Shown here piece after piece: positions 1 through 51,277 of a stretch of DNA of 51,277 nt. The DNA lies in the sequence record NC_049817.1; one strand, given 5' to 3'. The position numbers were made by a program, and so were the translations under genes. This DNA is from Escherichia phage tonnikala. The notes under the pieces are model-generated. The model worked only from the letters and a program-made list of their open reading frames with translations, had not been told where the DNA came from and did no database searches. Every line of letters starts with the position of its first letter. Position 1 is the stretch's first letter.

Positions 1-541
1 CATGCACCAGGTGACAAGGTAGCGCGTGAATGTATCGACCATCCTTGACGCCGCAATCATAATGACAATCTTCCGGCGGATATATCCCCTCATAAACGCT
101 TAAGGGTGTGCGATCGAATTTTAATGTTTTTGCCATCACTTTTTCGCAGCATTCATGACTTGCCTGTTTCCCGAACGAGTAGCCAGAAGAACGTGAAGCG
201 CGCTTGTTTGCTCTGATCCTGTAATCTTGTGGCACTTTGCCGAGGAAGCGGCCCAAAATGTTGATGGCCTCGCTGTAAGGTTCGCCAGTTAATTTCATTA
301 ACCAACCGATCCCTGTGTCGTTACCGCATACGTTGCAGATCGCGCCGCCGTCGCCCTCTTCATTTAGCTTATCAGTCCATCTAAAACGATCCTTACCGCC
401 GCAGTGTGGGCAAGGCTGATGCTTTTTGTTGAAAACATCGCTATGCAGTCCGCAAATGCTTTGTAGTGCTTCACGCCATAACCCCTTCATATATGGCAAA
501 ACATCTTCTTTCTGATAGGTCATAAAGTTTTCAGTATTCAT
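1..541 (-). CDS. DNA primase, N-terminal zinc-binding domain (partial; gene continues past window start)
   Basis: Open minus-strand frame from ATG at 539-541 to window edge, not in ORF track. Translation begins MNTENFMTYQ and has CPHCGG...CNVCG zinc-ribbon cysteines typical of primase-helicase zinc-binding domains. Confidence 0.6.
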   Translation of the reverse strand, partial: MNTENFMTYQKEDVLPYMKGLWREALQSICGLHSDVFNKKHQPCPHCGGKDRFRWTDKLNEEGDGGAICNVCGNDTGIGWLMKLTGEPYSEAINILGRFLGKVPQDYRIRANKRASRSSGYSFGKQASHECCEKVMAKTLKFDRTPLSVYEGIYPPEDCHYDCGVKDGRYIHALPCHLVH

Positions 542-550
542 AGCAACCTC

Positions 551-588
551 AATAAAAAAGCCCAGCAAATATTATCATTTCGCTGGGC
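551..588 (-). terminator. rho-independent terminator-like hairpin
   Basis: GCCCAGC...GCTGGGC stem followed on the minus strand by a T-run, just downstream of the 596..1072 gene. Confidence 0.4.
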
Positions 589-595
589 CTTATCA

Positions 596-1072
596 TTAGC
601 TATTCGTGCTGTTATCACCTTTGTAGAATCGTCCGCCTGGTTCGTAGTCTGAATTTTTGACTACGCGCAACATTTCGTATTTGTCGCAACGGGTAGTAAG
701 AGGCTTGCCGTTAGAATCAAACCGCAGATCTGGACGACAAAACGAGGCGCGGTATCCTTTGCATCCATTATATTTGTAGTCGTTATGCACCTTTTGTGCT
801 CCAGCGGCTGAAATCATACCACGCTTTCGCCATTGGTTAACAACTTGCTGAGATACGCGCAGACGTCGAGCCATAGCAGGAACGCCGCCGTAATACTCGA
901 TCAGAATGTCAAGGCGAGATTTCAGGCTTGCTTTTACCTCATCTCGCAGGATAAGAAATCCGGTTCGGTGTTTTCGTGGCTTTTTGTCTTTACCTCGTCG
1001 CGTTCCGTTGTTACCGTTAATAGTGCGCTTGTCGATCTCACCCGTAGATACTGCAATTCGTGCATCTTTCAT
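596..1072 (-). CDS. helix-turn-helix DNA-binding protein (Cro/YdaS-like)
   Basis: 158 aa ORF with HTH-like segment AMARRLRVSQQVVNQWRKRG and basic N-terminus; sits between primase and helicase. Confidence 0.5.
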   Translation of the reverse strand: MKDARIAVSTGEIDKRTINGNNGTRRGKDKKPRKHRTGFLILRDEVKASLKSRLDILIEYYGGVPAMARRLRVSQQVVNQWRKRGMISAAGAQKVHNDYKYNGCKGYRASFCRPDLRFDSNGKPLTTRCDKYEMLRVVKNSDYEPGGRFYKGDNSTNS

Positions 1073-1084
1073 CTAGTCACCTCA

Positions 1085-1103
1085 TAGCATTTTTTGTTAA
1101 AAC
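1085..1103 (+). promoter_or_regulatory. conserved intergenic motif copy (variant TAGCATTTTTTGTTAAAAC), head of helicase operon
   Basis: Matches the repeated 19-bp motif; -10-like TATTAT about 18 nt downstream, then helicase start at 1160. Confidence 0.45.
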
Positions 1104-1159
1104 AGTTTATTGTAATGAGTCTATTATATGCTCCAAATGGCATTTTTTAAAGGTTTAAG

Positions 1160-3157
1160 ATGATTCCAAATATCGAAAAACAAATATCAGCGTTAGGCGA
1201 GGCAGTAATAAAAAGCATCCAAGAGCGATTCACGGTTGGCAATATAGTGCCTTATCCTTATCAGTGCGTTGCGTATGCCGAGATCGCAAAGCGCATGAAA
1301 AACTATGAGCATCCTTTCTTTGTTAAGGCTTCTGTGTCGGCTGGCAAAACATTGATGTTTGCGATGGTTGCTGCGCAATGCCGCAAAATGGGATTGAAAA
1401 TGATGGTCCTTGCTCGCCAGGCTGAAATTGTTGATCAGGATTCGGAAGAGATCAGCAATCTTGGCGTGCCAAACTCAATCTATTGCGCCGGACTGAAAAC
1501 AAAAAGCGCATACTTTCCGATCGTAGTCGGTTCTGAGGGCACTGTAGTAAACGGATTGTTTAAGTCGTTAGGTGATTATGTTCCGCACGTTATCGGTATT
1601 GATGAATGTCACCAGGTGGATTGGGAGGATCTCGCCGACGCGATAGAAAATAATGAATCTTACCAGCAGATGACCACTAAGAAGGATTTGCCTGTACTGA
1701 TTGGAGAAGAACAGCAATTTGATTCCAATGGCGATCCAATGTTCGGAACAGGGCGCACACAGTACACCGTAATAATCATGGAAATGATGCGCAGGTGTCG
1801 CGAGGCATACGGGCACGAATTGCGAATATTCGGTATGACTGGATCTGAGTTTCGCGGCGTGGTTCCAATACTGGTCGAAGATAAGAACAAAAAGGGATTC
1901 TGGCGTGAGCAGGTGACTAACATAGACACAAACTACTTAATCAAATTTGGTTCGGTAGTGCCAACAAATTTCGGCGACGTAGGCGACCTGGGGTATGACC
2001 TTTCAGAGTTCGAAGCCAGTAGCGAGGATGGCGTTTCAGACTTTGACGCTAAAACATTGCGCAAGATGGAAGAAAAAATCCATCAAGACGCAACAATGAC
2101 ACAGAAAATCATGGCTAAAGTCCATGAGATATGCAAAGACAGGAACGGAGTTTTAGTTACATGCGCAGGGGAAAGACATTGCAAGGAGGCCGCCGCCGCA
2201 CTGCCGCAAGGCGTTGAATACAGGATCATAACTGGCAAAACTGGAGATAATCAGCGTAAAGAGTGGCTGAGGGAGGCATACGAGGGGAAAGTAAAATACA
2301 TCTTCCAGGTACAGGCGCTTACCACTGGCGTTAACGTTCCGTTTTGGGATACTTCGGTAATACTGAGAAAGATAGGATCTCTAACATTGCTTATCCAGCT
2401 TTTGGGGCGCGGTATGCGACTGCTTAAGCAATGGCACATTGAGCAGGGATTCAAGAAAAAAGACCATCTTGTATTGGATTTTGCCGGTACTATGGATGAG
2501 TTAGGGGATTTGTATTTCGATCCAATCCTTGAGCAAGCGCAATTCCAAAAGAGATTTACAAACGGGAAAGAGCCTAAGACTTGTCCGATATGTGGAACGC
2601 TAAACAGCTTTTACGCTCGCCGATGTATGCACGTAGACGATAACGGGAAGAGATGCGAGCATTTTTGGACTTACAGAATTTGCGAGGACCAGGTAGATCC
2701 GAGAACGAAAAAGATAATCAAGCGCGGTTGCGGAACAAAAAACGACGTAGTGGCGAGAGTTTGCCGTTGTTGCGATATTTCTCTTGTCGATCCTAACGAG
2801 AAGTTAAGCGGTAAGCACTACACCAAAAACGATTGGTGCAACGTTAAATCTTTCCGCGTTGATATGACGAAAAACCAGAAAGGAATTGTTTTTTGCTATG
2901 AGCTTGAGGCCAACGGCGACACGTTCAAGGCATACGAAAGATTTTTCCCTGAGTCAGAAAGCAACATTTGCCGGACGATATGGAGAAAAATAGCATTGCA
3001 GCACATACCGGATCGCAAGATTGCTGGTATGGTGGCGAGCTATAGAAATGCGCGTAAAATAATGTCATACGCTCATCACATCATGCCTCCTGTACGCGTA
3101 ACGCATCGCAAAAACGGCAAAGGTGAGGATAACATTGCAAAACGGGAGTTTGTTTAA
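1160..3157 (+). CDS. SF2 DNA helicase with C-terminal zinc-finger region
   Basis: 665 aa; Walker A SAGKT, motif II GIDECHQ, C-terminal CPICG...C...C cysteine clusters. Confidence 0.8.
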   Translation: MIPNIEKQISALGEAVIKSIQERFTVGNIVPYPYQCVAYAEIAKRMKNYEHPFFVKASVSAGKTLMFAMVAAQCRKMGLKMMVLARQAEIVDQDSEEISNLGVPNSIYCAGLKTKSAYFPIVVGSEGTVVNGLFKSLGDYVPHVIGIDECHQVDWEDLADAIENNESYQQMTTKKDLPVLIGEEQQFDSNGDPMFGTGRTQYTVIIMEMMRRCREAYGHELRIFGMTGSEFRGVVPILVEDKNKKGFWREQVTNIDTNYLIKFGSVVPTNFGDVGDLGYDLSEFEASSEDGVSDFDAKTLRKMEEKIHQDATMTQKIMAKVHEICKDRNGVLVTCAGERHCKEAAAALPQGVEYRIITGKTGDNQRKEWLREAYEGKVKYIFQVQALTTGVNVPFWDTSVILRKIGSLTLLIQLLGRGMRLLKQWHIEQGFKKKDHLVLDFAGTMDELGDLYFDPILEQAQFQKRFTNGKEPKTCPICGTLNSFYARRCMHVDDNGKRCEHFWTYRICEDQVDPRTKKIIKRGCGTKNDVVARVCRCCDISLVDPNEKLSGKHYTKNDWCNVKSFRVDMTKNQKGIVFCYELEANGDTFKAYERFFPESESNICRTIWRKIALQHIPDRKIAGMVASYRNARKIMSYAHHIMPPVRVTHRKNGKGEDNIAKREFV

Positions 3158-3576
3158 TGGCTATAACTGATAAAGGCGATTATCTTGAGTTTTACGAAAG
3201 GGATCCAACCGACACGAGAAGGGAAGTTAATCACCAGATAGATAGTTTTCAGTGGTTGACTTATGCTCATCCTTATTTGCTGGCGTGGCATACGGTAAAC
3301 GAGAATGAGAAGTCTAAAGTAACGGCGATGATTGATCAGCAGTCCGGCTTGGTTAAGGGAGTAAGCGATTTCATCATCCTGATTGGTTTAAACGGAAAAT
3401 ACCCCTTTGCAGCGATTGAGATCAAACGAGTGAATAAATCAGGCAAGGGGAAAGCATCACCAGTCAGCGATGAACAAAAGGCTTTTTTGCGTCGCGTTCG
3501 CAGCTTAGGAGGATTCGCTGCGGTAGCCTACGGATTCAATCAGTTTAAGTTGGCTATTGAATACATGCTTAAATAG
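3157..3576 (+). CDS. VRR-NUC domain nuclease (PD-(D/E)XK fold)
   Basis: 139 aa; D...EIK core (DFIILIG...AAIEIKR); start overlaps helicase stop (TAATG). Confidence 0.6.
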   Translation: MAITDKGDYLEFYERDPTDTRREVNHQIDSFQWLTYAHPYLLAWHTVNENEKSKVTAMIDQQSGLVKGVSDFIILIGLNGKYPFAAIEIKRVNKSGKGKASPVSDEQKAFLRRVRSLGGFAAVAYGFNQFKLAIEYMLK

Positions 3577-3592
3577 CACTTTTTGTTAAAAC
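3574..3592 (+). promoter_or_regulatory. conserved intergenic motif copy TAGCACTTTTTGTTAAAAC
   Basis: TAG of motif is the stop codon of the VRR-NUC gene; GC hairpin and CATAAT follow 18 nt downstream. Confidence 0.45.
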
Positions 3593-3656
3593 TGGCGCGA
3601 TGGATTGCGCCATAATTCAATAACACGAGATGGCTTTTAATAGCGGAGAAATGAAA

Positions 3657-4382
3657 ATGGCTAAAGATATTTTAGATAAAGACACCCATGACGCATTCGT
3701 TAGCTTTGAGCAGTTGGAGAGAGAAACGTTTATAGGGAATGCCCTTGCAACTGGAGGCCATTACCAGGCAGTAAAGCCAAATCAATATTATAAGGTAAGC
3801 GGAAACCGATACGCTGGAAGCACTACGCCGGACGTTGTGCGCGATATGTGGAGTACGCCTCAAGAGATCGTGGAGTGGATGGAATCAGAATTTGGTGAAT
3901 ACGATCTCGACGCGGCAGCAAGCCAGGAAAACGCAGTTTGCGAGAAGTTCTATAGCAAGGAGACAAACTGCTTAAAGCGGTGGTGGGGTAGCAACAAGCA
4001 CGTATGGCTTAACCCGCCGTACAGCAACCCAACTCCATTTATCAAGAAAGCAATTGAGCAAATGGAGCACAACAACCAAATTGATGTTTTGTTGCCAGCA
4101 GACAACTCTACAGCATGGTTTTATGAGGCGCAAAAAAACGCGGCTGAAATCATCTGGATCACTGGCGAGGTTTACGAAGAGGGTGGAGTAGAATACTCCC
4201 GCACCGGAAGAATCGCCTTTGTGTCTGGATTGACTGGCGAGCCTGTGCAGGGCAACAATAAGGGAAGCGTGATTTTTGTCATGCGCAAACTTAAAGAAGG
4301 CGAGGAGCAGAAAACGCGATACGTTAAGATCAGCGATATTTGCCCTTCTGTAACCGAACGCCGCGCTCGCAAACGGAGCTAA
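3657..4382 (+). CDS. DNA N6-adenine methyltransferase (phage Dam family)
   Basis: Catalytic NPPY motif (HVWLNPPYSN); RBS GGAG 8 nt before ATG at 3657 (track ORF starts at 3630). Confidence 0.8.
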   Translation: MAKDILDKDTHDAFVSFEQLERETFIGNALATGGHYQAVKPNQYYKVSGNRYAGSTTPDVVRDMWSTPQEIVEWMESEFGEYDLDAAASQENAVCEKFYSKETNCLKRWWGSNKHVWLNPPYSNPTPFIKKAIEQMEHNNQIDVLLPADNSTAWFYEAQKNAAEIIWITGEVYEEGGVEYSRTGRIAFVSGLTGEPVQGNNKGSVIFVMRKLKEGEEQKTRYVKISDICPSVTERRARKRS

Positions 4383-4386
4383 CACG

Positions 4387-4644
4387 ATGAAAAAAGAGAG
4401 AAGCGTTTATTTAAATGAAACTGGCGAATGGTTGTTATTTCGCGCTATGGTGTGCGATGCACTTGATAAAAATCCTAACGTGAAAAAGATGATTGATTGC
4501 GATCCGTGGGAATTTTCAAGCGCATTAGATATGAGCTTTGAGGAGACAAGAAAACTCCCGCTTGAAAAATGGCACGAACAAATCAGAAATGACATGCAAG
4601 AGTTTGTCGATTCGTGGAATTTTCAGCACGGAATGATCCACTAA
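4387..4644 (+). CDS. hypothetical protein
   Basis: 85 aa ORF, tightly packed after the methyltransferase gene. Confidence 0.45.
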   Translation: MKKERSVYLNETGEWLLFRAMVCDALDKNPNVKKMIDCDPWEFSSALDMSFEETRKLPLEKWHEQIRNDMQEFVDSWNFQHGMIH

Positions 4645-4663
4645 TAGCACTTTTTGTTAAAAC
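4645..4663 (+). promoter_or_regulatory. conserved intergenic motif copy
   Basis: Immediately follows TAA stop; hairpin GCCCGGC...CGGGC and CATAAT downstream. Confidence 0.45.
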
Positions 4664-4719
4664 GCCCGGCCTAGTGTCGGGCATAATTATTTCAACGAAG
4701 CAAACATGAGGAAATAAAA

Positions 4720-4899
4720 ATGGTGGTATTCGATAAACGCGCTTTTAATCTTGCTCAAGAAGTAGCAAAAGGTTCAGTGGATGGCGGTTCAAAGGAAGGA
4801 TTCCAGTTTGATTGGGAGATCGCAATGTTTTTACTGAAAGTTGCATACGGTCACGCACCAATTGAACAAGCGGAGGCATATTATAAGCATGAAGGTTGA
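4720..4899 (+). CDS. hypothetical small protein (59 aa, below ORF-track cutoff)
   Basis: ATG at 4720 preceded by GAGGAAA; translation MVVFDKRAFNLAQEVAKG...; stop overlaps next start. Confidence 0.35.
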   Translation: MVVFDKRAFNLAQEVAKGSVDGGSKEGFQFDWEIAMFLLKVAYGHAPIEQAEAYYKHEG

Positions 4900-5131
4900 G
4901 CAAGGAAGAGATGCGGTATGGAATCACGCTAAAGAATGCGGTATTGCCGACGATATAAAGAAGATCGCGCAATACTTTGATATTGCAGATGTGAGCATAA
5001 TTAGCGGCGACAAGATGACTTTCCTCAAGGAAAGGCCGCGAAAAATGGTAAGAGTTCCAGCAGTTCCAACAAAAATTGATTTCAAAGAGGCAATGGCTAA
5101 AATCCGAGAGCCTCGCAAATATTATAAATGA
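4889..5131 (+). CDS. hypothetical protein
   Basis: In-frame ATG (MKVEQGRD) with GGAGG upstream; shorter than the track ORF starting at 4841. Confidence 0.4.
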   Translation: MKVEQGRDAVWNHAKECGIADDIKKIAQYFDIADVSIISGDKMTFLKERPRKMVRVPAVPTKIDFKEAMAKIREPRKYYK

Positions 5132-5225
5132 GGATAGTTATCATGTGGCGCTTGTTTGTTCTACCGTTACCCGTTATCATCGCTGTTACAGTTATGTACC
5201 ATATAGTGATGAGATAGGTAGCAGA

Positions 5226-6341
5226 ATGAAAAATGTAAAAATTACAGATGAGCAATTCAAGATCGAACGGGCGGCAGGTAAGACATATAAACAGATCGCT
5301 CAAGAGTACGGAATGAATGTTAGAAGCGTCGAGCGTCGCGCGGCGCGTCTTGCAAAGCAAGGACAGTTATCGACCATCGGAGCGCCTAGTTTTGGTGTTC
5401 ATGGTGAGTCAGTAATGACTGACAAAGAAGGAAATATAATCCTCAAGTGGACCAAAACCAGCAAGGATAAAGAGCAATTAGAGGCATTGATGCGCGCAGC
5501 TATGGAGGCGTTTAGCGAGGAAGTGCCGCGATTAGATCCAGTTCCATTGCAGGAGCGTAATTATAATGAAACGCTTTCATTGTATCCGATCTTTGACATG
5601 CACTTAGGCGCTATGGCCCATAAGCACGAATGCGGCGAAAATTGGGATACTGCGACGGCAGAGCGCGTTATGAATAACTTTATCGACTATGCTTTGATGT
5701 GCGCACCGGACAGCGAAAAGGCTGTTATCCTGATTGGTGGCGATATGCTGCATAGCGACGGCCTGGAGGCGGTGACACCTGCAAGCGGTCACGTACTTGA
5801 TCAAGATAGCCGATATGCAAAATTGGTTTACGTTGCAATCCGTGCAATGCGTCGCGCAATTAATAAAATGCTGTTAAAGCATAAACATGTTGAGGTCCAG
5901 ATCGTAGAGGGGAATCACGACCAATCAGGAATGATTTGGCTACGCGCAGCAATGGCGGCAGCATATGAGAACGAGCCGCGCGTTTACGTTGATGTTTCTC
6001 CTCGCGTTGTTCACCACACGCAATACGGAAAAACTTTCCTTGCGTACCATCACGGGCACACAGTGCGTAAACCGGAGACTTTGCTAATGATGTGCGCGTC
6101 AGATTGGCGGGAGGACTTCGGAAACTCAAAAACGATGTATGCGCACGTAGGGCACTGGCATCACCAGACCGTGACGGAAACGTCGCTTGGGATCGTGGAG
6201 GTACATAGCACCCTGGCAGCAAAAGACGCATACGCCGCGCGAGGTGGCTGGAGATCTCGACGCCGTGCGGCGGTTATCATTTACGACAAAGAGCATGGAG
6301 AAGTCGGGCGATTTGTTCACTATCCAGAAATGATGAGTTGA
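5226..6341 (+). CDS. calcineurin-like metallophosphoesterase with N-terminal sigma-70 region-4-like HTH
   Basis: Phosphoesterase motifs D-x-H (FDMHLG), GGD (IGGDMLHSD), GNHD (VEGNHDQ), HHGH, GHWHH; N-terminal TYKQIAQEYGMNVRSVERRAARL. Confidence 0.65.
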   Translation: MKNVKITDEQFKIERAAGKTYKQIAQEYGMNVRSVERRAARLAKQGQLSTIGAPSFGVHGESVMTDKEGNIILKWTKTSKDKEQLEALMRAAMEAFSEEVPRLDPVPLQERNYNETLSLYPIFDMHLGAMAHKHECGENWDTATAERVMNNFIDYALMCAPDSEKAVILIGGDMLHSDGLEAVTPASGHVLDQDSRYAKLVYVAIRAMRRAINKMLLKHKHVEVQIVEGNHDQSGMIWLRAAMAAAYENEPRVYVDVSPRVVHHTQYGKTFLAYHHGHTVRKPETLLMMCASDWREDFGNSKTMYAHVGHWHHQTVTETSLGIVEVHSTLAAKDAYAARGGWRSRRRAAVIIYDKEHGEVGRFVHYPEMMS

Positions 6342-6390
6342 TGAATTTTTATTTAAATCAATGACAAATTAAATCAAAAACTTGCAAAGG

Positions 6391-6417
6391 GGCGGCGTTT
6401 GTCGCCTCTTTTTTTTG
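6391..6417 (+). terminator. weak terminator-like hairpin with long T-run
   Basis: Short GGCG/CGCC stem followed by about 10 T residues after the phosphoesterase gene. Confidence 0.3.
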
Positions 6418-6486
6418 TTTAATTTTTTACCATGTGCGTTTATCATGCGGTCAATATATTGACTTTAATTAATATGGAGAATAAAA

Positions 6487-6702
6487 ATGAAAGATTTTAT
6501 TAACGCAGCTACCGCCGGATCTGGCGGTTCATCTATCGCAAGCGCCGCTACAGGGCAGTTAACCATTGCTATTGCCAGTTTTGTTTTAATGGCTGCATTC
6601 GGTGCGTGGGGCGCTTACCTTCGCTGGCGTGATAGTAAAAAATTCCACGAGGCGATCGAAAAAGGTGATATTCAAAAAGCTATTGAGATCAGGGGCAAGT
6701 AA
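6487..6702 (+). CDS. holin (small membrane protein)
   Basis: 71 aa with hydrophobic segment [21 protein letters not shown] and charged C-terminus; immediately upstream of lysozyme. Confidence 0.5.
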
Positions 6703-7193
6703 TGAGCATAAAGAACAGGGTAGCGGCTGCGGCCTTTGGCGTTGCGGTTGCCTTGACTTCTCCACTTCTTGAAGAGATCGAAGGGGTAAGATACAAGCCA
6801 TACAAAGATATTGCGGGAATATGGACGGTTTGCGCAGGAATCACCGGACCAGATGTTATCCTGGGGAAAACGTACACTAAAAAAGAGTGTGATGCTTTGT
6901 TGGCTAAACATATCCAGGTTGCTAAAAAAGAAGTTGACAAGCAGGTTAAGGTTGACATTCCTGATAGTATGCGTGCAGCAATGTACTCATTCACTTATAA
7001 TGCAGGCGTGGGAGCTTTCAGAAATTCAACAATGCTGAAACTCATCAACCAGGGGAAATTAAACGAGGCTTGCGATCAGCTTTATCGTTGGACGTATTAC
7101 CATAACCCCAAAACAGGAAGGCGCGAGAAGTCTAAAGGCTTACTTAACAGGCGCAAGGTCGAATACAAATATTGCACAATGGATCTGAAATGA
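6702..7193 (+). CDS. endolysin, T4-lysozyme-like glycoside hydrolase with probable SAR N-terminus
   Basis: Catalytic E...D...T arrangement (EEIEG...[11 protein letters not shown]); Ala/Gly-rich weakly hydrophobic N-terminus; start overlaps holin stop. Confidence 0.75.
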
Positions 7194-7585
7194 TGAGGAA
7201 ATTTTTACTTACACCAATCGCAATGGCGGTGATCTTGTCTGGATGTTCAAGCGTTACGCCACTGACCGGATTAATCGGCAGTAAGCCGGAAATCACAGCA
7301 CAGGCTGGCGCGGAGAACGTGAAGCAGACAGTTGGCATTACAGCAAAGCAGGACGCCAGCACAAAACAGAAAACCACAATAAAGGAATCTGCGGTTGACA
7401 AGGTGGACACGTCCAGCAAGAAGGATTTCACAACATCAACCATTCAGGCCAATACCATCAAGGCAGACAAAATTCAGGTCGTGCAGGGTAATAACGGCAG
7501 ATGGTACGATCCAGTAATCATATGCGTGGTTGTGTTAATTGTGCTGATTTGTCTTTACTGGAGAGAAAAGAAAAAGGAGGCTTAA
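7190..7585 (+). CDS. unimolecular spanin (T1 gp11-like)
   Basis: Lipoprotein signal with lipobox LSGC at N-terminus plus C-terminal transmembrane segment ([16 protein letters not shown]); ATG overlaps lysozyme stop. Confidence 0.65.
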
Positions 7586-7593
7586 TGCCTCCT
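7575..7593. terminator. bidirectional terminator hairpin
   Basis: AGGAGGC-TTAAT-GCCTCCT stem-loop between converging + and - genes, flanked by A-run and T-rich tail. Confidence 0.45.
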
Positions 7594-7596
7594 TTG

Positions 7597-7779
7597 TTAT
7601 TCGATACGCTTTACAGTAACCAACAAAACGCCGTCTTCATCACACAAATTATGCTCTGATATATCAAACGCTCGCATGTCAGAATGAATGAGCGTTAACA
7701 TTGCGTGCATGAAGTCGTCATGTGAGATTTGAGAAGTGGCGCAAAATTTAAGAATTTCATCTATCAGTTTACTTTCCAT
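7597..7779 (-). CDS. hypothetical small protein
   Basis: Minus ORF; start trimmed to internal ATG (MESKL...) to reduce overlap with HNH gene; no good RBS seen. Confidence 0.3.
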   Translation of the reverse strand: MESKLIDEILKFCATSQISHDDFMHAMLTLIHSDMRAFDISEHNLCDEDGVLLVTVKRIE

Positions 7780-8242
7780 GATTTTTGTGGTAGCCAAATT
7801 TAACCTCCGCCTGTTCCCTTGCCTTAATTGCATCATCAAGACTTAAAAAATATCCTAAATGCACGCTCTTACCGTTATCATATATAGTTGCGTGCCATCT
7901 TTTGTTTTTCTTATTCCAGCAAACACCAACTCGACCAGAGTTATTTCTTTTTAGTAGAGATACGTTTTTGCTGTTATCTAATCTTGATGCAAGCCTTAGA
8001 TTTTCAATTCTGTTATCGCTCCTATTGTGCCATATATGGTCTATTTCCATTCCTTCTGGTATTTTTCCATTGTGCATTTCCCATATTATCCTATGCGCCA
8101 AAAACAATACACCATTATACCTTATTCTCACATATCCATTTTCACATACACATCCCGCAACGCTTCCAGGCTTTGCTTTCCCTCTTCTGTTTCTCCATCT
8201 CAATATTCCATTGTCATATATAAATACTTCATTCCAATCCAT
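7769..8242 (-). CDS. HNH homing endonuclease with AP2-like DNA-binding domain
   Basis: 157 aa; HNH core EIDHIWHNRSDNRIENLR; C-terminal AP2-like segment; gene lies in a visibly AT-rich stretch. Confidence 0.75.
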   Translation of the reverse strand: MDWNEVFIYDNGILRWRNRRGKAKPGSVAGCVCENGYVRIRYNGVLFLAHRIIWEMHNGKIPEGMEIDHIWHNRSDNRIENLRLASRLDNSKNVSLLKRNNSGRVGVCWNKKNKRWHATIYDNGKSVHLGYFLSLDDAIKAREQAEVKFGYHKNHGK

Positions 8243-8624
8243 ATCTTTTCCTTAGAGCTTTTATTTGTTGTCTATTAGCTTTTGCCTGGAACAATTCATC
8301 ATCGCCCATCTCCCCTATTCTCGCCATATCCCTGATCCAGTCGTTGCGCATACCATCCAGGCTATACAATTCGAATCCGAAAGGCCGCTTTGACGATCCT
8401 TTGGACCAGTATTTTCCGCAGACCCCATCTATATAACCAGCCGTCATCATTCTTGCGCAAAATTCCTTAGATGCAAGGCTGGCGAACATTCGCGGCGTAA
8501 GTCCGGCGGCCCGCGCGAGCCGCTCGCATTCTCTATGCTGATAGATAAATTTGGCTATGTGCTGCCTGTTAAACCAGTCGTATGACTCACACCATTTATA
8601 CAGATCAAGCAAAAACATAATCAT
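8229..8624 (-). CDS. hypothetical protein
   Basis: 131 aa; start overlaps upstream gene stop (ATGA). Confidence 0.5.
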   Translation of the reverse strand: MIMFLLDLYKWCESYDWFNRQHIAKFIYQHRECERLARAAGLTPRMFASLASKEFCARMMTAGYIDGVCGKYWSKGSSKRPFGFELYSLDGMRNDWIRDMARIGEMGDDELFQAKANRQQIKALRKRYGLE

Positions 8625-10201
8625 CCCAGCAGTATTGGATTGACAAAAATAACACCATTAATCACGCAAACATAATTTCTTTCTTCCAGCATTGGCAGCA
8701 AGTGCCCCTCTATCCTCTTCATTACGCCAGCCTGACCAACGAAAGGTTTTACCTTTCTCGCTGATTCGTACAGGGCGCGGATATTCAGAATCCCTTTATT
8801 AGCCTTGCCGTGTCTAGTGATCAATTCAATCAATTTACCCATTTCAGCATCATCACCAGCATAACCAGAAGCATTGGCGGCGCTAATGTATGTTTTGCTC
8901 AATTCCTGAAACATGATCAGCGCCTCTTGCATTGTTTCCACGTCGATCTCTTTCAACTTCTGCGGGTATCCGGCAGGATTAAACCAGTTGCGGATAACAT
9001 GCAGGACGGAAGCAAGCCTGATCACCTGTTTATCCATTTTACCCAGCGCACCGCGTAACATTGTATGAGAATACTTTCCGCCGTCTGCAAGATGCGGTTC
9101 CATATCCTGGCGAGCAATGTTGAGCACTCGCATAGCTGAACGGCTTATTTTCAGCGATATATTTGATTCGCTCATGATGTTATGCACCAATTGATAATAT
9201 TGGGCCTTCAATTCAGGATCCACCGCCTCATAGGTAGAATCACCATTTTCATCAATGAATGAGCGACGGCCTAAGAATGATTCCTCACGGACCAACAAAA
9301 AGCGCTCACTCACACCGATACCGCGCGATCCAGCGTCCATGATTCCGCTTATCGTTTCATCCTGGGCTATAACGCTCATACATCCAAGCGCGCGAAAACT
9401 CATGTTATTGTCAGCATTAGCACGGGCAATTGATACGTGACCATTATCCCACGCCTTAAGCACTAGCTCACTGTTAGTCTTCCTTTCGCTATTGGCATAG
9501 GTCAAGCCTAACAGACTGTTAATACTTGTTGCTTCGTCAGATATTACGGCAAAGTTACCTTGCTTGTTGTTGATTTTTGCCAAGCCTTCTGGAGTTGTAT
9601 CTGAAACAGGGAAAGTTATATCACACATCTTTTCCAGCTTCTCCTCCAGATCCTCTTTTTCCTGGTATAGAGATTCCATATCAGCGCCTGATCTTTCGCT
9701 TTTCATCTCCTTTGCAAGACCTGCCAACTTTGCCTGTATTTTCTTTCTTTCCTTGCGGCGTTGCTCGTTGATCTTCTCAACTTCCGCAATCATCGGAGCA
9801 ATAGCCATACTGTTGATCGCAGATTTACCAGTTGACGGCGGCTGGCTTGTAACGACGTAAAGCGCAGTCGGCTGATCGGTCCCGTGATAGTCAACCGTAA
9901 AGCGTCCAAGCATGGCGGCAGAAATGCAGCCGATAAAGTGCATGTAAGCCGATGATTCAGGGAATTGAACGGATCGCGCAATACTGCGTGATAACTTTCC
10001 GACAACATCAATATCATTACCAAGAGAAATTACGGGGTAGCGATCGTGACCGCTATTTACATCCTTCACGTCGCCCCAAAAGCTGGACGACTGGCGATAG
10101 CCGTTAGCCTGAATTGATACGCGAACTGGTGAAAGGTTCTGGCTTTCAGCCATAGCGATTATTTGCTGTGGAGTTAATTTGTTCGTTTCTAATGAAAACA
10201 T
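8621..10201 (-). CDS. P-loop NTPase, putative replication-associated protein (DUF3987-like)
   Basis: 526 aa; Walker A-like SQPPSTGKS and Walker B-like VISDEATS; AAGGAG RBS 10 nt upstream of ATG. Confidence 0.45.
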   Translation of the reverse strand: MFSLETNKLTPQQIIAMAESQNLSPVRVSIQANGYRQSSSFWGDVKDVNSGHDRYPVISLGNDIDVVGKLSRSIARSVQFPESSAYMHFIGCISAAMLGRFTVDYHGTDQPTALYVVTSQPPSTGKSAINSMAIAPMIAEVEKINEQRRKERKKIQAKLAGLAKEMKSERSGADMESLYQEKEDLEEKLEKMCDITFPVSDTTPEGLAKINNKQGNFAVISDEATSINSLLGLTYANSERKTNSELVLKAWDNGHVSIARANADNNMSFRALGCMSVIAQDETISGIMDAGSRGIGVSERFLLVREESFLGRRSFIDENGDSTYEAVDPELKAQYYQLVHNIMSESNISLKISRSAMRVLNIARQDMEPHLADGGKYSHTMLRGALGKMDKQVIRLASVLHVIRNWFNPAGYPQKLKEIDVETMQEALIMFQELSKTYISAANASGYAGDDAEMGKLIELITRHGKANKGILNIRALYESARKVKPFVGQAGVMKRIEGHLLPMLEERNYVCVINGVIFVNPILLG

Positions 10202-10253
10202 TCGTTAGCTTCTCCTTTGTGGGCCGTAAATTTTAACGGCCCAATACTACCCC

Positions 10254-10272
10254 GTTTTGTCAAAAAGTGCTA
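10254..10272 (-). promoter_or_regulatory. conserved intergenic motif copy (minus orientation, variant)
   Basis: Reverse complement reads TAGCACTTTTTGACAAAAC; TAG is the stop codon of the 10270..10491 gene. Confidence 0.4.
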
Positions 10273-10491
10273 TTTGATCCGCTCTATTGCAACCAGAAGT
10301 CGATCAGGCTGGCGGTCGCTGTAGCATTCTCCTGTAATCCCATCCTTAAACGTAAAGTAAAGCGCCTTATGATATGAAAAACCAATCAGCCAACCTACCG
10401 CCGTTTTTTTGATGGGCCTGACTATATCGCCAGGCTTGAAAGTCTTTGTGGTAGAATGCGTTACTTTGTAACGGTTTTCACTGTTTATCAC
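10270..10491 (-). CDS. hypothetical protein
   Basis: 73 aa; 4-nt overlap with upstream gene. Confidence 0.45.
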   Translation of the reverse strand: MINSENRYKVTHSTTKTFKPGDIVRPIKKTAVGWLIGFSYHKALYFTFKDGITGECYSDRQPDRLLVAIERIK

Positions 10492-10874
10492 AGATATTTA
10501 CCCTCAAAAAGATAACAGCCGCCAGCAGAGAATCCGACCTCTTCACGGTACAGGTTCCAGCGGTCGCCGCACTCATCAAAAACATAACCCGCAACGCTTC
10601 CAAGCGGTCGCCCTTTCTCGATCTGGTATCGCTTGCCCTGCTTAAAGTGCTTTTTGCAAGGCATGTTATGATCTACAAACGTGCAAAGAACGGTTTTTGT
10701 GTTAATGGCGCGGTAATCATCTCGGTTTGCTGGAAGCCAGCGGCTACCCTTAACAAGCGTCTTAACCTGGAACTCTTCCACCTCGATCACATCATCACTT
10801 CCTGCAATCTTCTGATAAACCGTTTTAAAACGGCCTTTCATCAATACGTTGGTTTCATTACAGATAACATTCAT
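10488..10874 (-). CDS. hypothetical protein
   Basis: 128 aa minus-strand ORF in the early block. Confidence 0.5.
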   Translation of the reverse strand: MNVICNETNVLMKGRFKTVYQKIAGSDDVIEVEEFQVKTLVKGSRWLPANRDDYRAINTKTVLCTFVDHNMPCKKHFKQGKRYQIEKGRPLGSVAGYVFDECGDRWNLYREEVGFSAGGCYLFEGKYL

Positions 10875-10927
10875 GATCAGATCTCCTTTGTTTGTTCGAT
10901 GTGATTATGCCAGGTTTTTACACCTGG

Positions 10928-10946
10928 CTTTTAACAAAAAGTGCTA
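10928..10946 (-). promoter_or_regulatory. conserved intergenic motif copy (minus orientation)
   Basis: Reverse complement TAGCACTTTTTGTTAAAAG; overlaps stop of the methyltransferase-like gene. Confidence 0.4.
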
Positions 10947-11654
10947 TTTTGAGTTTGACTCAAAGATGGCGCGAGCAAAGCCGCGCGGAGTGAGGGAGCG
11001 GATCATCTTTGTGCGCGATGACTTACCGCCAGTTTTGGCCCAGCCTGGATTATCTTTGTCTTCCTCTTTCGGCAGGATTAAAGCGCGCGGAGGAATAACA
11101 AAGCCGTTGCCAGTCCAGAGGCACGTTTTCTTAAAATAGCGATCCCGTGCCGGAATAATATCAGGGAAGTCGGGATGTTTATCATCTTCCGGCAGATAGC
11201 CAGCGTAATCGCACGGATGGAACGTATAATCAGGCTTACGCCATAACGTTGACAACTTGCCAACCGGATTTTCGATCATGTAAGGAACACCGAAATAATC
11301 AGCTATATCAGCCGCGATTCTGCAAGTGTCGGCGGCCTCATCCTGGAATGATGGATTCTCAAGGCGTTTTTTGGCCCAATGGCGAGATCCGCTATTTGCA
11401 AGGTCGGTGCATGGTGGGAAGGCCATAATAAAATCAGGATTGCCCCACTCATTATTGATTGCCTTAACATAAAAAGCATCATCAATCCAGACGTTAACGT
11501 ATTCGATATTCTCATGCTGTATGCGCACTGACTGGTAATCACCGTGATCGCCACCGTCAGCATTAAAGCAAATGCACTTATAGCCATTATCAGCCCAATC
11601 TTTAACGGCTTTACCAGATCCATCAAATAGGGAGAATATTAAACCTTTATACAT
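10944..11654 (-). CDS. DNA C5-cytosine methyltransferase-like protein (short, atypical)
   Basis: Motif I-like SLFDGSG, catalytic Pro-Cys (AFPPCTD), ENV-like MIENPVG; start set at MYKG with GAGG RBS. Confidence 0.55.
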   Translation of the reverse strand: MYKGLIFSLFDGSGKAVKDWADNGYKCICFNADGGDHGDYQSVRIQHENIEYVNVWIDDAFYVKAINNEWGNPDFIMAFPPCTDLANSGSRHWAKKRLENPSFQDEAADTCRIAADIADYFGVPYMIENPVGKLSTLWRKPDYTFHPCDYAGYLPEDDKHPDFPDIIPARDRYFKKTCLWTGNGFVIPPRALILPKEEDKDNPGWAKTGGKSSRTKMIRSLTPRGFARAIFESNSK

Positions 11655-11664
11655 CGTCATTACC

Positions 11665-11889
11665 TCAAAACGGAAAACAGCGCGCACAACCAGGATCGAA
11701 ATCGCATCCACAATCATTAACAATCATAGTGGGATCTGCAAATATTGCGCTTGATTCAAGATCCATATCCATATCACCTAAAGCCTCATCAAGAGTCTTA
11801 ATTTTATATGCCACTTCAAGCGCCGCCTCTTTATTTAGTCCGGCATCTTCTGCCATTTGAAGGCGCTCAAAAAAACCGTCTTGACTCAT
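11665..11889 (-). CDS. hypothetical acidic protein
   Basis: 74 aa; acidic, Cys-rich C-terminus. Confidence 0.45.
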   Translation of the reverse strand: MSQDGFFERLQMAEDAGLNKEAALEVAYKIKTLDEALGDMDMDLESSAIFADPTMIVNDCGCDFDPGCARCFPF

Positions 11890-12002
11890 CGCATAATCCC
11901 CTTAATAACAGCCAAGATAATAGCCAGGCCAGCAGCAGTAACCAAAAAACCAACCGCGCCAATAATCGAATAAAAAAAGAAATCAATAGCTTTATCTATC
12001 AT
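11886..12002 (-). CDS. hypothetical small hydrophobic peptide (38 aa)
   Basis: Not in ORF track; ATG preceded by GAGGTGG; single predicted transmembrane helix; stop overlaps next start. Confidence 0.3.
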   Translation of the reverse strand: MIDKAIDFFFYSIIGAVGFLVTAAGLAIILAVIKGIMR

Positions 12003-12044
12003 TTTCCACCTCATTTAAAAGGCGGCAAAACGCCGCCAGATTAA

Positions 12045-12272
12045 TTAAAGAGCGCGCCAACTTTGAATATAGAAAGCGTTTTCTTCCAGTAATTCTTTTA
12101 CCTGATCTTTATTGTATTTGCGCACCTTGCCGCCTGGATGGATACCAATAAGATAGCCGCCTTTGCCCTCGGTGATAGTGATTTGGCTAATTCCGCAGGA
12201 CTTATCAAGTTTTACAGCCACGCGGTGATGAGCGTCAATAGTTGCCATAATGTTTAAAACTTTTGCTTTCAT
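12045..12272 (-). CDS. hypothetical protein
   Basis: 75 aa; GC hairpin plus T-run terminator downstream. Confidence 0.5.
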   Translation of the reverse strand: MKAKVLNIMATIDAHHRVAVKLDKSCGISQITITEGKGGYLIGIHPGGKVRKYNKDQVKELLEENAFYIQSWRAL

Positions 12273-12429
12273 TTAAATATCCTCAATTGAAATATGAATG
12301 ACGTGGCGCTCTTTTTCCGTCGCCGCCGTAATGGTCATTTGCAACCGCCACCATCCAGGCGTTTTTGAAAATAAATAGCCTCATTTCTTATTTTTCAGCT
12401 TAAATTTATGATCTGGAACACCAGCGCCA

Positions 12430-12711
12430 TTATGCGATCCCAGTTACGTTAAAACTTACAGCCTTTGTTGCGCTAAATACATAAGCATCAACAGCGCCGC
12501 CAAATACACGAATTTTACCCTGGCCGTACTGCGCATTCATATTTCGCCAAACCGTTCTATTAGAGCAGAATGCGCTACCAGTCTTAATAAGCGTATCCAT
12601 CTCTTTTCTTAGATCGCGATAGTCAAGCCAGAATCTAAAGGCGCGCTGTTTAATTCGCGCCGCCTTGATTTTTTCTCTTGCGCTATTGAAATCATTCTTT
12701 TCGTATGCCAT
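12430..12711 (-). CDS. hypothetical protein
   Basis: 93 aa, basic. Confidence 0.45.
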   Translation of the reverse strand: MAYEKNDFNSAREKIKAARIKQRAFRFWLDYRDLRKEMDTLIKTGSAFCSNRTVWRNMNAQYGQGKIRVFGGAVDAYVFSATKAVSFNVTGIA

Positions 12712-12908
12712 TAAATGATCTCCATGTATGTTTCAAAGCCATTTAACTTGAACAGGCCGTTTTCACATTTGCGCACGTTCCAAGTTAGCCCTGAGTGGTA
12801 CGCCTCCATATCATCAAGGTCAATGGTGATTTCAGCACCTTTCTTAAACAAACCTTTTTCGTGAGACTTGTCGCGCTTAACAACTTTAACATCAACCTGA
12901 TTTTCCAT
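12711..12908 (-). CDS. hypothetical protein
   Basis: 65 aa; start/stop overlap with neighbour. Confidence 0.45.
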   Translation of the reverse strand: MENQVDVKVVKRDKSHEKGLFKKGAEITIDLDDMEAYHSGLTWNVRKCENGLFKLNGFETYMEII

Positions 12909-12963
12909 CTTTAAATCCTCGTTTGTTGTCGATGCGGTAAATATACCAACTTACCGCATACGA

Positions 12964-12980
12964 CTTTTAACAAAAAGTGC
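12964..12980 (-). promoter_or_regulatory. conserved intergenic motif copy (minus orientation, variant)
   Basis: Reverse complement GCACTTTTTGTTAAAAG, directly after the stop of the 12984..13391 gene. Confidence 0.4.
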
Positions 12981-12983
12981 TTT

Positions 12984-13391
12984 TTATTCCGTGGTGTCGA
13001 TAGTGATTGGCCGCAACTCCTGGAGCGTCACACGATGATCGCGAATAATTGATTCTTTATCTTTCAGGCCATTGTAGCAATTTTGCGCTCTCTTTTTAAA
13101 ATGGCCTGCATAACAAAGGGTGGCCCGTCCATTCTCGCGATTAGTTGCAATTACGCGGTAAATAGGCCGTAATTCCTCTTCAAATACTGGTCGGAAAGCG
13201 TAACTTTCAAAGCCAGTGCCATAGAATCGGTTATCATCGTCACGCGAGATGTAAAGAGGTTCGCGATAATCATCAAGAACATACTCATCGCCATATTTTT
13301 CATCGCGCAATACGGCGTATTCAGCGCCTTTTGTGAAAGTCCATGCGTGACTGGTGTTTTCGCCAATGAATTTAAGAGACTGCGATACCAT
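12984..13391 (-). CDS. hypothetical protein
   Basis: 135 aa. Confidence 0.5.
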   Translation of the reverse strand: MVSQSLKFIGENTSHAWTFTKGAEYAVLRDEKYGDEYVLDDYREPLYISRDDDNRFYGTGFESYAFRPVFEEELRPIYRVIATNRENGRATLCYAGHFKKRAQNCYNGLKDKESIIRDHRVTLQELRPITIDTTE

Positions 13392-13405
13392 TTTTTGATC
13401 TCCTG

Positions 13406-13633
13406 TTAGTAAGTGATTGAAGAAATATCATCAAAGCCCTGGAATTCCGCATTCCATACCAGGAAGTTTGAGAGATTCTCACAACGATACCAGCCGCCGC
13501 TCAATTCCATGTATGTAGCATAACCGCCATGGATAGCCTTAACAGCGTAGCGCTTATGGTTGCGAGTGATGAAAATCGCAAAACGTTTGTCGTTTGTCTG
13601 GTCGATTGCTTTCTGGTTGGCGACTACTGACAT
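13406..13633 (-). CDS. hypothetical protein
   Basis: 75 aa. Confidence 0.45.
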   Translation of the reverse strand: MSVVANQKAIDQTNDKRFAIFITRNHKRYAVKAIHGGYATYMELSGGWYRCENLSNFLVWNAEFQGFDDISSITY

Positions 13634-13690
13634 TTTGAAAATCCTCTGTTTCGTTTCGATGCGCTTACTATACCAATCAGCAGCGCATCG

Positions 13691-13709
13691 TTTTTAACAA
13701 AAAGTGCTA
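13691..13709 (-). promoter_or_regulatory. conserved intergenic motif copy (minus orientation)
   Basis: Reverse complement TAGCACTTTTTGTTAAAAA directly after TAA stop of the 13711..13974 gene. Confidence 0.4.
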
Positions 13710-13710
13710 T

Positions 13711-13974
13711 TTAGTCCAGGAATTCGATTTCACGCTCTCCAGTTAACGGATCCACAAGCCAGAATCCGAGCGGTTCGCCGTGAACACCGCCATAGAATCC
13801 AAGCGCCGTCAGATCTTCACCTTTAACAAATACCAGATTCCCGCTACGGCTTACGTGAGACACGTTAACGATAACCGGAAATGTGCGATCCTTAAATGCA
13901 GGCCGCAGGGCGTAACATCCGTTGTTGAGCAAACGTGCTTTGCGCTTAACTGGAATAGGTGCATTAATTTTCAT
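13711..13974 (-). CDS. hypothetical protein
   Basis: 87 aa. Confidence 0.45.
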   Translation of the reverse strand: MKINAPIPVKRKARLLNNGCYALRPAFKDRTFPVIVNVSHVSRSGNLVFVKGEDLTALGFYGGVHGEPLGFWLVDPLTGEREIEFLD

Positions 13975-13986
13975 GGTTATTACTCC

Positions 13987-14199
13987 TTATCGTAAAGATT
14001 TAAAGACGTATAGTTTATTGCGGTAACTATATATCCGCATTGTTATTTCTCGCAGTGCAATATATTCCTTCCTGTTTTCCGGCAGACTGGCGAGCAATAA
14101 CAGGCAGTATTTATAAGCGCGGTCAAGATTCCTTTCCGTGCCACTGCAATATCCCTTGTTGCGCCTGGAGCGGTACAGCCATAACAATTTCTTGAACAT
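13987..14199 (-). CDS. hypothetical basic small protein
   Basis: Trimmed to internal ATG (MFKKLL...) abutting upstream stop (TGAaATG); longer track ORF overlaps neighbour. Confidence 0.3.
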   Translation of the reverse strand: MFKKLLWLYRSRRNKGYCSGTERNLDRAYKYCLLLLASLPENRKEYIALREITMRIYSYRNKLYVFKSLR

Positions 14200-14200
14200 T

Positions 14201-14410
14201 TCAGATACGCCCATACAGATCACAGACTTCGTTGATAAAACAGCGTTGAGACTCTTTATCCTGCTTCTCAAACATCGCACGGCACTCATAGCGGTGATTA
14301 TGTACGATGACAACAACCATATTTTCAGGTGCTGACGGGTGACGCGCGGAAGCGTCGCAGATTGAAACATCCATACCCATCTCATGTGCTTTCTTGATCA
14401 CATCCAACAT
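14201..14410 (-). CDS. hypothetical protein
   Basis: Start set at MLDVIKK with AGGAG RBS 8 nt upstream. Confidence 0.4.
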   Translation of the reverse strand: MLDVIKKAHEMGMDVSICDASARHPSAPENMVVVIVHNHRYECRAMFEKQDKESQRCFINEVCDLYGRI

Positions 14411-14664
14411 TTTTTCTTCTCCTGCAATAAGCAAATATCATTGATAAAATCAGCACGGCCCTTAATGTTGCTGATGTGAAACGTCTTTTCAGCGTACAGG
14501 CCATCACCTTCAATCACGATCATTACGCGAGTCGGTTTATTCACGGGCGCACACGAAAAGAGTGGTCGCGCCGGAAGAAATTTAGTAGCCACATCCAGGT
14601 TAGCCCTGGCGGCCCTGCAAAACGCCTCCGCCAGATCCAAATCATTTTCGGTAATCACCGCCAT
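14398..14664 (-). CDS. hypothetical protein
   Basis: 88 aa. Confidence 0.45.
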   Translation of the reverse strand: MAVITENDLDLAEAFCRAARANLDVATKFLPARPLFSCAPVNKPTRVMIVIEGDGLYAEKTFHISNIKGRADFINDICLLQEKKKCWM

Positions 14665-14936
14665 TACTTCTTGATCTCCTCACTGATAAATTTCAGCACC
14701 TGACGCAAGAAAACCTCGTTGTTGATAGTCGCTGGCAATTCTTCTTTCACTTCTTGCGGCAGATAGATATTGCCGTGCCAGGTCAAGCAATCGTAGTTGA
14801 TGCGATAAGAGCAAAGCCACTCGCAATCGTTATCTGCTTCCCAAATGCAGAGTTGCAGAACATCGCCGAAGTCTTCAACAGTCAGATCCAGACCGTGACG
14901 CTTAGCGAAATTGAAAGTGGTTTTGCTGATGTTCAT
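14664..14936 (-). CDS. hypothetical protein, first gene of leftward early operon
   Basis: 90 aa; AGGAG RBS 6 nt upstream of ATG at 14936. Confidence 0.5.
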   Translation of the reverse strand: MNISKTTFNFAKRHGLDLTVEDFGDVLQLCIWEADNDCEWLCSYRINYDCLTWHGNIYLPQEVKEELPATINNEVFLRQVLKFISEEIKK

Positions 14937-14994
14937 TGCTATCTCCTGAGCGGTTCGTTTCGATGTGTGTAATGTACCCGATCAGGTGGCCTGA

Positions 14995-15013
14995 GTTTTA
15001 ACAAAAAGTGCTA
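14995..15013 (-). promoter_or_regulatory. conserved intergenic motif copy heading the leftward early operon
   Basis: Reverse complement TAGCACTTTTTGTTAAAAC, then 18 nt, then TACATT (-10-like), then RBS and ATG at 14936. Confidence 0.45.
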
Positions 15014-15036
15014 TTTGACGGTTAGCGCCAGGATTG

Positions 15037-15135
15037 TGATCGAAATAATCAGAAGTAATCATTCGTAATCGAATCACGTCAAAATGATGATTGCCTTTGC
15101 AAATTTGATGAGAAAAGTAATCACGTTTAATCATT
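15037..15135. repeat. iteron-like cluster of TAATC-containing short repeats
   Basis: TAATC pentamer five times in about 90 bp (GTAATCA, CGTAATC, GTAATCACG, TTAATCA), beside the divergent promoter hub. Confidence 0.35.
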
Positions 15136-15569
15136 GGTTGCAGGGGAGATAGTGAAACCTTCCCCTCTTGCCTCACTTTTCCGCCTGGCTGTCAGTGGCT
15201 GTTGTCTTTTGTTCGCCCCTGTTACCGATTTCAGGCGGCGTGTTTCCGCGAGGTTTTCCGGTGTAGCGAAAACGGAAAAAACAAAAAAAATCCTATATAA
15301 TACATTGAAAATAAAGATTATTTATTTATATATATCTATAATGTTTTCTTTTTGTTCTCACTGTTACAGTGCTTTTTGCTGGGTGTGGTGTGGTTGTGTG
15401 TTGGTATATATGGATAGTTGCGCGCGCGGCGGATTGCATATGTATATATACTTTTTCCGGCGGATTGCGTTAACAGCGTGAACAGAAAAATAACAGCCCT
15501 GAAATCAACAACTTGCGCATGATTTTGTAGTTTTTCGATATTGGTAACGTTTTGAATACAACAAAAACA

Positions 15570-15597
15570 TTGACACGCACCAAATAGCTTTTATAAT
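15570..15597 (+). promoter_or_regulatory. sigma-70-type promoter for rightward early operon
   Basis: TTGACA (15570-15575), 16-nt spacer, TATAAT (15592-15597); about 30 nt upstream of the first rightward gene. Confidence 0.55.
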
Positions 15598-15628
15598 GCG
15601 CCAACAGTCAACAACTGGAGGAAAGGAA

Positions 15629-16093
15629 ATGGAACAGAAGACCACTAAGGACTATTGCGATTGGCTTCGCGAGCTTGGTCGCCGCCTGGCTAGTGGCGAT
15701 ATTGAAGAGTATAAAATGTCACTAATTGACCTGGCCGGAATGTTAAGCGGTGACGACTGCTACAAGATCACGCGCAGTTCATCCTACAGCCGGACCATTA
15801 TCAACCGCGTTCCAGAAGTAAGGGCCGCAGGTCGGGTAAGCATCAAGGTAGAGGAAACGGAAGATGATAAATTTTACGTTTTCCGCATGGTCCGAGAATC
15901 GAAAAGGAAAATCATCACGCCCGAAGAATTGCCAGCCATCAAGGCAAGGGCGATCAAAAAGTTTGCCGATCGCTTACTGGCAGCAATCCCGAACATCGTG
16001 GACCTGGAAGGGGATAAACTGGCTGGAGCTTGTGAGGGCGTAAGCCGCTACCAGGATATGATCCGCGAAATCATCAAAGAGGAGGAGCAATAA
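15629..16093 (+). CDS. hypothetical protein, first gene of rightward early operon
   Basis: Start set at MEQKTTKDY with GGAGG RBS; the track start at 15596 lies inside the promoter -10. Confidence 0.55.
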   Translation: MEQKTTKDYCDWLRELGRRLASGDIEEYKMSLIDLAGMLSGDDCYKITRSSSYSRTIINRVPEVRAAGRVSIKVEETEDDKFYVFRMVRESKRKIITPEELPAIKARAIKKFADRLLAAIPNIVDLEGDKLAGACEGVSRYQDMIREIIKEEEQ

Positions 16094-16365
16094 TGAAAAA
16101 GGCGTTAATCGGCGTTTTGGTGGCAATGGCATTCCTGACCGGATGCAAAGAAGATGGCGCGCATGTTGGCAATGTGCAGATGGCTAACCCTGGCGATGAC
16201 TACAGCGTAAGGGAGCTATTCACCGCTGACGGTTGCACCGTTTACCGATTCTATGACGGTCGCACTGTTTACTTCACCAACTGCAAGGGCACGACTAGCT
16301 GGGAAGTGTCGAAAAGCAATGGCAAAGGCACGAAGACAGAACATATGACCGTCGAGACAAAATAG
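16093..16365 (+). CDS. small lipoprotein
   Basis: Signal peptide with lipobox (MKKALIGVLVAMAFLTGC); 90 aa. Confidence 0.55.
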   Translation: MKKALIGVLVAMAFLTGCKEDGAHVGNVQMANPGDDYSVRELFTADGCTVYRFYDGRTVYFTNCKGTTSWEVSKSNGKGTKTEHMTVETK

Positions 16366-16381
16366 CACTTTTTGTTAAAAC
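16363..16381 (+). promoter_or_regulatory. conserved intergenic motif copy
   Basis: TAG of motif is the stop codon; hairpin GCCAGGC-GCGAA-GCCTGGC then CATAAT 18 nt downstream. Confidence 0.45.
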
Positions 16382-16437
16382 GCCAGGCGCGAAGCCTGGC
16401 ATAATAGCCTCATCGAAACGAGATTGAGGAAACAAAA

Positions 16438-16623
16438 ATGGCACGTCGCATCACCAAAGACCTTAAAGTCCTGAACAAAGAAAACGTAGTTAAAATCCTG
16501 GTTATCTGGGGCTACAACGAAGAAACAGCAAAGCAGAAGGTAGAGGCAGGTTATGACCTGGCTGTAAAAGCAATGCCAAACGACGACGCCAAAGGCATTG
16601 CAAACTATGTAGCGTTCTTTTAA
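16438..16623 (+). CDS. hypothetical protein
   Basis: 61 aa with GAGGAAA RBS. Confidence 0.45.
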   Translation: MARRITKDLKVLNKENVVKILVIWGYNEETAKQKVEAGYDLAVKAMPNDDAKGIANYVAFF

Positions 16624-16638
16624 TTAGCGGGTGAATAA

Positions 16639-16824
16639 ATGAAAACGAAATTAGTCCATAAATCAGAAATCAAGATCGGCGATACTGTGATTCACAACGG
16701 CGAGCTTAGAACGGTTGGCAAAGAGTCAATAAGCCACGATGAATTTATGGGGATCTTGTTGTTCGGTGACTCTTATCGTCTTGGTTACAAGATGGTTGAG
16801 CTTGTGGAAGAGGTAAAATTCTAA
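16639..16824 (+). CDS. hypothetical protein
   Basis: 61 aa. Confidence 0.45.
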   Translation: MKTKLVHKSEIKIGDTVIHNGELRTVGKESISHDEFMGILLFGDSYRLGYKMVELVEEVKF

Positions 16825-16825
16825 A

Positions 16826-16844
16826 TAGCACTTTTTGTTAAAAC
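16826..16844 (+). promoter_or_regulatory. conserved intergenic motif copy
   Basis: Directly after TAA stop; CATAAT 18 nt downstream. Confidence 0.45.
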
Positions 16845-16922
16845 TCAAAAGCGATAACCAGGCATAATAAATCACATAGGGCGGCACGGCGTCGCCCACA
16901 AAACCAATCAGGAGAAAGCATC

Positions 16923-17537
16923 ATGTTAAAACTTGCTGACATTAAATTCCCGATCACTTTCGAATCTCGTGGCGTTGGTCATTACATTTTTACCGATGAG
17001 AAAACATGCCATAACGTTTGGTTGCACAGCGATAAGCCAAGCCCATCAACAATGGAGATTCAGCACTTCATTGATGCGCATAATCAGCACTACAACTCAA
17101 TCCGTGACTACGGCTACGCAATGCCAGGCTACACATGCTTGCACTACAAGCCATATAAGGGCCAGGTGTTACCAGTGCGCTCGCCGGAACGCGCAGAGAT
17201 TCCGATGGTCCACATGAAAACCTGCGACTACAAAAAGCTGTGGTGCTTAAACGTGGACAATATCAAGTATCCGATCACGTTCCGCTCCGCTGGTAATTCA
17301 ACGATTCGCTACACATCGCGCGACAATGGCGTTTATAGCAATGGTCAGAAATCAGGGTTTAAGGTGGATTTCTTTGTTAATGGTCATAATAAATACAATC
17401 CGCACAATGAAAAGATAAGATTTACTATGTGGAAGACATTACAAAACACTTATTTGGAGAAACACCATTCGGCGGCGGAAAGACGTCAATTCAAAAAATC
17501 ATTGGCGAGGAGATCCACAAAGCGGCTGCCGAAATGA
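16923..17537 (+). CDS. hypothetical protein with internal tandem-duplicated domain
   Basis: 204 aa; two related segments (IKFPITFESRGVGHY... and IKYPITFRSAGNSTI...); C-terminus overlaps next ORF. Confidence 0.45.
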   Translation: MLKLADIKFPITFESRGVGHYIFTDEKTCHNVWLHSDKPSPSTMEIQHFIDAHNQHYNSIRDYGYAMPGYTCLHYKPYKGQVLPVRSPERAEIPMVHMKTCDYKKLWCLNVDNIKYPITFRSAGNSTIRYTSRDNGVYSNGQKSGFKVDFFVNGHNKYNPHNEKIRFTMWKTLQNTYLEKHHSAAERRQFKKSLARRSTKRLPK

Positions 17538-17815
17538 AAGCGCCTGGAGGATGGCGTATTGATAAGAGCGCCTTTGCAAATCAAGAAATCGTAACGAAGG
17601 GCGCGATTGAAGATATGCCAGTTGCAGCTACTCTAAAAGGAGTCCGGCTTGATGACGGCACCTGGTTTGAAGTAACGGCTACACCAAAGACGATCGAGAT
17701 TCATGATGACGTTGTTATTCTTCTGCTTCACTACGGCGGCTATAAAAACCGGACGGTTGCAGGTGAGATCAGCATCAAGCGCGGAACGATGGTTAAGTGG
17801 AAGGTGAAGATTTGA
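17429..17815 (+). CDS. hypothetical protein (GTG start in track; overlaps previous ORF by about 108 nt)
   Basis: 128 aa ORF in another frame; true start uncertain, possible frameshift relationship with upstream ORF. Confidence 0.35.
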   Translation: MEDITKHLFGETPFGGGKTSIQKIIGEEIHKAAAEMKAPGGWRIDKSAFANQEIVTKGAIEDMPVAATLKGVRLDDGTWFEVTATPKTIEIHDDVVILLLHYGGYKNRTVAGEISIKRGTMVKWKVKI

Positions 17816-17891
17816 GTTTGTTCACTGCGGCGCACGTCGCCGCATGGATCGGATTGTTTGCCTACCTGTTTAGCTTTTATTGAGGTGAGAG

Positions 17892-18044
17892 ATGGCTACC
17901 TGGATTTTGCTGATTCTTATGATTGATGGCGGCGTTGACCATATCGAAATGAATAGCCAGCAATCTTGCATTGAGGCACGAGAGCAGATCAAGAACAACA
18001 ACAGGTTTTATGCGTACACTCACACGCTATGTATTAAGAAATAG
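17892..18044 (+). CDS. hypothetical small protein (50 aa, below track cutoff)
   Basis: ATG after GAGGTGAGAG; hydrophobic N-terminus MATWILLILMIDGG; stop TAG is part of the next motif copy. Confidence 0.3.
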   Translation: MATWILLILMIDGGVDHIEMNSQQSCIEAREQIKNNNRFYAYTHTLCIKK

Positions 18045-18060
18045 CACTTTTTGTTAAAAC
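18042..18060 (+). promoter_or_regulatory. conserved intergenic motif copy
   Basis: Followed 17 nt downstream by TATAAT inside a GGCCAGG...GGCCC inverted repeat. Confidence 0.45.
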
Positions 18061-18113
18061 TCAAATGTTGGGCCAGGTATAATGGCCCTGCTTTCAACGA
18101 AGGAGATAAAACG

Positions 18114-18551
18114 ATGTACATTAAAAAGAAGATGAAATGCGTTTCCGTTAACTATGCTTGCTCTGGCATGTTCAAGCCTGGCGAAATCTATACGGCGCAA
18201 AAACTGAAAACATCAACCGGATCTTTTTACGTGAGCAATAGTAAGGGGCATCGCATGTTCCTGAACGGCGGCGAAGGCACTAAGGTTATGGCACACGCTA
18301 TGGTAATGGCTGAATTTGAGGAAGTGAAAGATGAAAACAATAAGCGCGTCAAGCACAGGTTTACTGATAACCACGGCGACGCGATTGATGTATACAAGTT
18401 CGGCGATCGCGTGTTTATTGATGGCACGTTTGAATGTGGGCGTAGGCCGGATTTTAGGTCGATACTTACCGTTGACCAAGTGCGCAAGCTGGCAGATAAG
18501 TTAAATGATCTGGCAGATGAAATAGAATACAAACAAATCCATTTTAATTGA
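18114..18551 (+). CDS. hypothetical protein
   Basis: Start set at MYIKKKMK with AGGAG RBS; 145 aa. Confidence 0.5.
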   Translation: MYIKKKMKCVSVNYACSGMFKPGEIYTAQKLKTSTGSFYVSNSKGHRMFLNGGEGTKVMAHAMVMAEFEEVKDENNKRVKHRFTDNHGDAIDVYKFGDRVFIDGTFECGRRPDFRSILTVDQVRKLADKLNDLADEIEYKQIHFN

Positions 18552-18562
18552 TAGGTTTGATA

Positions 18563-19273
18563 ATGAAAAAATACACTTTCGAACTGTGGGGCAAGAAGTA
18601 CGAATTAATCACCAGCAAGCCGATTGTTATCGTTGACCTGGACGGAACACTATCGGACGGATCGCATCGTTTGCATTTGCTGCCAACTGAAAACTTGCAC
18701 CTTACGGAATCGTGGCGCGAGTTTAACAGGGCCGCCGCCGGAGATTCACCGATTAAAAGCACTATCGCGGTTATTAACGGTTTATGGGTGTCGGGATTTG
18801 CCATCGTCATCTTGACCGGACGCAGCGACGAGGTTCGCTATGAAACCTGCAAATGGTTGAATGAGAACGGCGTGAAGTTTGACGAAATCATCATGCGCCG
18901 CCAGGAGGACAACCGAAAGGATACGGTTATTAAAGAAGAAGCCTTGCGCGCTATTGGCCTGGACAACATTGTTTGCGCCTTTGACGATTCGCCGAACGTG
19001 GTTAAGCACTTCCGCAGCTTGGGGATCACAACCTATCAGGTCACGGAATACGACAAGCCACACGCTCACATACAATCTCACGGCGTGGAATCAATAAAGA
19101 TCACGAAGCGCGCCCTATTCGTCGGCAGCAAAGACAGCCTGGTCAATGCCAGCTTTATCAAAGGCAAGGTTTATGATGTTCATAGCCATGATAAAAACCG
19201 ATTCTTTTTGTGGGATGAAAAAGGTTTTGGCTGGTGCTTTGAACACGACGACGGCGATTTTGTTAATGCGTAA
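18563..19273 (+). CDS. HAD-superfamily phosphatase, polynucleotide 3'-phosphatase-like
   Basis: HAD motif I VIVDLDGTLSD, motif II ILTGRSD, motif III K...AFDDS; extra C-terminal domain of about 70 aa. Confidence 0.6.
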   Translation: MKKYTFELWGKKYELITSKPIVIVDLDGTLSDGSHRLHLLPTENLHLTESWREFNRAAAGDSPIKSTIAVINGLWVSGFAIVILTGRSDEVRYETCKWLNENGVKFDEIIMRRQEDNRKDTVIKEEALRAIGLDNIVCAFDDSPNVVKHFRSLGITTYQVTEYDKPHAHIQSHGVESIKITKRALFVGSKDSLVNASFIKGKVYDVHSHDKNRFFLWDEKGFGWCFEHDDGDFVNA

Positions 19274-19292
19274 TAGCACTTTTTGTTAAAAC
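19274..19292 (+). promoter_or_regulatory. conserved intergenic motif copy
   Basis: Directly after TAA stop; TATAGT 18 nt downstream within a GGGCTTGCGG...AAGCCC hairpin. Confidence 0.45.
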
Positions 19293-19347
19293 ATCTCAAC
19301 GGGCTTGCGGTATAGTAAGCCCATCAACAACAAACGAGGATTAAATC

Positions 19348-19611
19348 ATGGCTAACAAGATCGAATTTTTTAAAGCGGTAGACATTATCGACGGCGCGCC
19401 TAGCTTCTTCGCTATCCATTCTATTGACGGCAAGGATATTGGGTACAACGTTATCCGTCGAGATGGAATATCAAAACTTAGTGACCTGGTAGGCCATATT
19501 GTGTCAATCGGGAAATGCGCATGGCCCGATTCGCCACGAGAGCCGCGCCGCCGCGACATGATTAATCCTGAATTGCTTTACACGCTGGTAGTAGAGGGAG
19601 AAAATAAATGA
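19348..19611 (+). CDS. hypothetical protein
   Basis: 87 aa; RBS-like GAGGA upstream. Confidence 0.45.
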   Translation: MANKIEFFKAVDIIDGAPSFFAIHSIDGKDIGYNVIRRDGISKLSDLVGHIVSIGKCAWPDSPREPRRRDMINPELLYTLVVEGENK

Positions 19612-19793
19612 TTTGGTTACTTGCTTTTTTGGTTGTTTTTCTTTACATTTCAGGCTTGTTTACGTTCCGCGCGTTGGTGAAATATTCCGACACGACAGAC
19701 AAAGACGACAAAATCGTTCTCGCTTTCTGGTTTGTTTGGGTGTGGTTAGCAATTTACGAGATCATCAGAGACAAACAGAAATTTGAGTGGTGA
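19608..19793 (+). CDS. small membrane protein (two predicted TM helices)
   Basis: 61 aa; hydrophobic stretches WLLAFLVVFLYISGLF and LAFWFVWVWLAIY; ATGA overlap with upstream gene. Confidence 0.45.
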   Translation: MIWLLAFLVVFLYISGLFTFRALVKYSDTTDKDDKIVLAFWFVWVWLAIYEIIRDKQKFEW

Positions 19794-19851
19794 TTCTTGC
19801 TATGGCGCATTCATGCAGTGCGCCATGTTGAGAAAACCTAAAGGGGGAAAT

Positions 19852-19995
19852 GATGCGTAACTTTGAAAAAATCATTACCAAAAAGAAGCGTCGCGGGTAC
19901 GATGAGCATGTGGAGTTTGTGAACAAGCAGCGCAAGAAGCGCCATAGACGCGAAATGCTGCATAATATCAACTCACGCTATGGAGGAAACTAAAT
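19852..19995 (+). CDS. hypothetical small basic protein (47 aa, below track cutoff)
   Basis: ATG after AAGGGGGA; translation MMRNFEKIITKKKRRGY...; stop abuts next ATG. Confidence 0.3.
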
Positions 19996-20185
19996 GCAAT
20001 TGCCACCATTTAACGAAAAAAGCGAAGAGATTGCCAAAACTGCATGTCACCTTCGAGAGCTTGCCGACATGATAGAGCGCGGTCAGGTTATGATTGTCAA
20101 TATGACGATCAAAAGCGAGAATAGAAATTTCAAGGTTTTAAGCGAGACAACAGAAATTACCGTCTTGAAAGCAAGGGGAGAGTAA
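19994..20185 (+). CDS. hypothetical protein
   Basis: 63 aa with GGAGG RBS. Confidence 0.45.
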   Translation: MQLPPFNEKSEEIAKTACHLRELADMIERGQVMIVNMTIKSENRNFKVLSETTEITVLKARGE

Positions 20186-20187
20186 TC

Positions 20188-20778
20188 ATGAAACGAGACA
20201 TTATCATCCTTAATGGGCCTCCAGGTTGCGGGAAGGACACTATTGCAGCTTACCTAACAGGCCATCGTTACCCAGCGGTCAAGGCGTCATTCAAACAGCC
20301 GATGTTCGATATTGCGTTTTCCATGCTGGGCGTGTACCGATACGATGAATTTATGGACCTGTACAACGACCGAGAACAAAAAGAAAAGCCTCAAGTTATT
20401 TTGGGCGGCAAGTCACCTCGACAATTCATGATCTGGATTAGCGAGGATGTAATGAAGCCAGTTTTTGGAGATCACTATTTCGGGCGTCGAATGGTTGAAG
20501 AGATTCACGAGATGTACCGAGATTTGGCGGTTGTGATCAGTGATGGCGGATTCCCCGAAGAAATCAAGCCGCTCGTTAAGGCTGGGCATGAGTTGCATAT
20601 TTGCCGATTGCATCGCGACGGATTCACGTTTGCTGGCGATTCGAGAGACTATATTGACCTGAGCGGTTATCACTATCGAATCCATCACTATGATTTCCAC
20701 TTGCAGGACGGCAAGCCTGAACTGGCTGTAAACGAGATCGTCAATGCAGTCAAATGGAAGCACACACAGATTAAATAG
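20188..20778 (+). CDS. P-loop nucleotide kinase, deoxynucleoside monophosphate kinase-like
   Basis: Walker A ILNGPPGCGKDT at N-terminus; overall layout resembles phage dNMP kinases. Confidence 0.55.
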   Translation: MKRDIIILNGPPGCGKDTIAAYLTGHRYPAVKASFKQPMFDIAFSMLGVYRYDEFMDLYNDREQKEKPQVILGGKSPRQFMIWISEDVMKPVFGDHYFGRRMVEEIHEMYRDLAVVISDGGFPEEIKPLVKAGHELHICRLHRDGFTFAGDSRDYIDLSGYHYRIHHYDFHLQDGKPELAVNEIVNAVKWKHTQIK

Positions 20779-20794
20779 CACGAATTGCTAAACG
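20776..20794 (+). promoter_or_regulatory. conserved motif variant (TAGCACGAATTGCTAAACG)
   Basis: TAG is the kinase stop codon; hairpin GCGGGG...CCCCGC then TATAAT. Confidence 0.4.
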
Positions 20795-20848
20795 CGGGGT
20801 TATCGGCCCCGCTATAATGCGCGCATCAACAAGTAAGAGGAAATCACA

Positions 20849-21229
20849 ATGGTTAACATCCGAAAAATCCGCGTCGGCACTAAATTCTTAGTTACTTACG
20901 CAATTCCAGATAGCGGAATGAAGAAGGGCCAGATTGTTAAGGTTGATAGCAAAAGATTCGGAATCCCTGGTATCAATGGCTATCTAATCAATAGAGATCT
21001 TGGATTCGACGGCTTCGCTATCCGTGCGCTTGAGGGTATTGTTGCCACTCTTAAACGAATCACTAATCATCGCGGATGCCCAATCAAGACGATTAAAGCG
21101 CCAATAAATTACGGCAAACTGGATAATCGTCGAATCCGCCGCTTGGCGCGTAACGCGTTAAAATTCCGTGGCGTAGGCGATGATTTCTACTATGGATACA
21201 AGAGGATTGCGCGCAATGCTGGGAAATAA
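20849..21229 (+). CDS. hypothetical basic protein
   Basis: 126 aa with AAGAGGAAA RBS. Confidence 0.5.
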   Translation: MVNIRKIRVGTKFLVTYAIPDSGMKKGQIVKVDSKRFGIPGINGYLINRDLGFDGFAIRALEGIVATLKRITNHRGCPIKTIKAPINYGKLDNRRIRRLARNALKFRGVGDDFYYGYKRIARNAGK

Positions 21230-21328
21230 CAATAACGCAACGAATCCTAAGCCACCTTTTGATTTTCATTACGCAATGATTGCGGTATTATCAATGCTAC
21301 TTTTTCTTTATAGCATGAGGGCGCTACT

Positions 21329-21577
21329 ATGGTTTTTAACGCATTGAAACGACTGTTTAAGCCGGAATACCGGATCGTATTTTGCCGCGACTGTTCTACT
21401 TATCATGTGCAGCGACGCAGCTTAGGCGGCAATTGGCACTATGTTACAGACGACTTTTTCTGCATCATTGCCACTGAATTTAAGTATTACAGTGATGCTT
21501 ATATGTACGTCAAGAAGCGCCACCGCTTACGCAAGTGTCGTTTTTCCGTACTGATTCACGTTAATGATTGTTACTGA
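21329..21577 (+). CDS. hypothetical Cys-rich small protein
   Basis: 82 aa with CRDC...C...C pattern, possible zinc ribbon. Confidence 0.4.
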   Translation: MVFNALKRLFKPEYRIVFCRDCSTYHVQRRSLGGNWHYVTDDFFCIIATEFKYYSDAYMYVKKRHRLRKCRFSVLIHVNDCY

Positions 21578-21584
21578 GGTGAAA

Positions 21585-21767
21585 ATGAAAACTGGTATTA
21601 TTATTCTTTTCCTGATCCTTTTCGGTAGCCATTTAACAATTAACTATGAGGGTATTATGGCCTTTTGGGGCAACTTGATGATTTTTGCCGCTGGTTCAAT
21701 TACTGGCTACTCTGACGGGAAAAAGGACGGCGTTCGCAAGATGCTGATGGGACTTAAACAAAAATAA
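21585..21767 (+). CDS. small membrane protein
   Basis: Start set at MKTGII with GAGGTGAAA RBS; two hydrophobic helices. Confidence 0.45.
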   Translation: MKTGIIILFLILFGSHLTINYEGIMAFWGNLMIFAAGSITGYSDGKKDGVRKMLMGLKQK

Positions 21768-21778
21768 GGGGATCTGAA

Positions 21779-22069
21779 ATGGCAAACAAAACTTACCGCA
21801 AACTACTGGTTAACGCTTTTGAAAACATCGCGCAGTCTAACAAGTGGAACGACTCTAAACACTCGCCAGTCACAATGAAGCGCGCCGGATTCAAAAATGC
21901 TCGTTCATGGGCGCGAGCTTTCGCAGCTTGCTATATGCCGGATGGTGGGCTAGGAACGATGAACGATTTTTTGATCAACATGATAGAGGAAGCGGCGCGA
22001 GAGGATCGACCGCTGACACAGCGAGATTTTGACGACTTCGCGCGCGATGAGCTTTACTATCTGAGCTAA
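21779..22069 (+). CDS. hypothetical protein
   Basis: 96 aa. Confidence 0.45.
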   Translation: MANKTYRKLLVNAFENIAQSNKWNDSKHSPVTMKRAGFKNARSWARAFAACYMPDGGLGTMNDFLINMIEEAAREDRPLTQRDFDDFARDELYYLS

Positions 22070-22088
22070 TAGCACTTTTTGTTAAAAC
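22070..22088 (+). promoter_or_regulatory. conserved intergenic motif copy
   Basis: Directly after TAA stop; GGGCATTTGATAAAGTGCCC hairpin with -10-like box downstream. Confidence 0.45.
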
Positions 22089-22143
22089 TTCCGCAAGGGC
22101 ATTTGATAAAGTGCCCTATTGAAGCGAAACAGAGGAAAGCGCA

Positions 22144-22356
22144 ATGAAAATCAAAATCACCAAAATCGACACCATCAACGGCGACGGATCAATCACTCTT
22201 GAGCAATGCGGTTTGGTTGTTGGTGATGTGCTGGAGGTTGACGGTCATTTCAGCGACGGATCTTATTGTGTTATTGCGCCGCGTAACAGCGAGTTTATCA
22301 AGGCTGGCGACAATATTAGTGTTAACCATGACGAATGCGAGGTAGTAGAAGAATGA
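22144..22356 (+). CDS. hypothetical acidic small protein
   Basis: 70 aa, net negative charge by inspection. Confidence 0.45.
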   Translation: MKIKITKIDTINGDGSITLEQCGLVVGDVLEVDGHFSDGSYCVIAPRNSEFIKAGDNISVNHDECEVVEE

Positions 22357-22616
22357 TCACGATTAACCTGTCAGAGCAGCAAGCGCGCATTATGTTAGCG
22401 GCCTTTGGCTGGCGAGATGATGACGGCATCCAGGCAACGGTTAAAATTCCTGAGCCAGTGGCGCGTGAAGTTTTCAGCCAGCTAGAACACGCATTTGATC
22501 CTGCTGGGACTGAGCAAGCGGAAACTGCCGCATGGTTCGGAGAGAACGGATACAGAGATCAGCAAGTCGAAAACTGGAAGCGCATAAACGAGACTATGGA
22601 GGAATCAGGTTTATGA
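22353..22616 (+). CDS. hypothetical acidic protein
   Basis: Start set at ATG overlapping upstream stop (ATGA) with GAGG RBS; acidic. Confidence 0.45.
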   Translation: MITINLSEQQARIMLAAFGWRDDDGIQATVKIPEPVAREVFSQLEHAFDPAGTEQAETAAWFGENGYRDQQVENWKRINETMEESGL

Positions 22617-22927
22617 TTTACATTCACTACTACCAAATCGGAACTAACGAGAACAAAAAAGAGCATCGTTTCATCCACGATGATTTTGACAAGGCAAAGG
22701 CCCAGCAACAGGTTTTAGGCGGAGTCATTCAGGCTTTTGAGCCTGTGGAAGATATTGAGTACCGCGAGCATTTAAAAGATGTTGTTATTGATGAGATCTC
22801 TTGCTTGATTGATGATATGACAAATCACGGCCCTGGTTCCCCGTGGGAAGATGCAGGATCTGTAACGTGGGATAAGGCCAAAGTTAAGACGCTAAACAAC
22901 TTTCGAGAGATTCTCGACGGTTTTTAA
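22613..22927 (+). CDS. hypothetical acidic protein
   Basis: Start set at MIYIHYYQ, overlapping previous stop; acidic. Confidence 0.45.
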   Translation: MIYIHYYQIGTNENKKEHRFIHDDFDKAKAQQQVLGGVIQAFEPVEDIEYREHLKDVVIDEISCLIDDMTNHGPGSPWEDAGSVTWDKAKVKTLNNFREILDGF

Positions 22928-23125
22928 TTAAAAACGCATAGCCGTTAGAGCGCCTCAATCGCATTCTAACGAGCTATTTTTCTGGTAAGGTGATTTAATG
23001 GATGAGTACAAACAACCTTCGCAGTGGTGCAAAGAGAAGCAAGAAGAGGCACTGGAGCGCGGAGATGTGGAAGAAGCTATGAACTATTTCAAACTTGCGG
23101 AAGAGTGGAAGGGGAGAGGATACTG

Positions 23126-23356
23126 ATGTTCGGCATGAATGAGGCGCAATTCAACGCAGCTAAACGCCAGGCTAAAAAGTGCGGCGAGGCGATGAAAGCG
23201 GATGTGGAAAAGCGCGGGAAGTATGTTGATGAAGTAATGAAGGGCATCATTGCAGAACACTACCAGCCAATCGCGCCAATGTTGACGATCACTCAATTCA
23301 TTTGGCTGTGTGGTTACTTGCGCGGACGTTGGGGGAACGCTTTCGACAGGGAATGA
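23126..23356 (+). CDS. hypothetical protein
   Basis: Start set at MFGMNEAQ with GAGAGGA RBS; a possible 42-aa ORF precedes it at 22998..23126. Confidence 0.4.
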   Translation: MFGMNEAQFNAAKRQAKKCGEAMKADVEKRGKYVDEVMKGIIAEHYQPIAPMLTITQFIWLCGYLRGRWGNAFDRE

Positions 23357-23385
23357 TTGACAACTCTTTCCTGATTGGTTAGCAT
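23357..23385 (+). promoter_or_regulatory. sigma-70-like promoter candidate
   Basis: TTGACA, 17-nt spacer, TAGCAT; followed by palindrome GTGACGCGATAGTCAC at 23422-23437. Confidence 0.35.
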
Positions 23386-23517
23386 GGCGTCGTTTACATA
23401 AGAGCGGCTTAGTCCGAACGCGTGACGCGATAGTCACACAACAACGGCGATATGCAGGAGGTTTTTGCATTGCAAAATAATCCGTAAGACGTATCGCCTT
23501 TTTAATGGGGATCCAAA

Positions 23518-23751
23518 ATGATTAAATACAAATTAACCGTTTCTTTCCGTGATGCCGTTATTCATCCTTTCCTCAAGAGCTTTGTTAAATGCTTTACGGT
23601 AGAAGTTACAGAGGATCAGCTGGACGGTGACGAAACTTGCATTTCTATTGGAAATGTTGCCTACCCGATTCACAACATTACCAGCATTAAGCGTGAGGTT
23701 GTCGCTGATGAATTACAAAGTGAAGATGACGATCCGGCGAATGGGGCGTAA
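23518..23751 (+). CDS. hypothetical protein
   Basis: 77 aa. Confidence 0.45.
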   Translation: MIKYKLTVSFRDAVIHPFLKSFVKCFTVEVTEDQLDGDETCISIGNVAYPIHNITSIKREVVADELQSEDDDPANGA

Positions 23752-23893
23752 TTGCCAATCATGCAAACAGGAATATGAATGCGTAGTTGATGCTCTTGAT
23801 GAACTGGAAGCAGTAGCAAAAGCAAAAGAGCAATCGGGCGCTAATCCTGAAACACATCAATTTTCAATTAATCTTGTGAGGGCTTTACAATGA
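23744..23893 (+). CDS. hypothetical Cys-containing small protein
   Basis: Trimmed to internal ATG (MGRNCQSCKQ...); track ORF from 23627 overlaps previous gene; start uncertain. Confidence 0.3.
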   Translation, partial: GRNCQSCKQEYECVVDALDELEAVAKAKEQSGANPETHQFSINLVRALQ

Positions 23894-24114
23894 TCGCATT
23901 ATCTTTCTGCATTGGTTTTATCATGGCTATCATTATCTTTTCCGTTGTCATGCGCTTTGCTTATAAGTTCGTGATTAATAAAGGTTGGTACGCTTCTGCC
24001 ATCTGGAGCGAAAAACAAAAGAAATGGCTTGTTCGTGGTCAATACCTGACAATCGGTAGCAAGATCCTTAATTCCATTCGAGCCAAAGATGGAAAAGTAA
24101 AATACACAGCTTAA
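23890..24114 (+). CDS. small membrane protein
   Basis: 74 aa; N-terminal transmembrane helix (LSFCIGFIMAIIIFSVVM). Confidence 0.45.
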   Translation: MIALSFCIGFIMAIIIFSVVMRFAYKFVINKGWYASAIWSEKQKKWLVRGQYLTIGSKILNSIRAKDGKVKYTA

Positions 24115-24120
24115 AAATCA

Positions 24121-24145
24121 CCCGCCGAACGGCGGGTTTTTTATT
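24121..24145 (+). terminator. rho-independent terminator
   Basis: CCCGCCG-AAC-GGCGGG hairpin followed by TTTTTT. Confidence 0.6.
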
Positions 24146-24155
24146 GCCCGTTGTC

Positions 24156-24164
24156 TGGTATAAT
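24156..24164 (+). promoter_or_regulatory. extended -10 promoter candidate upstream of packaging genes
   Basis: TGGTATAAT matches TGnTATAAT; about 30 nt upstream of the terminase small subunit start. Confidence 0.35.
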
Positions 24165-24192
24165 CAGGCATCTAACAAAAGGAGGATTAACA

Positions 24193-24720
24193 ATGGCTAA
24201 AAATGTTGAGCCTGCTGTAAAGGCATTAAATTTCAAAGAGTTATATAATAAAACCTATGGCGATATTGTTACGCTAAACAACCGCCACAAGTACACGCCG
24301 GAACAGGTTTTTGATATGGCGATCCGCTATTTCACTTGGGCCGAAGAGAATCACATCCAGGCGGCTGAAACTGCCTCCTTTCAGGGTGACGTGTACGAGA
24401 GCAGGGTTTACAAGCCTCGCGTTTTCACGGTAAACGGATTCAGCTTGTATCTCGGCGTTACTGAGGCGGCTGTAAGCAAGTGGCGTAAAGAGCCTGGATT
24501 CTGCGATGTGATGGAGTTTGTTGATAAAGTAATTTACGAGCAAAAATTCCAGCTTGCGGCAAACAACATGATTAACGCTGGATTTATCGGTAAAGAGATC
24601 GGAGTAGAGAAGCCAGCAACAGTGAGCGTTGAAGCGAGCGCGGCAGCTAATGCAAGCATTGACGCAGTAACTGCCGATGAGGTGAAAGAGGCTGTGATTG
24701 ATATTCTGGAGCAACTTTAA
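24193..24720 (+). CDS. terminase small subunit
   Basis: Start at MAKNVEP with AAGGAGG RBS; immediately upstream of and overlapping the large terminase. Confidence 0.6.
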   Translation: MAKNVEPAVKALNFKELYNKTYGDIVTLNNRHKYTPEQVFDMAIRYFTWAEENHIQAAETASFQGDVYESRVYKPRVFTVNGFSLYLGVTEAAVSKWRKEPGFCDVMEFVDKVIYEQKFQLAANNMINAGFIGKEIGVEKPATVSVEASAAANASIDAVTADEVKEAVIDILEQL

Positions 24721-26288
24721 TGATCATATGGGAAGATTTGACGGCGGCGCAAAAGCGAGCCATTAAAGAAATCAGTGAGCATTCATTCGAAAAGATGATC
24801 AGAATCTGGTTCCAATTATTGCAGGGGCAAAAATTCCAGAGCAACTGGCATTTTAGCTTATTGTGCAGTGAGGTAGAGAAGATCATCAATGGAGAGTCGC
24901 AGAATGTGATTTTCAACATTACGCCAGGTAGCGGCAAGACTGAGATTTTCTCGATCCACATGTCACCCTACGCGTCATTGAAAAGCCGGAAAGTGAGAAA
25001 CCTTAACCTTTCGTTTAGTGATGGCCTTGTCCAGCAAAACAGCAACCGGATAAAGGAGATTATTGGTTCTCCTGAGTGGCAAGAGCTATGGCCTGGAAAA
25101 CTGGCAAAGGCGAGCGCTAAAGATCTGATAGTCACCGAAGGCGGCAAGGTTAAATTGCAAGTTAACTCACGTTCTATTGGCGGCCAGGTAACAGGTTTGC
25201 GTGGCGGCTATATGGATGATGGTTTTACTGGTATGCTGGTTCTTGACGATCCAGACAAGCCGGATGACATGCTTTCTAAGGTCAAGCGCGAGGCTATTCA
25301 CATGCGGTTAAAAAACACAGTGCGATCGCGTCGAATGAAAGACACCACGCCAATCGTTATGGTGCAACAGCGACTACACGTTAATGATTCCACTTGGTTC
25401 ATGCTTAATGGCGGGATGGGTGGTATTGAGTTTAAAGTCGTGAGCATTCCGGCGCTGGTTACGAAAGAATACCGCGAAACGCTTCCTGATTGGTTGAAGT
25501 CTGAATTTGATCGTGATGTGCTGTCAAGTAAGCCAGTGATGATAGATGGTGTTGCTCATTATTCATTTTGGCCTGCGAAGGAAAGCGCGGAGGAGTTGCT
25601 CGCATTGCGCAATGCAGATCCTTACACGTTCGCCAGCCAATACCAACAGCAACCAATCGCGCTGGGCGGGAACGTGTTTAAAACAGAGTGGTTCCAGTAT
25701 TACGGCAGCGGCGAAAAATGCGCACTTCCTAAACCGGATCGCTTTGAATACACATTTATTACTGGAGATACCGCGCAGAAGGCCGGAGAGCTTAACGACT
25801 ATTCAGTTTTTTGTTATTGGGGGATGTATAAGAATCGCGTTTACTTCATTGATGGCATTCGCGGAAAGTGGGAAGCGCCGGATCTTGAATTAAATTTTAT
25901 TGCCTTCGTTAACCAGTGCTGGAAGCGCAATAAGGAGTGTGGCAGCTTGCGACGTATCCACATTGAGGATAAGGCCAGCGGCACGGGTTTGATTCAGGGG
26001 GCCAAAAAGAAGATCCAGATTGATATAAATCCCGTTCAGCGAAGCAATGACAAGGTAACGCGAGCAATGGACGCCGCGCCAGTGATGAGGGCAGGACGTG
26101 TGGCGCTGCCAGAAAATCACCCAATGCTGCCTGAGATACTGGCAGAGGTTGCAGCATTCACTTTTGATGATTCTCATCCCCATGATGATATTGTCGATAA
26201 TATAGTTGATGCTGTTAACGTCGAAATGAATTTGGCAGATGATCCGGTAGCAAGGATGAAAAAGCTGGCAGGTCTACGCAATAAATAG
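24720..26288 (+). CDS. terminase large subunit
   Basis: 522 aa; Walker A-like ITPGSGKTE in N-terminal ATPase region; precedes portal. Confidence 0.8.
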   Translation: MIIWEDLTAAQKRAIKEISEHSFEKMIRIWFQLLQGQKFQSNWHFSLLCSEVEKIINGESQNVIFNITPGSGKTEIFSIHMSPYASLKSRKVRNLNLSFSDGLVQQNSNRIKEIIGSPEWQELWPGKLAKASAKDLIVTEGGKVKLQVNSRSIGGQVTGLRGGYMDDGFTGMLVLDDPDKPDDMLSKVKREAIHMRLKNTVRSRRMKDTTPIVMVQQRLHVNDSTWFMLNGGMGGIEFKVVSIPALVTKEYRETLPDWLKSEFDRDVLSSKPVMIDGVAHYSFWPAKESAEELLALRNADPYTFASQYQQQPIALGGNVFKTEWFQYYGSGEKCALPKPDRFEYTFITGDTAQKAGELNDYSVFCYWGMYKNRVYFIDGIRGKWEAPDLELNFIAFVNQCWKRNKECGSLRRIHIEDKASGTGLIQGAKKKIQIDINPVQRSNDKVTRAMDAAPVMRAGRVALPENHPMLPEILAEVAAFTFDDSHPHDDIVDNIVDAVNVEMNLADDPVARMKKLAGLRNK

Positions 26289-26305
26289 CACTAATTGCTA
26301 AAAAG
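26286..26305 (+). promoter_or_regulatory. conserved motif variant (TAGCACTAATTGCTAAAAAG)
   Basis: TAG is the terminase stop codon; TATAAT follows, then a terminator hairpin. Confidence 0.4.
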
Positions 26306-26317
26306 TTATATAATCAA

Positions 26318-26342
26318 GGCTGGATTTTTCCAGCCTTTTTTA
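26318..26342 (+). terminator. rho-independent terminator between terminase and portal
   Basis: GGCTGGA-TTTT-TCCAGCC hairpin followed by TTTTTT. Confidence 0.5.
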
Positions 26343-26358
26343 TTATGGAGATTTGACG

Positions 26359-27651
26359 ATGAGCGAAAAAACAAGGCTAGTTAAGGCCGATGGATACAAC
26401 GAGATTTTCAAGGGTAGCAAGGGTAATGGGCGTGTAGAGTTGCCTTTCTTTATGCAAGGGTTCGAATACACCACGCACGCTGATTTTTACATTCGCGACG
26501 GCCTAGCAAAACGAATTATCGACGTTGTTCCAGAAGAAATGGTGACGCCTGGATTTAATATTGATGGCGTGGAAGATGAGGAGAGTTTTAGATCTTTGTG
26601 GGATGAGAAGCGACTAAACGATAAAATCATTGATGCGCTTTGCTGGTCGCGTCTTTTTGGTGGCGCTGCAATCGTGGCAATCGTTCAGGATGGCAGGTCG
26701 TTAAAGTCACCTGTAGCGCCTGGTGCAATCCTTGAAGATGTTCGCGTTTACGATCGCTTTCAGGTTAGGGTAGAAAAGCGCGAAACTAATCCACGCAAGG
26801 TAAGATATGGTGAGCCATTAATTTACACCATTTCACCTGGTGCCGACTTGCCAGAATACCAGGTTCACTATTCGCGAGTCTGTATTATCGACGGTGAGCG
26901 GCTACCAAATCAGCGGCGTAAATCAAATGATGGGTGGGGTGAGTCGATCCTGAATAAGCGACTTGTTGAGGCTATTTGTGATTATAACTACTGCGAAAAC
27001 TTAGCAACTCAATTGTTGCGACGTAAGCAACAGGCGGTATGGAAAGTTAAAGGTCTTGCTGATCTTTGTGATGATGATGATGGTGTTAGTGCCGCACGTT
27101 TGCGACTTGCTCAAGTTGATGATGAGGGTGGCGTAGGCCGTGCGATCGGCATTGATGCGGAAGATGAGGAATATGATGTTTTAAATTCTGATATTTCTGC
27201 CGTCGATTCGTTCTTGGAAAAGAAGATGGATCGCATTGTATCTCTTTCCGGCATCCATGAAATCATCCTCAAAAACAAGAACGTTGGCGGTGTTAGCGCG
27301 AGCCAAAACACGGCGCTTGAAACCTTCTACAAGCTGATCGACCGAAAGCGAAAGGAAGAATACAAACCAATCCTTGAATTTCTGATCCCGTTCCTTATTC
27401 AAGAGGAAGAATGGAGTATTCAGTTTGCGCCGTTAAGCGTTCCCAGCGAAAAGGACCAGGCCGAGATCTTGAACAAGAATATTGATTCTTTGAGCAAGGC
27501 TATTGACGGTCAATTCATGGATACAGAGGAGGCGCGCGACACATTGCGAGCCATTGCGCCTAACGTTAAACTAAAAGACGGCAATAACATTAAATTACCT
27601 GAGCAGGACGTAGAGCCGGAGCCAGGAACAACCGAGGGTAACGATCAATGA
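26359..27651 (+). CDS. portal protein
   Basis: About 430 aa directly after terminase, acidic C-terminus; start set at ATG with GGAG RBS (track begins 6 nt earlier). Confidence 0.7.
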   Translation: MSEKTRLVKADGYNEIFKGSKGNGRVELPFFMQGFEYTTHADFYIRDGLAKRIIDVVPEEMVTPGFNIDGVEDEESFRSLWDEKRLNDKIIDALCWSRLFGGAAIVAIVQDGRSLKSPVAPGAILEDVRVYDRFQVRVEKRETNPRKVRYGEPLIYTISPGADLPEYQVHYSRVCIIDGERLPNQRRKSNDGWGESILNKRLVEAICDYNYCENLATQLLRRKQQAVWKVKGLADLCDDDDGVSAARLRLAQVDDEGGVGRAIGIDAEDEEYDVLNSDISAVDSFLEKKMDRIVSLSGIHEIILKNKNVGGVSASQNTALETFYKLIDRKRKEEYKPILEFLIPFLIQEEEWSIQFAPLSVPSEKDQAEILNKNIDSLSKAIDGQFMDTEEARDTLRAIAPNVKLKDGNNIKLPEQDVEPEPGTTEGNDQ

Positions 27652-28403
27652 TAGTGAAAGGCGTCGTTAAACAATGGCGCTTTCCTGAAGCAAGCGAGCG
27701 GCAATTGCGCCGCTCAATTCAGGAGGCGATAAGGGATCTTGTTGTGCTGATGCGCAGAAAAACAAAGGAAATGAAATTTGACGCGGACACCGAAGAAATC
27801 AACGCCGCAGAGGATGAGATTAGTAGCTTCGCGTTAAAGCTAATAGCTGGCATCGCCGCATCACTTCCGGCTATCGGCCTTGCTGTTTATAAATTCAACG
27901 CAAAGCAATTTATTAACGTAGCGAAATCAACGGGAGGTAAGTCAAATTCCGCCGTTATCATCCTTATGGCTATTGGGGCCAATGCGAATGAGAGTTGGTA
28001 TAGGACGCTATACGGTCAATGGCATGACATGACGATCGCATCTCTTCAAAAACTATTTGGAAACATTGTGTCTGACTGGTCAACCAATATCAGATCGGCA
28101 AACTTTCGCGGAATGAGAGATAGTCAGGTTAATGAATTGGCTGGTAAGAGGTTCGCAGTTTATAGCTCTTGGGGTAAGACAAGGGCGGAAAACATCATAG
28201 GCGCTTGGAATAGTAGACTCATGCGCCAGCGTCTGTATGATGCAAAAGTAACTCATTATTTTTGGCATGGTATGCTTGATGACAGAGAGCGATTGCAGCA
28301 TGTACAATGGGAAGGTAAGCGCATTGCGCTAGATTCTGAACATGATTTTCCTGGTGAGCCTTTCGGTTGTCGTTGTTGGGCCATACCAGATTGGAACAGT
28401 TAA
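27648..28403 (+). CDS. head morphogenesis / minor head protein (Mu F / SPP1 gp7 family)
   Basis: Position after portal; C-terminal H...CRC motif (HDFPGEPFGCRCWAIP). Confidence 0.6.
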   Translation: MIVKGVVKQWRFPEASERQLRRSIQEAIRDLVVLMRRKTKEMKFDADTEEINAAEDEISSFALKLIAGIAASLPAIGLAVYKFNAKQFINVAKSTGGKSNSAVIILMAIGANANESWYRTLYGQWHDMTIASLQKLFGNIVSDWSTNIRSANFRGMRDSQVNELAGKRFAVYSSWGKTRAENIIGAWNSRLMRQRLYDAKVTHYFWHGMLDDRERLQHVQWEGKRIALDSEHDFPGEPFGCRCWAIPDWNS

Positions 28404-28413
28404 GAGGTGTTAA

Positions 28414-29529
28414 ATGAAGGCAAAACAAAGATTTGATAGCGCCAAAGTAAAGGCGCACTTTGATGATAACGGATTTTTAGTTGATCGCCCTATCGTGGCG
28501 CGAATTGGTTTACAAGTCTATCAGACTCCTTTCGGTGAGCGCAGAGAATTTCGTCCGGCGTCCGAAGTATTCAAGGCCGACTCACTCGCCACCTTCGCAG
28601 GGAAGCCAGTCACGGTTGGTCACGTTACGGTAACTCCAGAAAACGCCGAGAAGGTTGTGGTTGGTTCTTGTGCTGGCGCTGGTGTGCCGAACGGGATCGG
28701 CGTAGAGGTTCCGTTAAGCATTTACTCAAAACGAGCAATCGAAAGCGCGAAGAAGCGAGACACGGCGGAGATTTCAGTTGGTTATACATCGGTTGATATT
28801 GATAAACCAGGCTGGGGCAATAATAAAACTGGTGAGTACGTTTTCGATGAGGATGTTAGCGAAGACTGGAAACCTGATTCTCCTGATTGGGTTAAGTTTG
28901 ATGCAATCCAGACTGAAATCAAGGTAAACCACATCGCTTTAGTTTTCCGAGGTCGAGCCGGTATTGCAAAATTAAACCTTGATAGCCAGCAAGATTTTCC
29001 GTATAGTGACGACGTTATTAACAACAAAGAGGATCAAATCATGACTGTAAAAATTAAACTGGATGGCGCTGTAGAATTTGATGTGCCGAAAGCAGTTGCG
29101 GATCACATTGAAACGCTTAAAGCTGATGCCAAAGCACAGAAAGAAAAGGCGGATGGCCTGGAAGCTGAGCGCGATGCGCTGCAAACCAAAGTAGATGGCA
29201 TTCAGGATCAGATTGATGCCGCAGTCAAGAAGGCAAAAGAAGATGCCGAGCAATATGCTCAATTAGTGGCAGACGCTAAAGAGTTAGGCATCAAGTGCGA
29301 CGGCCTGGACGCGAAAGCAATCAAGGTTGCATACATCAAAGAAGTTATGGGTAATGACGTTTCTGATAAAACTGATGCCTATATCGAAACAGCTTTCGAC
29401 ATCGCCAAAAACTCTGATAAAATGTCGGCGCAGCGTAAGAGCATTAAGGGTGACTCTTTCGCGAATGAAAAACAGGATGAAGCAGGTTCTAAGCTGAATC
29501 CTAACGCTCGTTTTGAGAAACTGAAATAA
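28414..29529 (+). CDS. putative capsid scaffolding / prohead core protein
   Basis: 371 aa between head morphogenesis and capsid genes; Ala/Lys/Glu-rich coiled-coil-like C-terminal half. Confidence 0.45.
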   Translation: MKAKQRFDSAKVKAHFDDNGFLVDRPIVARIGLQVYQTPFGERREFRPASEVFKADSLATFAGKPVTVGHVTVTPENAEKVVVGSCAGAGVPNGIGVEVPLSIYSKRAIESAKKRDTAEISVGYTSVDIDKPGWGNNKTGEYVFDEDVSEDWKPDSPDWVKFDAIQTEIKVNHIALVFRGRAGIAKLNLDSQQDFPYSDDVINNKEDQIMTVKIKLDGAVEFDVPKAVADHIETLKADAKAQKEKADGLEAERDALQTKVDGIQDQIDAAVKKAKEDAEQYAQLVADAKELGIKCDGLDAKAIKVAYIKEVMGNDVSDKTDAYIETAFDIAKNSDKMSAQRKSIKGDSFANEKQDEAGSKLNPNARFEKLK

Positions 29530-29541
29530 GGAGTAATTAAA

Positions 29542-30051
29542 ATGGCTAAAATTGGAGCAAGTTATTTTGACACTATGGCGCGTGCGCTTCCTGGTCAGGT
29601 ATCCGACACGTCAGCATATAACATCGACGGCGCTTGCGTTCTTGACAAGGAAGACGGCATCCCAATCCTGGTTGGCGTGGCTGTTAAGCTAAAAGGCGTT
29701 GACTCAATGGGTAATAAGCTGATCGACGCTATTTCTGGTGGTGGTGATGTTCCTTATGGCGTTGGCGTTCGTTCGCACTTTCAAACTACGGCTGATAATG
29801 GTCGAATGGTTTATGAGGCTGGCGGCGGAATCAACGTTATGACTGAGGGCCGTGTCTGGATGATTGGCGATGATTCCGATAAAAGCAAAAAGCCAGAATA
29901 TCGTGAGCCTGTAAAAATTGATGAAAACTCTGGCAAGGTGAAAAGTGCTGGCGCTATCAATACAAACTGGGTTTACACTGGCGATAAAACCACTTTTGGA
30001 ACTGGCAATAATATGTTGACTTTGTTTGAAGTTCAGGTCTTCCCAAGCTAA
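29542..30051 (+). CDS. head-associated protein, possible decoration protein
   Basis: 169 aa; N-terminal domain paralogous to the next gene (YNIDG...; RVWMIGDD versus GVVWCVTQ). Confidence 0.4.
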   Translation: MAKIGASYFDTMARALPGQVSDTSAYNIDGACVLDKEDGIPILVGVAVKLKGVDSMGNKLIDAISGGGDVPYGVGVRSHFQTTADNGRMVYEAGGGINVMTEGRVWMIGDDSDKSKKPEYREPVKIDENSGKVKSAGAINTNWVYTGDKTTFGTGNNMLTLFEVQVFPS

Positions 30052-30057
30052 AATCAA

Positions 30058-30083
30058 GGCGCTCGCTTGAGCGCCTTTTTTTA
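30058..30083 (+). terminator. rho-independent terminator
   Basis: GGCGCTC-GCTT-GAGCGCC hairpin followed by TTTTTTT. Confidence 0.55.
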
Positions 30084-30102
30084 TTATGTAAGGAGAAATG
30101 AA

Positions 30103-30885
30103 ATGGCTAAAGATTATTCATCTGTTATGGGTCTTTCTTGTCCTGGTTGTTTGGTTGATTCTACTCGCTACAATATTGATGGTACTGGCGTTTGTGGTTC
30201 TGAATCGATCATTGCTGGTAAGGTTGTTTTCTTTAAGGAGAGAATCGGCGGTTACAACATATTTGTTGACCACAAAGAGGAGGACGCTGTGGTTGCAGGT
30301 GTTGCGCTAAGGAGCAACATAACAACGACAGTTAACGAGGAAGACGGGTATTCCGACTACAAGGAAGGAGACGCCATCAACATTTTGACAAGAGGTGTTG
30401 TATGGTGTGTAACTCAAACAATTGAATCTCCCCCTGAGCATGGGGATCTTGTTTATGTTAACAATGATGGTTTTGTAGCAAAGAGTGATGGCGATGAAAT
30501 CGTCGATGGCTGGATTTTTACTGGTGACTTCTACAAGTTTGATGAAACAATAAACATAGTCGGAGTCAGAATAACGCCGCTTTATCATAGAAAATATCTT
30601 CTCACTGGTGCGATCATTGAGGCTGAAAATGGATACATAGAGGGAACAGAGACGATTGATAACGTCCAATTAAAGGTGACAGTTGTTCCGACTTGGGCCG
30701 ACGACAAAACTGGTCATTGGACAATTACAAATCCACAAGATCCAATGGTTGCCAGTGTTAGTCGAACAGGCCTTGTTGTTCCTACTGGTGTGGGAGGTAG
30801 AGTTAACGTCAACTGGACTGCTAATGATGGTTCTGGAGTTGCTGACCAGTTTGATATTGTATTTACGAAAACCGCTGGCGAATAA
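30103..30885 (+). CDS. head-associated protein with C-terminal Ig-like domain
   Basis: Start at MAKDYSS with AAGGAG RBS; N-terminal domain paralogous to previous gene; C-terminal beta-rich Ig-like segment. Confidence 0.45.
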   Translation: MAKDYSSVMGLSCPGCLVDSTRYNIDGTGVCGSESIIAGKVVFFKERIGGYNIFVDHKEEDAVVAGVALRSNITTTVNEEDGYSDYKEGDAINILTRGVVWCVTQTIESPPEHGDLVYVNNDGFVAKSDGDEIVDGWIFTGDFYKFDETINIVGVRITPLYHRKYLLTGAIIEAENGYIEGTETIDNVQLKVTVVPTWADDKTGHWTITNPQDPMVASVSRTGLVVPTGVGGRVNVNWTANDGSGVADQFDIVFTKTAGE

Positions 30886-30910
30886 CTAATAGCATAAAAA
30901 AACATTGCAC

Positions 30911-30928
30911 GTTTAACAAAAAGTGCTA
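30911..30928 (-). promoter_or_regulatory. conserved motif copy in reverse orientation upstream of capsid gene
   Basis: GTTTAACAAAAAGTGCTA on + strand, followed by terminator hairpin and capsid RBS. Confidence 0.4.
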
Positions 30929-30935
30929 TCATCTA

Positions 30936-30961
30936 GGCCGTTACATTTAACGGCCTTTTTT
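30936..30961 (+). terminator. rho-independent terminator immediately upstream of capsid gene
   Basis: GGCCGTTA-CATT-TAACGGCC hairpin plus TTTTTT, 15 nt before capsid ATG. Confidence 0.5.
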
Positions 30962-30975
30962 ATGGAGGAAGCAAA

Positions 30976-31947
30976 ATGGCTAAAAAATATGATGAACTAG
31001 ATGCTACGATTGTGGCGAATCATTTGCAGATTCAGGGTGTTAAGTCCGACGCTTCTGATATGGGCATTTGGACCGCTCAAGAGCTACACAAGATCCGCTC
31101 TACCGCATACGAGAAAGAGTATCCGGCAGGTTCCGCGCTTCGCGTATTCCCTGTAACAAACGAGCTTTCTGATACTGACAAGACTTTCGAATATCAGACT
31201 TTTGATAAGGTTGGCTACGCGAAAATTATCGCCGACTACACCGATGATCTGCCGACTGTGGACGCGTTGATGACTTCTGAGTTTGGCAAAGTGTTCCGCC
31301 TGGGTAACGCTTATCTAATCTCCATTGATGAGATTAAAGCAGGTCAGCGAACTGGCAAGAGCCTGTCAACTCGCAAGGCTAACGCTGCGCAAAATGCGCA
31401 TGATCAGTTGATTAACTTCCTGGTGTTCAAAGGTTCCAAGCCTCATAAGATCGTTTCCGTTTTCGATCATCCTAACCTTACGAAAATTGTTTCTAAAGGC
31501 TGGATGAGCCAGGACGGCAATACCAAGTTCCCGGAAGTGGCAAGCGATGAACTGGAGGCCGCAATCGAAACGATCGAGGAAGTAACCAAAGGTCAGCACC
31601 GCGCGACCAATATCCTGATCCCGCCGTCCATGCGCAAAGTCCTGACGGTTCGAATGGAAAATACCACTGAAAGTTATCTGGAATACTTCCAGAAGCAAAA
31701 CGGCGGTATCACTATCGACTCTATCGCAGAGCTTGAGGATATTGACGGCAAAGGTACGAAAGGTTGCTTGGTTTACGAAAAAGATCCAATGAACATGAGC
31801 ATTGAGATTCCAGAAGCGTTTAACATGCTTCCGGCGCAGCCAAAAGACCTACATTTCAAGGTTCCTTGCACTTCCAAGTGTACTGGCCTTACGATTTATC
31901 GTCCGTTTACGATGGTGCTCATTACCGGCTTGAAAAAAGCTGAGTAA
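30976..31947 (+). CDS. major capsid protein
   Basis: 323 aa, strong GGAGG RBS, position between scaffold-like and connector genes, flanked by terminators. Confidence 0.7.
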   Translation: MAKKYDELDATIVANHLQIQGVKSDASDMGIWTAQELHKIRSTAYEKEYPAGSALRVFPVTNELSDTDKTFEYQTFDKVGYAKIIADYTDDLPTVDALMTSEFGKVFRLGNAYLISIDEIKAGQRTGKSLSTRKANAAQNAHDQLINFLVFKGSKPHKIVSVFDHPNLTKIVSKGWMSQDGNTKFPEVASDELEAAIETIEEVTKGQHRATNILIPPSMRKVLTVRMENTTESYLEYFQKQNGGITIDSIAELEDIDGKGTKGCLVYEKDPMNMSIEIPEAFNMLPAQPKDLHFKVPCTSKCTGLTIYRPFTMVLITGLKKAE

Positions 31948-31958
31948 TTAGATAACAT

Positions 31959-31988
31959 GGGGAGCCTTAAGGGTTCCCCTTTTTTTAT
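31959..31988 (+). terminator. rho-independent terminator after capsid gene
   Basis: GGGGAGCC-TTAA-GGGTTCCCC hairpin plus TTTTTTT. Confidence 0.55.
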
Positions 31989-32004
31989 TTATGGAGTGCA
32001 TAAA

Positions 32005-32271
32005 ATGAGCAAAAATTTAAAACTTAAAGTAACTGGCGTTTGCATGATTATTATGGACGGTAAGCGTTATCATCCTGGTGATGAAATTGAAATTGAATCT
32101 GAACGCATTAATGATTCCGCAATTGAATACCTGATCGCTCGCGGTGATGTGGAAGTTAAAGACAATTCCGAAATTAACGAGCAAATCAAGGCGAAAGCGG
32201 AGAAGAAGCGCAAAAAAGATCCTACCGAGGGCAAGAGCCGCAAAGAGCTAGAGGACGGCGGCGAATATTAA
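32005..32271 (+). CDS. hypothetical head-module protein
   Basis: Start set at MSKNLKLK; Lys-rich C-terminus; 88 aa. Confidence 0.4.
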
Positions 32272-32276
32272 TAATT

Positions 32277-32299
32277 GGGGCGCTTATGCGCCCTTTGTC
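32277..32299 (+). terminator. terminator-like hairpin
   Basis: GGGGCGC-TTAT-GCGCCCC then TTTGTCA; near-identical to the hairpin at 47787. Confidence 0.4.
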
Positions 32300-32317
32300 A
32301 CATCTGGAGAAAACAAA

Positions 32318-32737
32318 ATGGTAGATGAATTTTACACAGACGCTGAAATCATGCAGCAAATCGTAAAGTTAGCGCCGCCAATGCAACAGGTCGATCCCGA
32401 TTTAATTGTGGCATGGATTGAGCTTGCTAAAGAGTTTGTTTGCAAAAAACGGTTTAAAAACTCATACCCTAAAGCGGTTGCGCTTTACACTCTTCACCTT
32501 ATGACCTTAGACGGGGCAATGAAACAGGAAGGTGAAAGCGTAGAAAGCTATTCCCGCCGCGTCGCCTCGTTCACTCTGACTGGTGAGTTTAGTCAGACGT
32601 TTGATCGAATCTCTTCCGATACAAGCGGAAAGCAGATCCGACAAACGCCGTGGGGCAAAATGTACGAAGTGTTAAACCGTAAGCACGGTGGCGGCTTTGG
32701 CCTTGTGACTGGATTGCGCCGGAGATGCTGCCGATGA
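32318..32737 (+). CDS. head-tail connector protein (gp6-like)
   Basis: 139 aa; position and size fit head-tail adaptor proteins. Confidence 0.45.
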
Positions 32738-33105
32738 ACTACAATGAGATTGCAAGAATGGCTACGGCTGGGATTAACTTTTTCAGCGACGCTAACGGTA
32801 TGTTTAAGTGCATCACGCAGCAGGGAGGGGTTGAGATTATCGGTGGAGAGGAAGTTACCAAGCCGGAGATTTCAGTGATGATAAAGGGGCTTGTTAGATC
32901 TCCGAGGACTAGAGAGGTTGACGGTGAAACAATCCGAGTAACCGACAAGTTGGGGATATTCACCAATGAAACTGAGATCAAAAATGGTTATCAGATTGAA
33001 ATTGATGGCGAACGTTATGTTGTCGTTGAAGCAAGACCAGTCAGGCAGACTAACATCACGGCGGCTTATCGTCCGATATTAAGGAGGATTGCTGTGCATG
33101 GCTGA
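32734..33105 (+). CDS. head-tail joining protein
   Basis: Start set at MNYNE overlapping previous stop (ATGA); small neck-module protein. Confidence 0.4.
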
Positions 33106-33541
33106 TAATTATAAGATCAGGGAATTTCACGGTGATATAAGCAGGTGGATTGATTCAGTAAGCAGCGGCCTTGTTGATTGCGTTGAAATGTTCGCGACAA
33201 ACGTCCACGAGGATCTTGTAAATCGCTCGCCAGTTGATGCGGGCCGATATAAAGCCAACTGGCAGATAACAGCAAACAAGCCGCCGCTATATGCGCTCAA
33301 CCAATACGATCGCGATGGTGGTAAAACCATTGCAGAAGGTAAGCGAGCAATATATGCAATCATGCGTGGCGGTGGCGCGGTGCGGTCAATCTATTTTTCA
33401 AACATGCTCATTTACGCCAACGCGCTTGAATACGGGCATTCAAAACAAGCGCCGTCCGGCGTACTTGGAATCGTGGCGGTAAAGCTGCGATCTTATATGG
33501 CTAAGGCAATAAAGGATTCGAGGGCAAAAAATGCACTATGA
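33098..33541 (+). CDS. HK97 gp10-like neck / tail-completion protein
   Basis: Motif RSPVDAGRYKANW resembles the conserved PVDTG segment of HK97 gp10 family; AAGGAGG RBS. Confidence 0.5.
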   Translation: MADNYKIREFHGDISRWIDSVSSGLVDCVEMFATNVHEDLVNRSPVDAGRYKANWQITANKPPLYALNQYDRDGGKTIAEGKRAIYAIMRGGGAVRSIYFSNMLIYANALEYGHSKQAPSGVLGIVAVKLRSYMAKAIKDSRAKNAL

Positions 33542-33932
33542 TTTAATGTTGGCGGCAAGAAAGGCGCTGGCGGCTGAATATGAATCACGATTTAAGATAG
33601 CCTATGAAAACGTTGATTTTGTGCCGCCTGGAGATGGTTCTATGTGGTTAAAATTTAACTACATGGAAGCAGACACGGATCGCATATCTCTTGATAGAAA
33701 ATGTGTTTCTTATATCGGTTTGGTTCAGGTTGGAATTGTCATTCCTCCTGGCGGTGGCACTGATAAAGCGCGTTTGCTGGCTAAAGAGATTGCGAGATTT
33801 TTCTATGATGGTAGAATGCTTGAAACTGGCTATATTAGCGAGGGGGCAAACGTCCACACGTTACTAAAAAGTGAAACAGGTTGGTTATTGCCGATCCGTT
33901 TCAGTGTTAGGCTTGATACAAAGGAGGAATAA
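33531..33932 (+). CDS. tail terminator protein
   Basis: 133 aa immediately upstream of major tail protein. Confidence 0.45.
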   Translation: MHYDLMLAARKALAAEYESRFKIAYENVDFVPPGDGSMWLKFNYMEADTDRISLDRKCVSYIGLVQVGIVIPPGGGTDKARLLAKEIARFFYDGRMLETGYISEGANVHTLLKSETGWLLPIRFSVRLDTKEE

Positions 33933-33934
33933 TC

Positions 33935-34597
33935 ATGCACTTGCCTAATGGTTCTCAAATTTTCATCGGCGTTAATATGGGTGAGCCAATTAGCGCGACT
34001 CAAATCAGCAATGCTGATAATCCTGTTTTTACAACCGAAAACACTCAAAGCATCCAAAAAGGCGCTTATGTTCTTATTGAAACATCTTCCTGGGGCAAAC
34101 TGGTTAGTCGTGTGTTGCGAGTAAAGGAAGTATCTGATAACGCAAGTGTAACTCTTGAAGGAGTAGATACAACCGATCAGAACGTGTTTCCGGCTGGTTC
34201 TAATACAGCAACCTTCCGAGAAGTAAAATCATGGGTAGAGATTCCTTGCGTACAGGATCTTGCGCAGGACGGAGGCGAGCAACAGTATTACACTTATCAG
34301 TGTTTGGCTGATGACCAGGAGCAGCAGTTACCGACATACAAGAGCGCAGTTTCTCTTACCTACACCTTCGCGCATGAATATGATAATCCGATTTATCCGA
34401 TCTTGCGCGAGGCTGAGGAATCCGGCGACGTAACCGCTTTGCGTATGTACGTTCCGAAAGCTAAAGAGATGCGTTGCTGGGCTGGCGTATTGTCCTTTAA
34501 TGACATTCCGCAAACCACTATGAACGAAATGGAAACTGTTTCCCTTTCCGTATCTCTGAAAGGTCGATTCACGTTCTTACCTTCTGACGTTAAGTAA
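33935..34597 (+). CDS. major tail protein
   Basis: 220 aa with strong AAAGGAGG RBS, directly upstream of the chaperone/frameshift pair and tape measure. Confidence 0.6.
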   Translation: MHLPNGSQIFIGVNMGEPISATQISNADNPVFTTENTQSIQKGAYVLIETSSWGKLVSRVLRVKEVSDNASVTLEGVDTTDQNVFPAGSNTATFREVKSWVEIPCVQDLAQDGGEQQYYTYQCLADDQEQQLPTYKSAVSLTYTFAHEYDNPIYPILREAEESGDVTALRMYVPKAKEMRCWAGVLSFNDIPQTTMNEMETVSLSVSLKGRFTFLPSDVK

Positions 34598-34602
34598 AAC
34601 AA

Positions 34603-34624
34603 GGGGCGTTGCGCCCCTTTTTTC
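34603..34624 (+). terminator. rho-independent terminator
   Basis: GGGGCG-TTG-CGCCCC hairpin plus TTTTTTT after major tail gene. Confidence 0.5.
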
Positions 34625-34662
34625 ATTCCTGTAAAATCAATCTATCAAATAAATTAATTCCA

Positions 34663-34681
34663 CTTTTAACAAAAAGTGCTA
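34663..34681 (-). promoter_or_regulatory. conserved motif copy in reverse orientation abutting RBS of tail chaperone gene
   Basis: CTTTTAACAAAAAGTGCTA followed directly by AAGGAG and ATG at 34697. Confidence 0.4.
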
Positions 34682-34696
34682 TAAGGAGATCTTGAG

Positions 34697-35014
34697 ATGG
34701 CAAAGATGAAACTAACGTTAGGCCCACTGCCTGATTTTAAACTGCCTGTTTCTTTCGTGCTTCCAAATGGTGATGAGCAAGTTATTGTTTTCACTGTGCG
34801 CCACAAGAAGGCAAGCGAGATTCACGAACGATACACGGCAGAAAAGCCGATGAGCGACGTAGAAATGATCACCTTCCTTGCTTCCGGTTGGGATCTGGAA
34901 GATGAATTTAACGAGGAAAACGTTGCTAAATTGCTGGATTATTACCCTTCTGCGTCATTATCGCTGACTGGTCATTATATGAAAGCACTTGCGGGGCAGC
35001 GGGTAAAAAACTAA
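34697..35014 (+). CDS. tail assembly chaperone (gpG-like)
   Basis: 105 aa directly upstream of tape measure; ends at slippery site. Confidence 0.65.
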   Translation: MAKMKLTLGPLPDFKLPVSFVLPNGDEQVIVFTVRHKKASEIHERYTAEKPMSDVEMITFLASGWDLEDEFNEENVAKLLDYYPSASLSLTGHYMKALAGQRVKN

Positions 35015-35331
35015 AGCGGGCGGTTTACCTGTTTTACCTCAAGCCGCCAACTGACGCACAATTAGAGGCCGTCGGCCTATCCCGTTCAGACTACGAAGGG
35101 GAGGAGCCGCCGGAGGTAATTTTTGATGAATCAATGTTTCAATCTTGGGATCTGTTTTGCGCAATGCAGACGCAATGGAGATCTACTAGCGGCAGCGTGT
35201 ATGGGTTCGACTATAACGTTTTGCCCATGCTTTTTGACATTTACAAGATTGATGATCGTGAGATGGCGCTAAATGATTTGCGCATCATGGAACAAAAGGC
35301 GCTAGAAATGATTCATTCAAACAAAACATAA
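34697..35331 (+). CDS. tail assembly chaperone frameshift product (gpGT-like, -1 shift at 35005-35011)
   Basis: Slippery heptamer A_AAA_AAC at 35005-35011; -1 frame open with no stops to 35331. Confidence 0.55.
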
Positions 35332-35352
35332 GCGCCGCGAGGCGCTTTTTTA
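35331..35352 (+). terminator. terminator-like hairpin
   Basis: AGCGCC-GCGA-GGCGCT plus TTTTTT. Confidence 0.4.
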
Positions 35353-35370
35353 ATATCTGGAGGTTTTAAA

Positions 35371-38052
35371 ATGGCTGAAAAATACGCTGGCCTAACGCTA
35401 GGCGTTGACGTGTCGCAGGTCAACAATGCTGTTAAATCATTGCAGCAATTCAAGAAGGCAAACGACGACGCAAAAAAAAGCGTTAATGAATTTGTTGATT
35501 CTGAGGTTGTGGCCCGACAGCAAGCAAAACAGCTTGCCGAAGAACTGGCGCGCCAGAAAGCAGAATTTAAGAAAATCCAGGAGTCAATTGATCCCACCGC
35601 ATCAAAGATGGATAAGCTGAGAAAGGCAGCGACACAGCTTGATGCGCTATGGAAAAAGGGCGTTGTTCCTGATCAGACTTTTTTTGAGCTTGGGGCAATT
35701 CTTGAGACGCAGCAAAACAAGCTGATCGCAACAAAAAAAGCGATGACAGAGGAAGGCCGCGCGGCGCTTGAGGAATCAAAGAACAAGGCGCGCGCAGCGG
35801 AAGAGGCTAAAAAATTCGTCAAGGCTTTGCGTGAGCAGGAAGAAGCAGCAGGAAAAAGCAAGTCTGAATTGCTGGAAATGAAAGCGGCACAGCTTGGAGT
35901 TAGCCAGGAGGCAGCACCTTACATCGCAAGGCTGAAAGAGCAGGAAAAGCAGATCCAGAAACTTGGGATTTCTACAGGCCAATACAAACAAGCAATGCAG
36001 CAATTGCCAATGCAGATCACAGACGTGGTGACTTCACTTGCTTCTGGTATGCCTGTTTGGCTGGTTGCAATCCAGCAGGGCGGACAGATTAAGGATTCTT
36101 TTGGTGGCGCATCCAATGCTTTAAAAGCGTTGCTATCTTTCCTTAATCCGGTAAACGTTGCGTTTGGCTTGCTTTCCGGCACGCTGGCAATTGCTGCATA
36201 TAATGCCTACAAAACACAGACAGAGTTTGAGGCAATTAAAAAAACCGTTCAGGAAACAACTGGCTTGACTGGTGATTTTGCCGAAAAGATTGCTACCGGA
36301 ATCCAGGAGCTTTCCGACAAGACAGGCGAAAGCGCCGAAGATCTGGCAAAGGCTTACATCACCACGAAAGACGGCGCGAGCGAGGCGATTAAAAAACTGG
36401 TTGACGTTGGCATGACTTATGATGACGCAAAAAAGAAAGTCAACGAGTACAAAGGCGCATCTAGCTTTGTTGGCCTGAATAACGACATTGCAAACCACAA
36501 AAATAAAATCCTTGAGTTGGGCGAGTCGTGGTATGAAGTTTTGAAAGCGAAGCGTGATTACGCTTCCCCGTCCGGCGGCCTGTTAGGTAAAGAGCTTGGC
36601 TATGTTAATCCTATGCTTAAGTTTGCACTTAACACTTATGAAGACATTGGAAAGGTCGTAAAAGATGCTAATAAGGACATGGCTGAACGAGCGGAGCGCA
36701 TCGACAAAGAAAACCTGGCCTTGAACAGAGTGAGAGCAGCACAGGAGGCTTTAAACAAAGCCATTGAAGATCAGAAGGGCGTGGCGCGTTCGGCTGATGA
36801 AGAACTGAAAAAGCGTGCGGCTGAAAACGTGGAGTTCAGACGCAAAGAGCTTGAGGAGATCAAGAAGCAGGAGCAGAAAAAGAAAGAGGCTAAAGGCGGA
36901 ATAGTTCGCGGCCCTACTGAGCAGCTTGATAAAGAGTTGTACGTTTTAAAAGCGCAACTGGAAACTCTTAAAGAGCATCGCACTGTTAATGATGTTATTT
37001 CTCGCCAGCGTAAATCTTTATGGAGCATCGAAAAGCAGATCGAGATCCTGGAGGATGCGCAGAGCAAGCGTAAATTGACCGGAGCGGAACAGGCGCTACT
37101 AAACGAGCAAAAATCCGTTTTGGAAATGGCAAGGCAAAAGGCTGAATTAGGGGATCAGATTGTTTTGCAGGAGCGCAAAAACAAGCTGGAGCAAGATAGC
37201 ATTAAGTTTATCCGTGAAACGCAGGCGGCTATTGATGTGCTTGGCCTTAAGCAACTTGGCTACACTGAAAAGCAGATCGAGCGTGAGCTAGAGTTACGCA
37301 AGCTGCGCACAGACTACGAGGCGCAAGGAGGAAGCGTTAGCGATGAAGTTTTTCAGCAAATGGAGGCGAAACTTAAGCAGTATTATCAGACACAGGATGA
37401 GGTTCAAGGCAACTGGTTGGCAGGAGCAAAAAACGCATGGGAGCTATTCGCGGAAGATGCAAACAATGCCTATGGCAATGTTCAGCAGATCGCAAGCGAG
37501 GCGTTAAACGGCCTTACAAACCAATTAGCGAATTTTATCGCTACTGGCAAGGCAAACTTTAAAGACTTCTCGACGGCTATCATCAAAATGATTATTCAGA
37601 TGATCACGAAAATGGTTGTCTTTAATGCGTTATCTGGCCTGATGGGTGGTCAAACCTGGACGATGGGGAGCTTGCTTAAGAACATTGGCGGATTTGCTGG
37701 CGGTGGATACACTGGCGACGGCGGGAAGTATGAGCCAGCCGGAATTGTTCATAAGGGCGAATTTGTCATGACGAAGGAGGCGACGCAGCGTATCGGGGTA
37801 GGCAACTTGTACCGCATGATGCGAGGCTATGCTAACGGCGGCGCGGTTGGTAGTTCCGGCTATACTGGCGGTGGAGTTGTCACTGGTGGAGCACCTCAAT
37901 TTAACATCGGTGGGATTGATGTTAGCATCAATAACGGCAGCGATCCGAAGGGCATCGAAACTGGCGTTAAGATGATCTTTACTGATATGATTAAACGTTC
38001 CTGTATGCAGGGCGGAGAGGTTTACGAATTTGTTATGAGCAAGCGAGGTTGA
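35371..38052 (+). CDS. tail tape measure protein
   Basis: 893 aa, coiled-coil-rich Ala/Lys/Glu/Gln composition, Gly-rich C-terminal region, position after G/T pair. Confidence 0.85.
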   Translation: MAEKYAGLTLGVDVSQVNNAVKSLQQFKKANDDAKKSVNEFVDSEVVARQQAKQLAEELARQKAEFKKIQESIDPTASKMDKLRKAATQLDALWKKGVVPDQTFFELGAILETQQNKLIATKKAMTEEGRAALEESKNKARAAEEAKKFVKALREQEEAAGKSKSELLEMKAAQLGVSQEAAPYIARLKEQEKQIQKLGISTGQYKQAMQQLPMQITDVVTSLASGMPVWLVAIQQGGQIKDSFGGASNALKALLSFLNPVNVAFGLLSGTLAIAAYNAYKTQTEFEAIKKTVQETTGLTGDFAEKIATGIQELSDKTGESAEDLAKAYITTKDGASEAIKKLVDVGMTYDDAKKKVNEYKGASSFVGLNNDIANHKNKILELGESWYEVLKAKRDYASPSGGLLGKELGYVNPMLKFALNTYEDIGKVVKDANKDMAERAERIDKENLALNRVRAAQEALNKAIEDQKGVARSADEELKKRAAENVEFRRKELEEIKKQEQKKKEAKGGIVRGPTEQLDKELYVLKAQLETLKEHRTVNDVISRQRKSLWSIEKQIEILEDAQSKRKLTGAEQALLNEQKSVLEMARQKAELGDQIVLQERKNKLEQDSIKFIRETQAAIDVLGLKQLGYTEKQIERELELRKLRTDYEAQGGSVSDEVFQQMEAKLKQYYQTQDEVQGNWLAGAKNAWELFAEDANNAYGNVQQIASEALNGLTNQLANFIATGKANFKDFSTAIIKMIIQMITKMVVFNALSGLMGGQTWTMGSLLKNIGGFAGGGYTGDGGKYEPAGIVHKGEFVMTKEATQRIGVGNLYRMMRGYANGGAVGSSGYTGGGVVTGGAPQFNIGGIDVSINNGSDPKGIETGVKMIFTDMIKRSCMQGGEVYEFVMSKRG

Positions 38053-38054
38053 TA

Positions 38055-38405
38055 ATGAAGCTGGATCAGTTTAAGTGGTGTACGCAGGTTCAGAATGGCG
38101 GCGGGGCCATGACGTCATCGAATAACGATCGAGAGATTGCATTCGGTAACGGATACACACAGGTAGCATCTGGAGGTTTTAACACAATCCGGCGAGAGTT
38201 TAGCATTGTTTACGTTGGGCTTGACTACAGAGATGTTGTCAATTTCCTGAATGAGCACAGGCTAAAACCTTTCTTGTGGATCATGCCTGATGGAAGCCCT
38301 GGATTGTTCAGGGTGAAAAGCGGCAGCGTCGGCCTTACTCCACTGTCGCCAACCGTTCAGGAAGTAAAAGCCACTTTTACGGAGCAATTTACATCAATGC
38401 AGTAA
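38055..38405 (+). CDS. minor tail protein (lambda gpM-like)
   Basis: About 117 aa immediately after tape measure, first of an M-L-K-I-J-like series. Confidence 0.6.
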   Translation: MKLDQFKWCTQVQNGGGAMTSSNNDREIAFGNGYTQVASGGFNTIRREFSIVYVGLDYRDVVNFLNEHRLKPFLWIMPDGSPGLFRVKSGSVGLTPLSPTVQEVKATFTEQFTSMQ

Positions 38406-38410
38406 TTTAA

Positions 38411-38433
38411 AGCCGCCTTTGTGCGGCTTTTTC
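38411..38433 (+). terminator. terminator-like hairpin
   Basis: AGCCGC-CTTTGT-GCGGCT plus TTTTT. Confidence 0.4.
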
Positions 38434-38466
38434 TTGATGTTACAATGAGCAAAAAGGAGGTAGAAA

Positions 38467-39228
38467 ATGGCTAATAAAGAATCAGGTAGAGTTGAATTTG
38501 AGAACTGCCTACAAAGTTTGTACCCAGGAGAAATTATAACGCTTGTAGAGATTGACGGGACGAAGTTCGGGGCAAATATTTACCGATTTCACAATGAGAA
38601 CATCTCTTATACTGCCGAAGAATTAATGCAAGCGCAGCAAACCGGAATCTTGCCGCCGAAAGATATTATTTTCCAGGGTGAGGTTTACGGAGCGCGGCCT
38701 TTCGGTGTGAGCGGGATTAACTTCACAAGTAACGGCAGGGCAGATAAGCCTCAGCTTATAGTGTCAAACCTTGACAGCAGGGTTAGCGCCATGATCAGAA
38801 ATTACAATGGCATGATGCAAGCAAAGGTGACTTTCTGGATTACGGCAAAGGAATTTATAGGAGAAGGCGGAGCAATCAAAGATGGCGCTTACAGAAAATT
38901 GGTTTATTACATTGAGCGCCCAAGCCAGTATAATAGAGAGGTGGCGAAATTTGATCTGACATCGCCTTACGATATGGATGGATTAATGATCCCGCCGCGC
39001 ATCACTCAAAGCGTTTGCTATTGGGCGCAAAGGGGGTGGTACAGGAGCGGAAAGGGTTGCTCTTATAACGGATCGGCAATGTTCGATAAAGACAATAAGC
39101 CAGTAACAGATCCATCACAAGACTATTGCGCCGGAACTGTAACGGCTTGCAAATTGAGGTTCGGTCAGCAAAACGAATTGGATTTCGGCGGTTGCGCGGT
39201 TGCCTCACTGCTACGGAGGAATCAATAA
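38467..39228 (+). CDS. minor tail protein (lambda gpL-like)
   Basis: 253 aa; C-terminal cysteine cluster (CYWAQRGW...C...C...C) as in gpL-type Fe-S tail tip proteins. Confidence 0.65.
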   Translation: MANKESGRVEFENCLQSLYPGEIITLVEIDGTKFGANIYRFHNENISYTAEELMQAQQTGILPPKDIIFQGEVYGARPFGVSGINFTSNGRADKPQLIVSNLDSRVSAMIRNYNGMMQAKVTFWITAKEFIGEGGAIKDGAYRKLVYYIERPSQYNREVAKFDLTSPYDMDGLMIPPRITQSVCYWAQRGWYRSGKGCSYNGSAMFDKDNKPVTDPSQDYCAGTVTACKLRFGQQNELDFGGCAVASLLRRNQ

Positions 39229-39959
39229 TGATTAGTGCAAAAATTAAACTTGAAATAATGCAGCACGTTAAAGAGGAATACCCTAAAGAGGCTTGCGGCG
39301 TCATAACTCAAAAGTCACGGGTACAGAAATATCACCGCATAACCAACGTGCATGACGATCCAGAAAATCATTTTGAAATGGACGCTGTAGAATACGCTGA
39401 ATCGCTCGACAAAGGCGAATTAATCGCGGTGGTGCATTCCCATTGCGGGGATGGTGCTAGCACGATACCGAGCGCGCACGACTCATGTATGTGCGATGAA
39501 ATGGGTGTGTCGTGGATTATAGTGTCATGGCCCGAAGGTGATATGAGAATTGTCGAGCCGCAGGAGAGGCCGCTTATCGGTCGCCCGTGGTCGCTTGGGT
39601 CGTTCGATTGCTGGGGTCTTATCATGGCGTGGCATAAACAGCACGGAGTAGTATTGAATGACTTCCGAAAGCCTTACGAGTGGTGGAAGTCAGAATATGG
39701 TGAAAATCTTTACCAGGATAATTATTTAAAAGAGGGATTTATTGAAACTAACGAGCCTCCAAAGCCTGGCGATATGGTTATCATGCAACTATCATCGCCA
39801 GTCTGGAATCATGCGGGTATATATTTGGGAAACAACCAGCTATTACATCATGCGTTTGGAAAGCTATCTCGCATTGACTTGTATTCTGGATGGTATCAGG
39901 AGCACACTGTAAAAATTTGCCGACATAAGGATCTGAAATATGACATTGAAAGTAATTAA
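39228..39959 (+). CDS. tail assembly protein (lambda gpK-like; JAMM/MPN plus NlpC/P60 domains)
   Basis: JAMM-like HSH...D motif (AVVHSHCGDGASTIPSAHD) and C-terminal Cys/His peptidase-like region; start overlaps gpL stop. Confidence 0.65.
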   Translation: MISAKIKLEIMQHVKEEYPKEACGVITQKSRVQKYHRITNVHDDPENHFEMDAVEYAESLDKGELIAVVHSHCGDGASTIPSAHDSCMCDEMGVSWIIVSWPEGDMRIVEPQERPLIGRPWSLGSFDCWGLIMAWHKQHGVVLNDFRKPYEWWKSEYGENLYQDNYLKEGFIETNEPPKPGDMVIMQLSSPVWNHAGIYLGNNQLLHHAFGKLSRIDLYSGWYQEHTVKICRHKDLKYDIESN

Positions 39960-40536
39960 GCTATCTGGTTCCCTGGGGCGTAGATTTGGCGTCTTTCACA
40001 AAATGGCGGTTGACTCATACCCCGAAGCAATACGCGCGCTATCTTCCCAGGTTGAAGGGTTCAAAGACTACATGCAAAGCGAAGTAGGATCGCGCATGAA
40101 GTATGCTGTATTCGTTGACGGTAAAAACGTTGGTCAGCATGATGAAAAATCATGGAAGTGCGCGCGAGAGGTTAGAATAATTCCCGTTCCAACTGGTTCT
40201 AAGTCCGGCGGCCTGTTCAATGTTGTTTTTGGCGCTGTAATTATGGCTACTGCGTTCATTACTGGTGGTGCAAGCCTTGCGGCTATGGGCGCTTTTGCAT
40301 CTTCCGCATTTATGATGGGTGGTGCTATCGCGCTGGGGGGTGTCATGCAAATGATTTCGCCGCAGCAGGGCGGAATGAAACTGCAAAGCCAATCAGCAGA
40401 AAACAGGCCTTCTTACGCTTTCGGCGGTGCAGTAAATACCACGGCGGCAGGTTATCCGGTTCCTTTGCCATATGGATATAGGACGGTAGGCGGCGCGATC
40501 TGGTCGGCTGGCAGCTACGCAGAAGATAAAGCATAA
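39940..40536 (+). CDS. tail assembly protein (lambda gpI-like)
   Basis: 198 aa with Gly/Ala-rich hydrophobic C-terminal half; position between K-like and J-like genes. Confidence 0.6.
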   Translation: MTLKVIKLSGSLGRRFGVFHKMAVDSYPEAIRALSSQVEGFKDYMQSEVGSRMKYAVFVDGKNVGQHDEKSWKCAREVRIIPVPTGSKSGGLFNVVFGAVIMATAFITGGASLAAMGAFASSAFMMGGAIALGGVMQMISPQQGGMKLQSQSAENRPSYAFGGAVNTTAAGYPVPLPYGYRTVGGAIWSAGSYAEDKA

Positions 40537-40543
40537 AAAAATA

Positions 40544-40565
40544 CCCGCCTTGCGCGGGTTTTTTT
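40544..40565 (+). terminator. rho-independent terminator
   Basis: CCCGC-CTTGC-GCGGG plus TTTTTTT. Confidence 0.45.
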
Positions 40566-40614
40566 GTGCCTTTATAATGTGTAAACCAAGAAACAGCACA
40601 AAAGGTTAAAAGTC

Positions 40615-43600
40615 ATGGCTAAATATATGATAAGCGGCAGTAAAGGGGGCGGTCAAAAGCCCTACGTGCCAAAAGAGATGGAAGATAACCTGATCTCGAT
40701 AAACAAGATTAAAGTTTTGCTGGCTGTATCTGATGGCGAGTGCGATCCAGATTTTACGTTGCGTGATCTTTATCTTGATGATGTTCCGGTTATTGCCAGC
40801 GATGGCACTGTTAACTACGAGGGAGTTACGGCTGAATATAGGCCAGGTACGCAGACGCAAGATTACATCCAGGGTTTTACTGACACATCAAGTGAGGTTA
40901 CAGTTGCCAGAGATATTACCGGAGACAATCCTTATGTTATTTCTGTTACAAATAAAAACCTATCTGCGGTAAGAATAAAGATCCTGATGCCAGTAGGCAT
41001 TAAAACAGAGGATAATGGCGATCTTGTTGGCGTAAGGGTTGAGTATGCCGTAGATATGGCTGTTGATGGCGGTTCTTATAGCGAGGTTATGAGAGATGTA
41101 ATTGACGGCAAGACAAGATCAGGATACGACCGCAGCAGAAGGATTGATCTTCCTAAGTTTGATGAGCGCGTTTTAATCAGGGTTAAGCGACTTACCCCAG
41201 ACAGCACATCTTCAAAGGTGACTGATAAAATCAAACTGCAAAGTTACGCTGAGGTTGTGGATGCAAAATTCCGTTATCCTCTGACTGGCCTTGTATTTGT
41301 AGAGTTTGACAGCGAATTGTTTCCTACACAAATACCTAACATTTCTATAAAAAAGAAGTGGAAGATTATTAATGTGCCAAGCAACTATGATCCAATATCA
41401 AGAGAATATCACGGGTCATGGGATGGGACTTTTAAAAAAGCGTGGTCAAATAATCCTGCATGGGTTCTTTATGATCTGGTGACTAATCAGCGTTATGGAC
41501 TTGACCAGCGAGAGTTAGGAATACAGATCGACAAGTGGAGCTTATACGAGGCAGGCGTTTACTGTGATCAGAAAGTTCCAGACGGTAAGGGCGGTACAGA
41601 GCCTCGCTACCTATGCGATGTGGTGATTCAGAATCAAGTTGAGGCTTATCAGCTAATCCGTGACATTTGCTCAATCTTTCGCGGAATGAGCTTTTGGAAT
41701 GGTGAGAGCTTATCAATCGTGATTGATAAGCCGCGCGATCCATCATACGTGTTTACTAATGAAAACGTCATCAACGGTGATTTTCAGTACACAACCGCAA
41801 GCGAAAAAAGCATGTACACGCAATGTAATGTGACGTTTGACGACGAACAAAACATGTATCAACAGGACGTCGAGGGGGTTTTTGATACTGAGGCGGCATT
41901 ACGATTTGGATACAATCCAACAAGCATTACAGCGATCGGGTGTACACGCAGGAGCGAAGCGAATCGTCGAGGTCGGTGGGTTTTGAAAACAAACCTTAGA
42001 AGCACTACTGTAAACTTTTCTACCGGACTAGAGGGGATGATTCCATCCATAGGTGATGTGATTGCTATCGCTGATAATTTTCAGAGCAGCAATCTAACGT
42101 TAAATCTTTCGGGCCGAGTAATGGAAGTTTCAGGCTTGCAAGTTTTCGTTCCGTTTAAGGTTGATGTGCGTCCTGGTGATTTTATTATCATCAACAAGCC
42201 GGACGGAAAGCCAGTTAAGCGAACGATCTCAAAGGTGAGCGCAGACGGAAAAACCATTGAGTTAAATATTGGCTTTGGTTTTGATGTTAAGCCTGATACT
42301 GTTTTTGCGATTGACCGTACTGACCTTGCGTTGCAGCAATACGTTGTGACAACTATCAGCAAGGGTGATGACGAAAACGAGTTTACCTTTTCAATCACGG
42401 CTGTGGAGTACGATCCGAACAAATACGACGAGATTGATTATGGCGTAAACATTGATGACAGGCCAACTTCAATTGTTCAGCCTGACGTGATGGCAGCGCC
42501 GGAGAATGTTCAGATCTCATCTTATTCTCGCGTCGTGCAGGGTGTTAGCGTTGAAACTATGGTTGTTTCATGGGATAAGGTTCCTTACGCATCGCTTTAT
42601 GAAATGCAGTGGCGAAAAGGTGATGGTAACTGGCTGAACACGCCGCAGACCGCTAACAAAGAGATAGAGGTAGAAGGAATTTATTCAGGCAACTACCAAG
42701 TAAGGGTTAGATCTGTTTCTGCAAGTGGGAACACCTCCCCGTGGTCAAAGATTGTAACCGCCACCCTGACAGGTAAAGTTGGCGAGCCAGGAGCGCCGAT
42801 TAATCTTACAGCTTCTGATAATGAAGTTTTTGGCATTCGTGTCAAATGGGGTATGCCGGAAGGATCAGGAGATACGGCTTACATTGAGCTTCACCAATCG
42901 CCAGATGGAACGGTGGAAAACTCAAGTTTGCTTACGCTGATCCCGTATCCTCAATATGAGTATTGGCATAGTACGTTACCAGCTGGGAAAGTTGTATGGT
43001 ATAGAATCCGTAGCGTTGACAGAATAGGCAACGTTTCCGGCTGGACTGACTTTGTTCGTGGCATGGCGTCAGATGATGTTGAATCTGTTTTAGGCGACAT
43101 TCTGGACAAGATTTTTGATACCGAAGCTGGTCAAGAAATCAAAGAGAACGCCATAGACAGTGCCAACAAAATCAAAGACCAGGCGCAATCAATCATCCAG
43201 AACGCTTTGGCAAATGATTCTGATGTTAGAGTTATGAAAAAGGAGAATGGGAAACGGAAAGCTGAATTTAGGCAATCTATACAGATGATTGCTGATGAAA
43301 CAGAGGCAAGGGTAACAGCGTTAACGCAATTAAAAGCAGAATTTGATGAGGAGATAACTAGCGAAGTAACAAGACTTGATCAGGCGATCGCAACAGAATC
43401 AGAAACGCGAGCAACAGCTATAGAGGAATTAAAATCACAGATTGGTGATGATATTCAGGGGCAGTTAACGAGAGTTGAGGAAGCGATTGCAAGCGAAACA
43501 GAGGCGCGCGTTTCTGCCGATACTGCATTAACGGCAAAGTTTGGTGATCTTGAGTCGGCACTTACTGAAAAACTTGATTCATGGGCTGGCGTTGATTCCG

Positions 43601-44040
43601 TTGGTGCTCAATATTCAATGAAGCTGGGCCTAACCTATAATGGTCAGCAGTACAGCGCCGGAATGGTTATGCAGTTAACGCAATCACCGCAAGGATTAAT
43701 ATCACAGATTCTGTTTGACGCTAACAGATTCGCGATCATGACAAGTTCTAGCGGCGGGGCATATACGCTTCCTTTCGTGGTTGAGAATAACCAGGTTTTC
43801 ATCAATAGCTTACTTGTGAAAGATGGTTCAATAACTAATGCCATGATTGGAAACTTTATTCAGTCAAACAATTTTGTTCAAAATCAGCAAGGTTGGAGGC
43901 TTGATAAAAACGGAACATTTGAAAACTACGGATCAACTCCAGGAGAGGGAGCTACTAAATTCACCAACGAAGGATTGAAGGTAAAAGATGCAAACGGAGT
44001 ATTGAGGGTTGAAGTCGGAAGGATTACCGGAAGCTGGTAA
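40615..44040 (+). CDS. tail tip / central fibre protein (lambda gpJ-like host specificity protein)
   Basis: 1141 aa, position after I-like gene, beta-rich domains in the middle, coiled-coil segment near C-terminus. Confidence 0.8.
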   Translation: MAKYMISGSKGGGQKPYVPKEMEDNLISINKIKVLLAVSDGECDPDFTLRDLYLDDVPVIASDGTVNYEGVTAEYRPGTQTQDYIQGFTDTSSEVTVARDITGDNPYVISVTNKNLSAVRIKILMPVGIKTEDNGDLVGVRVEYAVDMAVDGGSYSEVMRDVIDGKTRSGYDRSRRIDLPKFDERVLIRVKRLTPDSTSSKVTDKIKLQSYAEVVDAKFRYPLTGLVFVEFDSELFPTQIPNISIKKKWKIINVPSNYDPISREYHGSWDGTFKKAWSNNPAWVLYDLVTNQRYGLDQRELGIQIDKWSLYEAGVYCDQKVPDGKGGTEPRYLCDVVIQNQVEAYQLIRDICSIFRGMSFWNGESLSIVIDKPRDPSYVFTNENVINGDFQYTTASEKSMYTQCNVTFDDEQNMYQQDVEGVFDTEAALRFGYNPTSITAIGCTRRSEANRRGRWVLKTNLRSTTVNFSTGLEGMIPSIGDVIAIADNFQSSNLTLNLSGRVMEVSGLQVFVPFKVDVRPGDFIIINKPDGKPVKRTISKVSADGKTIELNIGFGFDVKPDTVFAIDRTDLALQQYVVTTISKGDDENEFTFSITAVEYDPNKYDEIDYGVNIDDRPTSIVQPDVMAAPENVQISSYSRVVQGVSVETMVVSWDKVPYASLYEMQWRKGDGNWLNTPQTANKEIEVEGIYSGNYQVRVRSVSASGNTSPWSKIVTATLTGKVGEPGAPINLTASDNEVFGIRVKWGMPEGSGDTAYIELHQSPDGTVENSSLLTLIPYPQYEYWHSTLPAGKVVWYRIRSVDRIGNVSGWTDFVRGMASDDVESVLGDILDKIFDTEAGQEIKENAIDSANKIKDQAQSIIQNALANDSDVRVMKKENGKRKAEFRQSIQMIADETEARVTALTQLKAEFDEEITSEVTRLDQAIATESETRATAIEELKSQIGDDIQGQLTRVEEAIASETEARVSADTALTAKFGDLESALTEKLDSWAGVDSVGAQYSMKLGLTYNGQQYSAGMVMQLTQSPQGLISQILFDANRFAIMTSSSGGAYTLPFVVENNQVFINSLLVKDGSITNAMIGNFIQSNNFVQNQQGWRLDKNGTFENYGSTPGEGATKFTNEGLKVKDANGVLRVEVGRITGSW

Positions 44041-44046
44041 AAAAAA

Positions 44047-44061
44047 GGGGGCGTAGCCCCC
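44047..44061. terminator. bidirectional terminator
   Basis: GGGGGC-GTA-GCCCCC hairpin flanked by A-run (5') and T-rich (3') between converging genes. Confidence 0.5.
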
Positions 44062-44068
44062 TTTAATT

Positions 44069-44683
44069 TTAATCATAGTGTGATGCATTTATAACCAAAA
44101 CAGATGAAGCGGTGTAAATACCAACAGGTCCAGGGGTTTGTGCAACCTGCCTGGAAAAAGAGTAGATCCCGTTACCATACGCGGCAGCTTGAGACTCAAA
44201 AATCATAAATCCACCTAAAGCCGGATTAGGTACAGAGTTTAACGCTGTTAGTGATGGCATTATTGCGCAAGGGTAGCCCAGGTTAACATCAAACGCGATC
44301 CCGCTCACACCAACTTGCTTTGCATCAAGCGGCCTCATTTTTCCATGATAAACCATTTCACCATGAGCGTTATAAAACGCTATGCCGTGACTACCTGGAG
44401 GAGTCACCATGTTACTAAAAGCATAAACAATAACCTCCCCTTGATTATCAGATCTATCAATTCTTATTGCGTGCCTTCCACCATTGTTAAATTGCGTAAA
44501 TGATATGTATGATTTAGCAGTCAATCTAACAAAGAAAAAACATACCCTATCAACAGGAATTGACGAAGTAAAAACGGTTCCGGTATTAGCAGATATTACT
44601 GCCCGATCAATTAGATTAACTGGAGTGAAATCTGGACTTAACCATAACGATCCGTCTGATTTTTTTATACTCATCCCGTACAT
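44069..44683 (-). CDS. hypothetical protein (leftward module adjacent to tail genes)
   Basis: Start set at MYGMS with GGGGGTGA RBS; 204 aa; shares short sequence pattern with upstream 92-aa protein. Confidence 0.5.
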   Translation of the reverse strand: MYGMSIKKSDGSLWLSPDFTPVNLIDRAVISANTGTVFTSSIPVDRVCFFFVRLTAKSYISFTQFNNGGRHAIRIDRSDNQGEVIVYAFSNMVTPPGSHGIAFYNAHGEMVYHGKMRPLDAKQVGVSGIAFDVNLGYPCAIMPSLTALNSVPNPALGGFMIFESQAAAYGNGIYSFSRQVAQTPGPVGIYTASSVLVINASHYD

Positions 44684-44685
44684 TA

Positions 44686-44964
44686 TCACCCCCAAAAAGT
44701 ATATATATATCTTGAATCAGATCCAGAAAGCCCACTCCATGTAACGGTGTCGCCACTTACCCCTAAGTTTGGCGCCCCAGGGTCGCCACCGCGCCAGGAA
44801 TTCATGCCAACATATATTGCTTTCAATGATTTACCTGGCGGCCTGTTTTGGTAAGTCTTGCTACCTGATGGCTGAGTGAATTTATCAAGAAAGAAAACAG
44901 GCGTTAAAAGTCCTGTAACTTCCCTCCCTCGATCGTCATATATTGCATAACCATATTGCGCCAT
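44686..44964 (-). CDS. hypothetical protein
   Basis: 92 aa, Gly-rich. Confidence 0.45.
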   Translation of the reverse strand: MAQYGYAIYDDRGREVTGLLTPVFFLDKFTQPSGSKTYQNRPPGKSLKAIYVGMNSWRGGDPGAPNLGVSGDTVTWSGLSGSDSRYIYTFWG

Positions 44965-45239
44965 TAATTACACCTCAAATCAATAAATTTACTTTCATTT
45001 TGCCAGCGGTTGATAAATTTAACTTCTTTATTGTCAACGCTCAACCTGTATTGCTTTTGGCTGAATCTGTTTTCGCGGACTGCATTAATTTTGACCTCAT
45101 GGAATCCGTTAACAGGGAATGTTTTAACGTTAAATTTTGCCGTGCAATCGATCTCTTTGAAGCCGCCAGTAGGCGACGCTGCGCATCCGGTCAGAGCGGC
45201 TACGGTGGCGATAACTGCGATTAATTTTTTCATCTTCAA
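44964..45239 (-). CDS. lipoprotein, candidate superinfection-exclusion protein
   Basis: Signal peptide plus lipobox (MKKLIAVIATVAALTGC); first gene of leftward operon next to tail-tip genes. Confidence 0.55.
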   Translation of the reverse strand: MKMKKLIAVIATVAALTGCAASPTGGFKEIDCTAKFNVKTFPVNGFHEVKINAVRENRFSQKQYRLSVDNKEVKFINRWQNESKFIDLRCN

Positions 45240-45288
45240 TACTCCTTAGTTGTCGTTGCCTGTAACTATACACGATCCGACAAGCGGC

Positions 45289-45306
45289 GTTTAGCAAAAA
45301 GTGCTA
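45289..45306 (-). promoter_or_regulatory. conserved motif copy (minus orientation, variant) heading leftward operon
   Basis: Reverse complement TAGCACTTTTTGCTAAAC, then 18 nt, then TATAGT, then AAGGAG RBS and ATG at 45239. Confidence 0.45.
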
Positions 45307-45677
45307 CTTGTTATTTTTTGTTTTTCGGTGTTATCGAATTTAAGACGGCGTAAATTTAGCTCAAATTTTAGCCAACATGAGAGCGATAAACAATCAATAA
45401 AATAGATATATACATATAAAATCAATAGTTTATTTATTTATGTATGTATATTTGTTTTTTCTTGTTATCTGTGTTTCTTGTGGTTTTGGTTGTTTGTGGT
45501 GATTTTTCTTTCTGAGTATCTGTATGTGCCATCATTCATGTGTATGTATATAATCCGGCGTATCTGAGAGAACAAAGGGAACAAGAAAAATAACACATAT
45601 TAATCATTGACTTACATTTCAAATTTGTTTTCTTGCAATCTAAGAACGTTTAGAAAACAGAAAAAACAAAACAACTA

Positions 45678-45705
45678 TTGACTAAATCAACCAAATGGCT
45701 ACAAT
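45678..45705 (+). promoter_or_regulatory. sigma-70-type promoter for rightward recombination operon
   Basis: TTGACT, 16-nt spacer, TACAAT; shares CCAAAT(A/G)GC spacer with the promoter at 15570. Confidence 0.5.
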
Positions 45706-45735
45706 GCACACACAAAGCAACAAGGAGCATCAAAG

Positions 45736-46791
45736 ATGAGTGATTTTAACGCCTACACTAGCGAAGAAATGAGCAATGAGCTTTATCATGATCCTAACGC
45801 GTGGACGGCTGAATACGTCAGCGGTTCCAGCTTGGCGGAGATTTACAGCACTTGCCCGGCGTACTGGAAGTACAAGCCTCGCCAGGAAACTAAGGCACTT
45901 GTTTTCGGTACGCAGTCGCATACCAATTTTGAAAGCAAGGAGTTATTCGAAAAAACATATCGCCGCGCACCGTCGCAGGATGATTTTAAAGATCTGATCA
46001 CAAGTCAAACGGCGTTAGCCTCAAAGCTGAAATCTTTTGGCCTGAAAGGTACAACGGGTAAGCAATACCCAGAATTGCTGGAAATGCTGTACAAGTGCGG
46101 TGAGGATCTCAATGTATGGTGGCTTATCGAAATGATGGCAGAATGCCAGGCCGCAGCGGACGGCGTGCAGTTAATCGACGCGAAAGATTATGATGCCTGT
46201 GTAGCGATGCGGCGCGTACTTGAGGCAATACCTGAGCATAATGCTTGCATGAATAGCCCAACCGCGCAGCGTGAAATGTCAATATTCGGGATCATCAATG
46301 GCGTAAAAGTTAAAGTGCGCCTTGATCACGTTGACGTAAACAAGGATGTAAAGGCCACAATCATTAACGGTTACGACGAAAAAGGCCGACCGATTTATGA
46401 AGAAGTCATCTATCCAGAAGCTGTGATTATCACTGACTATAAAACAACGGTTAGCGCAAATCCGGTTGACTTCCAGCGCCTGGCTTACAATCACGGCTAT
46501 TATCTCAAAATGGCTTTGCAGCATGATTTATTTAAAAAGGCGTATCCAGACGAGGAAAGGCCAGTAATTGTGAGATTGCTTGCTCAAGAGAAGAAAGAGC
46601 CTTACTTGCCGCTCGCATTCCGCATGAACATTGAGCAATTGAAGATCGGGCGTATCCAGTACATGAGCGTGATCAACAAGTTCAACGTTTGCCAACAGTT
46701 AGATGAATGGCCTTCGTATGCAAACGGGCAGCCAGAAATTGATCTTGATACTCCTGATTGGGTGCGCGCTCAATTCAGGCAGTATCTATGA
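45736..46791 (+). CDS. PD-(D/E)XK-family exonuclease (RecE/exonuclease VIII-like)
   Basis: 351 aa; D...E-x-K style core (VIITDYKTT); encoded just upstream of Erf and SSB. Confidence 0.5.
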   Translation: MSDFNAYTSEEMSNELYHDPNAWTAEYVSGSSLAEIYSTCPAYWKYKPRQETKALVFGTQSHTNFESKELFEKTYRRAPSQDDFKDLITSQTALASKLKSFGLKGTTGKQYPELLEMLYKCGEDLNVWWLIEMMAECQAAADGVQLIDAKDYDACVAMRRVLEAIPEHNACMNSPTAQREMSIFGIINGVKVKVRLDHVDVNKDVKATIINGYDEKGRPIYEEVIYPEAVIITDYKTTVSANPVDFQRLAYNHGYYLKMALQHDLFKKAYPDEERPVIVRLLAQEKKEPYLPLAFRMNIEQLKIGRIQYMSVINKFNVCQQLDEWPSYANGQPEIDLDTPDWVRAQFRQYL

Positions 46792-46866
46792 CAAACTAAA
46801 CAAATAGCTAAACTTTTATAATGGTTGGTGATATAATTCGCCAACCAGATAACGGGAGAATGAGAG

Positions 46867-47124
46867 ATGACAGATAAAGACAATGCCACATTATTGCATT
46901 TAGAGCGATTCATTGATCGAGTAACCATTGCAATGAAAGAATTTATTAAGCCGATGAACATTAAAGAGTCGGAAGAAATGAAGACTTACATCAAGGACGT
47001 GGTTGCATCCATTGACAACGTTATCCTTGTTGCAACGATGAGCAAGGGAAACAAAGAGCGCGAGAGATTGGTTGCTGAATCAACAGAAGAATTTATTAAA
47101 ATGCTTGAAAGCGAGAAGGAATAA
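46867..47124 (+). CDS. hypothetical protein
   Basis: 85 aa between exonuclease and Erf. Confidence 0.45.
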   Translation: MTDKDNATLLHLERFIDRVTIAMKEFIKPMNIKESEEMKTYIKDVVASIDNVILVATMSKGNKERERLVAESTEEFIKMLESEKE

Positions 47125-47781
<657 letters not shown>

Positions 47782-47786
47782 TAAAC

Positions 47787-47806
47787 GGGGCGCTTGCGCC
47801 CCTTTT
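47787..47806 (+). terminator. terminator-like hairpin
   Basis: GGGGCG-CTTG-CGCCCC then TTTTGTCA. Confidence 0.4.
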
Positions 47807-47824
47807 GTCATAGGAGAAAACAAA

Positions 47825-48271
47825 ATGCACGTTATTACAGGTGAGATCCGAAAAGAGCCAAAAGTAAAGCAAATGCCTAACGGTAGCACGCTATATGTTG
47901 TTGAGCTTTCCGAACGATATAAAGACCGTGAAGGCAATTGGCAGTATACAAACTATGTATTTTTCTTTAACGCGAAAACAGACGGCCTGAATGGTTGGTA
48001 TGCTGAGGCGTTCCAGGTAGGCAAGGTTATTTCTGTTTCCTGCGATACCTTGCGAGTTGAAACGCGAGAATACAACGGAAAGATTTACAGCACCGTGCAG
48101 CCTGGCGGATTTGCAAACTTGCTATTTAGCCAGCGTGGGGAAAGCCAGCAACAATATCAGCAGCGCACTCAAGGTGGATGGGGGCAACCACAACAGCAAC
48201 AAATCCCTCAACAGCAACCACAGCAAAGCAATCAGCCGCCGATTGACTTTGATGACGATATACCTTTCTGA
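47825..48271 (+). CDS. ssb: single-stranded DNA-binding protein
   Basis: OB-fold-like N-terminus, Gln/Pro-rich linker and acidic tip DFDDDIPF; AGGAG RBS before ATG at 47825. Confidence 0.8.
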   Translation: MHVITGEIRKEPKVKQMPNGSTLYVVELSERYKDREGNWQYTNYVFFFNAKTDGLNGWYAEAFQVGKVISVSCDTLRVETREYNGKIYSTVQPGGFANLLFSQRGESQQQYQQRTQGGWGQPQQQQIPQQQPQQSNQPPIDFDDDIPF

Positions 48272-48276
48272 TAAAA

Positions 48277-48296
48277 AGCCCCGCACATGCGGGGCT
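48277..48296. terminator. bidirectional rho-independent terminator
   Basis: AGCCCCGC-ACAT-GCGGGGCT flanked by A-run and TTTTTTTT; between converging ssb and tail fibre genes. Confidence 0.6.
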
Positions 48297-48301
48297 TTTT
48301 T

Positions 48302-50782
48302 TTAGTCTGTATCTGTTGGATTGTTGATTAATTTCGCTACCGCTTTTCTTAGATCATCTATCTCTTTCTCCATTTTCTCAATTTTCCCCCCCATGTAGAC
48401 CATAGCGCAAGCCATATCTGTTAGCATAACATTGCTATCTAGCGCCAATGTGTCATCATTTCTGTCAGTTTCAATCTGACGATCAATGTATTCCTCACCA
48501 TTTTCATCAACTCCAATCACATCCTCAAATACCGGCGAGCCTGGAACTAGCTTTACATATTGTGGATCGATTTTTAACAGATCTTGAGCTATCAGGCCAA
48601 AACGTTGAACATCAGATCCGTTATATTTAAACATAGCAGGCAACCATTGCATTACGCGATCGTAGCTTTCCTTTCCGTCTGTGTATTTAATGTCGTGTTT
48701 CAAATCACGATCGGACGTTGGGTTTTTTGCGAAAATAAAAGAACCTCCGCCGAAACCTTGCTCCCATGTAGTAATGTCACCAGCATATGTAAAATGATAA
48801 GCACGATGAAAACGACCATCACCATTTAACTTTAGCGCTACATCAGGCCACGCGGCATTTCCTTTTGATACAACACCAAGCCCAACTCGCATATGATAAC
48901 CGCCAGTTGATAAAGAGCCACCAGAAACAACAGGACTCCAACCAGAGTCATTGTTTGTAACTGAGTTTGCGTAGTATGGCGCCCCCATGTGATCCCATTC
49001 AAGACCCCATGCGCCTTGTACACACTGACCATTAAAACCACGCTGCGCAGTCATGTATCCACCGTAATCATTGTGGAATCTAAACTCTTTGACGTCAGAT
49101 CCTTGATTATTAACCAATACTTTTACATGGGCTATATCAGTAGAGCCGCCTCTTACAGCGCCAAATTGCCAGAATCCACCGTACCAGTTGCCTTGTAGCA
49201 AGTTTACCCATCCATAAGCTCCACCATCTCCTGATGCGTTTGTCAGGTAAATATCTTTATCACCTCCTTCGGCAGTTCCGCAGCCAACTCGCATTGCCTG
49301 TTTTGCAGTAATCCACCCGTTAGAGTAAAGCCCACCAGTTCCATTGATTTCAACATGATGTAGACCTGATAACTTTGAGTTTTCATCAAATTGCAGGTAT
49401 CCGTGCTTGTCTCCTTCATTGTTTGCTGTATGTATTGTTGTTTTCCATAATCCGCCTTGCTTTTCAGCGTATACCCGAGAATAACCCCGAGAAACACCAT
49501 CATCACCCTTTGCGTGTAAATTCAAGATTCCACTAAGCTCAGCAGCTCCAGCATATTGATGAACAAGATCTAGATCGGAAAATCTTGGTGTTTGTCTCTC
49601 ACCCAATCCAAGACCATCCCTAAACAAAAGAATATCGCGGATAACATAATCATTAATCGCATAGAATCCTGTGTTAGTTAAAACCATTGCCCTTACTTCT
49701 GTACATTCAGCGGCAGGATCTGTCGCACCAAACTTAAAAACTGTTGCGTTTTCAACAAAACCATCTGGCGCATAATCTGATGTTGGGACAACAACATCAA
49801 TATTGCTTTCACAGTGAATGCTAACAGGAAATGCGCCGCCTCGAATGTAAACTGCAAACGCCTTTTGTGTTGCTTTCGCTGGCATCAAAATAGAATCAAT
49901 AGTTCTTTCATCTTTCTGATAGATGGTGAAATTACCATAAACGCTATCAACGCCGTCAGACCATCCAGAAGTACGAGCATAGCCAGCAAATGACGCTGAA
50001 TTATAAGGATAATCACCAGTCCTATTACTAGTTGAGATCTGGAAGAAAACGCCTAATTGACTCATATCACCAACGTTCTTTTCTTGGAAGATCACAGGGT
50101 AATATTTTGCATCTTCCGCACCCGCTGGAGCGTTTACAGTTCTTTCGTATTTCCAGCCCTGATAACCTACAACTGCTTGATGCGCTCTATCAGCTTCCAT
50201 TTCGGCGCGGTTTGCTTGCTGCAATGCGTTGGCTGAATGGTTAGCAGCCTGATCTCGCGCCGAGTTAATTTCCGCTACCGCTGAATCTTTGATCTGTTGC
50301 GTTTGTTGCATGTAGCCTTTTGCTGATTCAGCATGATTAAAAGATTGACCAGCCCATGTTTGCGCGTTTTGTTCGCTTTGTGCTGCTGATGCCGCATTTC
50401 TCACTGTTTCATCACGTAAGTCAATCAGCTTTTGCAGATCAAAGTTCCTGAAAAATTCAATTGCTTCCTCTATCTGCGTTTCCTTGCTTTGATAGTAGCG
50501 CAGCGTTTCAGCTACATCTTGCGCCAGACCGTCAACAGTGATCGAGTCATGCAGTAAAATGATGTAATTGCTTCGCGCAATTTCAGATCCGCCAGTTGTG
50601 ATGGCGCGGATTTGCGTATCACTAATAACCTCACTGATTACCGCCGCCTGAAAAGGGGCGTCAATAAAAAATATTGTCGCACCTGGGCGAATCAAGGTTA
50701 ATTGCTCACGCCATTTTGTGTCGTAACCAGTTACATAACCTTGCGCGTCCATAGACGCTTGGCCTTGTCTGTAAATTGCCAT
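48302..50782 (-). CDS. tail fibre protein with C-terminal intramolecular chaperone (peptidase S74) domain
   Basis: 827 aa from ATG with AGGAGG RBS; C-terminal segment (DRDLKHDIKYTDG...RFGLIAQDL...) typical of S74 auto-cleaving chaperone domains. Confidence 0.7.
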   Translation of the reverse strand: MAIYRQGQASMDAQGYVTGYDTKWREQLTLIRPGATIFFIDAPFQAAVISEVISDTQIRAITTGGSEIARSNYIILLHDSITVDGLAQDVAETLRYYQSKETQIEEAIEFFRNFDLQKLIDLRDETVRNAASAAQSEQNAQTWAGQSFNHAESAKGYMQQTQQIKDSAVAEINSARDQAANHSANALQQANRAEMEADRAHQAVVGYQGWKYERTVNAPAGAEDAKYYPVIFQEKNVGDMSQLGVFFQISTSNRTGDYPYNSASFAGYARTSGWSDGVDSVYGNFTIYQKDERTIDSILMPAKATQKAFAVYIRGGAFPVSIHCESNIDVVVPTSDYAPDGFVENATVFKFGATDPAAECTEVRAMVLTNTGFYAINDYVIRDILLFRDGLGLGERQTPRFSDLDLVHQYAGAAELSGILNLHAKGDDGVSRGYSRVYAEKQGGLWKTTIHTANNEGDKHGYLQFDENSKLSGLHHVEINGTGGLYSNGWITAKQAMRVGCGTAEGGDKDIYLTNASGDGGAYGWVNLLQGNWYGGFWQFGAVRGGSTDIAHVKVLVNNQGSDVKEFRFHNDYGGYMTAQRGFNGQCVQGAWGLEWDHMGAPYYANSVTNNDSGWSPVVSGGSLSTGGYHMRVGLGVVSKGNAAWPDVALKLNGDGRFHRAYHFTYAGDITTWEQGFGGGSFIFAKNPTSDRDLKHDIKYTDGKESYDRVMQWLPAMFKYNGSDVQRFGLIAQDLLKIDPQYVKLVPGSPVFEDVIGVDENGEEYIDRQIETDRNDDTLALDSNVMLTDMACAMVYMGGKIEKMEKEIDDLRKAVAKLINNPTDTD

Positions 50783-50800
50783 TTGTAAAATCCTCCTAAA

Positions 50801-50819
50801 TAGCACTTTTTGCTAATGA
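50801..50819 (+). promoter_or_regulatory. conserved motif copy (variant) abutting RBS of the leftward tail fibre gene
   Basis: TAGCACTTTTTGCTAATGAC on + strand, immediately 5' (in gene sense) of the tail fibre RBS. Confidence 0.4.
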
Positions 50820-50847
50820 CAATGCAGATAATAGCATTTTCAAATGC

Positions 50848-50872
50848 AAAAAAAAACCCCGCATAAGCGGGG
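50848..50872 (-). terminator. rho-independent terminator (minus strand)
   Basis: CCCCGC-ATAA-GCGGGG hairpin with A-run on + strand (T-run on minus), downstream of the 50889.. gene. Confidence 0.55.
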
Positions 50873-50888
50873 TAATACTAGCGGAGTT

Positions 50889-51277
50889 TTATAGCAGTGA
50901 TTCGGGCTTGTAGAGTTTTCTTTCTACGCCCTGTTTAAAATTATCGTTAACAGGCATCATTATGTCAAGACCTCTTTCCTCTGCCGCGATTATCACATCA
51001 CGATCATCCTTCCGGCAGACTACGCGCATTCTTCTTTCTCCTTTATATCTATGCGCAACCATTTCAAGATTTGAAGGAGTAAAGCAAGCCCACACCTCTT
51101 GACCAGTTGATAAATGAACATGCTGGGAATCAACCCAATCAAGGCACAAATAGATCGTCTTATCCGTGCTACCTGTTTTAACAACAGATCCGCGCGTGTA
51201 GTCGCGAGCTAAAAACCAATCCTTTCCATCCTCATCAATGAAAAGCACGTTACACATTTCATCATCCACCAGGTGAC
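50889..51277 (-). CDS. hypothetical protein (5' end may lie beyond window)
   Basis: Open minus frame to window edge; track start at 51269 is GTG; internal ATG at 51255-51257. Confidence 0.4.
   Translation of the reverse strand, partial: HLVDDEMCNVLFIDEDGKDWFLARDYTRGSVVKTGSTDKTIYLCLDWVDSQHVHLSTGQEVWACFTPSNLEMVAHRYKGERRMRVVCRKDDRDVIIAAEERGLDIMMPVNDNFKQGVERKLYKPESLL

What the first reader, a model, noticed from the sequence alone, without database searches (positions are those of the whole stretch)
10944..11654. Short C5-cytosine methyltransferase-like protein with atypical motifs, alongside a Dam-family enzyme
The 237-aa protein has an FxGxG-like motif I (SLFDGSG), a catalytic Pro-Cys (FPPCTD rather than GFPCQ) and an ENV-like motif (MIENPVG), but a very short C-terminal region where the target-recognition domain normally lies. 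Together with the N6-adenine methyltransferase at 3657..4382, the phage may double-modify its DNA against restriction. The non-canonical motifs leave open a different base-modifying chemistry.
Basis: partly seen in the sequence, partly recalled or inferred. Interest (0 to 1): 0.55.

Follow-up and report, generated by a model that had tools for sequence, protein, structure and literature searches.

The report
Known short phage Dcm cytosine methyltransferase
This gene encodes a very compact phage DNA cytosine-C5 methyltransferase that is already annotated in hundreds of T1-like phages, and a near-identical version has been shown experimentally to make 5-methylcytosine and to set off the bacterial retron Ec86 (Retron-Eco1) defence, so the finding is correct but not new.

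Summary
The ORF is real: minus strand, 10944..11654, 236 aa, with a GAGG ribosome-binding site.

The window is a Warwickvirus (Drexlerviridae), 99% identical to BASEL phage FritzSarasin, where the gene is annotated "Dcm-like C5 cytosine methyltransferase".

The protein is 89% identical, without gaps, to the Dcm of phage KarlJaspers. The Dcm of K42, a KarlJaspers strain, raises 5mC in retron msDNA and triggers retron Ec86. Its mutated residues C82, E128, K175 and K176 sit at identical positions here.

Incidental evidence: a nanopore-only assembly of a sister phage is miscalled at 40/40 CCWGG sites, so virion DNA is modified there.

The "different chemistry" idea is not supported: LC-MS found 5mC, the cofactor-side Asn is conserved, and no cmoA or ligase genes are present.

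Still open: direct mapping of the target site, and how a roughly 28-38 aa variable region without a canonical motif X reads five bases.

Verdict: already known, low interest.

The parts
10944..11654 (-). dcm coding sequence: 236-aa short phage C5-cytosine DNA methyltransferase (stop codon at 10944-10946, ATG at 11652-11654)
   Evidence: ORF and translation; phrog_757 E=1e-84; 89% identical to KarlJaspers Dcm bas06_0055; AF2 pLDDT 90.8 with a C5-MTase fold
11663..11666 (-). Shine-Dalgarno GAGG, 8 nt upstream of the ATG
   Evidence: Read from the sequence; conserved in KarlJaspers. [quoted passage not shown] That the change destroys the SD is my inference.
11613..11633 (-). Motif I (SLFDGSG, residues 8-14): SAM-binding loop after strand beta1
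   Evidence: Aligned to M.HhaI F18-G-L-G-G by hhalign; in the 225-sequence family D11 is present in 187, S13 is S/T in 209, and G14 in 198
11403..11420 (-). Motif IV (FPPCTD, residues 79-84) with the catalytic nucleophile Cys82 (11409-11411)
   Evidence: C82 aligns with M.HhaI C81; Cys in 222/225 members; C82A is part of the inactive quadruple mutant of the K42 ortholog
11259..11279 (-). Motif VI (MIENPVG, residues 126-132): Glu128 corresponds to the ENV glutamate
   Evidence: E128 aligns with M.HhaI E119; E in 221/225, N129 in 214, P130 in 222; E128A is in the inactive K42 mutant
11115..11147 (-). Motif VIII equivalent (RDRYFKKTCLW, residues 170-180); K175/K176 take the place of the Q-x-R-x-R arginines
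   Evidence: hhalign places Y173-F-K175-K176-T177 on M.HhaI Q161-K-R163-E-R165; Y173 in 222/225, K175 in 218, T177 in 218; K175A/K176A are in the inactive K42 mutant
11031..11114 (-). Short variable segment (residues 181-208, TGNGFVIPPRALILPKEEDKDNPGWAKT): the only candidate target-recognition element
   Evidence: Least conserved and lowest-pLDDT part of the C-terminal half; median length 26 aa in the family; at least three loop types across the family. Its role in DNA recognition is inferred.
10962..11030 (-). Conserved GGKS...TK block plus motif IX (R219-S-L-T-P-R-G-F-A-R228)
   Evidence: Aligned to M.HhaI R272-K-L-H-P-R-E-C-A-R281 and to E. coli Dcm RRLTPRECARL; R219 in 219/225, P223 in 215
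10953..10955 (-). Asn234, a highly conserved residue two positions from the C-terminus; possible remnant of the motif X Asn
   Evidence: N in 187/225 members; the other frequent states are Y, gap, H and E. Equivalence to M.HhaI N304 was not verified because no model coordinates were available.
3657..4382 (+). Companion phage Dam-type N6-adenine methyltransferase (an alternative in-frame ATG lies at 3630)
   Evidence: Pfam PF05869 E=1.1e-61; annotated 'Dam-like N6-adenine methyltransferase' in FritzSarasin; 67-71% identical to the T1 and TLS Dam

Best explanation
The ORF encodes an active, SAM-dependent DNA cytosine-C5 methyltransferase. It belongs to the compact (about 230 aa) 'phage Dcm' family of T1-like and other enterobacterial phages. 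Mechanism inferred from the family: Cys82 attacks C6 of a flipped-out cytosine, Glu128 protonates N3, the K175/K176 region and motif IX hold the substrate, and the methyl group of SAM is transferred to C5. The most likely target is the inner cytosine of CCWGG, the same site as host Dcm. The enzyme reaches that site with an unrelated and much smaller recognition element. During infection it would methylate replicating phage DNA. Together with the phage Dam (GATC), this probably shields the genome from CCWGG- and CCNGG-type restriction, especially in hosts that lack dcm or cannot methylate a fast-replicating phage completely. Its demonstrated side effect is that it also methylates the CCTGG in the stem-loop of retron Ec86 (Retron-Eco1) msDNA. 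That activates the retron's effector filament and aborts the infection, so the gene is both a counter-defence and an Achilles' heel. Shown for the 89%-identical ortholog: 5mC formation, dependence on the catalytic residues, and retron triggering. Inferred: the same for this protein, CCWGG as the direct specificity, and the anti-restriction benefit.
Against: The sequence specificity of this enzyme family has never been mapped directly. The preprint assumed CCWGG by analogy with host Dcm and supported it only by mutating the msDNA. The 2019SD1 signal cannot separate phage Dcm from the Dcm of the Shigella host. CCWGG enrichment is also a property of E. coli-like sequence composition and is seen, more weakly, in dcm-less T1 (83 vs 52 expected). 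The protein has no detectable similarity to E. coli Dcm outside the catalytic motifs (BLASTP E=1.8, hhalign E=0.039), so the same specificity is not expected from homology. The variable segment is only about 28 aa and a canonical motif X (G-N-S/A-V helix) is missing. The BASEL paper found no simple relation between these methyltransferase genes and resistance to the restriction systems it tested. Pfam PF00145 and NCBIfam give no hit even at E<=10.
Confidence: 0.8

Rival explanations
1. It is an active C5-cytosine methyltransferase, but its true specificity is not CCWGG. It could be relaxed or shorter (for example CCNGG or CWG-like), or structure-dependent (hairpin or single-stranded DNA such as msDNA). 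The CCWGG modification seen in virions would then come from host Dcm.
For: The variable region is very small (median 26 aa) and there is no similarity to the Dcm/EcoRII recognition domain. CCWGG was assumed, not mapped. MG1655 is generally regarded as dcm+ (my own knowledge), yet the preprint reports low 5mC in msDNA without the phage enzyme; this could mean the phage enzyme has substrate properties the host enzyme lacks. At least three different loop types occur in the family.
Against: Mutating either C of the msDNA CCTGG abolished triggering. In 2019SD1 virion DNA the only motif with excess nanopore miscalls is CCWGG; no second motif emerges after masking it. A frequent relaxed site would have produced many more errors. 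CCSGG could not be assessed because these genomes have almost none.
Confidence: 0.12
2. It transfers a group other than methyl (for example carboxymethyl from Cx-SAM, as CmoX does) or starts a hypermodification pathway.
Confidence: 0.02
3. It is not primarily a DNA-protecting enzyme. It could be an RNA/tRNA m5C methyltransferase (Dnmt2-like), or a catalytically unimportant DNA-binding or decoy protein.
Against: DNA methyltransferases score higher than Dnmt2. The ortholog methylates the DNA part of msDNA, and the catalytic-residue mutant loses the phenotype. Near-universal conservation of Cys82, Glu128 and K175 argues for catalysis under selection. The gene is retained at a syntenic position in 42 of 45 T1-like loci.
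Confidence: 0.03

Closest known systems
Phage Dcm of Drexlerviridae phage K42 / KarlJaspers (Bas06), the trigger of retron Ec86 (Retron-Eco1) (Wang et al., bioRxiv 10.1101/2023.08.16.553469; Cell Rep 2024;43:114857)
   Same: Same 711-bp gene length and the same position next to the DUF3987 helicase. 89% identity without gaps to the KarlJaspers protein, with residues 121-236 almost identical. C82, E128, K175 and K176 are at the same positions. The GAGG ribosome-binding site is conserved.
   Different: 25 substitutions, mostly in the N-terminal half. A different genus (Warwickvirus rather than Hanrivervirus). Nothing has been tested on this exact protein.
Escherichia coli Dcm / M.EcoRII (CCWGG, inner C; Pfam PF00145)
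   Same: Same chemistry and, most likely, the same target sequence. Shares the Pro-Cys motif and motif IX (RxLTPRxxAR).
   Different: Host Dcm is 472 aa, twice the size, and overlaps vsr. There is no significant overall similarity (BLASTP E=1.8; hhalign matches only motif IV, E=0.039). The window protein does not match PF00145 at all. 'Dcm-like' describes function, not close homology.
DNMT3A/DNMT3B catalytic domain (eukaryotic de novo CpG methyltransferases)
   Different: Only 14-17% identity. DNMT3 catalytic domains are about 285 aa, retain a motif X helix, recognise CpG, and work as DNMT3L-containing oligomers with chromatin-reading domains.
M.HhaI (prototype bacterial C5-methyltransferase)
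   Different: 327 aa against 236 aa. About 100 aa between motifs VIII and IX against about 38 aa here. The Q-x-R-x-R of motif VIII is Y-F-K-K-T here. The G-N-S-V motif X helix has no counterpart beyond a terminal Asn.
CmoX, the phage DNA cytosine C5-carboxymethyltransferase (PDB 8yf3; PMC12783734)
   Different: CmoX has Arg in place of the motif X Asn and sits next to phage cmoA and ligase genes. Here the corresponding candidate is a conserved Asn and no such genes are present.

Membership tests
Short phage 'Dcm' C5-methyltransferase family (PHROG 757; ortholog group of K42/KarlJaspers Dcm) | Significant full-length match to the family profile | tested here: met
   phrog_757 E=1e-84, residues 2-235; 1921 homologs; 1201 clusters at 50% identity, most 210-260 aa
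Short phage 'Dcm' C5-methyltransferase family (PHROG 757; ortholog group of K42/KarlJaspers Dcm) | Orthology to the experimentally tested enzyme: high identity, the same length, conserved synteny, the same catalytic residues | tested here: met
   89% identity with 0 gaps to KarlJaspers bas06_0055, both 236 aa; the order helicase, two small ORFs, dcm is the same; C82/E128/K175/K176 are present
Short phage 'Dcm' C5-methyltransferase family (PHROG 757; ortholog group of K42/KarlJaspers Dcm) | Produces 5-methylcytosine in DNA and triggers retron Ec86 | not testable with these tools
   Shown for the K42 enzyme only. Indirect support: CCWGG-specific nanopore miscalls in virion DNA of the Hanrivervirus 2019SD1.
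C5-cytosine DNA methyltransferase superfamily (M.HhaI / DNMT type) | Class I Rossmann-like methyltransferase fold with C5-MTase topology | tested here: met
C5-cytosine DNA methyltransferase superfamily (M.HhaI / DNMT type) | Motif I (F-x-G-x-G SAM loop), motif IV (Pro-Cys nucleophile), motif VI (E-N-V glutamate) | tested here: met
   F10-D-G-S-G14, P81-C82 and E128-N-P align with the M.HhaI motifs and are conserved in the family
C5-cytosine DNA methyltransferase superfamily (M.HhaI / DNMT type) | Motif VIII (Q-x-R-x-R) | tested here: inconclusive
   The aligned segment is Y173-F-K175-K176-T177. A basic residue matches R163, but R165 is replaced by Thr. K175/K176 were treated as substrate-binding residues in the K42 study.
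C5-cytosine DNA methyltransferase superfamily (M.HhaI / DNMT type) | Motif IX (R-x-L-T-x-R-E-x-A-R) | tested here: met
   R219-S-L-T-P-R-G-F-A-R228 aligns with M.HhaI 272-281 and with E. coli Dcm RRLTPRECAR
C5-cytosine DNA methyltransferase superfamily (M.HhaI / DNMT type) | Motif X (G-N-S/A-V helix closing the SAM pocket) and a sizeable target-recognition domain between motifs VIII and IX | tested here: inconclusive
   No canonical motif X. The chain ends 2 residues after the conserved N234, which may be its remnant; this could not be checked without coordinates. The variable region is about 28-38 aa against about 100 aa in M.HhaI.
Pfam PF00145 DNA_methylase / NCBIfam Dcm models | Score above the curated threshold of the family HMM | tested here: not met
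   No Pfam-A or NCBIfam family reported even at E<=10. It is therefore a structural and mechanistic relative, not a member of these sequence-defined families.
E. coli Dcm / M.EcoRII subfamily | Sequence similarity across the target-recognition domain; about 470 aa; vsr partner gene | tested here: not met
   BLASTP E=1.8 and hhalign E=0.039 limited to motif IV; 236 aa against 472 aa; no vsr-like gene in the curated annotation of the 99%-identical FritzSarasin genome
CmoX C5-carboxymethyltransferases | Arg replacing the motif X Asn (contacts the Cx-SAM carboxylate); neighbouring phage cmoA and amide-ligase genes | tested here: not met
   Position 234 is Asn in 187/225 members; the other frequent states are Y, gap, H and E. 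No cmoA or ligase in the genome annotation or among the mid-sized ORFs. Criteria are from PMC12783734.
Phage Dam (Pfam PF05869), the companion gene at 3657..4382 | Score above the Pfam gathering threshold | tested here: met
   207.9 bits against a cut-off of 28.1, E=1.1e-61

The most novel reading that the evidence does not exclude
This roughly 236-aa family may be a genuinely minimal sequence-specific C5-methyltransferase. It would read a five-base palindrome (CCWGG) with a variable loop of about 28 aa and no canonical motif X helix, perhaps as a DNMT3-like dimer. That would be a DNA-recognition solution not represented among solved bacterial C5-methyltransferases and unrelated to host Dcm. 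Alternatively, its real specificity or substrate preference (hairpin or single-stranded msDNA) may differ from the CCWGG that has so far only been assumed. Neither reading has been tested directly by anyone in the literature I could search.
Probability: 0.25. Interest if true: 0.45.

Novelty: already known. Interest (0 to 1): 0.2.

Why it matters
As a discovery it matters little. The gene is annotated as a cytosine methyltransferase in dozens of GenBank and RefSeq records. Its close ortholog is the published trigger of retron Ec86 (Retron-Eco1), a textbook-style case of a phage counter-defence enzyme being sensed by a second-line defence.

The practical value is for interpretation. A phage carrying this gene is predicted to be sensitive to Retron-Eco1 hosts such as E. 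coli BL21. It is also predicted to carry 5mC at CCWGG, which affects cloning, restriction mapping and older nanopore assemblies.

The residual scientific interest is structural: how such a small enzyme achieves its specificity.

Tried and rejected
1. Pfam-A and NCBIfam scans gave nothing even at E<=10. PDB sequence searches with the single protein and with the family profile gave only marginal DNMT3B hits, E 0.2-0.6.

2. hhalign in global mode against the single M.HhaI sequence produced a meaningless alignment. Local mode aligned motifs I, IV and VI only. A usable alignment needed a canonical profile built from M.HhaI plus 8 phage enzymes.

3. Model coordinates are not exposed, so I could not check whether N234 occupies the position of M.HhaI N304.

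4. Hypothesis that carrying dcm explains the near-absence of CCSGG sites: rejected. It looked good with four genomes. However, in 42 syntenic dcm+ loci about half have normal CCSGG, so it is a lineage or host effect.

5. Hypothesis that L057 (Shigella phage 2019SD1) is a natural dcm pseudogene whose genome has purged CCWGG: rejected. The record is a nanopore-only Albacore/Canu assembly. The frameshifts and the missing CCWGG sites are basecalling artefacts. I re-used the artefact as evidence for CCWGG modification.

6. Literature searches for a direct specificity determination (REBASE-type, bisulfite, EM-seq or nanopore) of this family found none.

7. The peer-reviewed Cell Reports version is not held in the library, so details come from the preprint.

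8. A Druantia preprint mentioning Drexlerviridae and 5mC was irrelevant to this gene.

Full report
OBSERVATION. The ORF reported at 10944..11654 is real, but it lies on the minus strand. It has 237 codons including the stop, so the protein is 236 aa. The plus-strand reading is full of stops. A GAGG Shine-Dalgarno sits 8 nt upstream of the ATG. A longer TTG-start version (259 aa) would overlap the upstream ORF. It is not supported by the family consensus, which starts just before strand beta1, nor by the 711-bp annotation in phage KarlJaspers. The second gene mentioned, at 3657..4382 on the + strand, is a phage Dam: Pfam PF05869, E=1.1e-61.

WHAT THE WINDOW IS. The region is 99% identical to Escherichia phage FritzSarasin (BASEL Bas04; Drexlerviridae, Tempevirinae, Warwickvirus) and 95-99% identical to about 50 other T1-like coliphages. 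In those records the gene is already annotated "Dcm-like C5 cytosine methyltransferase", "DNA-cytosine methylase", "dcm" or "DNA methyltransferase". Homologs occur in 1497 phage records by tblastn: Escherichia, Klebsiella, Salmonella and Shigella siphoviruses, rV5-like myoviruses, and even Arthrobacter phages. In 45 T1-like loci anchored on the neighbouring DUF3987 helicase, 42 carry the gene at the same syntenic position. Phage T1 has dam only, RTP has neither gene, and TLS has both, with the gene named dcm.

MOTIF MAPPING. I verified a recalled M.HhaI sequence against PDB 10mh; it is identical over all 327 residues. I then built a canonical profile from M.HhaI plus eight phage C5-methyltransferases. 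Profile-profile alignment with 225 family members gave E=1.9e-4 over 196 columns. It maps:
- motif I onto motif I;
- C82 onto C81;
- E128 onto E119;
- Y173-F-K175-K176-T177 onto Q161-K-R163-E-R165 (motif VIII);
- R219-S-L-T-P-R-G-F-A-R228 onto R272-K-L-H-P-R-E-C-A-R281 (motif IX).

Across the 225 sequences Cys82 is present in 222, Glu128 in 221, Pro130 in 222, Tyr173 in 222, Lys175 in 218 and Arg219 in 219. First, the stretch between motifs VIII and IX is about 38 aa against about 100 aa in M.HhaI, and its variable core (residues 181-208) has a median length of 26 aa. Second, there is no canonical motif X: the chain ends two residues after a conserved Asn (N234, 187/225).

WHAT IS ALREADY KNOWN EXPERIMENTALLY. 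A full-text search returned the preprint [quoted passage not shown] (bioRxiv 10.1101/2023.08.16.553469). It was published as Wang et al., Cell Rep 2024;43:114857, according to the reference list of PMC12640716; that version is not held. The authors selected mutants of the Drexlerviridae phage K42, a KarlJaspers strain, that escape retron Ec86 (Retron-Eco1). [quoted passage not shown] Expressing Dcm was toxic only in cells carrying Ec86. A C82A/E128A/K175A/K176A mutant was inert. LC-MS showed high 5mC in msDNA only with wild-type Dcm. Changing the CCTGG in the msDNA stem-loop abolished defence. Of 35 Ec86-sensitive phages, 34 encode Dcm.

I fetched KarlJaspers (MZ501090). Its 711-bp "Dcm-like C5 cytosine methyltransferase" sits in the same synteny and is 89% identical to the window protein (211/236, no gaps). 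Residues 121-236 are almost invariant. The four mutated residues sit at identical positions in the window protein. In KarlJaspers, position -9 on the coding strand is a G of the GAGG Shine-Dalgarno. Because the gene is on the minus strand, the reported C-to-A change is most simply a G-to-T change that destroys the ribosome-binding site; this is my inference. The window gene is therefore an ortholog of a characterised enzyme.

SPECIFICITY: WHAT IS AND IS NOT SHOWN. The preprint assumed CCWGG by analogy with host Dcm and supported it only through the msDNA mutants. I found no direct mapping in the searchable literature. The protein has no significant similarity to E. coli Dcm (472 aa) beyond motifs IV and IX (BLASTP E=1.8; hhalign E=0.039). 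"Dcm-like" is therefore a functional label.

Two lines of computation bear on the question. The first is composition. In the window CCWGG is enriched (130 sites against 53 expected from dinucleotide shuffles, z about 10), and so is GATC (310 against 189). Other short palindromes are purged: GAATTC 3 against 22, GATATC 0 against 12, CTGCAG 0 against 12, GGWCC 16 against 44. CCWGG is enriched 1.45-3.8-fold in all syntenic dcm+ loci, against 0.83 in the RTP locus and 1.6 in T1. This fits sites that are protected rather than avoided. It is weak evidence, because E. coli-like sequence is CCWGG-rich anyway.

The second line came by accident. One T1-like locus (L057) had zero CCWGG sites and an apparently frameshifted dcm. 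It is Shigella phage 2019SD1 (NC_049820, Hanrivervirus). That genome was assembled from nanopore R9.4 reads only, with Albacore 2.3.1 and Canu (PMC8590004). Aligned to a close relative (L052, the 49,043-bp PGN590-sized contig), 41 of 41 CCWGG sites are altered in stereotyped, strand-symmetric ways: CCTGG to CACGG, CCCGG, CC-GG or C--GG, and CCAGG to CCGTG, CCGGG or CC-GG. The error rate is 0.40 inside the motif and 0.065 outside. In an unbiased 5-mer scan CCAGG/CCTGG is altered in 40/40 cases (p=2e-25). The only other strong signals are homopolymers. After masking CCWGG nothing else stands out, and GATC is below background at 9/78. Default ONT models of that period are documented to miscall Dcm-methylated CCAGG/CCTGG (Wick et al. 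2019, PMC6591954). So virion DNA of a sister phage carries a modification at essentially every CCWGG site and at no other frequent motif. This cannot separate the phage enzyme from the Dcm of the Shigella host.

THE 'DIFFERENT CHEMISTRY' IDEA. The natural carboxymethyltransferase CmoX is the second-best structural hit, so I checked its defining features (PMC12783734). These are an Arg replacing the motif X Asn (M.HhaI N304), and neighbouring phage cmoA and amide-ligase genes. Here the only candidate residue is Asn in 187/225 members, and Arg/Lys is not among its five commonest states. The curated FritzSarasin annotation and my Pfam and PHROG scans of the mid-sized ORFs show no cmoA, ligase, TET/JBP or glycosyltransferase. 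Those ORFs are an exonuclease, a PNK phosphatase, a dNMP-kinase-like protein, helicases and structural proteins. Combined with the LC-MS identification of 5mC for the ortholog, a non-methyl chemistry is very unlikely.

MECHANISM AND ROLE. Shown for the ortholog: SAM-type C5 methylation that depends on the Cys82/Glu128/Lys175/Lys176 set, methylation of Ec86 msDNA, and activation of the retron. Inferred for this protein: the same activities; CCWGG (inner C) as the direct target; methylation of the phage's own replicating DNA; and, together with Dam, protection against CCWGG- and CCNGG-type restriction. The anti-restriction benefit is not demonstrated. The BASEL study noted that FritzSarasin is unusually resistant to restriction systems but found no simple link to methyltransferase genes (PMC8594841). 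The strong avoidance of EcoRI and EcoRV sites that I see in the window is a simpler explanation for part of that phenotype.

COMPARISON, NOVELTY, VERDICT. The protein is a member of the short phage Dcm family (PHROG 757) and an ortholog of the K42/KarlJaspers enzyme. It belongs structurally and mechanistically to the C5-methyltransferase superfamily. It is not a member of the sequence-defined Pfam PF00145 or the Dcm/EcoRII subfamily, and it fails the CmoX criteria. The finding is already known, both as annotation and as experiment, so overall interest is low (0.2). What remains open is structural: how a 236-aa enzyme with a loop of about 28 aa and no canonical motif X reads CCWGG, and whether that specificity, never mapped directly, is exactly right.

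Noticed in passing
whole window; also L011 (TLS), L013-L057, L058-L137: CCSGG (CCCGG/CCGGG) is almost absent from this genome (3 sites against about 47 expected) and from TLS (0 against 37). It is normal in T1 and RTP. Across 42 dcm+ T1-like loci the purge is bimodal: observed/expected is either <=0.22 or 0.8-1.5. It tracks lineage and GC content, not presence of dcm. A CCNGG- or CCSGG-specific restriction pressure in some host ranges is a plausible cause, with CCWGG sites spared because they are methylated.
   Followed up: partly
whole window; L012 (RTP); L094, L095, L103, L107, L108: GATC is enriched in dam+ phages: 310 against 189 expected in the window and 281 against 163 in TLS. It is strongly depleted in RTP, which has no dam (72 against 170). 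It is nearly eliminated (observed/expected 0.04-0.09) in a group of roughly 43-kb contigs (GC about 0.51) that carry the short Dcm but have no dam within 10 kb.
   Followed up: partly
whole window: Strong avoidance of several 6-bp palindromes: GAATTC 3 against 22 expected, GATATC 0 against 12, CTGCAG 0 against 12, and GGWCC 16 against 44. EcoRI and EcoRV were among the systems tested in BASEL, so site avoidance may explain part of the high restriction resistance reported there for the 99%-identical FritzSarasin.
   Followed up: partly
L057 = NC_049820.1 / MT360681.1 (Shigella phage 2019SD1), e.g. L057:11882-12661: This RefSeq genome is a nanopore-only assembly with systematic errors at every CCWGG site and many indels. 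Its dcm and probably other genes look like pseudogenes, and about 24 spurious CCSGG sites appear. Anyone using this record for comparative genomics will be misled.
   Followed up: yes
window 10944..11723 versus MZ501069 37955..38728: FritzSarasin (and protein cluster P0001, 257 aa) annotate the gene from an upstream start, giving a 774-bp CDS that overlaps the preceding ORF. KarlJaspers uses the 711-bp start. The ATG at 11654, with its GAGG ribosome-binding site and the family consensus N-terminus, is better supported.
   Followed up: yes
residues 181-208 of the protein (window 11031-11114); loci L058-L137: The variable loop between motif VIII and the conserved GGKS block comes in at least three types across the family: ...DNPGWAK(T/L), ...GYS(D/A)QH(K/N)(K/R)L and ...MPDEWEDSKQHAKL. 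If this loop reads the DNA, family members may differ in specificity.
   Followed up: no
window 20188..20778 (+): A 196-aa P-loop protein matches phrog_139 'deoxynucleoside monophosphate kinase' (E=4e-51). It is annotated only as 'putative P-loop NTPase' in FritzSarasin, while TLS annotates a dmk gene. It was not examined further, and no link to DNA modification was found.
   Followed up: no
L013 / L058 (IMGVR_UViG_3300045988_032316, 51,944 bp): An IMG/VR contig encodes a helicase 100% identical and a Dcm 99.6-100% identical to those of the window. The window probably derives from this contig or from a near-identical phage.
   Followed up: no
window 3157..3576 (+) and 8621..10201 (-): A VRR-NUC nuclease-domain protein (PF08774) lies immediately upstream of dam. 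A DUF3987 helicase-like protein lies about 750 nt downstream of dcm. This dcm-helicase synteny is conserved across T1-like phages and made a convenient anchor for comparative work.
   Followed up: partly

What the first reader, a model, noticed from the sequence alone, without database searches (positions are those of the whole stretch)
15037..15135. Iteron-like TAATC repeats and TTTTCCG / CGGCGGATTGC direct repeats around the leftward early promoter
TAATC-containing heptamers occur five times within about 90 bp just upstream of the leftward promoter. Nearby, TTTTCCG occurs three times and CGGCGGATTGC twice (15425-15469). Clustered short repeats beside divergent promoters are typical of operator arrays or origin iterons.
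Basis: seen in the sequence. Interest (0 to 1): 0.45.

Follow-up and report, generated by a model that had tools for sequence, protein, structure and literature searches.

The report
Phased TAATCA repeats beside pac cut
The five TAATC repeats are real and lie on one face of the DNA helix, but they most likely mark where this T1-like phage's packaging enzyme recognises and first cuts its DNA, not a repressor-binding or replication-origin array.

Summary
The window is a complete T1-like phage genome (Drexlerviridae, Warwickvirus). The finding lies in its 692-bp divergent intergenic region, 14937-15628.

Only the TAATC cluster beats chance: five copies spaced 10, 10, 52 and 10 bp, all on one helical face. 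CGGCGGATTGC x2 is marginal. TTTTCCG x3 is at chance level.

Three records from different laboratories (XY3, G29-2, haarsle) are opened within 10 nt of each other. The break lies inside a conserved element, GGGGAGAT|AGTGAAAC (15143-15158), 17-19 nt right of the last TAATCA. The T1 and TLS records and a PhageTerm terminus for phage MSK also start in the homologous stretch.

The array occurs in exactly 59 of 50,697 phage records. These are the same 59 that carry this window's small-terminase allele; neighbouring genes have different distributions.

Best reading (about 0.5): the array is the terminase-recognition arm of the pac site. Operator, origin-iteron and no-function readings remain possible.

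The "leftward promoter" is one copy of the T1-family 21-nt repeat. That repeat matches the E. coli MarA/SoxS/Rob marbox in class II geometry.

The parts
15037..15041 (+). Degenerate sixth copy (TGATC), 9 nt left of the first TAATC. It reads TAATC or CAATC in some relatives.
   Evidence: L142 has GTAATCG here; L161 has GCAATCG.
15046..15071 (+). Distal triplet of TAATC(A) repeats, starting at 15046, 15056 and 15066 (10-bp spacing).
   Evidence: Intact in all but one of the 17 type-A sequences examined; L160 has CAATC in the second copy.
15078..15117 (.). Invariant 40-bp spacer between the triplet and the pair. It contains ATGATGATTG (15084-15093, an inverted TGATTG) and the palindrome TTGCCTTTGCAA. 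It is homologous to the point where the T1 and TLS records begin.
   Evidence: Only one variable column (15112) across 17 relatives. T1 ends ...ATGATGAGATGTGATT| and TLS ends ...ATGATGATTGATGTGTG|.
15118..15133 (+). Proximal pair GTAATCA-cgt-TTAATCA (starts 15118 and 15128). The last copy ends 17 nt left of the cut.
   Evidence: A TAATCA motif lies 17-19 nt from the cut in Hanrivervirus (TTAATCAnnTGATTAA) and in WaterSpirit (TGATTAATCA).
15143..15158 (+). Conserved element GGGGAGATAGTGAAAC, the inferred pac series-initiation cut site (cut near 15150-15152).
   Evidence: The XY3 record ends ...GGGGAGATA and restarts GTGAAAC. G29-2 ends ...GGAGGGGAT and restarts AGAGAAAC. haarsle (also held as IMG/VR contig L140) starts GAGGGGATAG. 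The predicted hairpin here is not supported.
14996..15014 (-). Copy of the T1-family 21-nt repeat (ATAGCACTTTTTGTTAAAA). It is the upstream element of the leftward promoter and matches the marbox consensus.
14971..14976 (-). -10-like hexamer TACATT of the leftward promoter, 19 nt downstream of the repeat.
24193..24720 (+). Small terminase (TerS, P22 gp3 family), the candidate protein that binds the array. TerL follows at 24720-26288.
   Evidence: Pfam PF16677 and PHROG 606. This allele is present in exactly the 59 records that carry the array.
15427..15468 (+). Two copies of CGGCGGATTGC (15427-15437 and 15458-15468) flanking an AT-rich 20-mer. Of marginal significance; function unknown.
   Evidence: Not conserved in WaterSpirit, PaulSarasin, Sip or PeterMerian.
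15177..15459 (+). Three scattered TTTTCCG copies (15177, 15254, 15453). Not beyond chance as a repeat family.
15570..15597 (+). Perfect sigma-70 consensus promoter (TTGACA-16-TATAAT) for the rightward early genes. Context only, not part of the array.
   Evidence: conserved in relatives.

Best explanation
The TAATC(A) array (15037-15135) is the terminase-recognition arm of this phage's pac site.

Proposed mechanism:
1. The five repeats (three distal, two proximal) lie on one face of the helix.
2. They are bound by the oligomeric small terminase encoded at 24193-24720. This bends or wraps the DNA.
3. That positions the large terminase to make the first cut of a packaging series about 17-20 bp to the right, inside GGGGAGAT|AGTGAAAC (15143-15158).
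4. Headful packaging then runs rightward.

Shown: the array is non-random and helically phased; recorded genome ends cluster in or beside it; it co-occurs with one TerS allele; different lineages carry different repeat sets at this position.

Inferred: that TerS is the protein that binds the repeats, that the DNA is wrapped, and the exact cut chemistry.
For: 1. The repeat cluster and its 10.25-bp phasing exceed chance.

2. Genome ends map here.
- The T1 record, whose terminal redundancy is annotated as 1-2800, starts 82 nt right of the homologous leftward repeat.
- The TLS record starts at its restriction-mapped pac site (PMC11447400), 119 nt right of the repeat. That point is inside a GATT-repeat array sharing ATGATGATTG with the window.
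- The PhageTerm terminus of phage MSK (position 36,862; PMC8421802) lies 149 nt right of the repeat.
- XY3, G29-2 and haarsle, from China, Germany and Denmark, are opened within 10 nt of each other in the conserved element right of the array.
- The G29-2 authors linearised contigs where most reads ended abruptly (PMC6563267).

3. The array is present at 95% identity or more in exactly 59 phage records and absent otherwise. The window-type TerS gene shows the same all-or-none pattern (59 records at 95% or more, the next best at 76% or less). The two sets are identical.

4. Neighbouring genes do not share that distribution.
- The left flank is found in 62 records at 95% or more, 21 at 90-95% and 44 at 80-90%.
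- TerL is found in 53 records at 95% or more.
- The right-flank gene is replaced in PeterMerian, which keeps both the array and TerS.

5. WaterSpirit has flanks about 95% identical, a 65%-identical TerS, and a different cassette exactly between 15020 and about 15170.

6. TerS is of the P22 gp3 family, and T1-like phages package by pac-initiated headful packaging (PMC11447400, PMC7718038).
Against: - No binding or cleavage data exist.
- Record starts are indirect evidence of physical ends. The T1 and TLS starts were set at low resolution and lie about 55 nt left of the XY3/G29-2 break.
- T1, Hanrivervirus and WaterSpirit share TTATTCC/GGAATAA repeats at this position although their TerS proteins are only 54-68% identical. 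Repeat type therefore does not simply track the TerS lineage.
- The 59/59 co-occurrence could reflect clade structure rather than function.
- Substitutions among 17 relatives do not significantly avoid the TAATCA cores: 2 of 19 variable columns fall in them against 4.6 expected.
- From my own knowledge, the known pac site of the P22 gp3 family is a single asymmetric sequence of about 22 bp, not a phased array.
- The array also sits directly upstream of a promoter.
Confidence: 0.5

Rival explanations
1. Transcriptional control array. The repeats are binding sites for a phage regulator (for example the Cro/YdaS-like helix-turn-helix protein at 596-1072) or for a host factor. That factor would modulate the leftward promoter at 14971-15014 or a rightward transcript starting near 15150.
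For: The array lies immediately upstream of the leftward promoter. In Hanrivervirus the homologous position carries a true palindrome, TTAATCA-nn-TGATTAA, with invariant halves and a variable centre, which is typical of dimeric regulators. A helix-turn-helix regulator is encoded in the genome.
Against: The sites span -70 to -165, outside the core promoter. The roughly 18 other promoters of the same type carry no such array, and TAATCA does not cluster anywhere else. No candidate sigma-70 promoter overlaps the repeats. This reading does not explain why genome ends fall here, or the exact co-occurrence with TerS.
Confidence: 0.2
2. Replication origin. The repeats are iterons for an initiator, working with the AT-rich block at 15276-15345 as the unwinding element.
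For: It is the largest intergenic region, at a divergent transcription point and at the local minimum of cumulative GC skew. An AT-rich block conserved across genera lies 150 bp away. The origin of T1-like phages is unknown (PMC11447400).
Against: The repeats have 5-7-bp cores rather than 17-22-bp units. There are no DnaA boxes in the region. No lambda-O-like or Rep-like initiator was found among 60 open reading frames. GC skew simply follows gene orientation. The AT-rich block is duplicated at 45.4 kb and, in Tlsvirus, matches only the tail/exoVIII intergenic region, so it is not tied to the array.
Confidence: 0.08
3. Architectural DNA only. The phased A/T-rich repeats create a bend or a nucleoid-protein site (H-NS, Fis or IHF) with no specific cognate phage protein.
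For: The phasing is 10.25 bp and the segment is 68% A+T.
Against: There is no IHF core consensus in the array. The all-or-none cassette replacement between lineages suggests sequence-specific recognition rather than general curvature.
Confidence: 0.07
4. No function. The repeats are remnants of local duplication in a tolerant intergenic spacer.
For: Substitutions do not significantly avoid the cores. Two of the three repeat families in the finding are at or near chance.
Against: The cluster and phasing statistics argue against this. The region is 95% identical or better across 59 records while the sequence to its right diverges. The 15078-15117 core is almost invariant.
Confidence: 0.1

Closest known systems
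Bacillus phage SPP1 pac site (pacL-pacC-pacR), bound by the small terminase G1P
   Same: Short repeated boxes on the non-packaged side, helically phased or bent DNA, a cut site a short distance away, and one-directional headful packaging (from my own knowledge of the SPP1 literature). Here the array lies on the left, non-packaged side of the cut at 15150-15152, and packaging runs rightward as in T1.
   Different: SPP1 pac overlaps the TerS gene, whereas here the site is about 9 kb from TerS. The TerS families differ (P22 gp3-like here). No pacR-like arm has been identified. Nothing has been shown biochemically.
Phage P1 pac site (hexamer TGATCA/G repeats, 4 + 3, flanking the cleavage region)
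   Same: Two clusters of a short repeat flank a 50-bp central region that corresponds to where the T1 and TLS records begin. The degenerate copy at 15037 is TGATC, which contains GATC.
   Different: P1 cleavage depends on Dam methylation of the hexamers and on IHF (my own knowledge). Here only one repeat contains GATC, and no IHF consensus lies in the array. The higher-resolution ends lie right of both clusters, not between them.
Phage P22 / Sf6 pac sites (gp3-family TerS)
   Same: The TerS family is the same (PF16677). Reported ends are scattered over tens of base pairs, 15093 to about 15163 in window coordinates.
   Different: The P22 pac site is one asymmetric sequence of about 22 bp inside gene 3 (cited in PMC11447400). 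It is not a phased array in an intergenic region.
Operator arrays of phage repressors, and plasmid or lambda origin iterons
   Same: Clustered short repeats in a divergent control region.
   Different: The repeats do not overlap core promoter elements. There is no second cluster elsewhere. The unit length and the lack of an initiator do not fit iterons.

Membership tests
pac site of a headful-packaging phage | The phage encodes TerS and TerL and belongs to a group that packages by pac-initiated headful packaging. | tested here: met
   TerS matches PF16677 and PHROG 606, with TerL adjacent. T1 and TLS use headful pac packaging (PMC11447400).
pac site of a headful-packaging phage | Physical ends of first-packaged genomes map at or next to the site. 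| tested here: met
   The evidence is indirect, from database record ends and published termini: T1, TLS, MSK, XY3, G29-2 and haarsle. No reads of this phage itself were examined.
pac site of a headful-packaging phage | The site is unique in the genome. | tested here: met
   No second TAATC cluster exists. A self-BLAST of the intergenic region finds no second copy of 15020-15170.
pac site of a headful-packaging phage | The site co-varies with its cognate small terminase. | tested here: inconclusive
   There is 59/59 co-occurrence with one TerS allele, and neighbouring genes are distributed differently. However, TTATTCC-type repeats are shared by lineages whose TerS proteins are 54-68% identical, and clade structure is not excluded.
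pac site of a headful-packaging phage | TerS binds the site, and the site is sufficient to initiate packaging. | not testable with these tools
   This needs EMSA or footprinting and a plasmid-transduction assay.
Operator array of a phage transcriptional regulator | The sites overlap or abut the -35/-10 elements of the regulated promoter. | tested here: not met
   The repeats lie 32-118 nt beyond the upstream element of the leftward promoter. No sigma-70-like promoter overlaps them.
Operator array of a phage transcriptional regulator | The same motif recurs at other co-regulated promoters. | tested here: not met
   TAATCA and GTAATCA are scattered elsewhere with no second cluster.
Iteron-type replication origin | Three or more direct repeats of about 17-22 bp, an adjacent AT-rich unwinding element, DnaA boxes, and an initiator gene nearby. 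| tested here: not met
   The repeat cores are 5-7 bp long. The AT-rich block is 150 bp away and is duplicated elsewhere. There are no DnaA boxes, and no initiator family was found among 60 open reading frames.
Class II marbox (MarA/SoxS/Rob) promoter, tested for the 'leftward promoter' repeat at 14996-15014 | Match to the marbox consensus GCANNWWNTGNNAAA. | tested here: met
   There are 19 exact matches in the window against 1.4 expected, and 18 of them are the 21-nt repeat. The consensus is taken from PMC12052159.
Class II marbox (MarA/SoxS/Rob) promoter, tested for the 'leftward promoter' repeat at 14996-15014 | Forward orientation, overlapping the -35 position, centred near -41. | tested here: met
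   A -10-like hexamer sits at a fixed 20 nt after GCA..AAA in 14/19 (window), 14/20 (T1), 12/15 (PeterMerian) and 12/17 (WaterSpirit) sites. This places the box at -50 to -31. The geometry is taken from PMC12052159 and PMC8811837.
Class II marbox (MarA/SoxS/Rob) promoter, tested for the 'leftward promoter' repeat at 14996-15014 | Binding and activation by MarA, SoxS or Rob. | not testable with these tools
   No AraC-family domain was found in 60 phage open reading frames, so a host factor would be needed. This is untested.

The most novel reading that the evidence does not exclude
The roughly 150-bp cassette of phased repeats plus the GGGGAGAT|AGTGAAAC cut element would be a swappable pac-specificity module that co-evolves with the small terminase across Drexlerviridae. 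It abuts a promoter of a class that T1-like phages use about 19 times per genome. That promoter is a textbook class II marbox, which would mean these phages drive much of their transcription through the host stress activators Rob, MarA or SoxS. This would answer the open question of what the T1-family 21-nt repeat does. It would also place packaging initiation and a host-activator-dependent promoter on the same 200 bp of DNA.
Probability: 0.3. Interest if true: 0.8.

Novelty: new member of a known kind. Interest (0 to 1): 0.5.

Why it matters
The pac site of T1-like phages has been placed only roughly, by restriction mapping or by a guess from P22 similarity or ATATA repeats (PMC11447400, PMC8421802). 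This analysis narrows it to a nucleotide-level candidate: a cut element plus a phased recognition array, with a cognate TerS allele. That candidate can be tested directly, and it bears on generalized transduction, genome annotation and the engineering of these common laboratory contaminants.

The side observation that the family-wide 21-nt repeat is a class II marbox gives a concrete answer to a question the 2024 TLS paper lists as open. It can be tested by genetics.

Tried and rejected
- **Rfam scan of the region:** only sub-threshold chance hits (Ocean-V at 24 bits against a 75-bit threshold).
- **Hairpin at 15140-15170:** I first read this as a conserved hairpin. The DNA fold has a z-score of 0.01 and the covariation term is -0.08, so I now treat it as a conserved sequence element, not a structure.
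- **Host-factor motifs:** no IHF consensus in the array and no DnaA boxes in the region. Fur, CRP and RcsAB comparisons by eye gave nothing.
- **GC skew:** it follows gene orientation and cannot locate an origin.
- **AT-rich block 15276-15345 as pac site or origin:** it is duplicated at 45.4 kb and sits elsewhere in Tlsvirus, so it is not specific to this locus.
- **TerS lineage against repeat type across genera:** no simple correspondence.
- **Selection on the TAATCA cores:** the test on 17 relatives had too little power.
- **Wasted viral-contig scans:** The corrected scan gave only 7 loci.
- **Papers not held:** the T1 genome paper (Roberts 2004) and the Rtp paper (Wietzorrek 2006). How T1 position 1 was set is therefore unverified.
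- **The look-up of encoding contigs:** it returned only full-length contigs, which say nothing about ends.

Full report
**Context.** The window is a complete genome of a T1-like phage (Drexlerviridae, Tempevirinae, Warwickvirus). It is 97-99% identical over this region to JLBYU19, mar001J1, FritzSarasin and others. The finding lies in the 692-bp divergent intergenic region 14937-15628. To the left is a leftward block of small early genes, starting with 14664-14936. To the right is a rightward block whose first gene is 15629-16093, a DUF7174 protein.

**Observation.**
- TAATC starts at 15046, 15056, 15066, 15118 and 15128, giving spacings of 10, 10, 52 and 10 bp.
- In Markov-1 simulations of the region, any 5-mer reached five copies in 95 bp in only 13 of 2000 runs. 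With the array's own composition, none of 5000 runs reached four TAATC.
- The five copies share one helical phase (resultant 0.99 at 10.25 bp per turn).
- In relatives the unit is TAATCA. The window's third copy, TAATCG, is the exception in 16 of 17 sequences. A degenerate sixth copy at 15037 (TGATC) reads TAATC or CAATC in some relatives.
- CGGCGGATTGC x2 is marginal: p is about 0.1 anywhere in the region and 0.015 within 60 bp. It is not conserved beyond the closest relatives.
- TTTTCCG x3 is at chance level: 44% of simulations contain some 7-mer three times.

**The "leftward promoter".** Just left of the array, at 14996-15014 on the minus strand, lies ATAGCACTTTTTGTTAAAA.
- This is one of about 19 copies in the window of the 21-nt repeat described for TLS, T1, Rtp and Rogue1. 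It is always co-directional with genes, about 76 nt before start codons, and its function is listed as an open question (PMC11447400).
- Aligning the copies shows a TATAAT-like hexamer at a fixed 19 nt downstream. The same sharp offset appears in T1, PeterMerian and WaterSpirit.
- The repeat is therefore the upstream element of a phage-wide promoter class. The TAATC array sits at about -70 to -165 from one of these promoters.

**What lies at the same position in relatives.** Alignment of six lineages and inspection of more show a discrete cassette between the conserved leftward repeat and a conserved element, GGGGAGATAG(T/A)GAAAC.
- The window type carries the TAATCA array.
- Hanrivervirus, WaterSpirit and T1 carry TTATTCC x2 / GGAATAA x2.
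- TLS carries a tandem TAGACCGATTGGTC x2 plus a run of GATT repeats.
- MSK carries TTGCA/TGCAA repeats.
- One feature is shared by the window type, Hanrivervirus and WaterSpirit: a TAATCA motif 17-19 nt left of the GAT|AG position. In Hanrivervirus it forms a palindrome, TTAATCA-nn-TGATTAA, with invariant halves and a variable centre.

**Genome ends.**
- The T1 reference record annotates its terminal redundancy as 1-2800 and begins inside this intergenic region. The start is 82 nt right of the leftward repeat, just after ATGATGAGATGTGATT.
- The TLS record begins at its restriction-mapped pac site, 119 nt right of the repeat, just after ATGATGATTGATGTGTG. The window has ATGATGATTG at 15084-15093, in the 52-bp gap of the array.
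- The PhageTerm terminus of MSK (36,862) lies 149 nt right of its repeat.
- At higher resolution, three records from different laboratories are opened within 10 nt of each other inside the conserved element. XY3 ends ...GGGGAGATA and restarts GTGAAAC. G29-2 ends ...GGAGGGGAT and restarts AGAGAAAC. haarsle starts GAGGGGATAG.
- The G29-2 authors state that they linearised contigs where most reads ended abruptly.
- By my rough estimate, once one such break is seen, the chance that two more among about 90 distinct genomes fall within 10 nt of it is below 1e-3.
- I therefore take 15150-15152 as the likely first cut of a packaging series, with packaging running rightward as in T1.

**Link to the small terminase.**
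- The array segment 15020-15142 is present at 95% identity or more in exactly 59 of 50,697 phage records, with nothing weaker.
- The window's TerS gene (P22 gp3 family) is present at 95% or more in exactly 59 records, and the next best match is 76% or less.
- The two sets are identical.
- Controls behave differently. The left flank grades through 62, 21 and 44 records in the 95%+, 90-95% and 80-90% bands. TerL, adjacent to TerS, reaches 95% or more in only 53 records. The right-flank gene is replaced in PeterMerian, which keeps the array and TerS.
- WaterSpirit has a left flank about 95% identical, but its TerS is 65% identical and its cassette is different.
- This is what a cognate site-protein pair would look like, although clade structure is not excluded.

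**Against the pac reading.**
- TTATTCC-type repeats are shared by lineages whose TerS proteins are only 54-68% identical.
- Substitutions among relatives do not significantly spare the TAATCA cores, while the spacer 15078-15117 is the most invariant part.
- From my own knowledge, the P22-family pac site known from experiment is a single asymmetric sequence.
- No biochemical data exist.

**Rivals.**
- Regulatory array. This is plausible because of the adjacent promoter and the Hanrivervirus palindrome. However, the sites are outside the core promoter and recur nowhere else.
- Origin. There are no DnaA boxes and no initiator gene. The skew follows transcription. The AT-rich block is duplicated at 45.4 kb.
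- Architectural DNA, or no function at all.

**Comparison with known systems.** In architecture the site most resembles SPP1 pacL-pacC or the P1 pac repeats, while the TerS family is that of P22. I file it as a probable new member of the pac-site kind, not as a member of any specific pac family.

**Side finding.**
- The 21-nt repeat matches the published marbox consensus GCANNWWNTGNNAAA exactly. There are 19 sites against 1.4 expected, and 18 of them are the repeat.
- It lies in forward orientation, with the 20-bp box ending 18 bp before the -10 hexamer. That centres it near -41, the class II geometry reported for micF.
- No AraC-family domain was found in 60 phage open reading frames.
- One literature search for marbox together with bacteriophage and Rob found no paper on T1-like phages.
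- If host Rob, MarA or SoxS act here, this explains the repeat.

Noticed in passing
window 1084, 3573, 4644, 10255(-), 10929(-), 12965(-), 13692(-), 14996(-), 16362, 16825, 18041, 19273, 20775, 22069, 26285, 30911(-), 34664(-), 45289(-): The T1-family 21-nt repeat (function listed as unknown in PMC11447400) exactly matches the E. coli MarA/SoxS/Rob marbox consensus. It sits in class II geometry, with a -10 hexamer at a fixed 20 nt after GCA..AAA. The same holds in T1, PeterMerian and WaterSpirit. No AraC-like protein is encoded by the phage.
   Followed up: partly
window 45234-45735 compared with 15268-15600: There is a second divergent intergenic region, between cor and exoVIII. It carries a paralogous AT-rich block (TTATTTATTTATrTATrT), a G+T-rich stretch, AACA repeats and a near-consensus sigma-70 promoter (TTGACT-16-TACAAT, 45678-45705). 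Each copy also holds one of the genome's nine IHF core-consensus matches (15503-15515 and 45420-45432). In Tlsvirus the block matches only the tail/exoVIII region.
   Followed up: partly
window 15342-15366 and 15471-15495: Inverted TGTT(C/A)TC...CTGTTA / TAACAG...GAACAG motif sets flank the G+T-rich and AT-rich centre. Sip and PeterMerian have TTGTTATC / GATAACAA at the same places, a matching change on both arms.
   Followed up: no
window, for example 4663-4682, 10910-10928(-), 16381-16399, 20794-20812: In many repeat-type promoters, the 19-nt spacer between the repeat and the -10 hexamer is a G+C-rich inverted repeat (for example GCCAGGcgcgaaGCCTGGC). Its role is unexplained.
   Followed up: no
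window, whole genome: The genome is a mosaic. Most of it is 97-100% identical to PeterMerian at protein level. However, 10944-11723, 16923-19273 and 44069-45239 are WaterSpirit-like and absent or divergent in PeterMerian.
   Followed up: partly
window 14982-15176 (-) and 15134-15481 (+): These mechanical open reading frames cover the array and the cut element. Some relatives' records (WaterSpirit and several others) annotate small hypothetical proteins here. They are probably spurious calls over a non-coding pac/promoter region.
   Followed up: no
L146:1092-1123 and L145:1-60 (phage TLS): At the position homologous to the TAATC array, TLS has a tandem TAGACCGATTGGTC x2, followed across its record start by a dense run of GATT repeats (TGATTGAAATTGATTTGATTTGATTAGATTTG).
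   Followed up: no

What the first reader, a model, noticed from the sequence alone, without database searches (positions are those of the whole stretch)
15180..15600. Unusually long non-coding hub at the first divergent point, collinear with a second hub at 45310-45710
About 690 bp (14937-15628) has no convincing ORF. It carries, in order, an ATTTATTTAT block, a GT-rich tract (GGGTGTGGTGTGGTTGTGTGTTGG), a TATGTATATATAC block, CCGGCG, GAACAGAAAAATAACAG and then a near-consensus sigma-70 promoter. The hub at 45310-45710 has the same ordered blocks ahead of its own promoter. This looks like a duplicated regulatory cassette, possibly a replication origin or an ncRNA locus.
Basis: seen in the sequence. 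Interest (0 to 1): 0.7.

Follow-up and report, generated by a model that had tools for sequence, protein, structure and literature searches.

The report
Twin non-coding hubs of T1-like phages
Two related ~380-bp stretches of non-coding DNA, each just upstream of one of this T1-like phage's strong early promoters, are conserved across the whole phage family and look like protein-assembly sites; they are the best candidates for the family's unknown replication origins, or else a shared control region for early genes.

Summary
The window is a complete Warwickvirus (Drexlerviridae, T1-like) genome. Hub1 core (15198-15569) and hub2 core (45309-45677) align collinearly (local score 69 vs 13.4±2.0 in shuffles, z=28). 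Both are non-coding and not structured RNA. Both are under purifying selection: hub2 is 0.70 identical where adjacent four-fold sites are saturated at 0.47. A ~500-bp counterpart lies upstream of the exonuclease gene in all 43 related loci, T1 and TLS included.

Each hub runs from a leftward copy of the known 21-nt Drexlerviridae repeat to a near-consensus sigma-70 early promoter. Between them lie four ~27-bp T-rich units, two in each orientation. Three of the four carry TGTT/AACA motifs spaced one helical turn apart, and these make up all six such triplets in the genome. The hubs also hold two TA-rich blocks (the two least stable duplex segments of the genome), a CCGGCG clamp, and IHF-consensus sites at fixed positions. 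Hub1 additionally carries a ~180-bp insert that probably contains pac.

Best reading (~0.4): paired iteron/DUE/IHF replication-origin modules coupled to divergent early promoters, working like P4 ori/crr or SPP1 oriL/oriR. Main rival (~0.35): a purely transcriptional IHF-dependent upstream region. The binding protein is unidentified. The ncRNA reading is rejected.

The parts
14996..15014 (-). Hub1 left boundary: leftward copy of the Drexlerviridae 21-nt intergenic repeat (ATAGCACTTTTTGTTAAAA), about 60 nt upstream of the leftward gene start at 14936
   Evidence: Exact match (23 matches in the genome vs 2.5 expected). The motif is described for TLS in PMC11447400.
15015..15195 (.). Hub1-specific insert, absent from hub2. 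It carries TAATC/GATTG-type pentamer repeats and a conserved GGGGAGATAGTGAAAC block (~15143-15158). Probable pac region.
   Evidence: It appears as a gap in the hub1/hub2 alignment. It holds 7 pentamers vs 1.1 expected. The T1 and TLS GenBank records start inside the homologous segment, and the TLS record begins exactly at the authors' deduced pac sequence AGATTT.
15198..15225 (.). Unit L (hub1): TGTT x3 at 15200/15210/15220
   Evidence: Direct repeat D1 with unit M; phased triplet.
15268..15291 (.). Unit A1 (hub1): A-rich inverted arm on the left of AT1
   Evidence: WACA cluster at the conserved distance of 260-300 bp from the -35 hexamer; sequence.
15292..15341 (.). AT1 block (hub1): TATATAATACATTGAAAATAAAGATTATTTATTTATATATATCTATAA, a DUE-like segment
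   Evidence: The least stable 40-bp duplex window of the genome (15294; -0.91 vs a mean of -1.37, sd 0.10). It is the most widely conserved part of the hub across genera.
15342..15367 (.). Unit M (hub1): TGTT x3 at 15342/15353/15362
   Evidence: (D1, I1).
15379..15404 (.). G/T-rich spacer (hub1). The sequence varies among relatives but the G+T bias is kept.
15437..15463 (.). AT2 block (CATATGTATATATAC) followed by the CCGGCGG clamp (hub1)
   Evidence: TATATA followed by CGGCG is conserved in Tempevirinae.
15469..15496 (.). Unit R (hub1): GTTAACAGCGTGAACAGAAAAATAACAG, with AACA x3 at 15472/15481/15492, inverted relative to L and M
   Evidence: Resembles the P4 ori GGTGAACAG triplet.
15503..15515 (+). 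IHF core consensus site AATCAACAACTTG (WATCAANNNNTTR), hub1
   Evidence: Read from the sequence. Equivalent sites lie 76-80 bp from the -35 hexamer in related hub2 loci, an 18-fold enrichment.
15544..15569 (.). Unit P (hub1): A-rich unit abutting the -35 hexamer (the UP-element position), inverted copy of M
   Evidence: Inverted repeat I1, 28 nt, 71% complementary.
15570..15597 (+). Sigma-70 early promoter TTGACA-16-TATAAT (12/12), equivalent to TLS P01
15629..16093 (+). First early gene, DUF7174. It follows hub1 in the other Tempevirinae genera checked, with a sub-threshold match at this position in T1. The model looks winged-helix-like.
45289..45307 (-). Hub2 left boundary: leftward 21-nt repeat copy (GTAGCACTTTTTGCTAAAC, 2 mismatches)
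45309..45335 (.). Unit L (hub2): TGTT at 45309/45319/45329
   Evidence: (D2).
45401..45450 (.). AT1 block (hub2), containing the IHF core consensus AATCAATAGTTTA at 45420-45432
   Evidence: Second least stable 40-bp window and least stable 100-bp window of the genome. The IHF site lies at d=257, conserved in Warwickvirus and Hanrivervirus loci and in L018/L025.
45447..45475 (.). Unit M (hub2): TGTT at 45453/45463/45472
   Evidence: (I2, I5, I7).
45538..45560 (.). AT2 block (TGTGTATGTATATAAT) plus the CCGGCG clamp (hub2)
45568..45596 (.). Unit R (hub2): AACA at 45571/45580/45592
   Evidence: (I2).
45602..45614 (+). IHF-like site AATCATTGACTTA (1 mismatch) at the conserved d~76 position
   Evidence: AAATCAnnnACTTA is nearly invariant in the alignment.
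45650..45677 (.). Unit P (hub2), abutting the -35 hexamer
   Evidence: I5, I7, I11.
45678..45705 (+). Sigma-70 early promoter TTGACT-16-TACAAT, equivalent to TLS P51. It drives the exonuclease, Erf and SSB genes (45736-48271).

Best explanation
Each hub is a cis-acting site where proteins assemble on double-stranded DNA. My best guess is that the two hubs are the paralogous replication origins of this phage family, each physically coupled to a strong early promoter.

Shown:
- A ~370-bp non-coding module is conserved in two copies per genome.
- It contains four ~27-bp T-rich units, two in each orientation. Units L, M and R each carry three TGTT motifs about one helical turn apart.
- It has two TA-rich blocks that are the easiest DNA in the genome to melt.
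- It has a GC clamp and IHF-consensus sites at fixed positions.
- Both flanking promoters fire away from the hub.

Inferred mechanism:
- Host IHF bends the DNA.
- A phage-encoded protein that reads the TGTT (T1: TGTAAC) units coats the arrays. It is not identified. The winged-helix-like DUF7174 protein encoded just downstream of hub1 and the Cro-like HTH protein in the primase operon are candidates.
- Negative supercoils generated behind the two diverging RNA polymerases help open the AT1 block.
- The phage SF2 helicases and the P4-alpha-type primase then enter.

An origin role does not exclude a role in controlling the adjacent early promoters.
For: - Paralogy is real (z=28).
- Hub2 is family-wide: all 43 exonuclease loci, including T1 and TLS, have a ~500-680 bp, ~33% GC gap.
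- Purifying selection acts on the hubs. The hub2 core is 0.70 identical where four-fold sites are at 0.47, and 0.95 where they are at 0.80. The hub1 core is 71% identical where the adjacent gene is 60% at nucleotide level.
- All 6 phased TGTT/AACA triplets of the 51-kb genome lie in the hubs, at equivalent positions (P<=0.0005).
- Unit positions relative to the -35 hexamer are kept between Tempevirinae and Tunavirinae even though sequence identity has fallen to baseline, and the motif switches from TGTTC to TGTAAC in all units. Both subfamilies infect E. coli, so this argues for a phage-encoded reader rather than a host one.
- The AT1 blocks are the two least stable duplex windows in the genome, 4.6 sd below the mean.
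- IHF consensus sites are enriched 18-fold at two fixed positions.
- No other region of the genome has origin-like anatomy, and the TLS authors found no origin.
- There are experimental precedents for two cis elements. In P4, ori and crr share TGTTCACC iterons, with GGTGAACAG x3 at 10-11 bp next to CCCGGCG. SPP1 has oriL and oriR 32 kb apart; the hubs here are 30 kb apart.
- The phage primase is homologous to the P4 alpha primase domain (E=1e-15).
- A third early sigma-70 promoter (HTH-primase operon) works without a hub, so the hub is not simply a promoter accessory.
- Unit L persists in hub1 although no leftward promoter abuts it there.
Against: - There is no experimental evidence for initiation at the hubs.
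- There is no extended homology to P4 ori or crr (z<=3).
- There are no DnaA boxes, and the cores are devoid of GATC in a GATC-rich genome.
- Within Tempevirinae the units show no genome-specific co-evolution (0.70 within genomes vs 0.69 between).
- Hub cores of different lineages coexist in one phage (atuna).
- T1 hub1 uses yet another repeat (CGATTAACA x3, period 9).
- Every hub carries a sigma-70 promoter, and the IHF site keeps a fixed distance to it. This, and the rough mirror arrangement of units around each promoter, is equally what a transcriptional upstream region would show.
- No plasmid, satellite or E. coli genome carries a hub-like sequence.
Confidence: 0.42

Rival explanations
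1. The hubs are purely transcriptional upstream control regions. The hub is two roughly mirrored upstream modules, each ordered as proximal unit, inverse unit, IHF site, distal unit. One module serves the rightward sigma-70 early promoter and the other serves the leftward 21-nt-motif promoter. IHF bending brings distal A/T-rich DNA or a bound regulator to RNA polymerase, as at lambda PL. Alternatively, IHF binding in the easily melted AT block passes superhelical destabilisation on to the promoter, as at ilvPG. A phage protein bound to the units would switch early transcription on or off.
For: - Both hubs end in the only strong intergenic sigma-70 promoters of the genome, equivalent to TLS P01 and P51.
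- Unit P occupies the UP-element position and is A-rich in the window.
- An IHF consensus site sits 76-80 bp upstream of the -35 hexamer in both subfamilies.
- Unit L abuts the leftward 21-nt motif in hub2 and in T1 hub1.
- The order of unit orientations around each promoter is mirrored.
- Precedents exist: Giladi 1998 and Parekh 1996, cited in PMC1784095.
- The promoter is part of the duplicated cassette.
Against: - 370 bp is far more than known early-promoter upstream regions need.
- There is no phased A-tract (curvature) signal.
- In T1 the promoter-proximal unit is not A-rich, so it is not an UP element.
- The third early promoter has no hub.
- In Tempevirinae hub1 the left module has no adjacent leftward promoter yet is conserved.
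- The two IHF sites lie at different distances from their promoters.
Confidence: 0.35
2. The hubs encode one or more small non-coding RNAs, as a paralogous sRNA pair.
For: - The region is long, conserved and non-coding.
- There is a terminator-like hairpin at 15359-15371.
- There is a weak TATAAT-containing promoter-like site at 45526-45554.
Against: - No Rfam family matches; the best hit scores 24 bits against a gathering score of 75.
- Folding z-scores are -0.2, -1.6, -1.9 and 0.0.
- RNAalifold on 19 diverse sequences gives -6 kcal/mol and no local helices.
- The hairpin and the internal promoter-like site are not conserved between hub1 and hub2 or among relatives.
- Conservation is in short blocks typical of protein-binding sites.
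Confidence: 0.03
3. The shared core is a packaging (pac) or recombination site.
For: - The T1 and TLS records begin inside hub1, and TLS pac was mapped there.
- Hub2 precedes the recombination genes.
Against: - The record starts and the pac assignment fall in the hub1-specific insert, not in the shared core.
- Hub2 lacks that insert.
- A phage that packages by pac-initiated headfuls needs only one pac.
Confidence: 0.05
4. The hubs contain unannotated small protein genes. Some GenBank records annotate 37-48-aa CDSs here.
For: - ORFs of 115 aa (15134-15481) and 64 aa exist in hub1.
- KMB46 and other records annotate small CDSs in the region.
Against: - The 115-aa ORF is frameshifted in ~98%-identical relatives, and its substitutions are not biased by codon position.
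- No ORF is conserved in position, strand or length across 16 homologues.
- Hub2 has no ORF longer than 44 aa.
- The curated BASEL record leaves the region unannotated.
Confidence: 0.02

Closest known systems
Satellite phage P4 ori + crr (alpha-protein type-1 iterons TGTTCACC)
   Same: - Two separate cis elements in one genome share short iterons in both orientations.
- Iterons occur in triplets at 10-11 bp spacing. P4 ori has GGTGAACAG x3; the window has GTTAACAGcGTGAACAGaaaaaTAACAG; TLS has GTGAACAcGTGAACAG.
- AT-rich DNA and a CC(C)GGCG motif lie nearby.
- The phage primase is homologous to the alpha primase domain.
   Different: - There is no extended sequence homology.
- The full octamer is not used.
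- The Drexlerviridae primase lacks the alpha helicase and origin-binding domains, and no origin-binding-domain homologue was found.
- The hubs carry strong outward promoters and IHF sites.
- Origin function is untested.
Bacillus phage SPP1 oriL / oriR
   Same: - A virulent pac-type siphovirus has two related origins about 32 kb apart, bound by one phage protein.
- Its exonuclease, recombinase and SSB genes sit under an early promoter (PMC3561973).
- Here the hubs are 30 kb apart, and hub2 drives the exo-erf-ssb genes.
   Different: - The host and the proteins are different.
- No G38P homologue was looked for or found.
- SPP1 origins are experimentally proven; these are not.
Iteron plasmid origins with IHF (pSC101, R6K gamma type; from general knowledge)
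   Same: The hubs combine direct repeats, an AT-rich unwinding block, an IHF site, and a promoter at one edge that reads into a gene for a small winged-helix-like protein.
   Different: - The repeats are T-rich and of low complexity, arranged as two-plus-two inverted units.
- There are no DnaA boxes or GATC clusters.
IHF-dependent upstream regions of lambda PL (distant UP element) and ilvPG (supercoil-destabilised UAS)
   Same: An IHF site about 75-110 bp upstream of a sigma-70 promoter is embedded in very A/T-rich, easily melted DNA.
   Different: - The hubs are three times longer and duplicated.
- They contain four phased repeat units.
- The units are not A-tract-like in T1.
21-nt intergenic direct repeat of TLS/T1 (aaATAGCACnnnTTGnTAAAA)
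   Same: The left boundary of each hub is an inverted copy of this repeat, pointing at the leftward genes.
   Different: The repeat explains only ~20 bp of each hub, and its own function is unknown.

Membership tests
P4-type ori/crr origin | Multiple copies of the octamer TGTTCACC in both orientations | tested here: not met
   The P4 octamer was confirmed from NC_001609. The hubs have the TGTT(C/A) core and one GTGAACAG (7/8) but no full octamer arrays.
P4-type ori/crr origin | Two separate cis elements sharing the iteron | tested here: met
   Hub1 and hub2 share the units and lie 30 kb apart. Whether both are required for replication is not testable here.
P4-type ori/crr origin | Alpha-type protein with primase, helicase and C-terminal origin-binding domain | tested here: not met
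   Only the primase domain is homologous (E=1e-15 to alpha residues 20-263). The neighbouring 158-aa protein is Cro-like and shows no similarity to alpha.
P4-type ori/crr origin | Sequence homology to P4 ori or crr | tested here: not met
   Smith-Waterman z<=3 for the window, TLS and T1 hubs. One motif-driven z=6.7 appears for W011D vs crr.
Iteron-type replication origin (generic) | Array of repeated protein-binding units | tested here: met
   Four ~27-bp units per hub. All 6 phased triplets of the genome lie in the hubs, P<=0.0005.
Iteron-type replication origin (generic) | Adjacent AT-rich DNA-unwinding element | tested here: met
   The AT1 blocks are the first and second least stable duplex windows in the genome.
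Iteron-type replication origin (generic) | Host accessory sites (IHF and/or DnaA boxes, GATC clusters) | tested here: inconclusive
   IHF consensus is enriched 18-fold at fixed positions. There are no DnaA boxes and no GATC in the cores.
Iteron-type replication origin (generic) | Cognate initiator protein that binds the repeats | tested here: inconclusive
   [not shown]
Iteron-type replication origin (generic) | Replication actually initiates there | not testable with these tools
   This needs marker-frequency analysis, 2D gels or plasmid amplification assays.
Sigma-70 promoter with IHF-dependent upstream activating region | Near-consensus -35/-10 hexamers | tested here: met
   12/12 at 15570-15597 and 10/12 at 45678-45705. 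These correspond to TLS P01 and P51.
Sigma-70 promoter with IHF-dependent upstream activating region | IHF site at a fixed distance upstream | tested here: met
   d=68 in hub1. d=76-80 in the Hanrivervirus loci, L014/L015 and nearly all T1-group loci; the Tlsvirus-type loci carry no perfect-consensus site.
Sigma-70 promoter with IHF-dependent upstream activating region | A-tract UP element or intrinsically curved upstream DNA | tested here: inconclusive
   Positions -38 to -46 are A-rich in the window. There is no 10-11 bp AA/TT periodicity, and the T1 counterpart is not A-rich.
Known ncRNA family (Rfam) | Covariance-model match, or conserved structure with covariation | tested here: not met
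Drexlerviridae 21-nt intergenic repeat | Match to ATAGCACnnnTTGnTAAAA oriented toward the downstream gene | tested here: met
   14996-15014 (-) with 0 mismatches and 45289-45307 (-) with 2 mismatches. This applies to the hub edges only.
pac site region (hub1 insert only) | Packaging series starts here | tested here: inconclusive
   The TLS and T1 records begin in the homologous segment, and TLS pac was mapped by restriction analysis. There are no terminus data for this phage.

The most novel reading that the evidence does not exclude
The hubs are the two replication origins of the T1 family, working as a 'split P4' system. The P4-alpha-type primase has lost its own origin-binding domain and relies on a separate hub-binding protein, perhaps the winged-helix-like DUF7174 encoded immediately downstream of hub1, together with host IHF. 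Origin melting at the AT1 block is powered by the negative supercoils generated between the two strong divergent promoters. Early transcription would then license replication without DnaA.
Probability: 0.15. Interest if true: 0.75.

Novelty: new variant of a known kind. Interest (0 to 1): 0.55.

Why it matters
T1 is one of Delbrück's original T phages, and Drexlerviridae are among the most frequently isolated coliphages (BASEL collection, therapy cocktails, laboratory contaminants). Yet their replication origin and early-gene control are unknown. The 2024 TLS re-annotation reports that the authors found no origin-type repeats anywhere in the genome, and lists open questions about intergenic repeats (PMC11447400).

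This work defines, to the base, a conserved pair of non-coding modules. They are the only origin-like DNA in the genome and also house two of the three host-polymerase early promoters. That turns an open question into direct experiments: marker-frequency mapping, hub deletion, and IHF or phage-protein binding assays.

It also gives annotators a reason to stop calling spurious small CDSs there. For genome engineers it marks regions to preserve, or to exploit as portable early promoter/origin cassettes.

Tried and rejected
- **ncRNA.** Rfam gathering and permissive scans, single-sequence folds on both strands and RNAalifold were all negative.
- **Coding.** ORF conservation across 16 homologues and a frameshift check rejected this.
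- **Cruciform.** DNA folds of the AT1 palindrome gave z=-2.4 and -1.3, and the R-P region gave ~0. This is weak and was not pursued.
- **Intrinsic curvature.** AA/TT 10-11 bp periodicity is unremarkable. A full wedge-model curvature calculation was not run.
- **Third hub.** The TGTT-rich 30080-30600 region is coding.
- **Homology to P4 ori/crr.** None beyond the iteron core.
- **P4-type origin-binding domain in the 158-aa HTH protein.** None found.
- **Within-genome concerted evolution of units.** My early impression did not hold inside Tempevirinae (0.70 vs 0.69). Only the contrast between subfamilies stands.
- **Borrowed copies.** No hub-like DNA in 5,426 E. coli genomes or 72,556 plasmids.
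- **oriC-type marks.** No DnaA boxes or GATC clusters.
- **Alternative origin candidates.** The 6340-6486 and 1072-1160 gaps have no repeat arrays.
- **Literature.** Searches for T1-family origin, transcriptome or hub descriptions found only the TLS paper. The T1 (Virology 2004) and Rtp genome papers are not held.
- **Host response regulators.** ArcA/OmpR-type regulators were considered as readers of the phased TGTTA/GTTACA repeats, from memory only. This was not tested and fits poorly with the motif differences among phages of the same host.

Full report
**What the window is.** The 51,277-bp window is a complete, circularly permuted genome of a Warwickvirus (Drexlerviridae, Tempevirinae; T1-like). 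Hub1 is 97-99% identical to phages JLBYU19, Poky, tonijn, SECphi27 and FritzSarasin/Bas04. Gene order matches T1 and TLS. The P4-alpha-type primase gene runs across the window ends.

**Checking the observation.** Hub1 15200-15570 aligns collinearly with hub2 45309-45678. The local score is 69, against 13.4 ± 2.0 for dinucleotide shuffles (z=28), and the best unrelated place in the genome scores 21. Hub1 carries a ~180-bp insert (15015-15195) that hub2 lacks. The conserved left-edge motif is the reverse complement of the 21-nt repeat aaATAGCACnnnTTGnTAAAA. That repeat was described for TLS, with unknown function (PMC11447400). The window holds 23 matches against 2.5 expected.

**Non-coding and not RNA.**
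- No ORF is conserved in place, strand or length among 16 homologues.
- The 115-aa ORF in hub1 is frameshifted in ~98%-identical relatives.
- Rfam gives nothing.
- Folds of either strand have z-scores between 0 and -1.9.
- RNAalifold on 19 diverse hub2 sequences finds only a weak 260-nt-range pairing that reflects inverted repeats.
- Both flanking promoters read outwards, so the hub should not be transcribed.

**Conservation.** All 43 IMG/VR loci encoding a relative of the exonuclease have a ~500-680 bp, ~33% GC gap upstream. These include T1 (L041) and TLS (L045). The hub2 core is more conserved than synonymous sites of the adjacent gene:

| Comparison | Hub2 core identity | Four-fold site identity |
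|---|---|---|
| L007 | 0.95 | 0.80 |
| Hanrivervirus loci | 0.70 | 0.47 |

The random-alignment baseline is 0.46. The hub1 core is 71% identical to W011D, where the adjacent gene is 60% identical at nucleotide level. Hub1 counterparts exist in T1, TLS, pSf-1, atuna, PaulSarasin and W011D. In each of these checked (T1, TLS, pSf-1, atuna, PaulSarasin) the hub is followed by a DUF7174 gene; T1's ST77 matches only below the Pfam threshold.

**Anatomy.** Anchoring on the -35 hexamer gives this order:

1. Leftward 21-nt motif.
2. Unit L (TGTT x3).
3. A CGGCG motif.
4. Unit A1 (AACA-type, inverted).
5. AT1 block.
6. Unit M (TGTT x3).
7. G/T-rich spacer.
8. AT2 (a TATATATA run) plus the CCGGCG clamp.
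9. Unit R (AACA x3).
10. IHF site.
11. Unit T2.
12. Unit P, which abuts the -35 hexamer.

L, M, R and P are copies of one ~27-bp T-rich consensus, two in each orientation.

- All six phased (9-12 bp) TGTT/AACA triplets of the genome fall in the hubs, which make up 1.5% of the sequence. They sit at the L, M and R positions of each hub (P≤0.0005 against composition-preserving shuffles).
- Unit positions are the same in Tempevirinae and Tunavirinae, although sequence identity between the subfamilies is at baseline.
- The motif becomes TGTAAC/GTTACA in T1-group hub2. There, 7 of the 24 genome copies lie within 500 bp.
- Inside Tempevirinae the units do not co-evolve genome by genome, and T1 hub1 uses CGATTAACA x3. 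The case for a phage-specific reader therefore rests on the contrast between subfamilies only.

**Physical and host-factor features.**
- The AT1 blocks (15294-15333 and 45401-45440) are the two least stable duplex windows of the genome, 4.6 sd below the mean. The R-P part of hub2 ranks third at 100 bp.
- A-tract phasing is unremarkable, and cruciform potential is weak.
- IHF core consensus sites are 18-fold enriched. They occupy two fixed positions: d≈257 inside AT1, and d≈76-80, which is kept in both subfamilies on opposite strands.
- The window has perfect IHF sites at 15503-15515 and 45420-45432.
- The hub cores have no GATC, although the genome carries 6.05 per kb, and no DnaA boxes.

**Promoters.** The hub promoters correspond to TLS P01 and P51. 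These are two of only three sigma-70 promoters the TLS authors accept. The third, P57, drives the HTH-primase operon and has no hub.

**Hub1 insert.** The T1 and TLS records begin inside the homologous segment, and TLS position 1 is the authors' deduced pac sequence AGATTT. TAATC/GATTG pentamers are 7-fold enriched in the insert. It is therefore probably the pac region, and it is distinct from the shared core.

**Interpretation.** The hubs are cis-acting double-stranded DNA elements that assemble IHF and at least one repeat-reading protein. Two readings survive.

- **Origin (~0.42).** The hubs combine iteron-like arrays, the most meltable DNA in the genome, IHF sites and a GC clamp. No other region is origin-like. 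A P4-alpha-type primase is present. Two-element origins have precedent: in P4, ori and crr share TGTTCACC iterons, with GGTGAACAG triplets at 10-11 bp next to CCCGGCG, and SPP1 has oriL and oriR 32 kb apart. Divergent transcription would supply negative supercoils to open AT1; this step is inference.
- **Transcriptional upstream region (~0.35).** Every hub ends in an early promoter. The IHF-to-promoter distance is fixed. The units are arranged roughly as mirror modules around the two divergent promoters. Lambda PL and ilvPG provide mechanistic precedents.

The two readings are not exclusive.

Membership in the P4 ori family fails. There is no full octamer, no origin-binding domain and no sequence homology. 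The claim is therefore 'may work like', not 'is a member of'.

**Novelty and score.** No paper held in the library describes these hubs; only their promoters and the 21-nt repeat are published. They are a new variant of a known kind of element (iteron/DUE/IHF origin or upstream region), not a new category. Interest is 0.55. The element is real, conserved and unannotated in a classic phage family, and it makes the family's unknown origin directly testable. Its function is unresolved.

Noticed in passing
window 30911-30929 (-) and 34664-34682 (-): Two perfect or near-perfect copies of the 21-nt Drexlerviridae repeat lie on the minus strand inside the rightward late (structural) region, each next to a terminator-like hairpin. 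This is opposite to the 'always in the direction of transcription' rule reported for TLS. They may be antisense promoters or bidirectional elements.
   Followed up: no
window 15015-15195: The hub1-specific insert has TAATC/GATTG pentamer repeats (7 vs 1.1 expected) and a conserved GGGGAGATAGTGAAAC block. The T1 and TLS GenBank records begin in the homologous segment, and TLS starts exactly at its deduced pac sequence AGATTT. This is probably the pac region.
   Followed up: partly
[not shown]
   Followed up: partly
window 50889-51277 joined to 1-~550 (-), and 596-1072 (-): The P4-alpha-type primase gene (309 aa, CPxCGGKDRFR zinc motif) is split by the window ends, so the window is a permuted complete genome. 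It is co-oriented with a Cro-like HTH protein (phrog_2856). That protein's N-terminal STGEIDKRxINGNNGxRRGKDKKPR segment is almost invariant between T1, TLS and this phage.
   Followed up: partly
window ~1122-1150 (-): A third early-type promoter (TTTAAA-17-TATAAT), equivalent to TLS P57, lies upstream of the HTH-primase operon. It is back-to-back with a 21-nt repeat that points at the helicase gene.
   Followed up: partly
whole window; hub cores 15195-15575 and 45305-45685: GATC is very frequent in the genome (310 sites, 6.05 per kb; the phage encodes a Dam-type methylase region) but is completely absent from both hub cores.
   Followed up: partly
L054 (phage atuna, MN850620.1) vs window 14937-15630: The left ~260 bp of atuna's hub1 is nearly identical to the window's, but its hub1 core is of the Hanrivervirus (pSf-1) type, while its hub2 is 97.7% identical to the window's. 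Hub cores appear to be exchanged as mosaic modules, with a breakpoint at the insert/core junction (~15195).
   Followed up: partly
search hits: About 17-18 GenBank records named 'Campylobacter phage' (MG0656xx, host C. jejuni), plus a 'Streptococcus phage MBBL140' and a 'Pseudomonas phage Motto', carry Drexlerviridae hub sequences at 73-85% identity. These are probably coliphage contaminants or mislabelled hosts.
   Followed up: no
L018, L023, L025 (hub2 homologues): In this clade the CGGCG motif after unit L and the CCGGCG clamp after AT2 are both replaced by CCACCGC. This is a paired change of two motifs ~220 bp apart, which suggests both are read by the same factor.
   Followed up: no

What the first reader, a model, noticed from the sequence alone, without database searches (positions are those of the whole stretch)
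16923..17815. Overlapping ORFs with a possible frameshift and an internally duplicated domain
The 204-aa ORF contains two related segments, indicating a tandem duplication. Its last 35 residues are low-complexity and overlap by about 108 nt a second ORF in another frame that begins with GTG and looks more protein-like. This may be a programmed or accidental frameshift making a fusion, or a genuine overlapping gene.
Basis: seen in the sequence. Interest (0 to 1): 0.45.

Follow-up and report, generated by a model that had tools for sequence, protein, structure and literature searches.

The report
One phage gene split by frameshift
The two overlapping ORFs are the halves of one conserved 297-residue phage gene of unknown function, split because one A is missing from a short run of A's; this is an ordinary frameshift mutation, not a programmed frameshift or a true overlapping gene.

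Summary
ORF1 (16923-17537, 204 aa) and the GTG ORF2 (17429-17815, 128 aa) overlap by 109 nt, and ORF1 carries an internal duplication. The window is Escherichia phage tonnikala (Drexlerviridae, Warwickvirus).

- **One gene in relatives.** The same 893 nt is a single 296-297-aa ORF in more than 100 protein clusters and in every GenBank relative I inspected.
- **The lesion.** The window has GAAAAG (A4, 17410-17413). Relatives have GAAAAAG, TAAAAAAG or GAAGAG, always one base longer.
- **Family match.** One profile, phrog_7116, spans both halves.
- **Not programmed.** There is no X_XXY_YYZ heptamer and no downstream RNA structure. No relative keeps a two-frame layout at this site.
- **Probably real.** The genome was Illumina-sequenced at 1556x. 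The same gene is independently broken elsewhere: an amber codon in phage damhaus, and other 1-nt indels in several assemblies. A genuine loss-of-function or splitting mutation in a dispensable early gene is therefore more likely than a sequencing error.
- **The protein.** It is modular: one to three copies of a ~60-aa N-terminal module, a disordered linker and an SH3-like C-terminal barrel. It has no Pfam or PDB relative and no known function.

Interest is low.

The parts
16826..16868 (+). Promoter-like cassette upstream of the gene: the conserved 19-mer TAGCACTTTTTGTTAAAAC (16826-16844) followed by a -10-like CATAAT (16863-16868).
   Evidence: The 19-mer occurs 16 times in the window against 0.05 expected, always oriented with the downstream gene. 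The aligned copies show a -10-like hexamer 18-19 nt after the motif. Promoter function is inferred, not shown.
16910..16914 (+). Shine-Dalgarno sequence AGGAG, 8 nt upstream of the ATG at 16923.
   Evidence: Read directly from the sequence.
16923..17815 (+). The whole ancestral gene, 893 nt here against 891 or 894 nt in relatives. It corresponds to bas04_0067, pSf-1 gp38 and tiwna_80, and is interrupted here by a 1-nt deletion.
   Evidence: DNA alignment A1. Annotations of relatives. tblastn of bas04_0067 gives two pieces, aa 1-164 in frame 3 and aa 164-297 in frame 2.
16923..17093 (+). N-terminal module copy 1, residues 1-57.
   Evidence: Internal repeat, E = 3e-5. AF2 elements E11-15, E19-23, E29-32, E39-42 and H46-56.
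17244..17414 (+). N-terminal module copy 2, residues 108-164 still in frame. In intact homologues the module runs to about residue 178.
   Evidence: phrog_7116 profile positions 1-69 match ORF1 residues 108-176. AF2 pLDDT is above 90 for residues 110-170.
17410..17413 (+). The lesion: an A4 run where close relatives have A5 or A6, or GAAGAG with no run. One base is missing.
   Evidence: every relative with DNA in hand has one more base here. No phage record matches the 80-nt A4 context exactly; six records match 80 of 81. The exact A4 26-mer is absent from IMG/VR, while the A5 26-mer is found twice.
17415..17537 (+). Out-of-frame tail of ORF1: 40 basic-rich codons plus the TGA stop at 17535-17537.
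   Evidence: This frame matches nothing in homologues: tblastn switches frame at aa 164.
17429..17815 (+). It is the ancestral frame from Val170 (the GTG) to the stop, and holds the disordered linker and the C-terminal domain.
   Evidence: phrog_7116 profile positions 74-173 match ORF2 residues 33-127. Alignment A1.
17534..17815 (+). The 93-aa ORF that GenBank annotates as tonnikala_34. Its ATG (17534-17536) overlaps the ORF1 stop codon as ATGA, so termination-reinitiation is possible.
   Evidence: Exact protein look-up gives QHR71305.1. The ATGA overlap is read. Reinitiation is inferred.
17585..17812 (+). C-terminal small beta-barrel domain, residues 222-297 of the intact protein, with an SH3-like fold.

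Best explanation
The region is one gene, a Drexlerviridae-specific early-region accessory gene of unknown function. In its intact form it encodes about 297 residues: two tandem copies of a ~60-residue alpha/beta module, a disordered linker and an SH3-like C-terminal barrel.

In this genome, phage tonnikala, one A has been lost from a short A-run at 17410-17413. Translation from the ATG at 16923 therefore leaves the ancestral frame after Lys164, reads 40 unrelated codons and stops at 17535-17537. The result is a 204-aa protein with both N-modules and no C-terminal domain.

The rest of the ancestral frame survives as an ORF that a mechanical ORF finder starts at an internal GTG (Val170). GenBank starts it at Met201 instead. 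The deletion is most likely a real replication-slippage mutation that inactivates or splits a dispensable gene.

Any intact or C-terminal product would come only from low-level events. One is a -1 slip of the lysine tRNA from AAG to AAA, which would regenerate exactly the wild-type sequence. The other is reinitiation at the ATGA overlap.

Shown: the single-gene ancestry, the position of the 1-nt deletion, and the absence of programmed-frameshift signals. Inferred: that the deletion is real rather than an assembly error, that it causes loss of function, and that the residual expression routes exist.
For: - **Relatives carry one ORF.** NorthRox, tiwna, PGN590, pSf-1, FritzSarasin and vB_Eco-B1.2 each annotate a single 882-894-nt CDS at this position. 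The 120 best protein clusters are all 296-297 aa, apart from one 374-aa form with three repeats.
- **The lesion is one base in an A-run.** Alignment places a single 1-nt gap in the window inside the run.
- **One family covers both halves.** phrog_7116 matches both ORFs in order.
- **The A4 allele is unique.** No phage record or IMG/VR contig has it.
- **Sequencing quality.** The exact ORF1 protein identifies the window as phage tonnikala. That genome was sequenced on Illumina NextSeq at 1556x coverage (PMC7552041), which argues against a consensus error in a 4-5-nt homopolymer.
- **The gene is broken independently elsewhere.** Damhaus has TGG to TAG at Trp107. A 50.9-kb contig has A6 to A7 at gene position 572, giving 196 + 93 aa. 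A 1-nt deletion at position 223 gives 97 + 200 aa in sewage-metagenome assemblies of what may be one sample; a 200-aa product in the C-terminal cluster comes from a Shigella flexneri assembly whose DNA I did not inspect. Two further contigs have a TGA plus a 1-nt deletion about 10 nt downstream of this site.
- **Disruptions spare essential genes.** Every structural and replication gene of the window is intact against FritzSarasin. This fits mutations filtered by selection better than random errors.
Against: - No reads were available, so an assembly or consensus error at the A-run cannot be excluded.
- The window has a second unique 1-nt homopolymer deletion only 0.9 kb away, at 18339. Two such events in one genome could point to local assembly trouble, and the lysate held three phages.
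- Loss of function is inferred. The 204-aa fragment keeps both N-modules. Stand-alone N-modules and stand-alone C-domains exist as natural genes, so the halves might still work.
Confidence: 0.72

Rival explanations
1. Sequencing or assembly artefact. The phage really has A5 and an intact 297-aa gene, and the deposited consensus dropped one A.
For: The lesion is a 1-nt change in homopolymer length and is unique among all relatives. A second unique homopolymer deletion at 18339 fuses two neighbouring genes. The lysate contained three phages and was assembled de novo with CLC and SPAdes.
Against: Illumina NextSeq at 1556x coverage rarely miscalls 4-5-nt runs in a consensus. All frame-breaking differences fall in small non-essential early genes and none in about 30 kb of structural and replication genes. 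The same gene is independently broken in other Illumina-based assemblies and by a nonsense substitution in damhaus, which cannot be a homopolymer artefact.
Confidence: 0.2
2. Real mutation with two working products. The 204-aa N-fragment and a 93-aa C-terminal domain are both made and functional, the second by termination-reinitiation at the ATGA overlap (17534-17537). The split would then be tolerated or even selected, rather than a null allele.
For: The ORF1 stop TGA overlaps Met201 of the ancestral frame. That Met lies about 20 residues before the predicted C-terminal domain, inside the disordered linker. Natural stand-alone C-domain genes of about 80-101 aa and stand-alone N-module genes of 66 aa exist. 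One contig carries the C-module as its own GTG-started gene behind an AAAGGA Shine-Dalgarno-like sequence. Several independent breaks fall at module boundaries or in the linker.
Against: There is no Shine-Dalgarno sequence before ATG 17534. The ATGA overlap is a by-product of a frame that relatives do not use. Other disruptions, such as position 223 inside or just after module 1, are not at boundaries. No expression data exist.
Confidence: 0.15
3. Programmed recoding. A -1 ribosomal frameshift or transcriptional slippage at the A-run makes the full-length fusion at a regulated ratio.
For: A -1 slip of the lysine tRNA from AAG (17412-17414) to AAA (17411-13) would give NEK-DKIYYVED, identical to the intact protein of tiwna. 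A_AAG is a known shift-prone sequence in E. coli; this rests on established knowledge of dnaX and IS-element frameshifting and was not tested here.
Against: There is no X_XXY_YYZ heptamer: the sequence is T_GAA_AAG. The downstream 76 nt fold no better than shuffles (-7.2 kcal/mol, z = -0.13). A4 is far below the roughly 8-9 A's that I recall, from general knowledge, being needed for appreciable transcriptional slippage. All relatives encode the protein in one frame, and some have no A-run, so no recoding signal can have been selected.
Confidence: 0.03

Closest known systems
phrog_7116 / VOG7646: uncharacterised Drexlerviridae early protein (pSf-1 gp38, bas04_0067, tiwna_80; the one-module version in T1 and TLS gp06)
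   Same: The two window ORFs together cover the whole 173-position profile in order: E = 1.5e-29 for ORF1 and 1.5e-39 for ORF2. The repaired protein is 85-97% identical to more than 100 full-length clusters. The genomic position is the same, behind the same promoter-like cassette.
   Different: In the window the reading frame is broken after residue 164. The Warwickvirus and Hanrivervirus forms carry two N-modules, whereas the profile and T1-like phages carry one.
Frameshift or nonsense pseudogenes and split genes in phage accessory regions
   Same: A single-base homopolymer indel splits an otherwise conserved ORF. The same gene shows independent lesions in other isolates and assemblies.
   Different: Nothing distinctive. 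The only notable point is that several breaks fall in the inter-domain linker, and that this one creates an ATGA stop/start overlap.
Programmed -1 frameshifting of the dnaX, phage tail-chaperone G/GT or IS-element type
   Same: Two overlapping frames with the second in -1, and an A_AAG sequence at the junction.
   Different: There is no tandem slippery heptamer and no stimulatory structure. The two-frame layout is not conserved; relatives are in frame.
SH3-like small beta-barrels of translation proteins (EF-P domain I, eIF5A N-domain, uL2 C-domain, Pelota N-domain, Sm)
   Different: Sequence identity is only 5-13%. No sequence-level relation to any PDB chain or Pfam family was found. Foldseek finds nothing below E = 0.2. 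This is a generic fold resemblance and gives no functional assignment.

Membership tests
phrog_7116 (Drexlerviridae protein of unknown function) | Significant match to the family profile across its full length. | tested here: met
   ORF1 residues 108-176 match profile positions 1-69, and ORF2 residues 33-127 match positions 74-173, with E = 1.5e-29 and 1.5e-39.
phrog_7116 (Drexlerviridae protein of unknown function) | Encoded as one uninterrupted ORF. | tested here: not met
   The window needs a frame change at 17410-17414. Relatives are uninterrupted.
Programmed -1 ribosomal frameshift site | Slippery heptamer X_XXY_YYZ in the zero frame. | tested here: not met
   The sequence is AAT_GAA_AAG, that is T_GAA_AAG. 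Only a single-tRNA A_AAG slip is possible.
Programmed -1 ribosomal frameshift site | Stimulatory element, either a downstream hairpin or pseudoknot or an upstream internal Shine-Dalgarno sequence. | tested here: not met
   The fold of 17405-17480 is -7.2 kcal/mol against a shuffle mean of -6.9, z = -0.13. No AGGAGG-like sequence lies just upstream.
Programmed -1 ribosomal frameshift site | Two-frame layout conserved among relatives. | tested here: not met
   All six annotated relatives, the 120 best protein clusters and the eight intact copies with DNA in hand are single-frame.
Transcriptional slippage site | Long homopolymer, roughly 8-9 or more A or T (threshold recalled from established knowledge, not tested here). 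| tested here: not met
   The run is A4 at 17410-17413.
Genuine overlapping gene pair | The downstream ORF has its own start with a ribosome-binding site, and both frames are conserved. | tested here: not met
   No Shine-Dalgarno sequence precedes GTG 17429 or ATG 17534. The ORF1 tail frame has no homologue. Variation among relatives in the overlap is biased to the third position of the ancestral frame only, 12/11/23.
Homopolymer contingency (phase-variable) locus | Tract length varies between closely related genomes and switches the ORF on and off. | tested here: inconclusive
   A4 (off), A5 and A6 (on) and GAAGAG (no tract) occur at this site. A second tract at gene position 572 is A6 (on) or A7 (off). 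The tracts are short, off-alleles are rare, and other lesions are not in tracts.

The most novel reading that the evidence does not exclude
The repeated, independent disruptions of this one accessory gene are not neutral decay. They comprise three 1-nt indels in or next to its inter-domain linker (one of them with an additional TGA), one 1-nt indel at gene position 223 and one amber codon. Under this reading they reflect selection: the intact protein is sensed by a host defence system or is costly on some hosts, and the short A-tracts in the linker act as mutational switches that uncouple or silence the C-terminal barrel.
Probability: 0.07. Interest if true: 0.5.

Novelty: new member of a known kind. 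Interest (0 to 1): 0.15.

Why it matters
The main value is for annotation. tonnikala_33 and tonnikala_34 in GenBank and RefSeq, with their UniProt and BFVD entries, are two fragments of one gene. They should be flagged as a frameshifted gene and not treated as two protein families.

The analysis also defines the modular architecture of an uncharacterised Drexlerviridae-wide protein: one to three N-modules, a linker and an SH3-like barrel. It shows that the gene is dispensable often enough to be found broken in several isolates. That is a modest lead for anyone screening T1-like early genes for host-takeover or defence-related functions.

Tried and rejected
- **Function by sequence.** Pfam on both ORFs and on 44 family members gave nothing significant; the best hit was E = 0.028 in one member. 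A PDB sequence-profile search gave no hit at E <= 1.
- **Genome-wide frameshift scan.** I tested whether the window is riddled with frameshifts, as a low-quality assembly would be. Against FritzSarasin, three genes are affected. One of them, the T3/T4 difference at 14322, is shared with vB_Eco-B1.2 and so is a natural polymorphism. That leaves two window-unique events, at 17412 and 18339.
- **Same allele elsewhere.** I looked for the A4 allele in other assemblies and found none. The exact 204-aa product is on record only from the tonnikala record itself.
- **Literature.** A search on Drexlerviridae frameshifts returned nothing relevant.
- **Second homologue search.** Searching with the distant-homologue alignment returned only 13 proteins.

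Full report
**Observation.** The mechanical ORF list confirms a 204-aa ATG ORF at 16923-17537 and a 128-aa GTG ORF at 17429-17815 on the + strand. They overlap by 109 nt, and the second lies in the -1 frame relative to the first. ORF1 has a good Shine-Dalgarno sequence (AGGAG, 16910-14). The internal duplication is real. Residues 2-56 and 107-159 align at 29% identity with E = 3e-5. Both begin with the signature (D/N)IK(F/Y)PITF(E/R)S.G.

**What the two ORFs are.** A PHROG scan gave the key result. One 173-position family, phrog_7116, matches ORF1 residues 108-176 with profile positions 1-69. It matches ORF2 residues 33-127 with profile positions 74-173. The two ORFs are therefore consecutive parts of one protein.

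Megablast of the region finds 153 Drexlerviridae records. In NorthRox, tiwna, PGN590, pSf-1 (gp38), FritzSarasin (bas04_0067) and vB_Eco-B1.2, the homologous DNA is annotated as a single CDS of 882-894 nt. The window stretch is 893 nt, which is not a multiple of three.

The DNA alignment shows a single 1-nt gap. Relatives read AATGAAAAAGATAAG, or AACGAAGAGGATAAA in pSf-1 and FritzSarasin. The window reads AATGAAAAGATAAG. The A-run at 17410-17413 is A4 instead of A5.

All eleven relatives aligned across this site and the further contig have one more base here. The two closest intact copies, at 96-97% nucleotide identity, have TAAAAAAG.

Searching with the conceptually repaired 297-aa protein returns 311 hits. 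The best 120 clusters are all 296-297 aa, apart from one 374-aa form. tblastn finds the family in 223 phage records. The 60 records listed, taken at even steps down the ranking, are nearly all a single uninterrupted piece. The GTG 'start' of ORF2 is simply Val170 of the ancestral protein (...NEKDKIYYVEDITKH...).

**Programmed frameshift or overlapping gene?** Neither reading is supported.
- The junction is AAT_GAA_AAG, which is not an X_XXY_YYZ heptamer.
- A4 is far too short for transcriptional slippage.
- The 76 nt downstream fold at -7.2 kcal/mol against -6.9 for shuffles, z = -0.13.
- Relatives encode the protein in one frame, and some lack the A-run. No recoding signal can have been under selection.
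- Among relatives, variable columns in the overlap segment are distributed 12/11/23 over codon positions of the ancestral frame. This is the pattern of one coding frame.
- The ORF1 tail of 40 residues has no homologue: tblastn changes frame at residue 164.

Two low-level rescue routes do exist by accident. A -1 slip of the lysine tRNA from AAG (17412-14) to AAA would regenerate exactly the wild-type sequence. The ORF1 stop TGA (17535-37) also overlaps an in-frame ATG (17534-36, Met201) as ATGA, which could allow reinitiation. Both routes are inferences.

**Real mutation or sequence error?** An exact-sequence look-up identifies the window as Escherichia phage tonnikala (51,277 bp). ORF1 is tonnikala_33 (QHR71304.1). 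GenBank calls the downstream part as a 93-aa tonnikala_34 from ATG 17534. The source paper (Olsen et al. 2020, PMC7552041) reports Nextera XT libraries, Illumina NextSeq and CLC plus SPAdes assembly. Its Table S1 gives 1556x coverage for tonnikala, from a lysate holding three phages. A consensus error in a 4-5-nt run is unlikely at that depth.

A genome-wide comparison with FritzSarasin (about 98% identical) shows every structural, replication and lysis gene intact. Three small early genes are affected:
- this one, at 17412;
- 18339 (A3 to A2), which is also unique to the window and fuses the bas04_0069 and bas04_0070 orthologues into tonnikala_36;
- 14322 (T3/T4), which is shared with vB_Eco-B1.2 and so is a natural polymorphism.

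The same gene is also broken independently elsewhere.
- Damhaus has TGG to TAG at Trp107 and is annotated as 106 + 192 aa.
- A 50.9-kb Logan contig has A6 to A7 at gene position 572, giving 196 + 93 aa.
- Sewage-metagenome assemblies, possibly all from one sample, lack one T at position 223, giving 97 + 200 aa. A 200-aa member of the C-terminal cluster from a Shigella flexneri assembly may be the same lesion, but I did not inspect its DNA.
- Two contigs carry a TGA at about codon 80 plus a 1-nt deletion roughly 10 nt downstream of the window's site. This gives a 128-aa ORF from the same GTG.

I therefore favour a genuine mutation in a dispensable gene, at about 0.7-0.75. Assembly error is the main rival, at about 0.2. 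Only the reads can settle it.

**The protein.** An exhaustive HMMER scan of 1.84 billion cluster representatives finds only 42 relatives. The family is narrow and, judging from the phage-record hits, largely confined to Drexlerviridae. It has modular architectures:
- one N-module plus the C-domain, 165-190 aa, as in T1 and TLS gp06;
- two modules, 297 aa;
- three modules, 374 aa, P0004;
- a stand-alone C-domain of about 80 aa;
- a stand-alone N-module of 66 aa.

One contig carries the linker plus C-domain as its own GTG-started gene, behind an AAAGGA Shine-Dalgarno-like sequence and after an unrelated coiled-coil ORF.

The AlphaFold2 model was built on a 44-sequence alignment and has mean pLDDT 69.6. 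By segment:
- residues 1-57, module 1, pLDDT 66-86;
- residues 58-104, disordered;
- residues 108-178, module 2, pLDDT above 90;
- residues 181-221, disordered;
- residues 222-297, beta-barrel, pLDDT about 88.

The window's break falls at residue 164, near the end of module 2, about 14 residues before the module ends and the disordered linker begins.

**Context.** The gene sits behind one of 16 copies of the 19-mer TAGCACTTTTTGTTAAAAC, against 0.05 expected by chance. Each copy starts at or just after the preceding stop codon, in most copies encloses a short GC-rich inverted repeat, and is followed by a -10-like hexamer. These look like promoter cassettes that delimit small early-gene modules.

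**Verdict.** The 'accidental frameshift' and 'tandem duplication' readings are right, and the 'programmed frameshift' and 'overlapping gene' readings are not. This is an ordinary frameshift-split gene that deserves an annotation fix. Interest is low. The residual curiosity is why this gene is broken so often, several times in its linker.

Noticed in passing
window 18330-18345 (ORF 18051/18114-18551): There is a second window-unique 1-nt homopolymer deletion: AACAAATAA in all relatives becomes AACAATAAG here. It removes the stop codon of the bas04_0069 orthologue and fuses it in frame to the bas04_0070 orthologue. The product is the 145-aa tonnikala_36, whereas relatives have two ORFs of 72-76 and 73 aa.
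   Followed up: partly
window 14318-14326 (- strand gene, 13990-14410): A T4/T3 difference splits the orthologue of bas04_0060 (140 aa in FritzSarasin) into two frames. vB_Eco-B1.2 shares the window's state and annotates two short ORFs there, so this is a lineage polymorphism and not unique to the window.
   Followed up: partly
window, 16 sites (e.g. 3574, 4645, 14995-, 16363, 16826, 18042, 19274, 22070): The 19-mer TAGCACTTTTTGTTAAAAC occurs 16 times against 0.05 expected, oriented with transcription. Each copy begins at or just after the upstream stop codon. In most copies it is followed by a short GC-rich inverted repeat, and in all by a -10-like hexamer (CATAAT, TATAAT or TATAGT). These look like promoter/stem-loop cassettes that bracket small early genes and could mediate module shuffling.
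   Followed up: partly
P0004 (374 aa, Logan contig); L021 (phage damhaus NC_049827 36697-37605); L014 (SRR4425710 contig): The gene varies in copy number and modularity. One variant has three N-modules. Damhaus has an amber codon at Trp107 that separates module 1 from a T1-like one-module protein. One recombinant carries the linker plus C-domain as a stand-alone GTG-started gene after an unrelated coiled-coil ORF.
   Followed up: partly
window 16879-16897 and 17827-17843: GC-rich hairpins without a T-tract flank the gene: an imperfect GGGCGGC...GTCGCCC upstream and a perfect GCGGCG-CACGT-CGCCGC downstream. The terminator scan did not call either one. Their role is unknown; they might be RNA processing or stability elements.
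   Followed up: no
window 1-541 and 50892-51269 (- strand): The DNA primase gene (bas04_0031 orthologue) runs across the ends of the window. The deposited linear sequence is therefore circularly permuted relative to the gene map and cuts this gene.
   Followed up: no
window 29542-30048 and 30103-30882: Two adjacent head genes, the capsid decoration protein and the following hypothetical protein, are paralogues. They are about 29-32% identical over about 160 aa, E about 1e-12.
   Followed up: no

What the first reader, a model, noticed from the sequence alone, without database searches (positions are those of the whole stretch)
18563..20778. Stand-alone 3'-phosphatase-like HAD enzyme and a separate dNMP-kinase-like P-loop kinase
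The HAD protein has the DxDGT, T/S and K...DD motifs arranged as in polynucleotide kinase 3'-phosphatase domains but lacks a fused kinase, and has an extra 70-aa C-terminal domain. The P-loop kinase nearby resembles phage dNMP kinases. The pair may serve nucleic-acid end healing (for example against anticodon nucleases) or nucleotide salvage for a modified-base pathway.
Basis: partly seen in the sequence, partly recalled or inferred. Interest (0 to 1): 0.55.

Follow-up and report, generated by a model that had tools for sequence, protein, structure and literature searches.

The report
Phage 3'-phosphatase and dNMP-kinase gene pair
A T1-like coliphage carries a phosphatase related to the repair enzyme Pnkp but without its kinase half, plus a separate T4-type nucleotide kinase; the two genes travel together (and are sometimes fused) in many phages, and most likely recycle nucleotides rather than repair RNA.

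The parts
18563..19273 (+). HAD phosphatase gene, 236 aa. PNKP-type 3'-phosphatase core (aa 1-175) plus a lineage-specific C-terminal beta-rich domain of about 60 aa (aa 176-236, nt about 19088-19270).
19348..19611 (+). Small ORF (87 aa) between the two genes, function unknown; part of a variable insert.
   Evidence: ORF list. Weak phrog_25318/12951 hits of unknown function. The HAD-kinase spacing ranges from overlap to about 2 kb among relatives.
19608..19793 (+). Small ORF (61 aa) with two hydrophobic segments, function unknown.
   Evidence: phrog_9755 2e-22, unknown function; sequence.
19850..19993 (+). Small basic ORF (47 aa), function unknown.
   Evidence: a CDS is annotated at the equivalent position in NorthRox; no family hit.
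19994..20185 (+). Small ORF (63 aa), function unknown, ending 2 nt before the kinase start.
   Evidence: phrog_16293 2e-8.
20188..20778 (+). T4-gp1-type P-loop (deoxy)nucleoside monophosphate kinase, 196 aa; a minimal form lacking the T4 insert.
5226..6341 (+). Frequent third partner of the module in other phages, 12 kb away here: phrog_704 'DNA repair exonuclease', an N-terminal HTH plus a calcineurin-like metallophosphoesterase.
   Evidence: phrog_704 5e-148. Invariant DxH / GDxxH / GNHD / HHGH / GHxHH motifs. Sub-threshold Pfam Metallophos hits in 4 of 7 members. Adjacent to HAD(+kinase) in 12 loci.

Best explanation
The two genes form a conserved phage nucleotide-supply module. The kinase is a T4-gp1-type (deoxy)nucleoside monophosphate kinase that turns 5'-dNMPs into dNDPs. 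The HAD protein is a Pnkp-type Mg-dependent aspartyl-phosphatase. It most likely removes 3'-phosphates from nucleic-acid breakdown products (3'-dNMP, pdNp, 3'-phosphorylated oligonucleotides) so that they can be digested further or handed to the kinase as 5'-dNMPs. In many phages a metallophosphoesterase 'exonuclease' is the third member. Together they would feed the recycling of host DNA that T1-like phages, which have no polymerase or nucleotide-synthesis genes of their own, are known to rely on. What is shown: family and fold assignments, retained catalytic residues, synteny, fusion and gene contexts. What is inferred: the substrates and the pathway order.
Against: No enzyme assay exists for either protein. 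The closest characterised relatives of the HAD (28-30% identity) all act on polynucleotide ends. Two of the four T4 dNMP phosphate ligands (K37, R177) are not conserved in the kinase, so its acceptor could differ. In Gajwadongvirus the pair is followed by an ATP-dependent DNA ligase and in Chaseviridae the kinase follows a ligase, which also fits a repair reading. A phosphatase fused to a kinase is the hallmark architecture of PNKP enzymes. Which nuclease would generate 3'-phosphorylated products in T1 infection is unknown.
Confidence: 0.45

Rival explanations
1. Split (occasionally fused) polynucleotide kinase-phosphatase. The HAD heals 3'-phosphate or 2',3'-cyclic ends, and the gp1-like kinase has been recruited as the 5'-OH polynucleotide kinase, replacing the canonical Pnk kinase. 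Healed DNA nicks are sealed by host LigA (or by a phage ligase where present), protecting phage DNA from nucleases that leave 3'-P/5'-OH breaks.
For: The HAD is a bona fide PNKP-type domain with all catalytic residues. The phosphatase-kinase fusion mirrors the domain order of mammalian PNKP. There is tight synteny with an Mre11-like metallophosphoesterase, and in vB_Kp_Z1 with a DNA ligase.
Confidence: 0.2
2. Two independent enzymes that are merely neighbours in the DNA-metabolism gene block. The kinase boosts dNDP supply. The HAD is a DNA 3'-phosphatase (like yeast Tpp1) that cleans 3'-blocked ends for recombination-dependent replication, with no metabolic coupling between them.
For: In this window four small ORFs separate the genes, and the spacing is up to about 2 kb in relatives. 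Each gene occurs without the other in some phages.
Against: Same-strand HAD-then-kinase order is kept in 57 of 72 loci that have enough upstream sequence, with overlapping stop and start codons in many. It recurs in unrelated lineages: Kagunavirus, Gajwadongvirus and a Yersinia myovirus. Fusions argue for selection on co-function.
Confidence: 0.2
3. RNA repair against anticodon nucleases (PrrC/RloC-type), as in T4 Pnkp plus Rnl1; the first reader's leading idea.
For: Homology of the HAD to the T4 Pnkp and Pnkp1 phosphatase domains.
Against: No RNA ligase and no tRNA genes in the window or in annotated relatives. From my own knowledge, host RtcB joins 3'-P/2',3'>P ends to 5'-OH ends directly, so healing to 3'-OH/5'-P would remove its substrate. 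The kinase is not Pnk-like.
Confidence: 0.05

Closest known systems
T4 polynucleotide kinase/3'-phosphatase (PseT; PDB 1LTQ, 5UJ0) and Capnocytophaga Pnkp1 (4XRP): their C-terminal HAD phosphatase domains
   Different: No N-terminal Pnk-type kinase. An 11-residue, almost invariant insert after motif I (HRLHLLPTxxLHLTESW). A conserved C-terminal tail (YDKPHxHxQSHGVE). In this lineage, an extra 60-aa domain. No partner RNA ligase in the genome.
T4 gp1 deoxynucleoside monophosphate kinase (PDB 1DEK/1DEL); also T5 Dnk and P. putida PP_1964
   Different: Only 16% identity. 196 aa against 241 aa (lacks the T4 insert of about 35 residues). T4 K37 and R177 are replaced by F40 and G121, with invariant K36 and R153 nearby as possible substitutes. 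No Pfam model covers the protein.
Stand-alone DNA 3'-phosphatase Tpp1 of yeast (my own knowledge, not tested here)
   Same: A PNKP-type HAD 3'-phosphatase that exists without a kinase domain.
   Different: Eukaryotic DNA-repair enzyme; no comparison was run here; it has no associated nucleotide kinase.
Mammalian PNKP (phosphatase-kinase order) and other bifunctional Pnkp enzymes
   Same: The rare fusions P0263, P0387 and P0269 have a HAD_PNKP domain N-terminal to a P-loop kinase.
   Different: The kinase half is gp1-type rather than Pnk-type. There is no FHA domain. In the window the two halves are separate genes 915 nt apart.
Phage kinase plus NT5C-type deoxyribonucleotidase pairs (e.g. Vequintavirus DrSchubert bas50_0194/0193)
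   Same: The same kinase family is immediately followed by a HAD-superfamily nucleotidase, next to thyA and RNR.
   Different: That HAD belongs to PF06941 (NT5C), not HAD_PNKP, and the gene order is kinase then HAD.

Membership tests
HAD_PNKP (Pfam PF25109), Pnkp-type 3'-phosphatase domain | Profile score above the curated gathering threshold | tested here: met
   75.3 bits against 27.6, E 7.2e-21, residues 21-162.
HAD_PNKP (Pfam PF25109), Pnkp-type 3'-phosphatase domain | Catalytic residues equivalent to T4 D165, D167, R176, R213, D254 and D278 (essential set recalled from Wang and Shuman 2002) | tested here: met
   D25, D27, R36, R87, D116 and D142 are invariant in alignment A3 and in 22 family members.
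HAD_PNKP (Pfam PF25109), Pnkp-type 3'-phosphatase domain | Fold closest to solved Pnkp phosphatase domains | tested here: met
HAD_PNKP (Pfam PF25109), Pnkp-type 3'-phosphatase domain | Hydrolysis of 3'-phosphate on polynucleotide ends | not testable with these tools
   Needs an enzyme assay.
Bifunctional polynucleotide kinase-phosphatase (T4 PseT type) | Pnk-type P-loop 5'-kinase domain in the same protein | tested here: not met
   No kinase domain in the 236-aa protein. A PseT query matches only the phosphatase part, 18626-19042, and nothing else in the window.
Bifunctional polynucleotide kinase-phosphatase (T4 PseT type) | Neighbouring kinase homologous to the Pnk kinase | tested here: not met
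T4 gp1-type dNMP kinase (PHROG 139, PDB 1DEK) | Profile and fold match to the characterised member | tested here: met
T4 gp1-type dNMP kinase (PHROG 139, PDB 1DEK) | dNMP-binding residues of 1DEK (K37, R68, R132, R177, M135, D175, E181; list from PMC10653934) | tested here: inconclusive
   The MAFFT projection keeps R68, R132, M135, D175 and E181, but K37 becomes F40 and R177 becomes G121. The lid region alignment is ambiguous.
T4 gp1-type dNMP kinase (PHROG 139, PDB 1DEK) | ATP-dependent phosphorylation of dNMPs | not testable with these tools
   Needs an assay, or complementation of tmk or T4 gene 1 mutants.
Phage RNA-repair system (Pnkp + RNA ligase) | An RNA ligase encoded with the end-healing enzyme | tested here: not met
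   tblastn with a T4-type RnlA and two phage DNA ligases gives no hit below E = 1. None is annotated in NorthRox or FritzSarasin. No ligase domain in the large unknown ORFs.
HAD class-B acid phosphatase / NT5C nucleotidases | Profile score above threshold | tested here: inconclusive
   PF03767 scores 39.8 bits against a cut-off of 27, which is met but well below the PNKP score. NT5C is not matched by the window protein and only weakly (E 7e-4, below cut-off) by the LIMEzero orthologue.

The most novel reading that the evidence does not exclude
The HAD phosphatase, the gp1-like kinase and the phrog_704 metallophosphoesterase together form a previously unrecognised three-enzyme phage module. Either it is the long-sought machinery by which T1-like phages convert host DNA into precursors, or it is a new class of end-healing enzyme in which an NMP-kinase fold has replaced the canonical Pnk kinase, with natural phosphatase-kinase fusions as the single-chain form.
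Probability: 0.2. Interest if true: 0.6.

Novelty: new member of a known kind. Interest (0 to 1): 0.35.

Why it matters
Thousands of phage genomes label this HAD protein "polynucleotide kinase", although it has no kinase domain, and that error spreads through automated annotation. Treating it and the gp1-like kinase as a conserved, sometimes fused unit, often joined by a metallophosphoesterase, gives named candidate genes for an old unanswered question: how T1-type phages, which lack polymerase and nucleotide-synthesis genes, turn host DNA into precursors. It also shows that homology to Pnkp is not evidence for RNA repair when no ligase is present. The biochemical tests needed are simple.

Tried and rejected
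- Sequence search of the kinase, and of its 26-member profile, against PDB chains found only P-loop-level hits. Pfam and NCBIfam have no model for it.
- LIMEzero ORF31, just downstream of the HAD, was tested as a possible kinase. It is not one; it is a PF18909 dNTP diphosphohydrolase.
- A search for T1-type HAD genes in 185,579 bacterial and archaeal genomes with two strict peptide patterns found nothing.
- The promoter and terminator scan of 17800-21400 gave counts no higher than the shuffled controls, so transcription units could not be defined.
- Literature searches found only annotation-level mentions of the two genes in Drexlerviridae. The retron Eco2 paper was a false lead.
- The metallophosphoesterase gave no PDB sequence hit, as a single sequence or as a profile.
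- Considered and rejected: a modified-base pathway (only methyltransferases are present) and a degenerate kinase remnant upstream (ORF 18051-18551 has no P-loop and no PseT similarity).

Full report
**What the window is.** Positions 18000-21500 are 96-97% identical to Escherichia phages vB_EcoS-95, NorthRox, FritzSarasin (Bas04), tonijn and SECphi27. The two whose records I opened, NorthRox and FritzSarasin, are classified as Warwickvirus (Drexlerviridae, Tempevirinae). Base composition is flat at about 45% GC. The annotated relative NorthRox has terminase, structural, recombination (exonuclease VIII, Erf, SSB), primase, helicase, two methyltransferases and lysis genes. It has no polymerase, no ligase and no nucleotide-synthesis genes.

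**Checking the observation.**
- The 236-aa protein reaches Pfam HAD_PNKP at E 7e-21, well above threshold, and phrog_415 at 1e-66.
- By sequence it hits the phosphatase halves of Pnkp1 (4xrp) and T4 Pnk (1ltq, 5uj0).
- An AlphaFold model built from a 22-sequence alignment is confident for the core and the C-terminal domain. It is poor for residues 28-65 and 162-177.
- In an alignment with T4 Pnk, a Krischvirus PseT and three other stand-alone relatives, the equivalents of T4 D165, D167, R176, R213, D254 and D278 are invariant.
- No kinase is fused. A full PseT query matches only 18626-19042 in the whole window.

**How this HAD subtype differs from T4.** It has a nearly invariant 11-residue insert after motif I and a conserved C-terminal tail.

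**The extra C-terminal domain.** It covers residues about 176-236 and is about 60 aa, not 70.
- Most relatives stop at about 180 aa, and FritzSarasin has an unrelated ORF there instead.
- The domain occurs in only 25 phage records. In 23 of them it lies inside the annotated HAD gene; the two tiwna records have no feature annotated there.
- It is weakly similar (33% over 46 aa) to stand-alone 65-aa ORFs of T1-like phages. A small early gene was probably captured by fusion.
- Other lineages carry a Cys-rich tail at the same place.

**The kinase.**
- Pfam, NCBIfam and PDB sequence searches see only the P-loop.
- PHROG 139 ('dNMP kinase') matches at 4e-51. T4 gp1 itself hits the same profile region at 1.8e-65. 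My typed gp1 sequence was verified as 100% identical to T4 gene 1.
- hhalign aligns 73 columns with gp1, including the DRE and GKSP motifs (E 1.5e-5). It aligns only the 27 P-loop columns with T4 Pnk kinase.
- I used the 1DEK ligand table from PMC10653934 and a MAFFT alignment bridged by 60 family members. R68, R132, M135, D175 and E181 are kept. K37 and R177 are not, though invariant K36 and R153 lie nearby.
- The family is very large: 3115 clusters at 50% identity and 1458 phage records.
- The same paper shows that another gp1-like kinase, PP_1964, supplies the essential dTMP kinase activity in P. putida, and it cites T4 and T5 enzymes as dNMP kinases.

**Are the two genes a unit?** Yes.
- Among 80 IMG/VR loci retrieved with the kinase profile, 61 have the HAD gene upstream on the same strand (57 of the 72 with at least 3 kb of upstream sequence). 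In 21 of them the genes are adjacent or overlapping.
- The window's 915-nt gap holds four small ORFs of unknown function and is one variant of this arrangement.
- The order HAD then kinase recurs in Kagunavirus K1H, in the Autographiviridae phage vB_Kp_Z1 and in a Yersinia myovirus.
- Three protein clusters from two lineages only 37% identical are HAD-linker-kinase fusions carrying the signature motifs of both window proteins. One lies on a 60-kb phage contig.

**A frequent third partner.** The phrog_704 'DNA repair exonuclease' lies directly beside the pair, or beside the fusion, in 12 loci. Its invariant DxH, GDxxH, GNHD, HHGH and GHxHH motifs, together with sub-threshold Metallophos hits, identify an N-terminal HTH joined to a calcineurin-like metallophosphoesterase. 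In the window this gene is at 5226-6341, 12 kb away.

**Which function?** The gene contexts of each partner outside Drexlerviridae point to nucleotide metabolism.
- A T1-type HAD (48% identical) overlaps the end of nrdB in the td-nrdA-nrdB cluster of Krischvirus AV108. That phage also has a complete PseT and an RNA ligase, so the extra HAD is not there for end healing.
- In LIMEzero the HAD is translationally coupled to a PF18909 dATP/dGTP diphosphohydrolase.
- In a Vequintavirus the kinase is followed by an NT5C-type HAD nucleotidase, then thyA and RNR.
- In Chaseviridae the kinase sits between DNA ligase and dUTPase. In Kuravirus it is beside a 5'-3' exonuclease.
- The window has no ligase homologue and no tRNA genes.
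- T1 and TLS are known to degrade host DNA and reuse its nucleotides, and the genes responsible are unidentified (PMC11447400). A recent paper noted the two 'kinases' next to the exonuclease and guessed that they enhance nucleotide supply (PMC13164509).

**Best explanation and rivals.** I therefore favour a salvage module: a 3'-phosphatase clearing breakdown products, a nuclease, and a dNMP kinase (confidence 0.45).

The main rival is a split PNKP with a gp1-type kinase acting on 5'-OH DNA ends (0.2). It is kept alive by the PNKP homology, the fusion architecture and the adjacent DNA ligase in vB_Kp_Z1. Mere neighbourhood without coupling (0.2) is weakened by the fusions. RNA repair against anticodon nucleases (0.05) lacks a ligase, and from my own knowledge it would work against host RtcB.

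**Comparison with what is known.** Each protein is a new member of a known family. Relatives are already annotated as 'polynucleotide kinase' or '3'-phosphatase' and as 'dNMP kinase' or 'ATP-binding protein'. The first label is wrong with respect to kinase activity. What is not in the literature I could search is the conserved pair or triad and the fusions. No biochemistry exists for either protein.

**Limits.**
- Substrates are inferred from homology and context only.
- The lid-region alignment with gp1 is uncertain.
- The fusion count comes from word-indexed searches and may be an underestimate.

Noticed in passing
window 5226-6341 (+): The gene annotated in relatives as 'DNA repair exonuclease' (phrog_704) has no Pfam or PDB hit above threshold. 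It carries an N-terminal HTH and the full set of calcineurin-like metallophosphoesterase motifs (DxH, GDxxH, GNHD, HHGH, GHxHH). In many other phages it lies directly next to the HAD/kinase pair or the fusion.
   Followed up: partly
kinase homologues P0182, P0206, P0213, P0219, P0228 (JulesPiccard), P0233, P0240; window SSB 47774-48271: Several kinase homologues, but not the window's, end in an acidic '...DDIPW' tail that resembles the SSB C-terminal tip. The window's own SSB ends in PPIDFDDDIPF. This hints that the kinase is recruited to SSB-partner proteins or to the replisome in some phages.
   Followed up: no
window 19088-19270; L071:5913-6110: The HAD C-terminal domain is weakly similar (33% over 46 aa) to stand-alone ORFs of about 65 aa in T1-like phages, which suggests a small early gene was captured by fusion. 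Other HAD lineages (P0035, P0098) carry a Cys-rich tail at the same position.
   Followed up: partly
L086:4998-5474 (Escherichia phage AV108, Krischvirus): A T4-like phage that has a complete PseT and an RNA ligase also carries a second, T1-type stand-alone 3'-phosphatase. Its start overlaps the stop of nrdB.
   Followed up: partly
L090:4606-5196 (Escherichia phage DrSchubert bas50_0193): A hypothetical protein overlapping the end of the gp1-like kinase gene is an NT5C-type HAD deoxyribonucleotidase (PF06941, E 6e-6). It sits upstream of thyA and RNR. This is a second, independent kinase-HAD pairing.
   Followed up: partly
window 18051-18551 (+): The 166-aa ORF just upstream of the HAD gene has a weak sub-threshold hit to the T7 ssDNA-binding protein family (PF21265, E 0.0014). 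In NorthRox and FritzSarasin the corresponding stretch is annotated as two or three smaller ORFs.
   Followed up: no
window 19274-19347: The intergenic stretch after the HAD gene contains a perfect 6-bp stem (GGGCTT...AAGCCC) with a 10-nt loop. It is not followed by a T-run and was not called by the terminator scan.
   Followed up: no
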